NCBI GenBank assembly: GCA_965153285.1
Contig: OZ229123.1
Direction: 5' to 3' (one strand)
Length of the DNA stretch: 64,000 nucleotides
Origin: Podarcis tiliguerta
Taxonomy: Eukaryota
Part shown: piece by piece, positions 1 to 64,000 of the stretch
Position numbering within the stretch: position 1 is the first letter of the stretch
How the letters are laid out: each line of letters starts with the position of its first letter
Notes under the pieces: generated by a model
The model's input: the letters and a program-made list of their open reading frames with translations, nothing else
Databases searched by the model: none
What the model was told of the DNA's origin: nothing
Program-made: the position numbers and the translations under genes

Positions 1-2083
1 TTTCCTGTCGGAAAATGTAGTGATGGTCACCAACCAGGAAGGTATTAAAATGAGATCAGAGGAATTCATGGAGGACAAAGCAATGCAGTGGCTACTAATC
101 ATGGCGGCTAGAAGCAGGAAGCCTCTGCATACCACTTGCTGGGAATCGTGTGTGTGGAGAGCTGCTCCTGTTGCACTCAGGTCCTGCTTGTGGGCTGCTT
201 CTCTTTAAGGCATCTGGTTGGCCATTGAGAAAACAGGATGCCGGATTAGACTGGCTTGACCCAGAAGTCAGCTTTTCTTATGCTCTTATGCATCATAAAA
301 ACAAACCTATTATTATAATAGGTTCCTTAATGGTCTTAGAAGAGCCTGCTGAATCAGGCTAATAGCCCATCTAGCCCTGCATCCTGTTCTCACAGATGCC
401 TGTGGGAAACCAACAAGCAGGAACTGAGCAGAAGTGCACAAGCACATCCTGCGGCAACTGGGATTCAGAAGCATTGCTGCCTCCAACAGTGGAGGCAGAG
501 CATGGCCATCATGGCTAGTAGCCACAGATAGCTCTCTCCTCCGTGAATTGGTCTAATGGTCTTCTAAAGCCATCCAAGTTGGTGGCCATCTCTGCCTCCT
601 GTCGGAGCAAGTTCCACAGTCAGCAGCCTTTGCCCCACACTCAACACTTGCCAAGCCTGCAAGATAAGATGTTCATCAGGAGAGTATATATGTTCGTGAT
701 GCAGTTGATTATTGCTGCTGAATTGTTTTATGGGCTTCCTCAGGGTCACTGGCAAATCGGGAACCCTTGAGGACAGACAGCTCAGGGAAACAGCAGTTGA
801 ACTATGCCGAGATGGCTGCTCATGCCTGCTTGCACCACTGATGAACCTGCACCCTGCAAAGTGCCAAGAGAACAGTTGGCTATCCTGTTTTAGAAAAAGC
901 AGCTCTTCCCCACTCTGGGACGTGTCCAGGGGGTTTGACTGCCTGTAAAAGGGCTTATCCTCTGTTTTGAACATTGCTCAAATGTCACCCTGGCTGATTC
1001 AGATCAGGAAGTGCTCAAAGTTTTTTTCCAGTCATCCATCAATGCCCTGTTATCACAGCCGAACAAAATAAAGTAATACAACGGGGAAACAATAGTTGGC
1101 AGCAAAAGGAGGGCACTTATGCCACCCCGACCTCAGTAAACAGCAAAGGCGTCACAAGTCTGAGTGGCCCAAGCAACTGCTGAGAATGGCCATAGCTACT
1201 GAGCTTGCATGCAGGAGGTCCCTGGTTCATTCCCCTTTAGCTTCTCCATGTAGTAGGGAAAGGAAAGGACAATACTCAGCTGGATGAGCCATTGGTCTGG
1301 CTTGGTATAAGACAGCTTCCTCTGTTCCTCTGCTGACCATCAATTCCCACACATCACACCTGAGCAACTCAGAAGCTTCTGCATCCTGCAAGCTGCTCCA
1401 ATGCATTTATGTTTACATTTTAAAATGTGCTCTAAGTTGCTCATAGGGCTTTGGGTAACAGGCAACTAATGAGTCAAACAAATGAATAAATAACCCCAAA
1501 TACTAACTGGCCAAAATAGGAAGCATGACAGCTTCATATTTTCCAGTCCTGACAACCCTTTCTTTCCATTTATCAACTCTGATTTACTTGAAGAATGAGA
1601 AAAATGAACCAACCTGCAGCTTCCTGAAGCAGAAGGGAGAGGTCTGTGCCAGATGACCAAGAAAAGGATCCTAACGTTCGTTAGGTGGAAGAAGTCATGG
1701 CTTGTAAAGTGAAAATACTTTTGATACTTCCAAAGAGTATCAAATTGGGCAACCTCCTGTGGGTGTAACGTCCCGCTATCGGACTTGCTGAGCTGGTTCT
1801 GGGAGTGCCACTGTGGTTTTGAGGAAAGGGAAGCTGATGGGTCTATGATGTGCCAAAACAAGATAACCACTGCCTCCACCCATCCACCCACCCACCCAGA
1901 GAGGCAGATGGGAAGGGAGCCCTATGCCCAGCAAGGGTTCCACCATTACCAGGTGCAGCAGAGAGGAATTAGGCAAGCATGGTGGTCACAGCCTGGAATA
2001 AGGGAGCCATCTCTCTTCTCAGTCGCAGGGTGCATGGGAGCAGCAAAAACAGCAAAGTATTGTGCCTCCTTAAAGACCAACAG

Positions 2084-3958
2084 GCTTAGAAGGTATAAAC
2101 AGGAAGCTCACCTTCCGTTCTGTAGAAAGATCAAAGCAAAGCCGCTATAAGCTGGAGCCTTTGAAAAGTGTTTTGCAAAGTATAAATTTTTACCGTTTAA
2201 GTTTCCTGAACCCCCCCTCGGAAGCAGGGGAAGAGGGGGAGATTCTTCTAATGGATTATTGAGCCCTGCAGGACAGTAAAAGTTGACTTAATTTATTACC
2301 GTCTCAAGCCTTGGGACCGGGCTGCCAGTCTTTATAACCTAAAAATAACAACAATGGAGGAATGGACTATACTTTTACAGAAGGAGGATCAGAGACATAT
2401 TTTTCAAGGCATTGATTTGTGGTTTTCGAAAGAAAAAAGGAGCGGAATGGTAAATTTTTGTAACTGAAGTGAATGGAAAATAACTAAAGTAAACTGTTGC
2501 TAACTGTTGCATGTCTGGGAACTGGGACTATTACATTGGATGGAAAATTCCGAGGAGACTGCAGATAAGAGAATCTGAACGTGACCTTGAAGGGCAGCAG
2601 ACAATACTGGGAAAACAAGCTTGAGAATATGGCTGAAAGAATAACAGCTCTCCTGGATCAAGTTTTAAATAAAGTGAGCATTCTTGAACAGGGTGTCTCT
2701 GATCTGAAGGAAAATGTATCGATTTTGGTACAGAATGGGAACAATTTAACAGGAGTGGCTCGAGAAAACGAATCAAATTCACAAAGTCAAGCACTGGAGA
2801 AGAGGACGAAGCAACCAAAACTGGCTCTGATTCTGCAAGAGGAATTTTATGTGGAAGCCTCAGTAACAGAGCCTCAAACTGATGGAGATAAATTTAAGTT
2901 CGAGGTTACTGAGGCTGAAGGACCGATTTGGAAAGGCAGTGGCCCTTGTGGTCTGAGTGATGCAGGATGGATGATCAATATGCTGGAGGGTGCCACTGCG
3001 GAAAAGTTTGGAAAGATGGATCATTGTAATCCCAAAGAGAATGTGGAGTACGCTGTGGAATACTTTTTGGCTTATGAACTGAAATATGAAGTTTGGGCAA
3101 GCGTGCTGAAGAGGATTAAAGGAGACGTTGGGAAAGAAGCTCTTTGGGATTTAGTCTCAGGCCGGAAAAGAAACTTGCAGGCAGTCCAGGGAGATGACTT
3201 GAGAGCCTCGGACATAAGGGAACCGGGTTAGGGAATTAATTTGTTGACAGGAAAGACTGATAAAATTTGTAAAAAGGACTGGCAGAATCCAAAACCAGGG
3301 GGATGAGATGGTGGGAAAAATTGGGAACCTTTAAAAATAATATTTAGTATAATATGGCATGATTAAGAACCTTTGGGAGATGGTGGAATGATTTTATCTG
3401 GCTTTAGTGGAAATAACATAAAGATAAGATACTAAGATATAAGGGTATATGATATTAGGATTTAAAAGTATAAGATCTAAGGTTTTTCTTTTCTTTTCTT
3501 TTTTCTTCTTATTTAGTGAATTGGAGTTGAGATAATTTCTTTTTAGATGCTTACTTAAATTGTGATGCTGACGAGAGAATAAGGTATAAATGGATTAAGG
3601 TAAATAAGTGAGTAGGCAGTGAAAGATGGAAAGAATTTGCTGACCTGATTAATAATCTGGAATACAAAAGGAGGTGGGAGGAGGCCGAGGAAATAAGTTA
3701 TTGAAAAATAGAATTTGAAAAATTGAAATCTATTTTTTCTGAATGTTTTTGTTTTTGGCTTTTTTCTTTTTTTGTGTGTGTGTTGGTGGGAGGGGTGGAG
3801 GGAGGGTGTGGGTTTTTCTCTGTTCTTTTTTTATGCATACTTGGGTTTTTGCCTTTCCCCCCTTATTTTCTCTTTTTTATTTTGTTGTATTTGATTCTAT
3901 TGTTGTTGTAATTTTTGTGTTTGTGGAAAACTAATAAATATTATTATATATAAAAAAA
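2084..3958 (+). mobile_element. L1-mobilised non-autonomous retroelement with a single ORF1-like ORF (HAL1-like)
   Basis: 13-bp TSD TAAAGACCAACAG (2071-2083 / 3959-3971) at a TT/AAAG site; AATAAA plus A-rich tail; T-rich 3' UTR; no RT ORF. Confidence 0.75.
2629..3231 (+). CDS. Retroelement ORF, 200 aa, with N-terminal coiled coil (L1 ORF1p-like)
   Basis: Open frame MAERITALLDQVLNKVSILEQGVSDLKENVSILVQ... with heptad pattern, inside the TSD-bounded element. Confidence 0.45.
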   Translation: MAERITALLDQVLNKVSILEQGVSDLKENVSILVQNGNNLTGVARENESNSQSQALEKRTKQPKLALILQEEFYVEASVTEPQTDGDKFKFEVTEAEGPIWKGSGPCGLSDAGWMINMLEGATAEKFGKMDHCNPKENVEYAVEYFLAYELKYEVWASVLKRIKGDVGKEALWDLVSGRKRNLQAVQGDDLRASDIREPG

Positions 3959-6900
3959 TAAAGACCAACAGATTTCTTACGGCACAAGCTTCAGTCCTCT
4001 GCAGTCCATGGAAGCTTATGCTAGAAGAAATGCTGGTCTTCAAGCGGAAAACAATATTGTTTTGTTACTATTTAGGAATATGACCCTCTTGTAGGACTGG
4101 GGGTTGGTCTGGATATTATTTTTGGGTCCCCTCCAAGCCTGTGGCTTGATATCTGTCAGATGGGATTCTGTAGAAGGAAGTTCTGAAGTGGTCAGACTAG
4201 TCTCTTTGTTAAAAAGCTGACAGGACTAGCCAAGTCTCTTAAGCATCTTTTTTACATGACAGAAGAGCTGGCCAAGTACAGGTGCTTTGTTGCCAGAAAC
4301 ACCCACCTAGCGGGGCTTCCACAAGGAGGGGGCAGACTCTCCCTCACTCGCTAGGACCGGGAGAGCAGGTTCAGGCCATAGTAAAAAAAACAAAAACATT
4401 TGAACCCCCACAGCAAGGGCAGATTGGCTAAAAATCTTTACACGGGATATACAATAAATGTGTTCTCATTTTTATGTTACTAATAGATATAATAATATTC
4501 ATACTTGCTGAGAGTATTGAGATCCTAATGATGCCAATAAAGTAAGCAGTCAAGACAATCATTGCTGAACTAGCCATGCACTTTAAATGTTTAACTTTTA
4601 TGTGCAGCCCACCACAATGTGTATCACACAACAACTTTGTTGTATTTGCACAGTGTTCACTAAGGAAAACATACTAACGAGACTAGGCATAATACAATGA
4701 GACTGCAGTCATACTGCCAAAGCACAGCAGTGAATGTTCATATAGAATCAGAAGTGCTTAGTTCACGGCGTAAGTTTGCAAGCCATTATACAGAATTGTG
4801 CGTGCATTGATCATGAAATATATACTTCGTTAAGAATTACATAAAACCAGTGCTGTTTTTCTAGAAAAAGAGGTGCTGGAGCTCATCATGAACTTTTCCC
4901 TTGTTCTCTTAGAATGGCAATGGCGCCCAGTTGAGAGGTGTTGGAGCTGAGCTCCAGCTGAAAAAAAAAATCCCAGCATCAAACATAGGCAAGGTAGTTG
5001 GGCCCCGGATCCCCTTTCCAGATCTCCAGCCCTGGTAATTTGTACCAGTTCCCACCCCACCACCACGCTTGTCACCTCTGCCCCTCACCTGGCTGGAGGC
5101 CACTTCAGCCTAAGCATAGGAGAGCAACTGGTCAGAGGCCAGTCTTGGCTTGAACTGGGAAGGCACAGTGGCTTGACACACTCTCTCTCTCTCTCTGCTG
5201 AAACCAAAGTCAGGACTTTGAGACCATCCTGGTAACCTAGCAGGGGAGCAAAACCTGTTGGGGGCAGGGAATGTTGTGAGCCCTGCCATCTTATGCTCAG
5301 CATAGACATATGTGTAAATAAACCTGTATCTCACCAAGACACTACCTTCTCCGGTGACCTTTGTTCCTAGGAAACCTAATCCGAGGTGGGTGCTGGCAAA
5401 CCTAAAGCCTCCCACCACTTGAAAAGATTTAGGACGCTCACTTTGTTTTGTGTTTACTTTTCTCATAGATCAAGAGATGGGGTGTCAATGCTTTGTCACA
5501 TGCTATATAATTGTTTTTTCCCCTGTAGTAGGTGATGTGCCACATCCTCCTGAGTCCTTGACTTTGCAAGCAAAGTTGGGGGAATCTTTCAGGGTGGGAC
5601 AAAGCCTGGTGAGAAAGTGGGAGGGTGGTCCTGCTGGACAGCCCATGGGCATGGTGTTCCTGTCCCTTGTTTCAAAGAGCTCACAAGCATCCTCCTTTGC
5701 CTCTTTAGGACTTAAAAGACCAAGGGACAGAGCATCATCCCCATACTTTTCTTGAGCTTCAAAAACAGTCTCTCTGCAGCCTCAGGGGAGTGAAGTCCAG
5801 AGGCCTGGGCAGAAAGTTGCCCTAGAGACCTGCCAACGGTTAACTCTTCTGAGGCTTGATGACTCCTTCCCTTCCCCCTGGACACTCCGCCCCAGCTGGC
5901 CACACACGAGTCCCCTTCCAGCTTCGGGTTTTCCCAGAAAGTTTCCCATATTTCATGCTGTGGAAGTTTGTGCACAGCTGTTCTGCGCTGAAGGAAATTG
6001 CCTCACCCAAGTGACACAACGGATCACTTTCAAGAGGCCTCATCTGGGCTACCCTCTCCCTTCTGAGAACTATGGCCAAGGCACAGGGAAGGCAATGAGT
6101 CAGCCAAGCCAGGCAGTGTTTGAGGCTACAGCCAAGGAGCAAGGAGCAGACATGTGGGAACTAGTCCTCAGTGGCAACCAACCCTTATTTAATCCGCCTT
6201 GAGTTTGCACTGACACAGCATTCTACTTGTCAGCTGCAGCAAAAACAAGTCTCTTGCAGCACCTTATAAACAAGTGACAATAAAATAGCTTGTCTTTGAA
6301 GTGCCAATAGGCTTTGCTTTTGAGACTGTGGCATTATGAGGGGAGGGCTGCCAAACCAATACACAGGCTTAATTGCCGCATACAGGGCTGCCCCTTGGAA
6401 GAGGCTAGCTGGTACAGAATACCACAGGCAGGTTACTTATTGCCACTGGCTGCTTGGAAATACACTGCACTGGCTTCAAAACAAATCCAAATTGGCTTCA
6501 GCTGTTTCCAGGCACAATTCCAGGTGCTGATTTTTGACCCCTAAAGCCCTGCATCACTTGGGATGGATCTGAGCTCCCAGGAGAACCTGCCTGTTTGTTT
6601 AGAGTTCAGTCAGAGGCCTTGCCACAGGTGCCCTTGGCTGCAGGTGTCAGATGAATGCATGACAACCAAAGACACCCCCCTAAGCCATTAAGCCCTCCCC
6701 CAACACACATCCCAGTAACACTTGCCCTGACACTCATATGATCAGCTTCCAGCCACCAGGCAGAGGTTTATTCTCCTAAGCTTTTAAGTGGAGCAGTCCA
6801 TTTGGGGGGAGGGGGGAGCCTTTTTTGACGTTGCAGTGGTTGAAGGGGTCAGAAAGCCTTTGCCAATCAAACACAAATTTCCCCAGAGAACTACCAGGAG

Positions 6901-7665
6901 ATCCTCTCCTCTCCCTTCTGACTGCCCGTGTCCTGAAGACATGAAGGCAGAAGCCCTGGCATAAGTTCCTCACTCCAACCACCCTTTGCAGAGAGATGCC
7001 CAGGGCAGAATTTGCTGCACTTCTAAAGGCTTCCTTTGCTTTGAAAGCTTATCCTAAAGGCGCCACCTTCTGGCAAAACCAGGCCAGTGAAGCAAAGGAA
7101 GAAAAAAGGGGGTTGTTTTCAAAGCCTGCCCGGTCAAGGAGCCTGAGAAGAACCTGCTTGGTTGGGCCAAAGGGGGCACATCTAGTGCAGCGGCCTCTCC
7201 CCATAGCGGCCAACCAGATACCCCAGAGAAGAAGCCCACAAGCTGGTCCTGAAAGCAAGAGCAGCGCTTTCCCCATTTTCATTTCCCAGCAGCAGGCATT
7301 CAGGAGCATACATCCTGCTCCTGACAGAGGGGAAATAGGCATTGTGGCCAGGAAGGGCAAAATTAAGGGATGGGGGGGGGCAGCTAATGAATGCTGACTT
7401 TTTAGCCCCCAGCCTAGCCTATGTTGCCATCATGATTCAACCTTTCCACAACAATACACCATTAGGGGTCTACAGTGGCTTGGCTCGTTGATGCAACAGT
7501 CTCTAGGAAATCTCCCCCACAACCACCTGGTGGTCTTTCTGGGCCCAGAGGAGAGATATTTAGATCAGGATAGAGGGTGGTCGCAGGTGCCCAAGAAACG
7601 GCCAAGGAAACAAACCCCCCCCCCCCACAGAAAGAGGCAGACAGACTGGGGGGAAATGGAAATAT

Positions 7666-7671
7666 TTTATT
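7666..7671 (-). terminator. Candidate ARPIN polyadenylation signal AATAAA
   Basis: TTTATT on + strand about 1.9 kb past the stop, followed on the minus strand by a G/T-rich tract. Confidence 0.4.
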
Positions 7672-7872
7672 ACAGAATGTATACAGAGCATTGAGCAGAG
7701 CTGAAGTTCTCCTACCAGGCCTTTCCCAGCTCCTGCCTGCTTAGCGCAGGCCCAGAGGCCAAATGGCAACTGTTAGGACTTCCTCCACCAAGCTGCTGCT
7801 GCCCCCAAAGAGAGCAGCTGAAGATCGCATCCTGTAGCCACCTTTTGGAAACATCCAGAAGGAATTAGGGGA

Positions 7873-8070
7873 GGGGCCATAGCTCGGTGGTAGAACATCT
7901 GCTTTGCATGCAGAAGGTCCCAGGTTCAATCCCTGGCAGCATCTCCAGGTAGGGCTGGGAATGCCCCTGCCTGAAACCCTGGAGAGTGGCTGCCAGTCAG
8001 TGTCACCAAAACTGAGCTAGATGGACCCAAGGGCTTGACTCAATGTAAGGCAGTTTCCTGCATTCCTATG
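7873..8070 (+). mobile_element. tRNA-Ala-derived SINE (Squam2-like); degraded copies near 1185, 9985, 22250, 22420, 27800, 41070, 44330, 53855
   Basis: GGGGCCATAGCTCGGTGGTAGAACATCTGCTTTGCATGCAGAAGGTCCCAGGTTCAATCCCTGGC head (A/B boxes) followed by a shared body and TTCCTATG tail. Confidence 0.8.
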
Positions 8071-8269
8071 TACTTAAGGAAAGGCCTCCACCCACCTTTC
8101 ATCTTATACATACAGAGATATGACCAAACTCTACCACCCCAATCAGGTGTAAATCTCTAGTGTGAAATGGATATTATGCTCGATGGACTGTTTTCAGTAT
8201 TGATGGAACAACCATCAAGTTGTATTTTGTTAAATGTGTTTATTGATTTCACACACAAAAAAAAGTTAT

Positions 8270-8800
8270 TTACGAAATGGGTCAGCCTCCATCGATAAGG
8301 GCTATATTCCATCTCTTGGTACAATATATGACAAATATATTCAGCTGGTCCAGAAGGATCAGACTGAAGAGTGGGTGATTATTTATGTATGCAACAACAG
8401 CAGCGCGGATACTATTGGCTCAGAGACGGAAAGAAGATGAAGTCCTGACCAGAGATGAATGGTTGATAAAGATGATGGACTATGCTGAAATGGCGAAAAT
8501 GACTGGGAAAATCAGGAATATAGAAACTTTAATAAGGAATGGGGGGAAATTACAACACTGCAAACAATTAAAAACTTTGGCAGAATTTGTGTAATGTATA
8601 AAAAACTAAGGTAAAAATGGACTATTTTAAGAAAAATAGAGAAAATATATGATGCAACAGAAAAAGTTTGATAATGGAAACCATGGAGGGGTAGAGGGAA
8701 GTCTAAGGATTCAATGAATCCTAAATGTTGATGGTTATGATTAATGTTTGAATTCAAATGTATAGTGTAAAAGTGAATAAAAAAGGTTCTTTTAAAAAAG
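8270..8800 (+). mobile_element. 5'-truncated L1 fragment (ORF2 C-terminus and 3' UTR)
   Basis: YATTAARILLAQRRKEDEVLTRDEWLIKMMDYAEMAKMTGKIR is typical of the squamate L1 ORF2 end; AATAAA and A-rich tail. Confidence 0.75.
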
Positions 8801-9601
8801 AAGAGAGGGCTGAGCATGGGCAGGAATACAGGAGAGAAGCAGAAGGAAGGTGTCGTCCAAGCACCAAATAAAAGCCCCATGAAGCTAAATCCTAGGCTGC
8901 CCCTTGGATCACCAGCACATGATGGTGAATCCCGCGGCTGCTCTGAGGAGGAAACAGTCCAGTGAAAGGCATGTGGCACCAAATGAGAACACAAAGCAGG
9001 AACGGACCAGCCGGCTGCCTTCTGCAGTTGCTACCACTAGCCATCGCCTGCTGCTATGGTGACACAGCCATCGCCTGCTGCTTGCCCACAGCATTTGGTA
9101 CTCAGAGATGGAACCACCCTGTTCCAATAGCCTATTTCAGCACTGTAGCCAGAGACACTGACCAACCTGTCCTCCACACTTGTGGCTGGTCAAGCTACCT
9201 CTGTTGCTCACGCTGGTTCTCCCACTGCATGGCACTCAGTGGCTGGCGGCCATGACTTTCTTTGGTCTTCCTGAAACTGCTACCAGTAATTTTTGGTATG
9301 CTGCTGAAGGGCTGAGGCTTTTCCTCCAGGGGCTGGGGTAGTGCCTGCCGTAGAAGAGCCCACAACTAGCCTGGGGCAATGTTTAAAAGTAAAATCTTCT
9401 GATCTGCCACCCTCAGGCACCCAGGAAGAATCATGTAAAGAGATTCAGGAAGGCTGCAGGAATCCCAGCCCTGCTGAGAGGGCACACTCCCTCCCCACCC
9501 CCAAGTGTCCCCCTCCTTCCCTATAAGCTTTAGAAACAGAAGAATAGAGATGAGTCCAGGAGCTGCAGGGAGTCATTTGCATCCTCTCAGTTCTTCTTGC
9601 C

Positions 9602-9610
9602 TCAGTCATC
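9602..9610 (-). CDS. ARPIN: ARPIN terminal coding segment (DD-stop)
   Basis: ttctctgcAG|GAT GAC TGA completes the EWDD acidic tail. Confidence 0.9.
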   Translation of the reverse strand, partial: DD

Positions 9611-12600
9611 CTGCAGAGAACAGCAGCAGTTATTCCAAGGGACCCCTAGACAGGCTTTGTTCCCACCCAGGGCTCCAGGCACAGGCCCCTGAAGTCAGTC
9701 TGGCTCCTGGGCTGGAGCAAATCCATGAGTTCCCAAGTCTCAGCCCATGCCAGAGAGAACCCCCTGCCCTGACTGCTCAAGTGGTCATCCACATACCCAT
9801 TCGGCATCTTCCGCACCATCCCCATGCCCTCGGGGCTCATTGGACGGCTCCCCGTGATCCTTGAAAGCCAAGATGTTGTCTGTCCAGGACGCCCCGGTCT
9901 GTTGGTCACCAGCAAAATTGCACTTGGTCACTGTCCCCACATCCAGCTTGGCTAAGGAGACTGGAAAGGAGGAAAAAAGTGGCAAGAGCTAAGTGGCAGT
10001 GCAGCTGCTTGGCATGGGGGTTCAATCCCCCATGGCACCTCCAGGTAGGGCTGGGCAAGACTCCTATAGAGAGCTGCTGCCAGCCAGTGTAGGCAGTACT
10101 GAGCTAGATGGACCAATGGCCTGATTCAGCTGAAGGCAGCCTCCCACGTCCCTGAAGTTTCTACATGGAATATAGACTGGAGGAAGGAGTCTAGTCACAC
10201 CAGGGTGTCCCCTTCCAGAAAGTGTTGGTGCTTTTGCAAATCCAGGTCCTAGCATGAGGCTGGCTCAGCAGGGATGGTAAAAGGGTAAAGGGGTTGACCG
10301 GGGAAAAGAGGCTTTGGGGCAGCAGCTCTGCCTGCAGCACTTACAGACAAAGGGTCCATCTCCCAGAGTCCTCAGGCTGATCTCCATCCCCACCTCCAGC
10401 TCCATCTTCTCCATCTCACTCTCAGGCAGCCAGAAGGCCACAGCCTGGCTGGGTGTGTAGGGCTGCGTCACCTTCACCAACTCTGGCTTGGTCACCAGGC
10501 ACTCCAGCTCTTCTGGGGCCAGCCTGTCGGTCTTGCCCTTGGCCTCCACCTCTGTCCATCACAACACAGAAGGAAAAAAGACAGATGAATACAGGGAGGG
10601 CCTTACCCAAAGGCCCAGGCACACACACACAGGAGCCATCAACTCCTGGTCTTAGGCTGGGGACCACACCTGCCCTCCTTGAAAAAAGCCTCCTACACCC
10701 AAGCAGATCCTAGAGCAATCTTCACCAACTTGGTACCCTCCAAATATTTTGGGGCTACAGTTCTACAAAGGGATGTGGGTGGCGCTGTGTGTTAAGCCAC
10801 AGAGCCTAGGACTTGCCGATCAGAAGGTCGGCGGTTCAAATCCCCGCAACGGGGTGAGCTCCCGTTGCTCGGTCCCTGCTCCTGCCAACCTAGCAGTTCG
10901 AAAGCACGTCAAAGTGCACGTAGATAAATAGGTACCGCTCCGGCGGGAAGGTAAACGGTGTTTCCGTGCGCTGCTCTGGTTCGCCAGAAGCGGCTTAGTC
11001 ATGCTGGCCACATGACCTGGAAGCTGTACGCCGGCTCCCTTGGCCAATAAAGCGAGATGAGCGCTGCAACCCCAGAGTCGGTCACGACTGAACCTAACGG
11101 TCAGGGGTCCCTTTACCCTTTACAGTTCTACAACCATGCTGGACAGCTTGTTCCACTGCTGAGATGCTCTCAATCTCCCCACCCCACATGGCAGGAGAAA
11201 TTCATGAGAAGAAGAAAGGCAGATCACATGCTGAGACACCCCAGTTCACTACCCAGGAAAACAGGGCAGCCTCCCAAGTCTGCTCTGCAGGAACACCACC
11301 CTCTGCTCTGCTAAGGCAGACCAAGGAGAAGCTTCTGGGCAAAACTCACTGTAGGATGCCATGAGGAAGCCAGTATTGACCTTCCGAGTTTCGCTGAAGT
11401 TGGGCTCCACCTCCTTCCCCTGGGGGTCAAATTTGCGGCGATGAACAAGCCTTGGCCTGATGTATAGCACGAAGTAGCGCTCCTGGGGTTTGGGAAGGAC
11501 AGAGAATCTGCTCACTCTGAGTCTTCAGAAAACACCATCACTTTTGACTGTTGTTACCACCTACCAGTGCTATTGCCACTACATTTGCAACTCTGTATTA
11601 CTGTGGATGTAAAAAAACTGGAGCATGTTGGCATTCACCAGCCAGTGTTGACAATCCCCGGCACCAGCCATTGTCAACAATCATCATGAAGAAGACAGAC
11701 ACAAAAACAAAAACTGCTCATTTCTAGTTTCCAACAGTCACAGAACCAATGCAAAAATTACAGTAGATTGCGCAAAATAAATAAATCACACTCACAGCTA
11801 GCAAGAATGAATTACTCTATATTTCTTCCTCTAGAACAATATGCAGGGTATCAGTGTCATACAGAATGAGGGTGAGTGAGCTGGAACCTGAACCAGACAA
11901 GGCAGAGCTGCTCCTGGAAAATCGAAAGTCAGATCAGGGAGCTGAAGGAGAGTTGGTTTTGCATGAGGCTGCACTTCCACTGAAAAACCATGGGGTTCCT
12001 TGCTTAGGGGCTGCTCCCTAGATTCTTTTCTAGATCCCTAGAGGTGTTTTTTATTCAACTGAGGTTGGTGCATCAAGCCCACCTCTGCTGCTCCTGGAGG
12101 TGCCAGCTCTGGCCCTGGTGAGACATGCCTTTGTTACATCTTGTTTGGGAGACTGCTACATGGGTGACTCTACGTGGAGCTGTCCCTCAAAGATTGTTCA
12201 GGAATTGCTCCTGGCTCAGAATGCTGCAGTCAGGCCCTTGACAGGGGATGAGAGAAGGCCTGGGACTCTCAGGTGACAACAGCTACCATTGCCTCCCAGA
12301 CCATTTTCAGCACAATTCAATGTGCCAATTGTGACTTATAAACCCCTAAAAGGCTCAGGGTTAGACTTCCTGAAGGTTACTCTACTGCACAGCCCTTATC
12401 TGGTATTGCGGTCTTCAAGAGAGGCCTTTCTATCTGTCCAGCCAACATCTGATGCACACTGCTGGGAACTCGAGAAAAGAGTTTCCCCAGAGACTGCATC
12501 CAGAGGCAGGGAGAAGGCCATATAGTCCCCCTTGAGGAGGACTCCATTTAGCCAGGATAAACCATCTTCATTCAAACAGGTGTTTGGCTCACTAGGCTGG

Positions 12601-15600
12601 TCTGTTTGGCTCTGTTGCTATGTTTAAATATGTACTTCTAAGTTAACTATGCTTTCAATTAACTGCCTTTTTCTATATGCTTTTATCCAGTTTTATTGCC
12701 ATGTTGTCTAATGACTGATCCTTTTTTATTGCGGATTTTATTACCTTGGACGAAGTACTGTTAGTTACCTTTTGATGGAAAGGCAGGATGTCAAGGTAAC
12801 AAACAAATATCCAAAGAGAAACGTCAGCAATGCAATCTGGCTACATAACCTTCAGATTGTGTCAGTCCCCTCCCTTCTCTCCCCATCTGGCAAATAATCC
12901 AGTCCACCAGCAGGGAGGATCACCTGCTCATCCTCTCAGGGTGGGGCAGGGCAGGAGGCTTAGGACCCAAGGGCCTCTCCTGTTTTGGGGACAGACTCCA
13001 GTTCCTAATCTCCCACACACACAAAAAACCCTTGGATCTGCAGGTTATTCAATATTATCCTCAAAATGTGCACTATAAAATATTGATGGCAGCCTAAAAT
13101 AAAAATAATATGCACTAATAGCCAAATCTGATGAAAGCAGCAGCAACAAAGCCATCTTTTTTGGAAAAAGCCCACTGAAGCAACGCTGCCTTTACTGCCC
13201 TTCTAAAAGTGATAAGAAGCAATTTAGTCAGGCCAAGGGATTTCTGCAGGGAAGTTGTTCCAAATCTGGGTGCCACAACCACAAGGTACATACTGGCTTT
13301 ATGTCTGAACACTGTGGGGCTCCCAAAGCAGAGTCTCAGCAGAGGAATAAAGTTCTCAGCAGACTTGCATACAGGGAGGCATTTCTTGAGATATTCCAGT
13401 CCTGGGCGCTTTAGGGTTGTTTGATGATGATGATGATGATGATGATTTATTATTTATACCCTGCCCATCTGGCTGGGTTTCCCAAGCCACTCTGGGCAGC
13501 TCCCAATAGAATATAAAAAAACAATAAAACATTAAACATTAAAAACTTCCCTAAATAGGGCTGCCTTCAGATGTCCTCTTAATGTCAGCTAGTTGTTTAT
13601 TTCCTTGACATCTGATGGGAGGGTGTTCCACAGGGCGGGCACCACGACCAAGAAGGCCCTTTGCCTGGTTCCCTGTAGCAGTGGCGTAGCGTGGGTTGTC
13701 AGCACCCAGGGCAAGGCAAGTAATTTGCGCCCCCCCCCGCTGCACTGTCCCTCCCCCAGATAGTCCCTCACTCTCTCTCCGCACCACACCGCACGCCTGG
13801 CACCCTCCCCTCCACAGTGGGCGGCGACCCGGCGGCTCGGATCGGATTCGCACAGCCAGCACTGCAGTGAGAGAGAGTGAGTGAGCCAGGTAGGGGCAGA
13901 GAGCTGCGAGTGTGAGCGCGCCCCCCCCCAGATGTTGCGCCCGGTGCGGCCGGCCCCCCCTGCACCCCCCACGCTACGCCACTGCCCTGTAGCCTCACTT
14001 CTCGCAGTGAGGAACTGCCAGAAGGCCCTCGGAGTTGGACCTCAGTGTCTGGGCTGAACGATAGGGGTGGAGACACTCCTTCAGGTATACTGGGTCGATG
14101 CCATTTAGGGCTTATAGGTCAGCACCAACACTTTGAATTGTGCTCGGAAACATGGAAACAAGTGGCAATAAATGTAGGTGGAATGAGACTGAAGTTAATT
14201 TGATCAGAATGACTGGCACCATCAAAACCATAGCAGCTGCATTCTGAAGCTTCTGGAGGGTTTTCAAGGGCATCCCCACATACAGCACATTACAGTGGTG
14301 CCTTGGTTTATGAACTTAATCTGTTCCGGAAGTCCGTTCTTAAACCAAAGCTGTTTTTAAACCGAGGCGTGCTTTCCCTAATGAGGCCTCCCACCACCAG
14401 TGCCCTTCCACCGTTCGGCTTCTGTTTGTAGACTGAGGGAAAGTTCGCTAACCGGAACACTACTTCTGGTTTTGCAGAGTTCTTACACCGAATAGTTCGT
14501 AAACAGGGCTGTTCTTAAACCGAGGTACCACTGTAGTGTAGTTTGGAGGTGACAAGACCAGCCCTGGTTTCTTAAGAAAAGAGCACAGCTGGCATTTAAG
14601 ACACAGCTAGTAAAAGAAACCACTCCTGGCCACTGGTGCCACCTGGCCATCTAGAAGCAAAGCCAAAGCCAGCTCTCCCAAATTGCTGTTTATTACCCTC
14701 ATCCAATCTAAAACCGCTGCTTAGCAGGACCCCTTCCCTCTCCAATTCAAGGCACACAAGCTTGACCTGCCAGGAATTGTGAGAACTGATATTTTTGTGT
14801 TTCGGGAAAGGAGATTATGTATCTTTTACTCCCACACCAGGATTCCCAGGTGGGATTACTGTATTTGTGGTGCAGACACATCCCTTCATTTCCCACAGCA
14901 AAGACAGCATTCTGAGTGGTGCAGATGGCAAGGAGAGAGGTCACACGAACCGCTTCAATGCAAACTAACTCTCAATGTAATGCCGTGAACAAGTGAGAAC
15001 TAATTCATGGAGGATAACACTATCAATGGCTTTTTGTCTTGATGGCTGTGTCAGACCTCCAGCACCAGAGCTTCAGAACAGGCTGTGGCTTTCCTGCCCT
15101 GCACTTATGGGGCTTCTCAGAGGTTCCTGCGGGGGAACAGGAGGCTGAGTACTGGTCCGATCCAGCAGGATCGCTCTTCTGCTCTCATAAGAAGCCTCAC
15201 CTTTTTGTCAGCATCATCCAAGATGAGATGGCGGGACACATCCAAGAGCTGCCCCTCCACAATCACACCGTCACCACTGCAGGGGAGAAAAGTTAAGACA
15301 CAGGGGAAGAACCCCAAGTGAAGAGTTTATGTCAATCGCCCCACAATCCCCTGGGGTTATACTGTATCAGGGAATTTTGATGCCATAGAGGGGAAACATT
15401 TTTTTCACTTCTCCATCCATGCCATTCCCTCTCTGCCTGACCTACCTCACAGGGCTGTTGTGAGAATAGCATTAAAGGACCCCATAGGTCTCCATGATTC
15501 TGTTCTTGGGAGGTCCAACTTCCTAATTGTCCAATATTCAATGGGTGGGGGATTCATTCATTTCTCTCGCTCTTAAGGGGCCCCTCAAGGATTCATTATT

Positions 15601-15852
15601 GGTGCTCAGCTCTTTTTCCTCCACACAAGTGTCCCTGGGCGACCGCATCAAACCCGACCCCTCGACGCTGCATCCCCTCAGTCTGCAAGGGCGGGAGGCG
15701 TCACTGCCCACTCTGCACATGCTCAGAGACCCCTCCCCGCTGAAGCAGCCCACCGCCTACCGCTGCCAGGAGGCGGGGTCCCAGCGGCCGCGCAGGCGCT
15801 CCGTGTGCACAGCCTTGGTGCTCAGGGCGCCCTGGTCGTAAATGCGGCTCAT
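9602..15852 (-). CDS. ARPIN: Arpin, Arp2/3 complex inhibitor, 226 aa; complement(join(9602..9610,9797..9960,10345..10551,11350..11482,15201..15276,15761..15852))
   Basis: Six exons (92+76+133+207+164+9 nt = 681) join in frame with GT-AG sites. The protein MSRIYDQGAL...KFDPQGKEVEPNFSETRKVNTGFLMASYKVEAKG...GDGAEDAEWDD* is collinear with human ARPIN, and the gene is syntenic with ZNF710/IDH2. Confidence 0.97.
9797..9960 (-). CDS. ARPIN: ARPIN coding exon 5
   Basis: SLAKLDVGTVTKCNFAGDQQTGASWTDNI...GDGAEDAEW, donor GTATG. Confidence 0.96.
10345..10551 (-). CDS. ARPIN: ARPIN coding exon 4
   Basis: KVEAKGKTDRL...AFWLPESEMEKMELEVG...GDGPFV, donor GTAAG. Confidence 0.96.
10770..11120 (+). mobile_element. 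Sauria SINE (POM/Squam1-type), full length, ARPIN intron 3
   Basis: GGGA..GGTGGCGCTGTG head, CCTTTA tail; 13-bp TSD TACAGTTCTACAA (10756-10768 / 11121-11133). Confidence 0.93.
11350..11482 (-). CDS. ARPIN: ARPIN coding exon 3
   Basis: ERYFVLYIRPRLVHRRKFDPQGKEVEPNFSETRKVNTGFLMASY, AG/GT sites. Confidence 0.96.
11830..12600 (+). mobile_element. Degraded L2-type LINE fragment
   Basis: Decayed similarity to the RT C-terminal region shared with the other L2 pieces (e.g. 61990-62560). Confidence 0.55.
13423..14152 (-). mobile_element. L2-type LINE 3' fragment with microsatellite tail, interrupted by the hAT MITE
   Basis: Reads ...RQRAFLVVVPALWNTLPSDVKEINN on the minus strand (LINE RT C-terminus); (GAT)n/TTA tail. 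Confidence 0.75.
13679..13984. mobile_element. hAT-type MITE inserted in an L2 fragment
   Basis: Perfect 17-bp TIR CAGTGGCGTAGCGTGGG; perfect 8-bp TSD CCCTGTAG (13671-13678 / 13985-13992). Confidence 0.92.
14293..14533. mobile_element. Tigger/pogo-like MITE
   Basis: TIRs CAGTGGTGCCTTGGTTTA / TAAACCGAGGTACCACTG; TA TSD. Confidence 0.85.
15201..15276 (-). CDS. ARPIN: ARPIN coding exon 2
   Basis: GDGVIVEGQLLDVSRHLILDDADKK, cctgcAG acceptor, AAG|GTGAG donor. Confidence 0.95.
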
Positions 15853-16410
15853 GATGGCGGCGAACACAGCAGGGCCGGGGGAGGTGGGGCTACGGAAGAC
15901 AGTGGCTCCGCCCACACCCTCCCGGCACCTGCGCAGTAGCGGCAAAAAAAAAACCCACCGCAAAGGACAGCACTGTGATCACCACTTGAGCTGCGTCAGA
16001 GCTCGGAGTGTAACTGCGGGAGGGAGAGTGGAAGGATAGAGGCGAGTCGCCGTCGCCGTGGGGTTGGCCGATTCCGAGGCAGGCATTGGTCCGCGGTTCG
16101 GCCGGTGAAGGCATTGATTGGGTGATTAAGAGGGAGGACGGATGGGCGAAGCCCCGCCCCCTGCACGCGAGAGGAGGAAAATGGCGGGAAAGAAATGGGG
16201 GAGGAAGACAGGGGCGACTACGCGCTTGCGCACTTTCACTTACGCGTGTTTCCCGTGAGGCGAGGCACCCACAACGCTCCTGCGAGGGAAGCCAGCTCAG
16301 GGGACGTTTCAAAGCACGCAGCTGAAAACAGCTGCCTGAGGCACCCCGTTGAGGCCGCTTGCCTGTGCCTCTCCTTGTAAGGCTGAAGCGCGCCAGGTGG
16401 GCCGTGGGAA
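15640..16410 (-). promoter_or_regulatory. CpG island / ARPIN promoter
   Basis: CpG-rich, with GC box (CCCCGCCCC about 16152), ATTGG/CCAAT boxes and a GCGCTTGCGC NRF1-like motif upstream of the ATG. Confidence 0.75.
15761..15852 (-). CDS. ARPIN: ARPIN coding exon 1
   Basis: GCCATCATGAGC start, MSRIYDQGALSTKAVHTERLRGRWDPASWQ, donor CG|GTAGGC. Confidence 0.95.
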
Positions 16411-19199
16411 GGGCCCTCCCTTCTCTCTTGCCTTTTTGGTAACCAAGGCCCTGTGGCCGCAGGTGAGAAGAGCAAGGGGCTGAGAAGACTCAGAAAGTGG
16501 CTCTGTATAGCCAGGAGGCTCACCACTACCAGTAGCTTTTTGCTTCAAGCTCTCTGGCCTCCATAGTGAGAGTGAGCAGAGAGGAAGGGGATGGAAGTGC
16601 TTTAGGAGCCTTTAAAACCTGGCAGGATGGCAGATGCAGAGGTGCTGTGCAGAGCACAGAAAAGCCACATAAGGATCCTTTCTGCACGCCCACCCCGAGC
16701 TCTACTATTATTACTGTTATTATTATGCAGAATTTATTTATATCTCACCTCTTCCCCAAATTGGGATTCAAGGCGGCTTCCACAAATCAAAACAACACAG
16801 ATTAGATACAAAACGCTAAAAATATACAAAAGGCAGTTAAACTCTAGTAGAATTAAAACAATATGAAGAACAAAAATACGACACACTGTTAAAAGCTCTT
16901 TCCTTAAAAAAAAAAAAAGTTTCCAAAGGCCTGTTTGAACAAAACAGTCTTCACACGCTGGCAGAAGGAAAATAAGGAGGGTCGTCCCTCCCTGGGAACC
17001 TAAGCAGAGGCTGCTGGTGAGCTGATGGTCCATCTGGTCTGGTATCCTGTTCTCACAGTGGCCAACTAGATGTTTTGTGGTCATTGTGTCCTGTACAGAG
17101 TCCTGTAGCAGTAGAAAAGTGGATTCAGTGGTAAGATGTGGGAAAAGCCTGGAAGCAAGGATCATGTTGCTCTTATGTCCATCCTTGGTGCCACCGCATC
17201 TAAAAAAAAGAATATTGGGAAAATGGGAATTGCAACCAGAGGGGTCACCCCTTACTTTCCGTGGCAGCAGCCCCCTTAATATACCGTAATGTTCTTTAAA
17301 AGCCATGGTGGGGCAAATGTTTGACTAAAACGGAGGGAAGTGGAGTGCAGTTTGAGGATTTCATTAAGGCAGTCTTTGCCAACCTGGTGCCCAGCAAGTC
17401 CAAAACACCTAGAGGGTACTATGTTGGCAAAAGCTACCTTAAGAGCCCATTAGCTCTACAGTCACAAGTACAATTGCTTTATCGAGTTATGCCCACTGGA
17501 TGGCAGGGAATCACTTCTAAAGCCCCTTGCACTACCAGAGGGCAACATTCTGCCAGCAGGGAAAAGTGGCACCCACATTAAGGTCAATAGGGAGCCTCAG
17601 ATGGCTGCCACTCTGCTCTTCCTTTCCCTACTCCACCTCCCTTGCTGCAGTGCAGATCTCTGCATCGTCCATCCCTCATTACTGCTGGTATGATGATCAA
17701 TCTAAAACTTGGGACTGCATGAAGTGGAGAGTGGGAGCAGCAGGTTGGGTATGCAGCTGACCTGGGATAACAACCAGCAGACATTGGAAATTAAAAGGAA
17801 GCTGTATGGCTGTTTGAGATTAAGGGGGCTACACAAAGTGAAAGCGTCCTGAGCCTGAATGTGATCATTGTGTCATAGGCCAATTACACAAGCTATTAGG
17901 CTGCCTTGATCCAGATACATGCACATGTTTTTTGCAGCTATTTTCCATGGCAGTCCATAGCCAGGGTTTGAACTCAGGATGTATGCTGAGTCTCTGCTTT
18001 TTCCAGCTTAGCTATGGCTACATGCAAAGCTGGTCTACAGGTCTGAGGGAGAAGAAAAGAGGGGGATACCCTAGGAAATTAATATTATTGCTCCATCATG
18101 GCACTTCTGTGTCCGGCTGCCTGGAACAAGGGGCCAGGCCTGCAGTCTTGCTGTGCCATCCTTTTCTCACCTAAAACTATTCTTCCCACCCGGGCCTCCA
18201 AAATAGGAGCTTTTACATCTCCCTAACGTCCAGGTGCTGTATCCTTTTTATTATGTTGCTACTAATCCCCACACAAGGGGGGGCGGTGCCAACCACAGTC
18301 TTGCCACTGTCAGCTCCATTATTCCCCTTTACGTGTGGCATCCCTTATCCCCTGCAAAAGGCTTTCCCCAAACACTTTGTGCATGGCTGTTGCAGAGGAA
18401 GCATTGTTTTGCCAGCAGGGCTTAAATCCTGCATGGGGCAGAGAGCTCTTTGCACAGGCTTCTTATCCACAAGTACCTGGTTGGCTTGTGCAGGGAAAGA
18501 CAATATAGCTTGTTCTGGTAGCATAGCCAGGGTTGGGTAGCCCCACAAGGTCACCTGAAAATTCTATGCAGTGCTAGGAGCTTTCCTTGCCTGGCTGGAG
18601 ATCTGTTGTTGGTGAGCATAATATTTGTGGTTGGTGGCAGAATTGCCAGGCCTGCTGTGGTGGGTGTGTCTATTCAGTGTTGCTGTTGACTCTGCTGCTG
18701 GTTCACCAGAGGAGGAGCGTGACTGTGTTATGCTTGGCAGTAGCTGTGGCCTAGCAGCTGCTGGGGGAGCACAAGGGCCATCTGATGGCCCTGCGTTTGG
18801 AGCACTTCAGTGTAGAGGTTTATAAAACTATAAATGAGAAAAGCATGAATGGAGGGTAGTTTTTCTTTTCTAGTAAACAGAACTTGCAGGGTCATCTATT
18901 GACAGTGATAGCCAAGCAGGATCAAGAGGCAAAGGCTTGTCTCTGGCTGCCTCACACACAGAACCCATTAGAAGTCCCACCTAACCCCAGACATGGAAGG
19001 TTATTAGAGACAATTAGAGGGGCCCTTTCGGGCCACCCCTCCTCACCTGTGCAAAGGCCTGGCTGGGTGCACTTGCACACCTCGCTAAGAGAGACCAGGG
19101 TGGGAGATTTGGGGGGGGGGAATTCTGTGGTGCTGGGAAAGGAGGGCAGAGAAAGAGAGGGAGAAGCTCTGTGGGGAGGAGGGAGAGAAAAGGAAACTT

Positions 19200-20360
19200 G
19201 GCCAGGGCCGGAGAGAGAGGAAGTGCGAAAACAAAAGCGAGATAAAAGGGGCTGCTGCTGCTGCTGCTGCTGCTCTCGCTCTCCCTCCTCTGCGCCTTTC
19301 TTTTTCTCTCTCCCTTTTTCTCAGAGCTGGGTTAGGAGGGGCTGTTTTGCATCCCTTCACGTCAGCCCTGCCTCATTCCCTTCTTCCTTCCTGCTAGAGA
19401 GCGAGAGAGAGAAAAGAGAAAGGGAACTGCGAGCAAGCGAGGAGCCGGCAGCACCCAGACGAGGATCTGCCCCAGAAGGAGAGGTGAAGCGGCCTCCCTT
19501 GCCTGCCTGCCCGTTACCCGCCCCCCTTGCCAAGCCTCTTCGGGAGTCCCAGGGTGAGTTCGCCTCAGCCCCAGCCAGCTGAGCCAAGCCCTCTCTTCCC
19601 GGGCCGGAGAGGAGGCGGGCGCCGAAAGCCCCGCGGGAGGCCCGGTGGGCTGCCCCCACCGCTGCCGCCTCTATCCATCCCGGCGCTCTAATGCCAGAGC
19701 AGGGAGAGAGAGAAAAGAGTGATGGCGTCTGGAGAAGGAGGGAGGGAAAGAAGGAAGGAAGGAAGGATAGAAAGAAGGGGGAGGAGGGAGAGGAGGACGC
19801 ACAACTGGGCTTGGATTGCGGCGCTTCTTGTCTTGCTGGGGCTCACAGCACGTGGGGGCTAACACTCGAGGAGCCTCCCCCACATCCTTGTTGCTCGCTT
19901 GCAACTTTCCCCTCCTCTTGCTGCTTTACAACACAAAGTTTTGCTCTGCAGGGAGCCGATCCGGGGAGGAGGGAGGGAAGCAGGCAGCGGCAACAGCGGG
20001 AGGGGAGTCTCGGGAGGTGCCGGCGTGGAGCTGATGGAGTGGACCCCTCTTCGGTTGGTCGGCTTGCAGGAGGAGGCAGCCGGTGGGTTACCTGTTGCCG
20101 TCTCTGCTGTGCTTGGCCATAGGGGGACGAGGCCCTCGTTCTCGAACCGCCCCTGGAGAGGGAAGTGCCGGCTGGACTTTCCCATTCTGTGCCTGGCCGC
20201 GGTGAACTTTCCCTTTAACAATCCTCCGGATAGGATTGGAGGGGACGGAAAGAAACTGGAGGGGGACGGACCTGGTCCCTTGCATGTTGGCGGAGGCTCA
20301 GTAGTAGCGGGGTTTGCTCTCTTGGAAAGCGCGCCGCCTCAAACTGCAGCCTGCGGATAG
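19200..20360 (+). promoter_or_regulatory. ZNF710: CpG island with probable non-coding first exon of ZNF710 (donor AGG|GTGAGT after 19553)
   Basis: CpG island, (GCT)n in the leader and a strong donor. ZNF710 coding exon at 34361 is preceded by an acceptor (ttcctgcAG 34329), so it needs an upstream non-coding exon. Confidence 0.6.
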
Positions 20361-23300
20361 TGCCTGAAGCTTCTCTGCCTGCTGTTGGCTGGCCTTGCCA
20401 AAGAGCTAGGAAGCAGCTTTCCTGGAGCGGTGGCTGCAAAGGAAGGGGGGACTTTGCTCTTTGTCTGCCCAACCCCTGTGCCTTCCGTTAACTCTAACAG
20501 ATGAGAATGTGTTTTTCCTTGACTGATTCTGTGGACTCGCATGTGTTGGGATCTGCGCTGTGCAATGGGAGTCATTCTGTGCAGCATCTTTGCTTTCTCT
20601 CTCCTTGACTGCCCTGCTGAGGTCTGTGTCATTGAGATGGTTCTTAAAAACACTCAGAGGTGTTGCCCATAGAAGCTGCTCTTGCAGAGTGGGCTGGTCT
20701 GTGCTCTTGGGCACCTTCCCCAGCCCTGTCCATGTCCCTTCCTATCCCACTTCCAGAACTATCTGAAGAATTTAGTACTATCTAGATACTTTGAGGAAAC
20801 TAGTGGTGGTAAAGCAGCAGATGATTCTGTTGATGGATGGTGACCTCTCCAATGATGATTCCCCCCCCCCCCCCGCTGCCATCGCTCCCCCCATACCCAC
20901 TGGCAACATCAAAGGTTTATCTCAGAAATGCTTCAGCTGCAGTTGTCTCATTGAATGGAGGGTATGATCCTTGCAGTATAGGCTAAACAGTGTGAACAAA
21001 AACTCACATCTAAATTCTAAAGTGTTGTTGGCACTTGAGTATCAGGTATGCACTGTGTGGGGCACCCCAGATCGATTGCAGCAGGCAGCACAGAAAAGGT
21101 TGCTTGCTTGCCATCTTCCAAGGACTGTCTCAAAGCAACTCTGTCCTGGCAGAAAATCAAAGATTCACCTTTTAATCAATGCAACCTTAGACTTCCGATC
21201 TGCTTTTGGAATGGTGTCTGTAACTCTTTAAGCTACATTTGCAACTGGCTGTGACTGTAAAATGACTGCCTGGTGAAGATGGTGCCTCCTTCCTGACATA
21301 GCTTGAGAGGAAAACTCTAACAAGGGAGGGTGTTTCATAGGAAGGTAGCAATACCTATGGTATTAGATAAGTTATTAGGTAATGTATACCACTAAAGCAA
21401 GGATTTCATTTCCCCATATAAAGTATGTTACTGTTTTTGTTAATAATTGCCGTACTTGTATGGAACTGTTACTAAAGCACTTTGCATATATCAAGGGTGG
21501 GGAACCTGTGGATGTTCTGGTCTTAAGAACATAAGAAGAGCCTGGCTGCTGGATCAACCCAATGGTCCATCTAGTTGAGCACCTTGTTCTCACAGTGGCC
21601 ATCCAGATGCCTCTGGGAAGCCCGCAAAAAAGACCTAAGTGCAGCAGTGCTCTCCCAGCTCTGTACTCCCAACTCCCATCATATTTGTCCCTGCCAGCCA
21701 GAGCTGATGGGAGCTGCAACATCTGGAGGCTCACAGGTTCCCCACCCCCGACATACATTATCTCAGTAATCATTACTCCTTTATGGAACTGAGGCTCAGA
21801 GAGAGTACCACGGGTCGGCCTCAAGAGGTCAGTGCCTTTTCCTTATGGAGCTCAGAGATGGTCTACTGTGTGGAATAGCTTGCAGTTTAATAGCTTTTCA
21901 TGTCATTGGAAAGTGACGTTCCTATGAGAAATGCTTAGAATCATAGAACTGTAGAGTCGGAAGGGACCCAGTTGTCTAAAATGGTGCATCACTTTTCTAA
22001 GAGAATGCACACACCTTTCTCTCCTTTTAATTTTTTCCTTTATTCTTGCAGTAGAATCTTTATAATTGGAGTGTGTCTAATTAGAAAAGATGTTGAAAGT
22101 TCACTGGAGACTTTTGAATCCCCCCCCCCCCCCTGTTTGGGGTGCTACAAGGTTTTATTGGTATAGAATTTAAGGTTAACCAGAAAAAGGGAGAGAGAGA
22201 TTGTTCAGAGCTAAGCTGTAGGGCAGTGGTTCTTGAACTGTTGGGGGGGGCATACTTCAGTGGCAGAGCACCTGCATTGCATGCAGAAGGCCTCAGGTTC
22301 AATCCCCAGCATCTCCAGATAGGGCCAGGAAAAGACCATCTGAAACTTTGAGAACAACTGCAAGTCATTGTAAATACTGAACTACATGAACCAGTTACCC
22401 GGCTCACTATAGTGAAAGGCTGTAGCTTACTGTATAACAACTGTTTTGCATGCAGAAGGTCCCAGGTGCAGTCCCCAGCATCTCCAGATAGAGCTAGGAG
22501 CAAACCCTACATGAAAGCCTGGAAAGTTGCTGCCTACCAGTGTAGAAAGTAGTGAGCTAGATGGACCAATGTTCTCTCAGTATATGGCAGCTTCATATAC
22601 CTGGGTGGTGTGGAGAATGAAGTTCCAGGAGGAATAATAGAATTGTAGAGTTGGAAGAGATCCCGAAAGTCATCTAGTCCACACCCACCCACCCTGGTAA
22701 TGCAGGAATCTCAACTAAAGCATACACGATAGATGGCCATCCAACTTCTGCTTAAAAACCTCCAAGGAAGGAGAGTCTACCACCTCCTGAGGCAGACCAT
22801 TCCATGGAACCCAATTAAACTTTTGAGTATACCTGCAGAGCATGAGTTCTCAAACTTTCTACCCCCAGGGCCCACTTTAGACATCTGAAAATTACTGAGA
22901 CCCACCAGTCACAAAGTGGTAGGAGGTGAAAGCCGAGTTTGGCATAGCAGTTGCAGACATTTTCTGGTATCTAATCCATATTTGGAAATTGCTAGATTCT
23001 ATGCCATTGACATTTCCTCATGGCAAGGAGTTCCACAGCTCAGTTTTCCTTAAGCTAAGTACAGACATCTGCTCTGGTGAGATTGTGAGGTCTTCTCTTT
23101 TTTTTAGGCAGAATATGCTAATCTAGAGGCTCTTAAATGCAGTATACCTTCCCTTTCCCTTTCCCTTTCCCTTTCCTTTCTCCTTCTGCCCTCACATGCT
23201 TCTCAGAGTATTTTTACTCTTCTGTAATTTTATCTTCCATTCTCCTGCCACACTCAACTTGAACCTTATTCCTTCCTCTCCCCCACAAAAAGTGCCATTT

Positions 23301-26300
23301 TCAATCTCTCCTCTCTAGCCCTGTTACAATCACTCTAACATTCCTTCTCTTACATTCCTCCTCTCTTATCCCCTTCCTTTCTATTCCCAGTTATCATCAT
23401 CAGTAATATGTAATTTTGTAACAACATTTTATCACACTAGCTAATTTCCTTCAACACCTCCTCCGGCCCTTTCCCATCAGAGGAAGTAAGCCTTCCTCCC
23501 ACCCCCCTCTCCTGACCACCTTTAATCAGCATATAAGAAGTTGCTGGTGCTGGTCCAGCCAATTACTATGGCATGGCTAGGTGGCAGAGGGAGGCCAGTC
23601 AGGAGACAGTGGGCAATCTCTGGCTCTGAGGCCAACCTGGAAGTGCTCAGTGTAGCAAGACTGGCCTCTGTATGGAAAGGGTTGACAGTCACTGCTTCTT
23701 GCCTTGATAGCATCATGCTAGGTTCTCCCAGGCAGGAGTTTCACTTTCTCTTGGTCCTCAAAGCAGCTACAGCTGCAGCTTCAAGCATCAGTTAAAGGTG
23801 GGGAACCGTTATCAAGAATTCAGGATGTGAAACTCTCATAGAATTCCACTGACTTAGCTTCAGGAGCAGAAACACACAAGCATGTGATATTGTAGTTGGT
23901 TTCCCAGCAAAACATTTAAAATGCTTTCAGTGTATCCAAAAAGATAATATTGGACCTGTCAGTGAAGGTCTGGTCTGCAGTTTTGGTGGCTATCCCAAGT
24001 GATCAAATGCAGGAATGAAAAGGACGGAAGGAAGGAAGGAAGGAAGGAGTGCTAGAATTACAGAAGGAAGAATGCTGGCTTGTTCTAATTTTATCTTTCC
24101 TGTTTCACTGTCTGTCTTGTGTTGCCGGTGCATGTACTCAAATATTTTACAGTATTCCTGCCACAGACACATTTTCTGTCTTTCTGTTATCTTCACAGAT
24201 ATGTACTTTGGTGTAATTTCCTTCAGGTTGCATAGACACTAGGTCTTCTCAGTCCCATCAGCTTTGTAGCTGTTTTGCTCTGAGGTTTTCCTTCCTATCC
24301 CTTCCCCCTGCCTGTCCAGCTGAAAAATGTTGAGAACTGCTATACAACCCCCCCCCCCCAGTTCTTTAGCCATGTCTGCAGTGGGGGGGGGGGTGTTTCC
24401 ATGGGAGCTATTCCCCTCCCAGGATCCAGTGTGCCAGCTGTTCTGTGGATCTTCTTACAGCCCTTGAGATTAAAGGCACTTTGGCTTCTGTGTGTTCCTG
24501 GGTAACAGCACTGAAATTAAAAGAAGTGAGCCTATGGGAGAACAGAGCAATGTTTCCCTTGCAGAGGTCTTTGTTCACTAAACTTACTCTGCTGCTTTCT
24601 TGTTCTCAAAAACTAAAATATGGATGTTTTCAAGCTTGCTGTCACATATGCACTCTGTTCTTTGGATGCTGAGTATTATTCCCACCTCTGCTTCTTATCA
24701 GCCTTTTGAGTTAATTCCCCTGTCACACCTGTTCCTTTTTCTAATATCTTCTTCTTGCCTGCCATTCTGTGGTCTGCAACCACTGACCAATATTTAGAAA
24801 TATAAGCTCCAGGAGTATTCTGATCTCACATTTTGGTCTCAAGATCATCTCCGACTGGCTTCCCGTTGCATGTGAATTTCCCTTCATTATGAAAAAGTTT
24901 GATAATAAAATCCAACTTGGGATGGTGTGGAACAAGCAAAAAAAAGTTCCATCAGAAATGTTCAAAAAAGTTTTTAACAACCCAAGGCAGAGACTCTCCT
25001 ACAGTTCATGGTTGTTGGTCATTATGCCTCTGTTGTTTGAGCATAGTTCTTTAGTGCTAGCACAATAGAGTGTGAGCAGGTTGTGATCTATTGGGGTTGC
25101 AGAACTATGCCCCAGATTGTGAAATCTATGTCCCTGGAGGAGTTTGGAACCTCAGGAAAGCCTTGCTGGATTAGACCAAGAATTCACCTTGTTCATCATC
25201 CTGTCTCCAGCAGAAGCCACTGCCAAACAGATGTTCCTGGGAATCCCAGAAGCCCAGGCATGAAGGAAAGAGACCGTTCCCACAGCTATGTGGACCCTTT
25301 GCCTCTTGAACATGGAGATACCAGTGGCTAATAACAGTTGATAGGCCTCTCTGCCATGAATTTGTCATTGCTACATCTTGAGGCAGCAAAATCTGTGGAT
25401 TAATTATGTGTTGTGAGAGGAGGTACTGCTTTCATCTATCCAGGCCCTACTGTCAATCAGTTTAATTGGTTCTAGTCTTGTGGGAAGTTTTCCATGAAAT
25501 TTCAAATTTTCCCACTCCCCTAAATCACTTGAGATCTGACCTGGCATGTTTATTGGTTCATATAAGTGAAAACAAAATGCCATGTTAAATTTGTGTGCTG
25601 TAAATACCTCCAACAGTCAAAAGTAGTTGAACTGAAATATAAGGGTGAGGCAAATCCACAAAACACACTTGCAGCACAATCCTATAATCAAGTTAGGCCA
25701 AATGGGAGCTATAAGGTACAGTGGAAGCCCCACTGTCCTAGCATAAGTTGAAGATAATGTCTGTTGGACTAGAGATACCAGCAACACACCTGCAACACCA
25801 GCAGAACTCTTCTAGCATAAGCTCAAAACAATGCTGAGATGTGGATGGAACTGGGGAGAAGCAGAATTATGCTGAACCTTGTAGTGCTTCAGATGTTTTT
25901 CCTGCCCCAATGCCAGAAAAAAGTCCTGACCGCAACGCCAACTACAGAACAGCTGTATGTGAAATATCACCCACTCAGTGGACTGGAGTAAGAGCCACTG
26001 TTCCCCATACCCTCTTGCCCTACTCATGATGCCACAGAATCTAATCACAGCACACCAATATCAGTGTCAAAATCCCAGGGAGAGAAAGACCACAACTCAA
26101 ATGACGGGTCATGAGACTTTATTGCTCTGATCTCATGTCATGCATAGAAAGAGCACATTGGTAACACTTCTTTCCCAGACCTCTTACAGGTACTTTGTCT
26201 TGGGACTTCAGGTCAAAACACTCTACTCCCTCTCTCAAACTGGGGAGGCCAGAACAAAGCATCCCCACAAGCAAGCTACTAAGTTTAAGTGTTGCAGCTG

Positions 26301-28869
26301 TCTTCATCACCTCTTGCTGGAAGCCTCGTTCTTCTGGACCAGCGGGGAGCAGCATCTCCCATCCAGGCAACATGAGGGTCACCATGCCGAAGTGTTCTCT
26401 GCTGGAGGATGCTGATCCTGCCCAAGAACTCTTGCCTTGCAGGATCACAGCCTGGACATGGGGAACAGAACAAACAGCCGCTGCACACATGCTGCAAGCC
26501 CCCTGCAGGGGAAAGGGGTGTGTACTGCCTACTTCTTAGGGGAGACTGAGGCAAGGGGGCTGGATGACTGCTTAAGTGGCACCACTCCCTCTCTTGCTGT
26601 CATCCTCACAATCACCACCTCTGCATCCAGGGCTCACTTGTTCCAGTTGCTGATCACTGCCCCTTACTCTCTGTGTGTCTCCCTTCACAGCTCTCTAACA
26701 GAGGAAGAGGACAAGAGGGCCTTCCTTATGCCCAGCTACATGCAGGCTTCCAGGAAAGCTGCACCTGCTGGGATTATCCTTTCTACACAGCTATGAAGCC
26801 TTGCCCACTTTCCCACCTGACCACCCCACACTTCCAGTTCTTTTTCTGTAAGCAGCACAACTCCTGCTACTCTGCTATCTGTCATGCAACTTTCAAAGGC
26901 ACAGGAGCCCAGCTGGGGCTACCAGTCTGAAAACAGGCCTATGTTTGTTTAGGCCTCTATCTCACCCCCCACTTCCCCAAAGGCTATTCAATAAAGGCTA
27001 TAACTTTGCCATGTGTGGTATTTTTTTATTACTAGGGCTTCGCCATGTCCTCCCTATCTCAGTCCTGTTAAGCTGGCCTCAGGACAGGAAGGGGACTAGG
27101 AAGCATGTTCCTGTGGGATGGATTTTAATGGATAGGAGAGGATATATTAATTGCAATTTATCTATCCAGGCGCCATATGTGTAGGTTGAACAGAGTTTCA
27201 AAATCCCATCCTTGGCAGCAAAATTAAAAGCATAGGAATTAGGCTGCAATGTCTTATTTTGGGCAAGTCCAGCTGGCTTCCCCCTTCTTACCCTGCTTAG
27301 CAAAGAATCAGCCAACAACTTGCAAAGTTTAAAAATATAATTTACTCACATAATCTTGCATTGGTTCACAGCAATGGCAGTAGTAAAAGCTATGCAGGAA
27401 AAAGATATATATACAATACAATGAGCTTCAGGCATGTGCCTAAAGCTGAAGCAAGCAGATGCATGCCTGCATCCAATGCTGGTCAAAAGAAGAGAGGAGA
27501 GAGGAATAGGAAGCACTATATGCTCTTTCCTGTCCAGGAGAGGAAGGGAAATGACACCAATTGTCCTGTCTACCAATTGTATTTCTATGGTCTGAGTATC
27601 TGCCTATCAGCAATACAGCTCTGTGGTATTCGCTCCTTCTTTTGCTAACTAGTAAGAATATGCTTTTTTTTAGGTTTGGCTGCTAATCTCCCACAGTTCC
27701 TGCAAGAGCTCAGGGCTAATGACCCTTTCAACTCTCTGCCTACTTAGACTCCAAGCATCATTAGGGTGGCAGACCTTTCAGACTGTACAGAGGTCATCAA
27801 TCAGTGGTAGAGAATTCGCTTTGCATGCAGAATGTCTCACTCTCCAGTATCTCAAGGTAGTAATGGGAATGTCCCCTGTCTGAAACCCTGGAGAGCTGCT
27901 GCCAGTCAGTGTACACAACTCCAAGCTGAGTGGATCAAGGTTGTGACTCAATATAAGACAGCTTCCTATGTTCCAACTTGGGTTGAGTGCTGCCACCATG
28001 ATGTATGAGACAGTCAGTTGAGGTGAAAGGACTGTGAGACCTGCTGGGATGAAAGCCAGAAAACTGGGTCTGTCAGAGAATCAGTATAGTGGCAGTTGCT
28101 TGGGTGATCCTGACATATTCATTCAAAATGCATATATCCTGCTTCATAGCCCCTAAGAGGCTCTCAAAGCAGTTTACAAAAGATCCTCTCGTTCAAGTAA
28201 GTGTGGTACCAAGGAGCAGAACTAACATGTCCATGCAGACCCTGTATGATTCAGTATTTCAGCTAAGGGATGACAAATGTCCTGTGATGGCTGCTCTGTC
28301 ATTCCTCCTGGTGCAGTTGGAAATCACACATTCCCCAAATCCATACCATATGCCAGAGGTAACCAGTGCAGTATCTTCCAGAAGTTGAATGGCCAGTGGT
28401 CAGGGAAGAGTCCAGCAACACCTGGAGAACACCTTGTTGGCCAGGCCCAGGCAGAACTTGTCTTGTTAGAATAAAGTTATAAACTCAAACACACACAAAA
28501 ACTGCTGGTCATTGGCGGAGGGCCCAGCCAGCTTAGCCCACTGTTATAACCACCCCAACCTCAAGCCCTCCAGATGTTTTGGACGGTAACTCCCATCAGC
28601 CCCCAGAAGTTATGAACTGAAGCTCCCATCAGCTCCAGCATCCTACAGTTGTGGTGGCTGGGGCTGAGATGGGAATTGTAGTTCAAACCATCTGGAGGGT
28701 ACTGGGTTGGGGAAGGCTGCTCTATTATGCATTTCTCAGTTTTCCAAACTAAGCTTTTATGGATTCCTTTTAAAAAGATAAATTTTGAATACAGCAGATA
28801 TAGGAAGTGTTAGTTTGTGCTCTGGGAAAGTCCATTGTGGTGGCTGCTCCAACCTGCTGAACTTGGCAA

Positions 28870-29029
28870 ATCCTCTGTGTGATGGCTTAAGTTGTCGTGC
28901 AGACTCTTGCTGATTTGAAATGCATTCTTGACTCCTATCTTTCTGCAGAGATCCTCTGTGTGATGGCTTAAGTTGTTGTGCAGACTTGCTGATTTGAAAT
29001 GCATTCTTCACTCCTATCTTTCGGCAGAG
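28870..29029. repeat. Tandem duplication, two units of about 80 bp
   Basis: 28870-28950 and 28951-29029 are near identical. Confidence 0.9.
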
Positions 29030-29222
29030 GGGTTGGTTCTTCAAGTTTGAGTGCATGCAATTCATTTTTAAGATAGGGACTTCAATCTCAATGTCTTGCT
29101 AACTTCCATATCAATCAATTACCTAGAAAAGCATTTGTGTGTTGGTGCTGATGCAGTTGACAATATATTGCAATGCGTCAAACTGGGACAGTACACTCCA
29201 GCTCTAAAGCATTTTCCACTTA

Positions 29223-29486
29223 CAGTGGTATCTCGCAAGACGAATGCCTCTCAAGACGAAAAACTCGCAAGACGAAAGAGTTTTTCATTTTCTGAGTTGT
29301 TTCGCAAGACGGATTTCCCTATGGGCTTGCTTCGCAAGACAAAAACGTCTTGCGCCTTTTTTAAAAAACCGCCAATGCATTCCTATGGGAAACCGTCAAT
29401 ACACAGTGGTGCTTCGCAAGACAAAAAAATTCACAAGACAAAAAAACTCGCAGAACAAATTAATTTCGTCTTGCGAGGCACCACTG
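29223..29486. mobile_element. Tigger/pogo-like MITE (GCAAGAC subfamily), empty form
   Basis: TIRs CAGTGGTATCTCGCAAGACGAA / TTCGTCTTGCGAGGCACCACTG; TA TSD; repeated CGCAAGAC subterminal motifs. Confidence 0.88.
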
Positions 29487-32400
29487 TATTCCTTCACCTT
29501 CTGTGTTGTGGAGCTTACATGAGGAAGCATGGATCTCCCTGTACTCCCCCACTCCCTCAACTCCTGTATTGGGTTTCACATTGTGCAGGGAGGAAGTCCA
29601 CTGTTGTGAAAGGGGAGAGACGTTGTCTTTGCTGGTCCACAGCTGTGGCTGGTAGATCTGGCTTCAAATGGCATTCCTTTGCTGTGCATGTTTCTAACAC
29701 TGTATCACAGAGAGTTCAGGTCTGGGAAATAAAGCTCAGACATTCACACTGGAACATCCACAGGAAGTTAAAATGATGATGTGCCTTGTAGGTCTGACCT
29801 GCTGCAGGTTAGGGCTGACACACCTGTCTGCCTTGAGAAGCATTGACAACAATGCTATGACTTAAATAGACAGCAGAGGGGTGGTTGTGTTGTGTGAACT
29901 TCATTCCCTCCCAGTCATTGTGTAGCATGCGGAGCAACTGAGCAAGGAAATTGCAGCCCTCAACAGACTAGCTTAGCAATGCTGTGCATGTCAGAAATTA
30001 CTTTTAAATGCTTTTGTAAACTTACATAGCCTTGTAAGCCAACTAATGATTTACTATTTCCATTTAAAAACAAATCCTCAGTTGTCTTTAAAGATACTGC
30101 CTTCCAAGTGTGTAATTCTTCTGAGTTATGATTTCCATTACTTAAGTTATGGACCCTCCAAGACCCCATCCTTGCTATTCCTGAAAACCCAATGCTTTTT
30201 TATTCTGGTGCTCTGACTCTAGCAATTCTTGGGTGGAAGATGAGCCCTGCCAGCATTAACCCACCTGTGAGGAAGGTGACGCAGAACCCTTCCAAAGTTG
30301 GCCAGTAGACCACAGTTTTCTTTCTATTGACCAACCAACACTTTGGTCCAGTTGCAATAAATCTGAAATGTTGAGAGGTTGTTGAAAAATATTTGAGCTG
30401 TTTTGGCTGCTTAAGGGTTTCAAGGTTTATTCTCATTCATTCTCTCTGTCTCTCTCTTTATGGCATGGGACCTTTGAGGACCAGGCAAAGGGCCTCATCT
30501 CCTCACCAACACACATGCCCAGACAGACTCTTGTTGTCTAGTTTGGAGGTTCAATGGAAAGCAACTTGTTCTCTGCCAGCTCCAAGGCTGGGTGTTTCTG
30601 ACAAGCAGGTCCCTGTTTCTGTTGCCTCTGAATATTTTCCCATAAGAGAGAGCCCTTCTCCTAATCTGTAGGATGCTTTGTTTGTTAAAGCAGAAGCTTT
30701 CCTCTTAAAGAACCTATTTATTTTTCATTGGATTGTGTGTGCTTTTTTTCAAACAAGGATTCTTACAAGTCGCTTCACCATCCATTTGGCCAGATTTATT
30801 TTCTGCTAGGTTGAGAATCAAGTCTCTTTCCCTCCGCCTCCACTGGAAAGAGGGAGAATGTGAAAAAAAAGAAAAAAAGACTTTTGCATTGTGGTGATTG
30901 GCACAGCCTGTGAATCAAGGGTCATTTTGTGTAGCTGTTTCTTTTCAAGCATTCTCTCTCTCTCTCTTTCTTTCTTTCTCTCTCTCTTCCCCCTTCCATG
31001 CACAATCTATTCAGGCTGGAAGCATTCTTTCTTTTCAGAGTCTTTTCTGCCTCTCTCTCTCTTTTCCCCCTCCTTTATTTTTCATCTCTTTTCATTCTGT
31101 TTCCCTCCACCACCCCCCTAGAGGCTCTTTTTTCCCCTTTCCTCATTCCTCTATTCAGTTCCCTTTTTTTTTTTTTTTTGGTTGCTTCTTTTAAAATAGC
31201 TTTTCTATTTTCAGAGAGGACAGGGAACATGTAGGAAGAGAAGTCGTTTCAGAAAGGAGGAACCTGAAAGTCTTTCTCCATTTATTTCAGCAAACGTTGT
31301 TTTTCAAGCAAGAGAACCAAGGGCGACAAAAAGAAACCCATCTTTATTTTGTTCCTGCCTCTTCTCCCACAAACAGCGCAGCCCCAAACACCCCCCAAAA
31401 AAAAATATTCATAAGTGGTCACATCTCCAGTAATATGCTAAAATACTGGCAGCTTTTCTTCTTTATTATGTTGTCCTGGGCATTTTGGTGCAGAGACTAG
31501 AAACACAAGAGGCATGGCTGCTTTCCTGGATAGACCCCATTGATGCCCCTCTTTGCAACTTCTGACATCACCCATTTCTTTTAGCTCTGCACCAAGAGTT
31601 GTGGGGTGCAGGGCCCACTTGGGTGCTGGATGCTGCCTTTAGAACAATTTGTCCTTCATGGTGAACCTTCAGGAGGGAGCTTAGGAGATCTCTGTGCTAA
31701 TGCAGAGAACAATTTTGTGGGAAGCAGCAGTGAAGACTTACAGTTGTGTGATCTCAAGTTTGTAGATCTCTAGATGTGCATTGCTTAAAGCATTGACTAG
31801 CCCCCAATAGCCACGTTAATCACAATTTTTGAGCTCTGGCAGGATGCCAAGAATACAGGCCCGTTGTTCATTATGACTTCCCAGCCTCTTATCTCCTGAA
31901 TTTCATTGTTGAATTAGTGCCTTTTAGTAGTAATTGTCTTCTGTAGTATTGCTAACACTTTGCTTTGGGGAAAGAGTGTGACTTCTCCAGCAGGGACACA
32001 CCTGTCTGGAAGCCAAACCTGCACCTGGGTTGGTTGTATGGTGATGATGTCCCTGCTTCTGTGGGAAGCAATCCTGGCTGTCCCTACGTAGCAGTTGGAT
32101 CTGGTTGGTTTCTTGAAGGTTGGCTTGGTGTGAAGAGTGTCCCCTTCAGGTAGGAAAGTGGGTCTTGGTGTGGGTGGTCAGCCACACACTTTGGGGATTA
32201 AAGAGGGAGGTAGCCAGTGAGAAGGGACTCCATCCAAAATCCATACACCTTGCAGAGCCTGGCTTTGAAAGTTTCTTCCACCCACCCACCGAAATATGTG
32301 ATTCAAATCTAATGTCACCTGGAAGCTGAGATGGGACATTAGAGGAGATGGAGGTGGGTGAGAGAGTGGGGTTGGAATACAGAAGGAGATTAGGAGATTG

Positions 32401-34360
32401 ATGAAAGTGAGAGAGAAAGAGAGAGGAGATAAGAGAGGCACACAGGACTGAACTATCAAGCTGAGAGAGGCGTTGCCAGGGAAACGGAAAGAATGAGGGA
32501 GAGAGAGAAAGATGGAGAGAAGAGGCAAGAATCAGAAATGGAAGGGAAGTGGGAGGGAGGGAGGGAGGGCAGGCAATGGATTTTAAAGGGTGAATGAGAG
32601 AAGCAGATGGATTTTAAAGGCTGAAGTGGCTGGACAGGCTTACACCCCCCCCCAAAAAAAGCTGCCTATGCCCACAATCAATAATTCTAGGTGGGCTCCC
32701 CTCTGGCACCTTTGCTCAGGATTGCTACCATTCTGTGCCCAGGACATGCCGGCTGGCACAGAAGTGGCTGCCATCATGGCCAGTCTCCAGTTTCAAGGCT
32801 GCCTCCTGTGAGGAGGGAATCAATACTGTTGTTCCCCTTTGCCTCTACAGCCCATTGACATGAAAGTGTGCTTAACAGGGGCCCTCCTTGCATTGTGGTG
32901 GAGCTTGCATGCAAAATGGGTCAGGCACGGAGGCCAGCCTGTGGGTCACTACATGGCCTTCTCCTGCTTGTCTCTGGGTGACCTGATGGGCCCCTTCTTG
33001 GCCCTGCTGCGCTCATTGCCGCCTCCGCCTCCTCTAATCCTCCCCCATACCCAGCCTCCTTCCTTCCTTCTCTCTTCCTTTCTTCTCCTTTGCCTGCCAG
33101 CCCCCTCTTCTCTTCTCCTTCCTCCTCTCTCCTTCCTGCCTCCTCCCCTCTCTCCTTTGTTTTGGCTGCCTCCATACACTGCTGTCTCCTTCCCCCTCCT
33201 CCCCCCACCTGCCTCTTGCTATCTTTTCCCCCTCCATTTCCTCTTTTTGTCTTCCCTTGTTCACATTTCTTTTCTCTGCACCAGCCATCCTCACCCGCGT
33301 GCAGGCAGCTCTGGCGGAGAATGAGGTTCATTTATTTCCAGTGGTTCAAAAGTGGGAAGTTCTGAGGTTGTTCTGTCTAGCTGTTCCCTTTGCCTCAGGG
33401 TTAGTCCAAGCCTGGCTTGTCTTTCTGCTCTGCACCCAGGAAGACTGGCTTTGTATTTCAGGCGAGGAACAGTTATTCTGGCTCTTCTGGTCCTGCTAGC
33501 CCCATACTGGGGGAAGGAGCAGTATTTCCCCCCCCCCATGCTCTCCTCTCTCTGGCTTAGCTTTCTGGTGCTTCCCAGTCACACAAAAAGCACACACTGA
33601 GAAGGGGGTCCTAGGGCTCTAAGGGCTGCCTCCAAGGTTCGAGTCCTGCCTGGCCCTGCTTGCCACCTTCACAACCAAGGAGGCTGCTGTGCCCTTTCTT
33701 GTAGAAAGGAAACCAGCCCAACCTGGTAGGTGACAACATCCCAATACCTGGGGAGGTGCACCCGTCAGACTGCCTGCTCTTTCTAGAAGTGCAGAATTTG
33801 CCACATTTGAGGAGTCTCCTGACCTGGCATGCAGAAGCCTTCCCCCCAGGTATCAGATAGAAGGCCACAAGATTTTTCTATACCCTGAGCCCTTTACAAT
33901 AAAGAATAAACACAGCACAAGTGAGCCATTGTACAGGGCTCTATGGAATATATGGTTTCTGCTAGTCTTGGGAAATGATAAGGATACAAATGTCTGGCCT
34001 GTCATCCGGCCACTAGGCATTCCCACCACCACCATCCCTCATTCTGCCAGGGAAGCACACCCATGTTTAGATTGCAGGTTTTGCTCCAGTTTCAGGAGTG
34101 CAGAATATCTGTTTAGCTCCCAAACAAGGGATGCTTTCAGGTTCTAAGCTCTGCCCTTTGGTGTTCCTTTCATTTTAAAGGATGTGTCCAGAGTAGATGC
34201 CGCTTTCCATTGCCATGATTTTGGAGCTGCCAGCTAGGGCCCCTGCCGGCCAACTGGGTTATCTCAGCCCACAGCCCTCTGCTTGGCCAACAAGGTAATG
34301 GCTTCTCTTTCTCCCTTTTGTTCCTGCAGACAACAGAAGCTGTCCTTGATGGTGTGAGCC

Positions 34361-35785
34361 ATGGACCGCTTTGCCCACTCTGGAACACAGACAGATGCTG
34401 TGGTGGTGCTGTCTCTGGCCCAAGCAGCCGTCCTGGGCTTGGTGACTGAGAACGAGTTTTTTGGTGCCACCGTCAGCCCCGGAGGTTTCTTCTCCAGCTT
34501 CACAGGCAGGCTCGACGGCATGTCCATGGTTGAGTTGAAGCAGCCGGAAAGCCATTGCCCTCTGGAGAATGAAGGCCAAGGTCACGCCGAGCCAGTGGAG
34601 GAGGATGAAGCAGCAGAGGCTTCCTTTGGGAAACATGCCCGGAGGAGGAAGCGCCCGCCTGTGAGGCTGGTGCCAAAAGTGAAGCCGGAGAAGGGCGAGT
34701 GGGGGCAGGAAGACGGTGCTTACGAAGCATCAGTAGCAAGTGAGGGCAAGGAGGAGCAGATGGGCAGCCACCCTGTGAGCCTGGAGGAGTCCCCCTGTGA
34801 GCAGACGGTGCAGAGCAGCGCTACCAAGATGATAGATCTCAGCACGTTCAACAGGAAGCCTCGACGCCTGCGGCACCTGCGGCAGCAAGCTCCAGAAGAG
34901 CTGTCCCTGGGTGGGTATGAGGAGAGGCTCCCAAGCACCCCACAAGCCAGCCTGGACAGCACTCCGGGGAGTGCAGAGGCCTTCTCCAGTGACTGCGGCT
35001 TCCAGGCTGGTGCTCCTCCTCCCTTGATCAATCTGGAGCATCCTGTGCCACACTCTCCTCCTGGGCAGGGCAAGAGCGAGCTGGGCTTTGTGTGGCAGGA
35101 GCCCCTGGACTTTGAGGTGGAGGCCCATGGCGAGCACAGCAAGAAGGTTCAGTTGGACCGCCTGGACATCAACGTCCAGATAGACGACTCCTACCTGGTG
35201 GAGAAGCGTTGGCNNNNNNNNNNNNNNNNNNNNNNNNNNNNNNNNNNNNNNNNNNNNNNNNNNNNNNNNNNNNNNNNNNNNNNNNNNNNNNNNNNNNNNN
35301 NNNNNNNNNNNNNNNNNNNNNNNNNNNNNNNNNNNNNNNNNNNNNNNNNNNNNCTCACCCACCAGGGCACGCGGCCCCACAAGTGCCAGGTGTGCCACAA
35401 GGCCTTCACCCAGACCAGCCACCTCAAGCGCCACATGCTGCTGCACTCCGACATCAAGCCCTACAGCTGCCGCTTCTGTGGCCGCGGCTTCGCCTACCCC
35501 AGCGAGCTGAAGGCCCATGAGGGCAAGCACGAGAGCGGGCGCTGCCACGTCTGTGTGGAGTGCGGCCTGGACTTCTCCACCCTCACCCAGCTCAAGCGCC
35601 ACCTGGCCACCCACCAGGGACCCACCCTCTACCCCTGCCCAGAGTGCAACAAGTCCTTCCATTACCGTAGCCAGCTGCAGAACCACATGCTCAAGCACCA
35701 GAACGTGCGGCCCTTCGTCTGCACCGAGTGTGGCATGGAGTTCAGCCAGATCCATCACCTTAAGCAGCACTCGCTGACCCACAAG
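34361..35785 (+). CDS. ZNF710: ZNF710 first coding exon
   Basis: GCCATGG start; ends HSLTHK AAG|GTAGG. Confidence 0.95.
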
Positions 35786-37414
35786 GTAGGCCAGGTAGCA
35801 GAGCACCAGCTTGAAGGGCATGGGGGGGGCTGTTGGGTAACCGAAGCCTTTTCCCATCTGTGGCTCTAAGGGCTTTTATAGAGGAGTGTGTTTGTCTACC
35901 TGCAGTGCCCTGAAGGGGTACCCAAAGGGCTTCACCTTAGCTGGCTTGCTCTTTTTGTTGTCCTTGGTCACCACAGACCTGGATTCTGAAAAAGAGGCCT
36001 TGCCACAATTTGGGTTAAAACTGCTTCCATAGGAGGGAGGGAGTGGGGATCCAAAGTGCCCTGGTCTCTTCCCCCTTGCTCTGAAATCCCCCAAACACTA
36101 CTGAGTATGAAATCACCATGGTTAGCACTGTCCTCCTTGACCAAGGTGGGATTGGGTGGTACCTCTTGGCTGCAATGAAGCCTTGTTACCTGCCTGCTGT
36201 TGTCTTCAGGGCGTGAAAGAGTTCAAGTGTGAAGTGTGCGGGAGAGAGTTCACGCTGCAGGCCAACATGAAGCGCCACATGCTGATCCACACCAGTGTGC
36301 GCCCCTATCAGTGCCACATCTGCTTCAAGACCTTTGTGCAGAAGCAGACACTCAAGACCCACATGATCGTCCACTCACCCGTCAAGCCCTTCAAGTGCAA
36401 GGTAGGTGGCGGAAGTGCAAAGAGCAGAAGCTGCTGCGGGTGGTGGAATATGAAGAGCCTGCTGCCAGTGCAAAGCGGAGTGGCAGAGCCTGCAAAGACA
36501 GGCCAGACTCAACTCCCAGAGGGGCAGTGGTCATTTCCAGAACACACTTCCCACATGAGCAACTGGATGTCCACATATCCACCCTCCTCTCAAGCACAGC
36601 TTAGTCATTCCGGTTTTGCCAGCTGCCTAGACTGAGCCCGGAAATTATTTTGCTGAGAGCTTTCAGAGCTGAGTGTGGAGCGGATCCTGGTTCTTGGCCG
36701 TTGGCCTGGAAGGGGAACTGAGGTGGATGTAAGCAGGTGAAGCCCATCCCTGCTGCCCACAGTCCAAGCTGCCCCAACCTCCGCCGACAGGTAATCATCT
36801 CCTTTTCCCACCCCACCTTCCGCAGGTGTGTGGGAAATCCTTTAACCGCATGTACAACCTCCTGGGCCACATGCACTTGCACGCAGGCAGCAAACCCTTC
36901 AAGTGCCCTTACTGTTCCAGCAAGTTCAACCTGAAGGGCAACCTCAGCCGGCACATGAAGGTCAAGCATGGGGTGATGGACATCAGCCTGGACAGCCAAG
37001 GTAGGTGGGGTGGGGAGGGAGCTGGAGGGATGGGTCTAAGGCATCCTACCCCGCCCCGCCCCCAGAAGCCCTGAGAGGCAGAGGCAGCCTTCTCATGCTG
37101 AAAGGCTGCACTGCAGCTCCCTCTGCAGGCTGTCTTGGCATGCTGGCAAAGGAGGCTGTGGTGGCCAGTGCTGAATCCACATTGCCTGCCATTGCAGCAC
37201 TACCGCCCAGGTGCTGCTCACTTCTTGTCCTGTTGTCCCCTCAGATCCCATGCTGGAGCTGGCAGGTGATCATGCAGAGCTGGACGGACAGCAGGAGATG
37301 GAGGACTACGAGGAGGAAAACTCGTATGACTATGGGGTGGTGGGGAACCCTGCCAACGAGTCTTCCTTGACCGAACACGCCATGAAGGAAATGGCCTACT
37401 ACAGCATGTTGTAG
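34361..37414 (+). CDS. ZNF710: Zinc finger protein 710 (C2H2 array), about 653 aa; join(34361..35785,36210..36401,36826..37000,37245..37414), includes N gap 35214-35353
   Basis: N-terminal GTQTDAVVVLSLAQAAVLGLV motif, QLDRLDINVQIDDSYLVE, tandem C2H2 fingers and C-terminal AMKEMAYY as in human ZNF710; GT-AG junctions in frame. Confidence 0.97.
35214..35353. other. Assembly gap (140 N) inside ZNF710 coding exon
   Basis: Run of N; reading frame preserved across it. Confidence 0.99.
36210..36401 (+). CDS. ZNF710: ZNF710 second coding exon
   Basis: GVKEFKCEVCGREF...SPVKPFKCK, tcttcAG / GTAGG. Confidence 0.96.
36826..37000 (+). CDS. ZNF710: ZNF710 third coding exon
   Basis: VCGKSFNRMYNLLGHMHLH...KHGVMDISLDSQ, ccgcAG / GTAGG. 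Confidence 0.96.
37245..37414 (+). CDS. ZNF710: ZNF710 last coding exon
   Basis: DPMLEL...LTEHAMKEMAYYSML*. Confidence 0.95.
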
Positions 37415-38190
37415 CCTGGGGCAGACTGGGTGAAGAAGGGGACAGGCAGCTGCTTCCACCCCCTCCAAAAAGCTCTGTTCGGGCAGCACGGAATTTGATA
37501 CTCTTGCCCTCTTCAGCCGTTTAGTCCTGCACTGGATCCGTGGAAGTCTTGCTGCCACCAACCCTTGAGACTGGGCTCTGCTGCTGGGCTGGCAGTACTA
37601 TTCTCTCCAGCTTGAAAGGACCAGGAGGGGGCAGCACTTGCCTTAGACTACCTCCCACAGCACCTTGCACCCAGCACAAAGAAGCGGAAGGCCTTGTAGT
37701 GGTGCTGATAGGCCAGGACCAGCCAGGGCTCAGTGCTACAGACACCAGGCTGTACTGCAGAGCCAAACTGGATCAGCTCCTGTATGTTTCTCTTACAAAC
37801 TACCTCTGCCCTGCGCAAAAAAAGAGGGGGACACACAGCAGGGTCTCTGCCCCAAAACCAAATGGATCTTGAGTGCCCCTTTGCCCATCCCCTATCCCTG
37901 GCAGAGCAGTTAAGCCAGCCTGCTGTGGAGAACATCCCTGTGCAGCCTGTGGCAATCTTAAATTATTATGTCATTTCCACAAGGTGGATTGTCCCACTTG
38001 TGCATAGATCTACTGTGTTTATTTTCTGTTCTGAAGAAGTTCAGCAATAAAGGAATACTCTTTGGAAGAAGGGCCAGATGAGTTGGTGCTGAAGCAAAAG
38101 ACAGGGTGTGTGGGGAGAGGTTCAAGGGGGGCTGAGATTTGCCTTTCCCCAGAAAAGAGTCACCATAACGGACAGTCAACACTGGGAAGC

Positions 38191-38196
38191 AATAAA
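38191..38196 (+). terminator. Candidate ZNF710 poly(A) signal AATAAA (a second one at 38046-38051)
   Basis: AATAAA hexamers downstream of the ZNF710 stop. Confidence 0.5.
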
Positions 38197-38224
38197 AACA
38201 ACAAGCCATGTGTAAAAGCTATAA

Positions 38225-38230
38225 TTTAAT
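38225..38230 (-). terminator. Candidate IDH2 poly(A) signal ATTAAA
   Basis: TTTAAT on + strand about 340 nt past the IDH2 stop. Confidence 0.5.
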
Positions 38231-38569
38231 AGCTCTATTTGGCACCATGAGGCCCAAACCACAGTACATAAATTACAGCACAAACCATTATGACCGCCTG
38301 GCAGGGGGTGGGGGGTCCAGCACTGAGACCTTCCCCCAAGCCAGCAGTAGCAGCAGGTGGGACATGTTATTGGAGCCCAAGTAGGGCGGCTAAAAAGGTT
38401 TTTAAAAAACAACCAGGTTACAAAAATGTCTCTGGTTGACAGTACAAACAGCCATAATTTGTTCTGTTAAAAATGAGGCAATCCCCTTCCTTCATCGTGT
38501 GCCTCCATGCTATGCTGTGCCCTCCTCCACCCACTACCAGCACGTTCCAGCGCCCCCCTCCAGCTCCTC

Positions 38570-47781
<9,212 letters not shown>

Positions 47782-50700
47782 CGTGGCGGCGGACGGAGGA
47801 AGAGGAAATGGAGGACGTGCAGGCGGCAGTGGCGGCGGCGGCGGCGGCAAAGAGGAGAAGCCGAGCAGCCGAGGCGCGCCAGGCGGAGCAGATGGAGCGG
47901 CCGCCCGCCTGCCCTGCCCCCTAAGTCCCCGCGCTTTGGGAACCTCCCCGTCGGGGCGGGGCGCCGAGGTCCGAAGCGGGCCACCCGGGAAATGGACACG
48001 CAGCGGCAGCAGCCATTGTTCTTTTACTGCCCCTTTGGCTCCCGTGAGTGCCACGCTCTTGCCCTCCCTCGGGCGACAGCATCTCCACTGCCTTTGGTGC
48101 CCGCCGCCCCCCCCCCCCCGCGTTACAAATGTGGCCTTCGCGGGGGCGCTGGGCGGCGGGGTGCCCTAGACGCCCAGCAGGGAGGGATACCCAGCTTACT
48201 CCCCACTGCTTCGCCTTGTGCTTGGGTAACAGTAGCTGCAGCCGCCAGACAGGCGGGCGGACGGGAGCGCCAAGGCCAGGCCTGGCTGCTGATAAAAAAC
48301 ATCCATCGAGACGAGAGGCGAAGGCCAGCTTCCCAGGATGCGCTCCTGTGCTGGACGTGGCCTGCCTGGGCCGCCGTCGGGGCTGAAGGGCATTGGCAGA
48401 GCCGGAGGGCGTTGCGCCACTTGTTTGCACACTGACGGCAGCCGCCGGTCGCCACTAATCCAGGAGCTCGCAGCAAATAGCCCCGGGGAAGAGGGGCCGG
48501 AGCGGAGCAGATCAGGGTCCAGGCTGGGCTGGAAGGGCAACCTTGGCACCCCTGCCTTGCAGGGTGGTGCCCAAGAGAGAAGCCCCGTGAGGACTTCCTA
48601 CAAGGGCCCCTGCTTCCATTCCGCCTGGAGGTGCAAGATGCCCTCTTGACAACCCAACCAAAGGGAGGGGAGCCCCTTTGGGAAGGCAGGCGCTGGGACT
48701 GGAGGGTTAGTACCCGTGGGCATGGTGGGGGTCGGAGCTGGCACTGAACACAGTGCAATCCAAGCAGCCCTTGCTTTGCTCTGGGCTTGAACCACCCAGG
48801 GTCAGCACTGGCTCAGCTGTTAAGGTCAAAACACAAGAACGGCCTGTCTGCTGGATCAGTCCAAAGAGGGGCCACCCAGAATCTTGTCCTCATGGTGACC
48901 AACCAGATACTGCAAAAGGAAGGCCACAAGCAGACCATGTGTGCACTTGTGATCCCCAGCAGCTGGCATTTAGAGGGACCCTGCCTCCAGCAGTGGAGGT
49001 AGTGCAAAGCTATGCTCCTCTTCCTTGAATTTCTTTAATCCTTGTATCTGTGGTCAGCCTCAGTTGGAACACATCACTGTTAAACATCTGTTAGTCTGCC
49101 CCTGATATAGAGACCCAAAAGATCGTTTTCTGAAACCTTTGTTCACAGAAGCAAGCAGGTGCATCCCGGCAGAAACGGTCCAGTTTCCTTTGGGTGACAA
49201 TAATAGCTTTGTAACACACAGTGTGGCCCTCTATCCACCAGCTGCAAATAAATATCAGGAAAAGGGAGTTAGATAGAACACTATAAAGTTGTGGTAATTT
49301 GGAGGTTTAATTTGAAATCAAACTGGATTTGAGTTTGTGGGTGTATCTGGCAACCTGTCTTACATCACTGATGTTGCCTCATATTATGGATGTATGATCT
49401 CGATTGTTTTATTGGGACTGTGGCTGCAGGTTTCTAGCCTTTGGCTAGAACAATAAACTTTAATTGACTGACACAGCCGGGACCTTACATGCTCTCAGGG
49501 CAGAAACACAAGAAAGGAGTCACACAAACACACTCACCAGCAACACCACCAATCAGGAAGCAGCCTGCCAAGACCACTCCAGCTTGAGTTTGGGGAGAGA
49601 GGAGGAGTTGCCCCTCTGCCCTCTTGGCTGCAAGGCCTCAGCCAACAGAGCAGTTGGGCAATTTTAGACTTTGGACTTAATTCAGCTTAATTCTGCCCAT
49701 CACCCCCTTTAGAGTTGTGTGCTGGCTGTGTATGGGGTGGTGTTGTCCTGCCCATTCTGCCAAGTGGGGGCTTCTGCCCCAAAGCTCTGCCTCAAGGGCA
49801 CCATATAGCTGACCCCTACATCTCCACCCATCAAAGTTCCAACCAAACGGGGGCTGGGGAGTCCAGCAGCACGTAGAGGGCTAAAGGCTCGCCCCACTCC
49901 AGTCCTGGTGGAGGTGCCACTAAGTTTGATGGACCAGTGTTCTTGACTAGATCAGAGGCAGCATGCATGGACTGCAACTCCCATCAGCCCCAGGCATAAT
50001 GAGGCAACAGTGAAGGATGATGGAAGTTGTAGGCAAAGGTCTGCTTTGGAGGTTCCCCCTTACCCAGCCTCATCTACCCAGTGGTTGGCCAGTTGGACAT
50101 CCCCCTGGGGAAGAGAGGGGGGGGCAGGAAGGCCTGCCCAGCTAGGGGGCACCAGGGCAGAGCCAAGGCCCCTGTGTGTGAGAGAGAGGGAATCTCCAGG
50201 GCTGTGGGGGTCACTCAGTCTGGGTTGCACTGGCTCATGCTGACTGTGAGCGCTTGTGACAATAGAATATAACTGCTTCTTTCCTACATGCTCAAAATTC
50301 CTTGACCTTTTCATGCATGAACAGACCAGTTGTTTGTTCTTCAGGTGCTTTCAGTTCTCTGTAATGGATTCCCATCCTTTAGACTACCTATCTGTGAAAT
50401 GGGTAGATGTCTTCTAGAATGACTGTGCATAAGACTGCACTGGACCTGCAGCTTAACATGCTATTTGCCGCAGGGCTCACCAGCTGCTTGAGACACTTAC
50501 ACTGGGCTCACTCATAGCTGCTACTCATGAGACAATTGGCATCTGAACTGTGTTGGGTGGATGTGCTGCTTGGCCATTGGAGATTAGAAAGCACATGTTT
50601 TTTGGAGAACTTCATCCTTGAAGCACCAGCCTCTGCTTCTTGTCTCCTGGGCATGGCTGGTTTGCCCTGAGCCACTGGGCTGCTCCCCTGGCAGCATGCT

Positions 50701-52289
50701 GGGCTCCAGGCTAGAGTTACTTGGCAAGAGTTGGCCGCTCTGGCCATGAATGGCTTCATCTTAGAGGAGACCTCCTTGGTGCTGGACAGGCTTAGGCAAT
50801 GGATCCAGGAGGAGAGAGGGCTCATGTGCTTGAATCCTGCTTTCAGGTTTCCCACCAGCATCTGGCTGGCTGCTGTGAGTACAGGATGCAGGACTACATG
50901 AGCCCATTTGGCCTGATCTGGCAGTTTCTTCTTATGTTCCTAGTATTCTTTGATTGACTGAGCCAAGGAGCCAGACCCAGAGGCACTCCAAGATGCCAGC
51001 CTGTTTACCTCCCCTACTTAGGAAGAGGCTTAGTACTGCTCTCCTTCTCACTTCGGCCTCCTTGATTCTGCTTCCCACGGGGCAATAAAGGGTGTTGGGC
51101 ACCCTTCCATGCAAACTCTGCATTTGCCCAGGATCCCTTTCAACAGCAGCTGTGATCTTCTGGAACTGCCAGCCTCGCCAACTTTCAGACAAGATCTTTT
51201 AATTGAGCACAGACTTGATGACTTAACAGACATTAAAGCACAAAGTTTCCTCGTAATTACGGCGTGTAAAATCTTCTCATGGGTTGCAAAAGTTGTCTTG
51301 TTGGATTTAGGCACCGCCTAGACTGTGGTCCTTTGCAGACCGCAATGTGCTTTTCAGGCAGGCCTGGAGAGACAATACGTGTCTCTCAGCCCCAAGATTA
51401 GGCATATTGCATGTTTAGGAGAGGGTGAAAATGGAGTGGTTCTGGCTGCAAAAACGACACCCCACCCTCTGTGCCTATACACAATCTGTGGCAATGCACA
51501 AGTGGCTCTTCTGACATTTCTCACAGAAATAGAGTGAGAAAACGGAAAGAGAACTTGAGTGGAATCTACACACATATAAAAAAACCACTGTGAAAATGCT
51601 TTTCTAAAGACCGTTTTGAAAAATACATTGAATTTGCCATAGCTCACTGTTACCATCTAGTGTCACACAACACACTTAAAATGTTTTATTTGCAGCTGTG
51701 CAGCTGGAGTCTTGGCAGGACCCCTATTGGAACAGACTGCATACAAATCCCCTGCTTCTGGACAAACCGAAAACTCACAAGTGTCTAAATCTGAGGCCCG
51801 ATTTGAGCTTGAGGACCCTGGCCAAATGGCCATCCTGCCTGCCCGCCCCCCATCGCCCTAATTGGCCCTAACTGTAAAAAGATGCAGCCCCTCACCAGTA
51901 GCAATGAGGGCTGGATTCTGGCATTTCTTCTTACCTTCTACTTACCCGTGGTGCAAATATCTTCTGCACTGCATCAGGTACCCAGAGCCTGAGGTTGCAT
52001 CTGCAGCACGGACAGATTTGCAGGGTCTGTAGGTCCATGTGTGTTTATGGTACAGAAGCAAATACACTAGCTTAGATCCAATGAAGCCATGTTTGTCTCT
52101 TGGACAAACTGGAGGCAAGATTGCAACTTTTTTCATGTGCAGATATTTATAAAGATTCTCTCTCTCAAAAAAACCCCCACCTATGCTGCTTGCTAAGGCT
52201 CATGCCCATATGGCAATGCTTTCAAAAGCAGGATGGTTTAAACAGAACTGTGTCAACTGGATAACAGAGGTTGAATGGCCTCCTGTCAG

Positions 52290-52382
52290 GGATTCTTTAG
52301 GTGTGATTCCTGCATTGCAAGGGGTTAGATTAGATTACCCTTGGGGATCCCTTCCAACCCTACAATTCTATGAGTCTATGAT
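52290..52382 (+). mobile_element. CR1 LINE 3' terminus (reverse copies near 21937 and 22636-22810)
   Basis: GGATCCCTTCCAACCCTACAATTCTATGAGTCTATGA CR1-type tail. Confidence 0.7.
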
Positions 52383-52899
52383 CTGGGCTTGGAAAGTTCA
52401 GTTTTGGTCCCATTATATAAATGAACCAATTTATTTGGGATTGGGATTGGTGACTAAAAGTTGCTAATCTGCATTAGAGTCCTCTTGTGATTCTTACTGT
52501 GTCTTATTGCTGCATGGTGATTTTATTTAATTTTTGTCATTGGCATCTGTGTGTTCCAGACTGGAAGAGAGGTGGGAAGGAAAAGTCACAAACAAGCAGA
52601 AATAATCTCAGAAGCTTCATGGGGGGCAGGGTATTGACCAGTGAGAATGAACAGACACCCAAATGCAGAATAGCCAATGGTCAGGGGAGATGGGAATTGT
52701 TGTCCAAGAACATCAGAAGAGCCCCTACAGGATACCCCTTCCTACCCAAGACAGAAAGGAACACCTGAAAAAAGGAGGAACTAAATACTTAGTGGGACGG
52801 AATGGGACATAGCATCAGCTGGAGAGCAGAGCAGGAAAGAACAGCCCAGGAAACAAGCAAACAAAGCTAACCCATGACTTCTCTTGAACTTAAAACACA

Positions 52900-53400
52900 C
52901 GATAAGCTTCTAAGCTTGACCACTCAGACAGCAGTTAAATGAGGTCCAGGCAACTCTTAAACAAACTGCAAACATAGGAGATAGTGCAGCTGAGCTGCAG
53001 AACAAAGTACACGATGCGTTGTAAAAATATAAATGAAGAGTATCTAAAACAAGAAGACCTTGAAAAAGATGGCCACCAAAAGCTTCATTTTCCGACTTTG
53101 CTAAAGCAGTAGGGGGTTCAGGCACAGAAATCTTCCTTGGAAGTTGACTTGGCCAGCTCCTGGAACTGGAAGAAATGGGCAAGACCCCCATGCACTGAAG
53201 GTAAGTCCTGAGCAGGCTTGGAAGCTGGTGCCACTCTTTGCCCCTGAGCCCTGACACAACTGCAGCCTCCACAATAAAGCACACACCATCTTTCTCTCAC
53301 GGAGAAGCAAAGATCCCAGTGGAGGGAACTTGCAAGATTTATGCACAATAAAACAAAGGAGACAATATTAGCTGAAGCCAGAAAAAAGATGCTCACTCAA
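52900..53400 (+). mobile_element. Degraded L1 ORF1 remnant
   Basis: LARFMHNKTKETILAEARKK resembles the L1 ORF1p RRM/CTD junction; otherwise disrupted. Confidence 0.45.
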
Positions 53401-54349
53401 AGAATTGATTCTACAAACTCCTTATTCCTGAAAAATATTTTTATACCACCCTTCATTAATAATACCATGGTGGTTCAAAACAATTATATTAAAACTGGTA
53501 CATTAAAATATATTCAGTAATAAAATACATCACAGGCCAGCCAGATGTCACCCAAAAATGCCTTCTGGGTTGACTTCAGCAAGCAGGAAAAGCCCATCAA
53601 CGCTGGTGCCTTATTTCAAAGGAGAGGCTGTTCCAGAAGCTGGGTGCCACAACAGAAAAGTCCCTTATTTGGGTTGTTGCAGGAAGGATCTCAGCACATA
53701 CGCAAGACAAGCTCATCCAAGGATCCTTGAATTGGGCTGGTACATGCAGGAGAAGGTCTTCCTTCAGGTACTCTCACTTCATTTATACATCAAGAATAAG
53801 AAAGATAAGCACAATATTTAAGGAAACAGTTTTTTTTATCATCACCATCCACTTTGCATACAGAAGGTCCTAGGCCCAATTTCTGGTGGCATTTCCAGGT
53901 AAGGATGGGAGATAACCCTGCCTGAAACCCTGGAGAGCTTCTGCCAGTCCGTGTAGACAGTGCTAAGCTAGATGGAACAATAGTCTGGCTCCGGGAAGGA
54001 CACTTGCTGTGTCTCTGTTACTTTCTCTCTCTCCGTTTTGTCTTTTGCTTCACAACCGGCCTGGAGAGGAGGCCTGGAGAACCTGGAATCTTCCTCCCCC
54101 CCTCCTGCCCTTTCTCCTAGTGAAGAGGTTGCTCTCTTGTGGTTTGGAGGTGTTCTATTCCCTACATGAACCAATACAGCTCAGGACACATTTTGCTCTT
54201 TAACCTTCATTTTATTTTGCTGGTTTTCTTGGAATACTTCTTAGTGGGTTTGAGCTGGAAGCCAAAGGCAGTCAAAGTCAATGTCGCTTTCCTTTCTTCT
54301 GCTGCTGGCATTTCACCAAGGAAGATCACTGGAACAGACACCTGTAGGG

Positions 54350-55201
54350 CATGGGTCGGCAAACCAAGGTCCGCGGGCCAGATCAGGCCCAATTGCCTTC
54401 TAGATCTGGCCTGTGGACGGTCCGGGAATCCAGGCAGCCGGCATAGCGCATGAGCGCGCATGATGGTTTTTGCGACTCAGCCAGGCTTGGGGGTCAAAAG
54501 TGAGGCGAGCGGCTGCTTGAGACAAGCCCCTTCTTCATCTGTGATGCACGCGCAGCAACCTTTTCTTCCAGGGTGGGGAAGAGGGAAAAGGAGCCACAGT
54601 TCGGATTTCCACCATGGAGCTGCCAGCAACTGACCTCAGGAAGGGCAGTTGCAGCAGCAGGGGCTCAGAGGCGCCTAAGAAGCAACACCTGCTGGTGTCT
54701 GAGGTGGCGGTGCTCCCCGCCAAAGGAAGCGGGGAGCGCCTGGGGGGCTGCACTCCAAAGCAGTTCTGCGTTCTGCTGGGGAGGCCGCTTGTTTGCTACA
54801 CGGTGTGAGCCATGGAAAGGTAAATAGTCGTCGCCTTGTCTTCCCTCACGTGGGGAAAAGAATGTTTTTGCTTGAGCGGCACTGGCCTGACTTAGCGTGG
54901 CCAACAGCTTTTCCCTTCACCCACACCTGCGCAAACGCTCTCCAGGGCTGACAGAAATGGCGCACTTACCTCAGCCCCCCACCCTGCCTTACAAGAGAAA
55001 TAACTGTCAATGCGTAAAACGCAAAGGAAGCAGCGTGGGTGTGTGAAGGAACACCCCCCCTCAAAAAAATCAGATTTGGGCACCGAATAAGGGTTTTTGC
55101 CCAAAAATGCGGGTCATAATCATGGCAACATATAGTCCGCCCCCTACAAGGTCTGAGGGACAGTAGACCGGCCCCCTGCTGAAAATGTTTGTTGACCCCT
55201 G
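54350..55201 (+). mobile_element. Non-autonomous hAT (Charlie/OC1-like ends) DNA transposon carrying captured host sequence (Pack-hAT)
   Basis: TIRs CATGGGTCGGCAAAC (54350-54364) and GTTTGTTGACCCCTG (55187-55201), 12/15 complementary. 8-bp TSD CTGTAGGG (54342-54349) / TTGTAGGG (55202-55209). Subterminal GGTCCGCGGGCC and GTCTGAGGGACAGT...GGCCCCCTG motifs. Confidence 0.9.
54614..54819 (+). pseudogene. CRPPA: Captured coding exon 1 of CRPPA/ISPD (CDP-ribitol pyrophosphorylase A), premature stop at 54806-54808
   Basis: ACCATGG start. [37 protein letters not shown](R) versus human [39 protein letters not shown]. Phase-2 donor AG|GTAAAT at the homologous position; no further CRPPA exons seen in the window. 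Confidence 0.88.
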
Positions 55202-56400
55202 TTGTAGGGGCTTCCCTGGATAAACAAAGGCGCCCCTCCGGGAACCAACCGCCTTATAGGTCTCCATGAGCATCCCGCCATTGCCCACGAGAGGGCGCTG
55301 CTCCCTCGGTCCGTGGCGGCGCCACTTGCTTTCACCTTCGGGAATCCCTTCGCTTAATTCCGCATTCTGGAAAATCCTCCCCGCAGGAGCGCCCCCTGGA
55401 GGGCATTGATCGAGTTGCATAAGGAAATGGAAGGGAGCGGTCTCTGCCCGCAAGCGGCTTACAATCATCCTAATAGGCAGCAGGGAATGCTATGGGCGGG
55501 GGAGGGGAAGGATTTGAACTCGACCCAACCTGGGAGCGGGGAGGAAGCCAAAATCGGGGGGCGGGGCTCCTGCTGCTGTCCTCACTGCAGCCCTGGGGCT
55601 GCCGCTGCTCAGCTGGTCCGAGCGGTGGTCAGAAGGGAATCCCGCTCCCGCGTGCCAAGAATCAGCCTCACACCTCTCCCTCTAACGCGCGCCTTGCCCG
55701 TTTCCACTTCCCCTGGCAGAGATTAACGCGCGCCTTGCCCGTTTCTCCACTGATTTGGCCAGGAACGGACAACGGGGGGCGCAGGGGGTCTCTCTTGCTG
55801 TTTGAAAGGGACCATCTTTTGCAGGTCCCTTTCAGTCTTCGGCTGACCGGGGTGAGGGTCGTGCTTACCTGGCATAGGGACAGGAGGATATTCTGTCCAG
55901 GGGGGCTGGGTGACATTTCGGGGTCCCGCCCCCTCCCCAGCTTCCGACCAGCCCGCCACACCCCCGCCTCTGCATTGTGTGGACCCCTCCCCGTATTCAA
56001 CCCCCCCCATCTCCTCCCTTTCTTGATGTCACCAGTTGGTCTGGAAGCACCGCCCCGATCCCTCCCCCCACCCCGACGGCGCCCCGCGATTCCGGCACAG
56101 ACAGGGAGGGACGCACCACAAAGAAAGGCGACGGCGGGCCACGGCAGGAGAGGCTGGGGCCGGGGAGAAGGGGTCGCGTCTGTGCAGGAGGTGAGAGAGA
56201 GAGAGGGGGGAGGGCGGGCCGGGGGTGTCTCTGCCTTCAAAGGCTGGCTCTGTGACGGGACTCAGCCCCGAGACCTGTTAGCAGCCAAGACAGACAGTGC
56301 CTCTGCCCATGTGCCGAGAGTCTTTTTTCCCCGGCAGAGGCAGGGCAGGCGGAGGGAAGCCCCTTTTCCCTGGCACAATAGCGCGCCAGGAATTTTGCAC
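55202..56400. promoter_or_regulatory. CpG island with multiple GC boxes; gene assignment unclear (the next syntenic gene in mammals is SEMA4B)
   Basis: CpG-rich; GGGGCGGGG about 55558, CCCGCCCC about 55925; minus-strand donor at 55867-55868. Confidence 0.6.
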
Positions 56401-57175
56401 TCCCCCTCCCAGAGAAAGCCCCTTCAGTTATCATCGAAATTTAGCGTGGGAGGGGCAGAGGCATTTTATATAGCTAAAGGGCTTCCGAGATTTTTTTTGG
56501 GGGGGGGGCGTCTGAATGGCTCTTTTCAGAATTAGAGGGACGCAGGTGATGGCCCCTCTGGCGCGCCCCCCCCCCCAAGTTTAGCCTTAGGCTGGGGATG
56601 TGACAACCAACAGAGCTTGTAACGGAGCTGGGACTGACCCCTCCTGAACTCTGGGGTTCAGCCGTGGCCCTTGGCAAGCAAAACAACCTGATGCCCACGT
56701 GCCCCACCCATCTCAGCAAGGCGCTGGACCAGACCCCCGGTCACCCCACAGCCAGCCCTCAAGGGCCACCCTGAGGCAAGGAGAGGAAGGCATCACAAGG
56801 GGGGTTCTAATAGCCCCCCCCCCACACACACTATATTGCCTGCATTTGCAAAACCCTTCATCTGCTGTTCCCCCACACCAGGCTGTGCTGCCAATCTGGG
56901 CACCCATTAACAAATGTTTGTATCTGTCTTGGATAGAGCATGCTTGCCAACTCAGATTTTGCCACAGAAGCTGTGAACAAAAGTGTATTTCGGAAGGACT
57001 GTCTGCCACAGGGGGGCGGCGGAGAGAGAAAGAGAAAGGGAGGGAGGGAAAGAGAGAGACTGTCCCCCCAGAACCCTAGGAGAGCACCTGCTTTATAGGA
57101 ACATATTTTTTAATTGCTTTTATATTCAATCTCCGGTGAGTTCAAGGTAGTGTATATGGTTCACTCCTCCTCAAT

Positions 57176-57309
57176 TAATTCTCTCAAACTTGAGGCCCCA
57201 TCTGTTGTTGGACTACAACTCCCATCATTACTAGCTAGAGCACCTGTGGTCAGGGATGATAGAAGATGTAGTCCAACAACAGATGGGGACCCAAGTTTGA
57301 GAAACACTG
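57176..57309. mobile_element. Short hairpin MITE of the GGACTACAACTCCCATC family; related copies about 21640-21745, 28553-28720, 45107-45281, 49960-50065
   Basis: Inverted arms CTCAAACTTG..CCATCTGTTGTTGGACTACA / TGTAGTCCAACAACAGATGG..CAAGTTTGAG. Confidence 0.7.
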
Positions 57310-58320
57310 GATTAGTGTGTCAGACTAGGACCCGGGAAACCAGGGTTCAAATCCCCATGAAGCTCATTGGGCCAGGTTCTGTCTCTCAACACATGGGTGT
57401 TGTGGATCAGGGATCCACATGCACACCACCTTGAGCTCCTTGGAGGAAAAGCTGGGATAGAAATGCAATAAACAAATACCAATCATCCCCAAAACCTCTT
57501 TCCTGCTGCAGCAGCTGCCCATGTTGCAGAGAACTTCGCATTTCCTGCCAGTGGACCATGACATCTTGAGAGCTTCAGGCTGGGGAAGGCTGAGATAGAC
57601 TACGTCTTTCAACTATTCCGACTTGGTTGGGAATTTTCATATTTAAAACCTTATTTCCTTCTCCCCCTCTCCTAGGTCCATTCTGAAAGCCCCAGCTGAC
57701 CTCAGCATCGCTGGCCTCCCTGCCAGGTGAAACTAGTTCCTTGCATCTTTGTACCCATGCCAGCTGCTCAGAGCTGAAGGAGGTGAGTGTGAGGACCCTC
57801 AGCCTGTCAGCTTGTGTGCTTCCTTTATGAGATGAAGCCTCGACAAATGGGCAAAGAAGTCGAAGCAGCTGCCAGCCAAGAGGGTATTTGGCATCTTCTG
57901 GGAAAGGCTGGGCAATCAATGAGGGAACCTGCCTGCAAAAAAGCTTCCCCCCCAATGAATTTGGGGCCTTCCATGGCCAAGTGCCATTCTATGAACCCCA
58001 GCCTACAATAGTGGGACCCACCAGGGTTATTGAGGAGGGCTTCCCCTGGTGTCATGTGGTGGGAGGCGGCTCACAGCCACATATCTTTCTTTCTGACAAT
58101 GTCCCGAGCTATTTAAGGGTAGTGTGTGTTGGGAGGGGAGAAGGGATTGGGAGTCACCATGTTTTTAGGGTGGCAGACATTTCCTTCCTTCTCTCCAACC
58201 TCCCCACCAAAATGTTTGAGAACTCAACTTCCACCAGGGCATCAATGGAAATGAAGGAAGTTGCCTGGAACAGTCAGGTCAGAGTATTTCTCCCTTGGCT
58301 TTATTGGAAAGCTAGAAGCA

Positions 58321-58662
58321 GGGACGCAGGTGGCGCTGTGGGTTAAACCACAGAGCCTAGGACTTGCTGATCAGAAGGTCAGCGGTTCGAATCCCCGCAA
58401 CGGGGTGAACTCCCGTTGCTCGGTCCCTGCTCCTGTCAACCTAGCAGTTCGAAAGCACATCAAAGTGCAAGTAGGGAAAAAAATAGGTACCGCTCTGGCG
58501 GGAAGGATAACAGCATTTCTGTGTGCTGTTCTGGTTCGCCAAAAGCAGCTTTGTCATGCTGGCCACATGACCCTGAAGCTGTACGCCGGCTCCCTCGGCC
58601 AGTAAAGCGAGATGAGCGCCGCCACGACTGGACCTAATGGTCAGGGGTCCCTTTACCTTTAC
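58321..58662 (+). mobile_element. Sauria SINE
   Basis: Same family; TSD CTAGAAGCA (58312-58320 / 58663-58671). Confidence 0.93.
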
Positions 58663-61062
58663 CTAGAAGCATGGAGGAAGGGTGATGATTTATTAATTTA
58701 TGTACCACGTAGATGCCAAAATGGTTTCTAACCATTTTGCAGAGTACACAGCGGCATCAAAACACCCTTAATCTGAAAGCATGACAATGAAAGACAGTTT
58801 GAAAAAAGCAGTGAAAACAATAAAACCACAAGTTCAAGTTCAGGGAAAGGCTTACCTAAGCAGATGTGTAACCAGGTGGTGGCAGAATGCCAACGGTAAT
58901 GGGGTGTCTCGCATTTCATCAGGGAAGGCATTCCACAACACTGGTGCCACCAGCAAAAAATTTAAATAAAACTCTGTTACCACAAGCCGATAATCATGAG
59001 ATTGTGGGCCCTGCTGTGGTGCTGATGGCCTGGCATTTGCCCATGGGAGCTGCCTTACAGAATTGCTGTTTTGTTTTATGTGGCTGAATCTCTCCCTCCA
59101 CCTGCCTTTGTTTCTGCCACCCTTGGTGCCCTCCAGGAACTGGCAGAAGCCATGACTGTACAGCCCTCTGTGGGAATGCTGTGACCTTAGGGGGGCGGAT
59201 TTCAACAACAGTTGCAGTTGCAAAGAGGAACAGCCTCTCTGACAGCCTGCTTGCACTCTTTGGAGTCATCAGTGGCCCTTGCTGGGTCTCTCTGCCATGG
59301 GAGGAGGGCACTGGGCATCTTGATTGAGTCAGCGTGGCTTAGGACATGGCTCCTCTGAGCTGCTCCCCACATGCATGCTGACAGTACTGGGCAAGGAAGA
59401 GGCAACCCAAGAAGACACTCCCTCATGTGTGACCCAGCCAACCTGGTTGGCAGTGACTGGGGAGAGTTTTTTCTCCCAGGGAGAAGAAGGGGCATCTGAA
59501 GGTCTGCACTGGGTCATCTGACTGGACCAGTGGCTGGATCTTGCTTCAGCATTGGCAGTAGGACAGCACCCAGCACTGCAGTGGGTCACACCCACCCCAT
59601 ACACATTGAAAGTGCACAGTTCCCCCCCAAAGAATCCTGTAGTTTATCCTCAGAGAGCTACAATTCTCAGCACCCTTAAACTGTAGGATTCTTTGGGGAG
59701 AGTCATGCACTTTAAATGTGGGAGAGTCTCTGAGGGCAGGCAGTGGTGGAGGGGGCGCAGCAGGTCATATGGCACATGGTGGTCTGCCTCCCAATACTTT
59801 GCAGGGGCTCCCTCTCCCACACCACCAACACAGCACCTGGATCCTATATAGGCGACAGGGCACGGGCTTGCTCTTCCCTTGTCTGAAGACTGAAAGGGCC
59901 AGTGCTGAGCTCCTACCCAGCTTCTATAGCCTGGTCTCCCAGCTGCCTGCCCCTGCCTGCAACCAGATCTGGGCCCTGCCCTGAGCTAGGAGATCAAATG
60001 ACACCATTGATTGTGTGCTTGATCAGCTGGCTTCCAAAAAGATCCCTTCCTCCCAAATCCCAGGGCACGACAATAGACCTGGGCCAAGCAAAACTGGCTG
60101 GCTGCATTTTTCTCAGGCCCAGAGGTCTCCTGTGGGTGGGCAGCCAGCCAGCTAGCTAGCCACCTGGACAGCCACCTGGAATCTCAGCCTCCAGGCTTCC
60201 TTTCCTAATGTCCAGAAGTGGAGGAGAGTCCAAGAGAAGGCTCAGCAGGGGAATACCTGCCTTTCTGATAGGGAAGGAGTGCGTGCACACTATGACATTT
60301 GCCCTCCCGGCCACCTTGTTCCCAACAGGAGGCTCCCCAAGGTGCTAGTCCACAACAAGCAAGGAGCCCCAGCATGGGGGTGTGGCTGCGAGGTCTGTAG
60401 ATGGAAGAAAGGGACCGAAGCCCACAAGGGCGCCTTCTTACTCCAGGCATGGGCTGCCAGTCTCCCCCCCCCCCCCATTTATCCATTGCCTCTGCCCAGT
60501 TGAATTGATGCATTTGTTTCAGTGGTGGGGTTGTGTAACGATAACGGTATTAGAAACCCACCTGCCAATGGAGATGCCTGAGCACCTCTGCAGGCAAATT
60601 GCAGGATTGCAAAAGGAAGGGCAGAAGCGCTGGGCTGTTTGGCTTCAAGCCCTCTAGCCCCCTCCTCTCTCCCAGCCACTGGCTGCCCTTGGAGAGCTTT
60701 GCTCCCTCCTTCCATCTCTCGTCCCAGGAAAAGGGAGGCCTGGAGTGGAGTTGGCCTCTCTCCCAAGCTGCTTTTGTCCTGGCTGCCAGGGCTTTGCCTC
60801 CCTCCTTTTGCAATGGGTGCTGCTGCTGCTGCTGCTGCCACCGTTTGCTTGGGACCAATCCGGAGCCACATCTTGGCCACCCTCCCTCTGGGAAGATGAA
60901 AACAGCCACTGCCTTTCCTCCTCCCCCACTTCCTCCCCCGCCTCTCTCTCTCCCCCACTTCGCTCCGCTGGGCCCCTGATCCTCCCCGTGCTGATGCCAA
61001 TGCTCATTGACCCACCACCTCGACCCTTGCTAGTTCCCGGGGCCATTCTCTCATGCTCCTCC

Positions 61063-61114
61063 GTTGCCATGGCAAACCAAGTGGCAGGCATTCATCACGG
61101 GTTGCCGTGGTTAC
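61063..61114. promoter_or_regulatory. Two adjacent RFX X-box motifs
   Basis: GTTGCCATGGCAAAC (61063-61077) and GTTGCCGTGGTTAC (61101-61114; the reverse complement fits GTNRCC-NN-RGYAAC). Confidence 0.45.
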
Positions 61115-61989
61115 TGCTGGACGGATGCAGCGAGGAGGTCCTCGAGGGGGCTCCTGAGCAGAGTCCCACCTGGACCCTCTTCATCCTCCTCTCCCTCCTG
61201 ACAGCTGTGTTTGGGAGGAAAGAAGCCTGCTCAACCATCCCAGCGCCCCAAAGAAGGGGAAGCAGGGAGAATCCTTTTTTTTTAGGGCCAAGCCTGTACA
61301 TTGAAACCCTCCCCCATCTCCTCGAGTGCTTGCTCCTTTTGGTGCACAGTTTGTTTTCCTAAAGTGAGGGGAGAGGTGATGGTTCTGTGTACTCCCTTTT
61401 TGTGTAAGGACAGGGTGCGGATGGGCCCCTGCCAGGGCTCCCAGAGTCATAATTCCCCTGGAAGAGTTGAGAGAGCAAATATCTGCACTGAGTTCAAGGC
61501 AAGAGTGGGAGATCTTCCTTTCTGAAAGTCACGTGGCGGTTCCTGCCATGATGCTCAGGGACTGCTCCTCCATTATATGTGAACTGGAAGGCCACAGGAG
61601 CCATGTTCTCTGCCATGAGCATGTCTCCCTCTCTGCTTCTCCCTTTAAGATCCAGAGGCCGAGTGCTGGGCATGAGCAAATGATTCCTTTGCCACCATCC
61701 TTGGCAGAGCTGCCACTACCCACTGGAAGGGGTGGGGGACTTAAATGCAGGCAATGCCAAAAGGTTTCTCCTTCACACAGGGCTTCCCAGAGCTCAGGGG
61801 GCTTCTTAATTCTTAGAACCACCCCACAAGGGTGCTGTGGTTGCTGGATGTGGAAGGGAAGCAGAAAGAGAAGGGGATAGAGTTCTGTGCATGGGTGACT
61901 TGGGGATTCTCATTCCCTGAAGTACCTCCTCTATTTGTTCAGAGTGATGGTATCCCACCCTCTGCTTCAGCTCTAAAACCTCTCAGGGC

Positions 61990-62660
61990 AACTGACTTGT
62001 GAAATGAAAGCTAATGGAGTATTATTTTTTTGCTGTGGTTGGGGATGCACACATCTCAGGCCCTGATGGGTCAGCATCTGGAGCCTTGCAGGGTCTGCCA
62101 TGACCAATTGGCTTTGCATTTTGCTGATGAAATTGCTCAAACTTGTTCCAAGGTGCTCTGGGTGGGACTGTCTTTGAAGGTGGTTTTGAACCTGTAATGG
62201 TTATAGAAAGTGGCAGCTGAGGTTATATCGCACCTATACTGTGCTGGTTAATGTGACTGCCTGTTCATTCCTGTGCCCAGTTCAAGGTGCTGGTTTTGGT
62301 CTTCAAGGTCTTAAACCATTTAGGACCAGGTTACCTGAAGGGCTGTTTGCCCACCTGAACGTTGAGATCAGCGCCTGAGGTTCTGAGGTCTGGCCTGCCA
62401 GCAGAAGAGGTTAGATTGGTGGGCAGCAGAGACAGGGCCTTTTGAGTGGAGATCCCACATCTCTGGAAGCCTCTCTCCAGGAAGAGATGTACATCTTGGA
62501 CACTGATAGCCTTTAAGGAAACTCTGAAGATGTTTCTGTTCCAGCCTGTGTTTGATTATTTCATATGCTGTGCTTGAATTTCTTTTAAAATTAGTGGTTC
62601 TATTGAAATTGCTGCTGTCTTTATGAGCTTAAAAAAAGCATATGAACAACTTTTAGAAGG
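61990..62660 (+). mobile_element. Degraded L2-type LINE 3' fragment
   Basis: CAGTTCAAGGTGCTGGTTTTGGTCTTCAAG...GACAGGGCCTTT motifs typical of L2 3' ends. Confidence 0.55.
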
Positions 62661-62684
62661 TGGTGGGTTATAAATATTTGAATA

Positions 62685-62910
62685 CAGTGGTACCTCAGGT
62701 TAAGTACTTAATTTGTTCCGGAGGTCCGTTCTTAACCTGAAACTGTTCTTAACCTGAAGCACCACTTTAGCTAATGGGGCCTCCTGCTGCCGCCGTGCCG
62801 CTGGAGCACAATTTCTGTTCTCATCCTGAAGCAAAGTTCTTAACCTGAAGCACTATTTCTGGGTTAATGGAGTCTGTAACCTGAAGCGTATGTAACCTGA
62901 GGTACCACTG
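62685..62910. mobile_element. Tigger-like MITE (GGTTAAG subfamily)
   Basis: Perfect 18-bp TIR CAGTGGTACCTCAGGTTA; TA TSD. Confidence 0.9.
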
Positions 62911-64000
62911 TAAATAAGAACTCAAAATACAGCACAACAATACAACACATACCGTCTTTAGGCATTACTGCCCTGAAGAGGAAGCACACACATAAGGGAA
63001 CAGCACTGCCAAATCATTGCCCAGCTCCTTCTAGCTTCTCCATCGTTTGACTGCTATTGCTGAAGCAAGGAGCTTCCTGTGCTCATGGAGGCTCCCCACA
63101 AATGCTCCTCCAGTGCAGGAGGCTTCCTGCATCAGAAGGAAGGGACTAAATAGTGCCTGAAGAGGACTTCAGTTAAAACGAGCTCCAAAATATGTTGGGT
63201 GAGCAGTAAGAGCATCTTTGCTGGCACCCAAAGGACATCAGCACCAGACAAGAGTCTTGGTTGCAGATGCTGAGGTGGGCACTGCACTGGGTCCTCTCTC
63301 TCTCTCTCCACAGTTGCCACCCACCGGACTTCAGAGGGCTTCTATTGGAGGGCTCAGGTGACAATCATAAAGTCCAGGTGGGCTTATCTGGGAGGAGGAG
63401 GAAAGATCCACAGCTGTGCCTGCCTGTAAAGCTGCTATTACATAAAAGCCCCCAGGGTGGCTTCCACCAGCGTAATTGAAAACAGACACACGTAGCAATA
63501 AATATAAAACCAGCAGTAATAAAAAAGAAAGCAGCAAAACAAAACAAAAACCCATAACCAGTTTACAGCTTAAAGCTGTAAGGAAATGCAGAAGTCCTTT
63601 GCCTGGCACTGAGATGACATCAGGCCTTTAATGGGCAGCACTTTGAATTGTGCCCAGAAATGGATGGGCAGCAGCCTGGTGGCCAGGGGTCCTCTCTAGA
63701 GCCACTCCCAGCCCAACAGCTGCATTCTGACATTTCTGCGGAATCTTCCAAGGCAGGCAAGCAGGCCCATGTGCACCGCAGATTGCAGCTGTGGTTTAAG
63801 CTAGGAAGCTTCAGCTCTCTAATTATTCTTGATGGAGGGGTTGAGTTCTAGTCTGAAGAACATCAGAAGAGCCTGCCTGCCTGCAGCAGCTGGGTCACAC
63901 CACAGGTTCACCTAGTTCTCTGTCTTGTTCCAAACCAATGCGGAACTCATAAGCAAGCTGGCCCTGAGCCCTCCTTTGCACTGGGCAGCACATGCCGTTT

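Follow-up and report, generated by a model that had tools for sequence, protein, structure and literature searches.

How does the 5' end of a host gene come to lie between the ends of a transposon, apart from the rest of that gene? The question is raised by positions 54350-55201 of the window, the term used here for the whole 64-kb stretch of Podarcis tiliguerta DNA that was analysed. This segment resembles the beginning of CRPPA (also ISPD), the gene for D-ribitol-5-phosphate cytidylyltransferase, and is bounded by short inverted repeats. The best explanation, held with a probability of about 0.87, is that 54350-55201 is an old and immobile copy of a non-autonomous hAT-type transposon whose interior was replaced by a 5' piece of the host CRPPA gene, taken from genomic DNA and not derived from mRNA.

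The element measures 852 bp, lacks a transposase and ends at the termini of a very high-copy repeat family. Its 5' arm (54350-54430, plus strand) consists of 81 bp of very high-copy DNA and begins with the terminal inverted repeat (TIR) CATGGGTCGGCAAAC (54350-54364). The 3' arm (55140-55201, plus strand) contains the bin with the highest depth and closes with the second TIR (55187-55201), which reads CAGGGGTCAACAAAC when reverse-complemented. This arm possibly starts up to 80 bp earlier, and its length lies at approximately 60-140 bp. The two TIRs are complementary at 12 of 15 positions, and an alignment of both arms finds them alike over the terminal 15 nt or so only. Taken alone this match is within chance, as at least two hits to the pattern occur in 18 of 100 shuffles, and the case for a transposon must therefore rest on other evidence. 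The 8-mers that flank the element, CTGTAGGG (54342-54349) on the left and TTGTAGGG (55202-55209) on the right, form a target-site duplication (TSD) with 7 of 8 letters alike. With the ends fixed independently, such agreement has a chance of about 4e-4 (25/65536). The hAT-type TIRs and the 8-bp TSD that had been proposed from the letters alone are both present, the halves of the TSD being alike at seven letters of eight.

The termini are defined by Logan contigs aligned to 53200-57199 at a likeness of at least 80%. The contigs come from three genomic runs, which represent three lizard species (A, the species of the window itself, B and F), and from a fourth run guessed to be RNA (X17). Immediately after 55201, 130-224 contigs per genomic run diverge from the window (20 in X17), and 136-199 diverge immediately after 54430 (24 in X17). 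One contig piece matches exactly 54350-54430. The loose ends at 55201 and this exact piece consequently identify 54350 and 55201 as true termini of the family. In the bins of 54350-54430 and of approximately 55076-55201 the depth sums reach thousands of times the flank values. The boundary 54430/54431 is the point at which the interior of this copy departs from most members of the family. A short form devoid of cargo also exists, represented by one contig of species F that joins 54411 directly to 55140.

Elements of the hAT superfamily end in short TIRs that start with CAG(N)G. The present element has short TIRs of this type, an 8-bp TSD and, at the level of the family, a hAT-like target preference. 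The latter is seen in the consensus of the flank after 55201, GTCTAGAG, which is identical in 4 of 4 runs. The Hermes hAT transposase generates 8-bp TSDs with the target preference nTnnnnAn (PMC10368747), and the consensus GTCTAGAG fits it. The TSD of the copy at 54350-55201 fits at position 2 (T) only, with G at position 7. Within the 64-kb window no second copy of any part of the element was found, and hence no autonomous partner is located there.

The interior of the element, the cargo, reads on the plus strand as the 5' end of CRPPA and has three parts. The first part (54431-54613) is similar to the upstream or 5'UTR region of CRPPA, and when translated in frame +2 it aligns, from 54467 onward, with residues 3-54 of the CRPPA models of Podarcis. 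Two stops, at 54518-54520 and 54542-54544, interrupt the frame of the long Podarcis gene model. A pyrimidine tract followed by AG at 54560-54571 makes a candidate splice acceptor, and the match of a chimeric Zootoca gene model, described below, starts at 54572. The second part (54614-54819) is a copy of CRPPA exon 1 that includes the motif LPAKGSGER. From the start codon at 54614 (caccATGg) runs a 64-codon open reading frame (ORF), closed by a premature TGA (54806-54808), which stands 12 nt before the splice donor AG/GTAAAT at 54819/54820. The exon ends 206 nt after the ATG, that is, in phase 2. The third part (54820-55059) is intron-like, starts with the donor GTAAAT and is co-amplified with the exon. 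The Kozak ATG and the phase-2 donor described by the sequence-only reading were found exactly where it had placed them.

The IspD-type CRPPA likeness is equally real. The ORF matches the structure of human ISPD (4cvh) with an E value of 1e-7, and its residues 31-64 align with the N-terminal nucleotide-binding strand-loop. Against the Pfam family IspD the ORF scores 22.8 bits; it misses the cut-off of 27 bits because it contains no more than 34 residues of the domain. The long CRPPA models of Podarcis align to 54467-54820 in a single frame, with 71-73% likeness over 121 codons and an E value of 6e-50. On the 3' side, the depth typical of the cargo continues to 55075 and one contig piece extends to 55059, which brackets the 3' breakpoint of the cargo in 55060-55140. 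Alignment of the loose-end consensus (after 54430) to the window did not place this breakpoint, the best score being 18 against a shuffle mean of 17.1. Co-amplification and position suggest that 54820-55059 derives from CRPPA intron 1 and that 54431-54466 is likewise part of the CRPPA-derived cargo.

The extent of the homology is informative on the type of copy. On the upstream side it reaches 147 bp or more beyond the conserved Met-Glu-Leu-Pro start, and on the downstream side it ends precisely at the GT donor. Exon 2 is missing after the donor, and a tblastn search of the 64-kb window, the 9 kb downstream included, gave no other CRPPA exon. Homology that halts at the donor, with neither exon 2 nor any other CRPPA exon present, excludes both a retrocopy and a genuine gene. 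The DNA-level capture of CRPPA upstream sequence and exon 1, as originally envisaged, is therefore upheld. The interior comes from a host gene that resides elsewhere, and it was captured as DNA together with non-exonic sequence and an exon-intron boundary; an element of this composition is a Pack-TIR.

The true CRPPA gene is intact in four lacertids, in which it lies on chromosomes of 57-63 Mb. The encoded proteins are XP_053266000.1 of Podarcis raffonei, XP_028605754 of P. muralis, XP_034984871 of Zootoca vivipara and XP_033021251 of Lacerta agilis. These genes allow a different reading of the segment to be judged, namely that it is a genuine first exon of CRPPA, the TGA being an assembly error and the MITE being split around the exon. 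The correct exon-1 structure and the strong similarity to CRPPA would agree with it. However, the cargo exon is only 75-78% identical to the true lacertid exon 1, whereas the true CRPPA genes of different Podarcis species agree at about 99% in this stretch. The copy also contains three in-frame stops (54518, 54542 and 54806), and its nucleotide-binding motif is LPAKGSGER, with Lys in place of a Gly that is invariant in the LPAGGSGER of all lizard CRPPAs compared. In addition, the segment is multi-copy, and no further CRPPA exon accompanies it. The stops, the motif change, the absent exons, the low identity and the multi-copy status together refute this reading, and its probability is close to nil. 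Neither downstream exons nor a sole exon 1, the findings that would have pointed to a resident gene, are present.

The captured copy has decayed. The TGA at 54806-54808 sits where all relatives have Arg, and it is compatible with a CGA-to-TGA change. A Gly-to-Lys/Arg change in the P-loop is common to three cargo copies; it was considered as proof of a single capture and set aside, since the site is a CpG and parallel decay is possible. The cargo has in common with lacertid CRPPA a short N-terminal region, which is longer in other lizards. Its LPAT has retained an Ala at a position that is Val in all four true lacertid genes. Comparison of these residues suggests that the capture took place within the lacertid lineage and predates the split of those genera. 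As vertebrate CRPPA/ISPD does (human 4cvh), the copy has the N-terminal nucleotide-binding strand-loop. Unlike it, the copy consists of exon 1 only, with the motif Gly replaced and a premature stop, and is not a gene. Nor does it qualify as a functional CRPPA paralogue: the ORF is broken, the motif is altered and there are no downstream exons. Judged from these changes, the copy at 54350-55201 most likely has no protein function now.

The loaded element did not remain single. The bins of 54540-55075 have depth sums of about 50-80 times the single-copy value in all three species. An alternative letter at position 54680 is found in 17-18 distinct contigs per genome. Contigs that are 11-18% diverged from the window cross the junction between arm and cargo (54393-54722 in species A, 54382-54593 and 54385-54588 in F, and 54381-54595 in B). 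Others span the exon/intron-like junction at 54819/54820 (54724-54919, 54694-54943 and 54760-54991). Several diverged contigs that cross an identical arm/cargo junction indicate that the element probably multiplied after it had been loaded. The loaded family comprises at least about 18 copies per genome, perhaps several tens, in the three lizard species, a figure worded in this manner as sums of contig depth are not copy numbers.

This multiplication also bears on the proposal that a CRPPA 5' fragment was duplicated by another route, that by chance it came to be flanked by two unrelated pieces of a common MITE, and that this composite was never mobile as a unit. Chance flanking of this kind is conceivable, given that the MITE arms are extremely abundant, and the TIR match alone lies within chance. 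On the other hand, the TSD flanks the composite exactly at the two ends of the family. The arm/cargo junction 54430/54431 is common to several diverged contigs from three species, each genome has no fewer than 17-18 copies of the cargo, and copies occur at unrelated places. A chance composite is very improbable, and capture by the transposon followed by amplification of the loaded element is preferred.

The unrelated places include a V2R-like gene of Zootoca and a 98.3-Mb chromosome of P. lilfordi. In the Zootoca protein XP_034992723.1, residues 440-522 correspond to the cassette, starting 14 codons ahead of the ATG and running to ...RAMER, and are spliced onto a receptor exon. The model is named 'extracellular calcium-sensing receptor-like', is of the V2R type and contains the Pfam families ANF_receptor and 7tm_3; the cassette is an internal exon and apparently occupies the usual place of the cysteine-rich region. 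Considered as a protein model, the insertion of the CRPPA cassette could mean either that a transposon copy was truly exonised or that the annotation is at fault. The P. lilfordi protein CAI5775500.1 has 69 aa, is annotated as D-ribitol-5-phosphate cytidylyltransferase (CRPPA) and carries LPAKGS of the cassette type. By its motif and its location on the 98.3-Mb chromosome, this protein probably represents a transposon copy that was given the CRPPA name in error. It was the one match when the 64-aa ORF was searched among proteins of 35-112 aa, a result that sets no bound on the number of copies. With the cassette region of Zootoca as query, a search of annotated proteins of 450-1433 aa gave no further chimeric model, which equally sets no bound on copy number. 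The copies of the cassette thus mislead annotation, as in the 69-aa 'CRPPA' of P. lilfordi and the calcium-sensing receptor-like model of Zootoca with a CRPPA exon inside.

Two further observations concern the family. A deletion variant of the cassette joins 54592 to 54956, lacks 54593-54955 and with it the whole exon, and has TTCAAG instead; it occurs in species F, where the genomic run and the guessed-RNA run both contain it. As the same joint is present in a DNA run, it belongs to a deletion-derivative copy and is not a splice product. Exact 16-mers across the arm/cargo junction hit 119 metagenome loci. These hits were discarded as chance, and blastn of the element against all of them returned nothing at an E value of 1e-3.

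The age of the insertion can be bracketed by the contigs that cross the edges of the element. In species B one contig leads from the 3' arm out into the right flank (55140-56400) with about 95% likeness, and in species F another (54220-54491) starts in the left flank, crosses the 5' arm and enters the cargo. For species A, a contig from another individual spans 53951-54395. These contigs mean that the insertion is real, is fixed in species A and is older than the split of A, B and F. The loci of B and F join the transposon arms to the same flanks, and so an orthologous CRPPA-like segment devoid of TIR ends, which would have contradicted a captured cargo, was not encountered. No empty site was found in the contigs of the three species. 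The paralogues diverge by 11-18%, against about 4-6% for the orthologous flanks, and the burst of amplification is therefore older still than the insertion at 54350-55201.

The element lies at the edge of a CpG island, in agreement with the sequence-only reading. The observed/expected CpG ratio is 0.15 in the left flank, 0.55 in the element and 0.48-0.66 over 55210-56800. No Pfam family was detected in ten long ORFs around the island and further off. In the island, short purine-rich or homopolymer stretches at 56148-56281 and 56416-56549 draw extra contigs, one of them with a depth of 117 in the guessed-RNA run. These extra contigs look like a low-complexity repeat rather than expression of the locus.

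The position beside the island raises the issue of whether the captured element, or the family, has a function. The family could be a mobile cassette of 'promoter + start codon + splice donor' that makes new first or internal exons and gives chimeric transcripts into neighbouring genes, or it could supply RNA for the small-RNA cross-regulation of CRPPA, the copy at 54350-55201 acting as an active alternative promoter. A portable exon of this kind would be served by the promoter-like region, the Kozak ATG, the donor and the tract with AG at 54560-54571, and the Zootoca model hints at such a use. The ratio of 0.55 in an element that abuts the CpG island, the intact Kozak ATG and consensus donor, and the V2R-like model of Zootoca, which uses a copy of the cassette as an exon ending at the same donor, are in its favour. 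The guessed-RNA run also yields short contigs that are 90-93% like 54480-54634 and 54885-55059. However, the RNA label of this run is a guess, and its contigs are of read length, cover the intron-like part unspliced and could come from any copy or from DNA. The only joint seen in that run is the deletion variant from 54592 to 54956, found in a DNA run as well. Moreover, the TGA cuts the ORF 12 nt before the donor, and a single chimeric gene model exists among annotated proteins of 450-1433 aa. A functional copy or family is accordingly regarded as improbable. The preferred reading remains that of a decayed and immobile copy of the loaded hAT-type element.

The origin of this copy can be described as a sequence of events. 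A short hAT element would have suffered a break or been excised, and repair synthesis would have switched template to the open, GC-rich 5' region of CRPPA. The product would be a loaded element with both termini kept. Then, hAT transposase supplied in trans could move the loaded element, and gap repair from the sister copy would multiply it to at least about 18 copies, perhaps several tens, in an ancestor of present-day lacertids. The copy at 54350-55201 landed at the edge of the CpG island before the three sampled species split, and has decayed since then. Models of gap repair and template switching are discussed for Pack-TIRs (PMC8277862).

In plants, exon shuffling owes much to the capture of gene fragments by cut-and-paste transposons, which is one of its main routes; the cases described in animals are mostly single-copy. 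The Pack-MULEs of rice and maize hold GC-rich 5' gene fragments, including first exons and the starts of introns, between their termini, and amplify afterwards. They belong to the Mutator superfamily of plants, with long TIRs and TSDs of 9-10 bp. The lizard element, unlike the Pack-MULEs, has short TIRs, an 8-bp TSD and an amniote host. In animals, 370 Pack-TIRs have been described in 55 of 100 genomes, 208 of them on hAT elements (PMC8277862, Tan et al. 2021). The rarity that had been claimed for such elements is overstated for animals, as these numbers indicate; multiplication after capture is the rare event. Just 4 of the 370 occur in several copies: Xenopus tropicalis has three of these cases and the American alligator has one (PMC8277862).

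The closest known system is Pack-hAT-N8_XT of X. tropicalis, whose cargo is 291 bp of the CAPSL 5'UTR and which is present in three copies, each with its own 8-bp TSD (PMC8277862). The two families share a non-autonomous hAT element with both termini kept, an interior made of a 5' piece of a host gene captured as DNA, and occurrence at several loci. In contrast to the three copies of Pack-hAT-N8_XT, the lizard CRPPA family has no fewer than 17-18 distinct copies per genome in every one of the three species, and a coding exon, with ATG and splice donor, is part of its cargo as well. The main text of PMC8277862 does not contain the words 'lizard', 'Anolis' and 'reptile', and no paper on Pack-type hAT elements in lizards was found in the literature searched. 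The kind of element, the Pack-TIR, is already known, and the lizard CRPPA family is a notable and strongly amplified amniote member of it. A CRPPA-loaded hAT at 17-18 or more copies per genome across lacertids suggests that in an amniote an element can keep its mobility after loading. The decayed copy at 54350-55201 contributes a locus and an age bracket, not a new principle.

Some minor features of the window complete the description. Scans for Rfam families and tandem repeats gave nothing in the region of the element. About 350 bp upstream of it lies an unrelated repeat of very high copy number (53870-54003), with depth sums of 10,000-220,000. Hundreds of contigs diverge before 53916-53922 and after 53959 of this repeat, which is also frequent in the guessed-RNA run. 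It is probably a fragment of a SINE or MITE. The window has a sole stretch of N, at 35214-35353. A tRNA-like sequence at 7873-7944 (plus strand; Rfam RF00005, 39.9 bits) could be a tRNA gene or the head of a tRNA-derived SINE.
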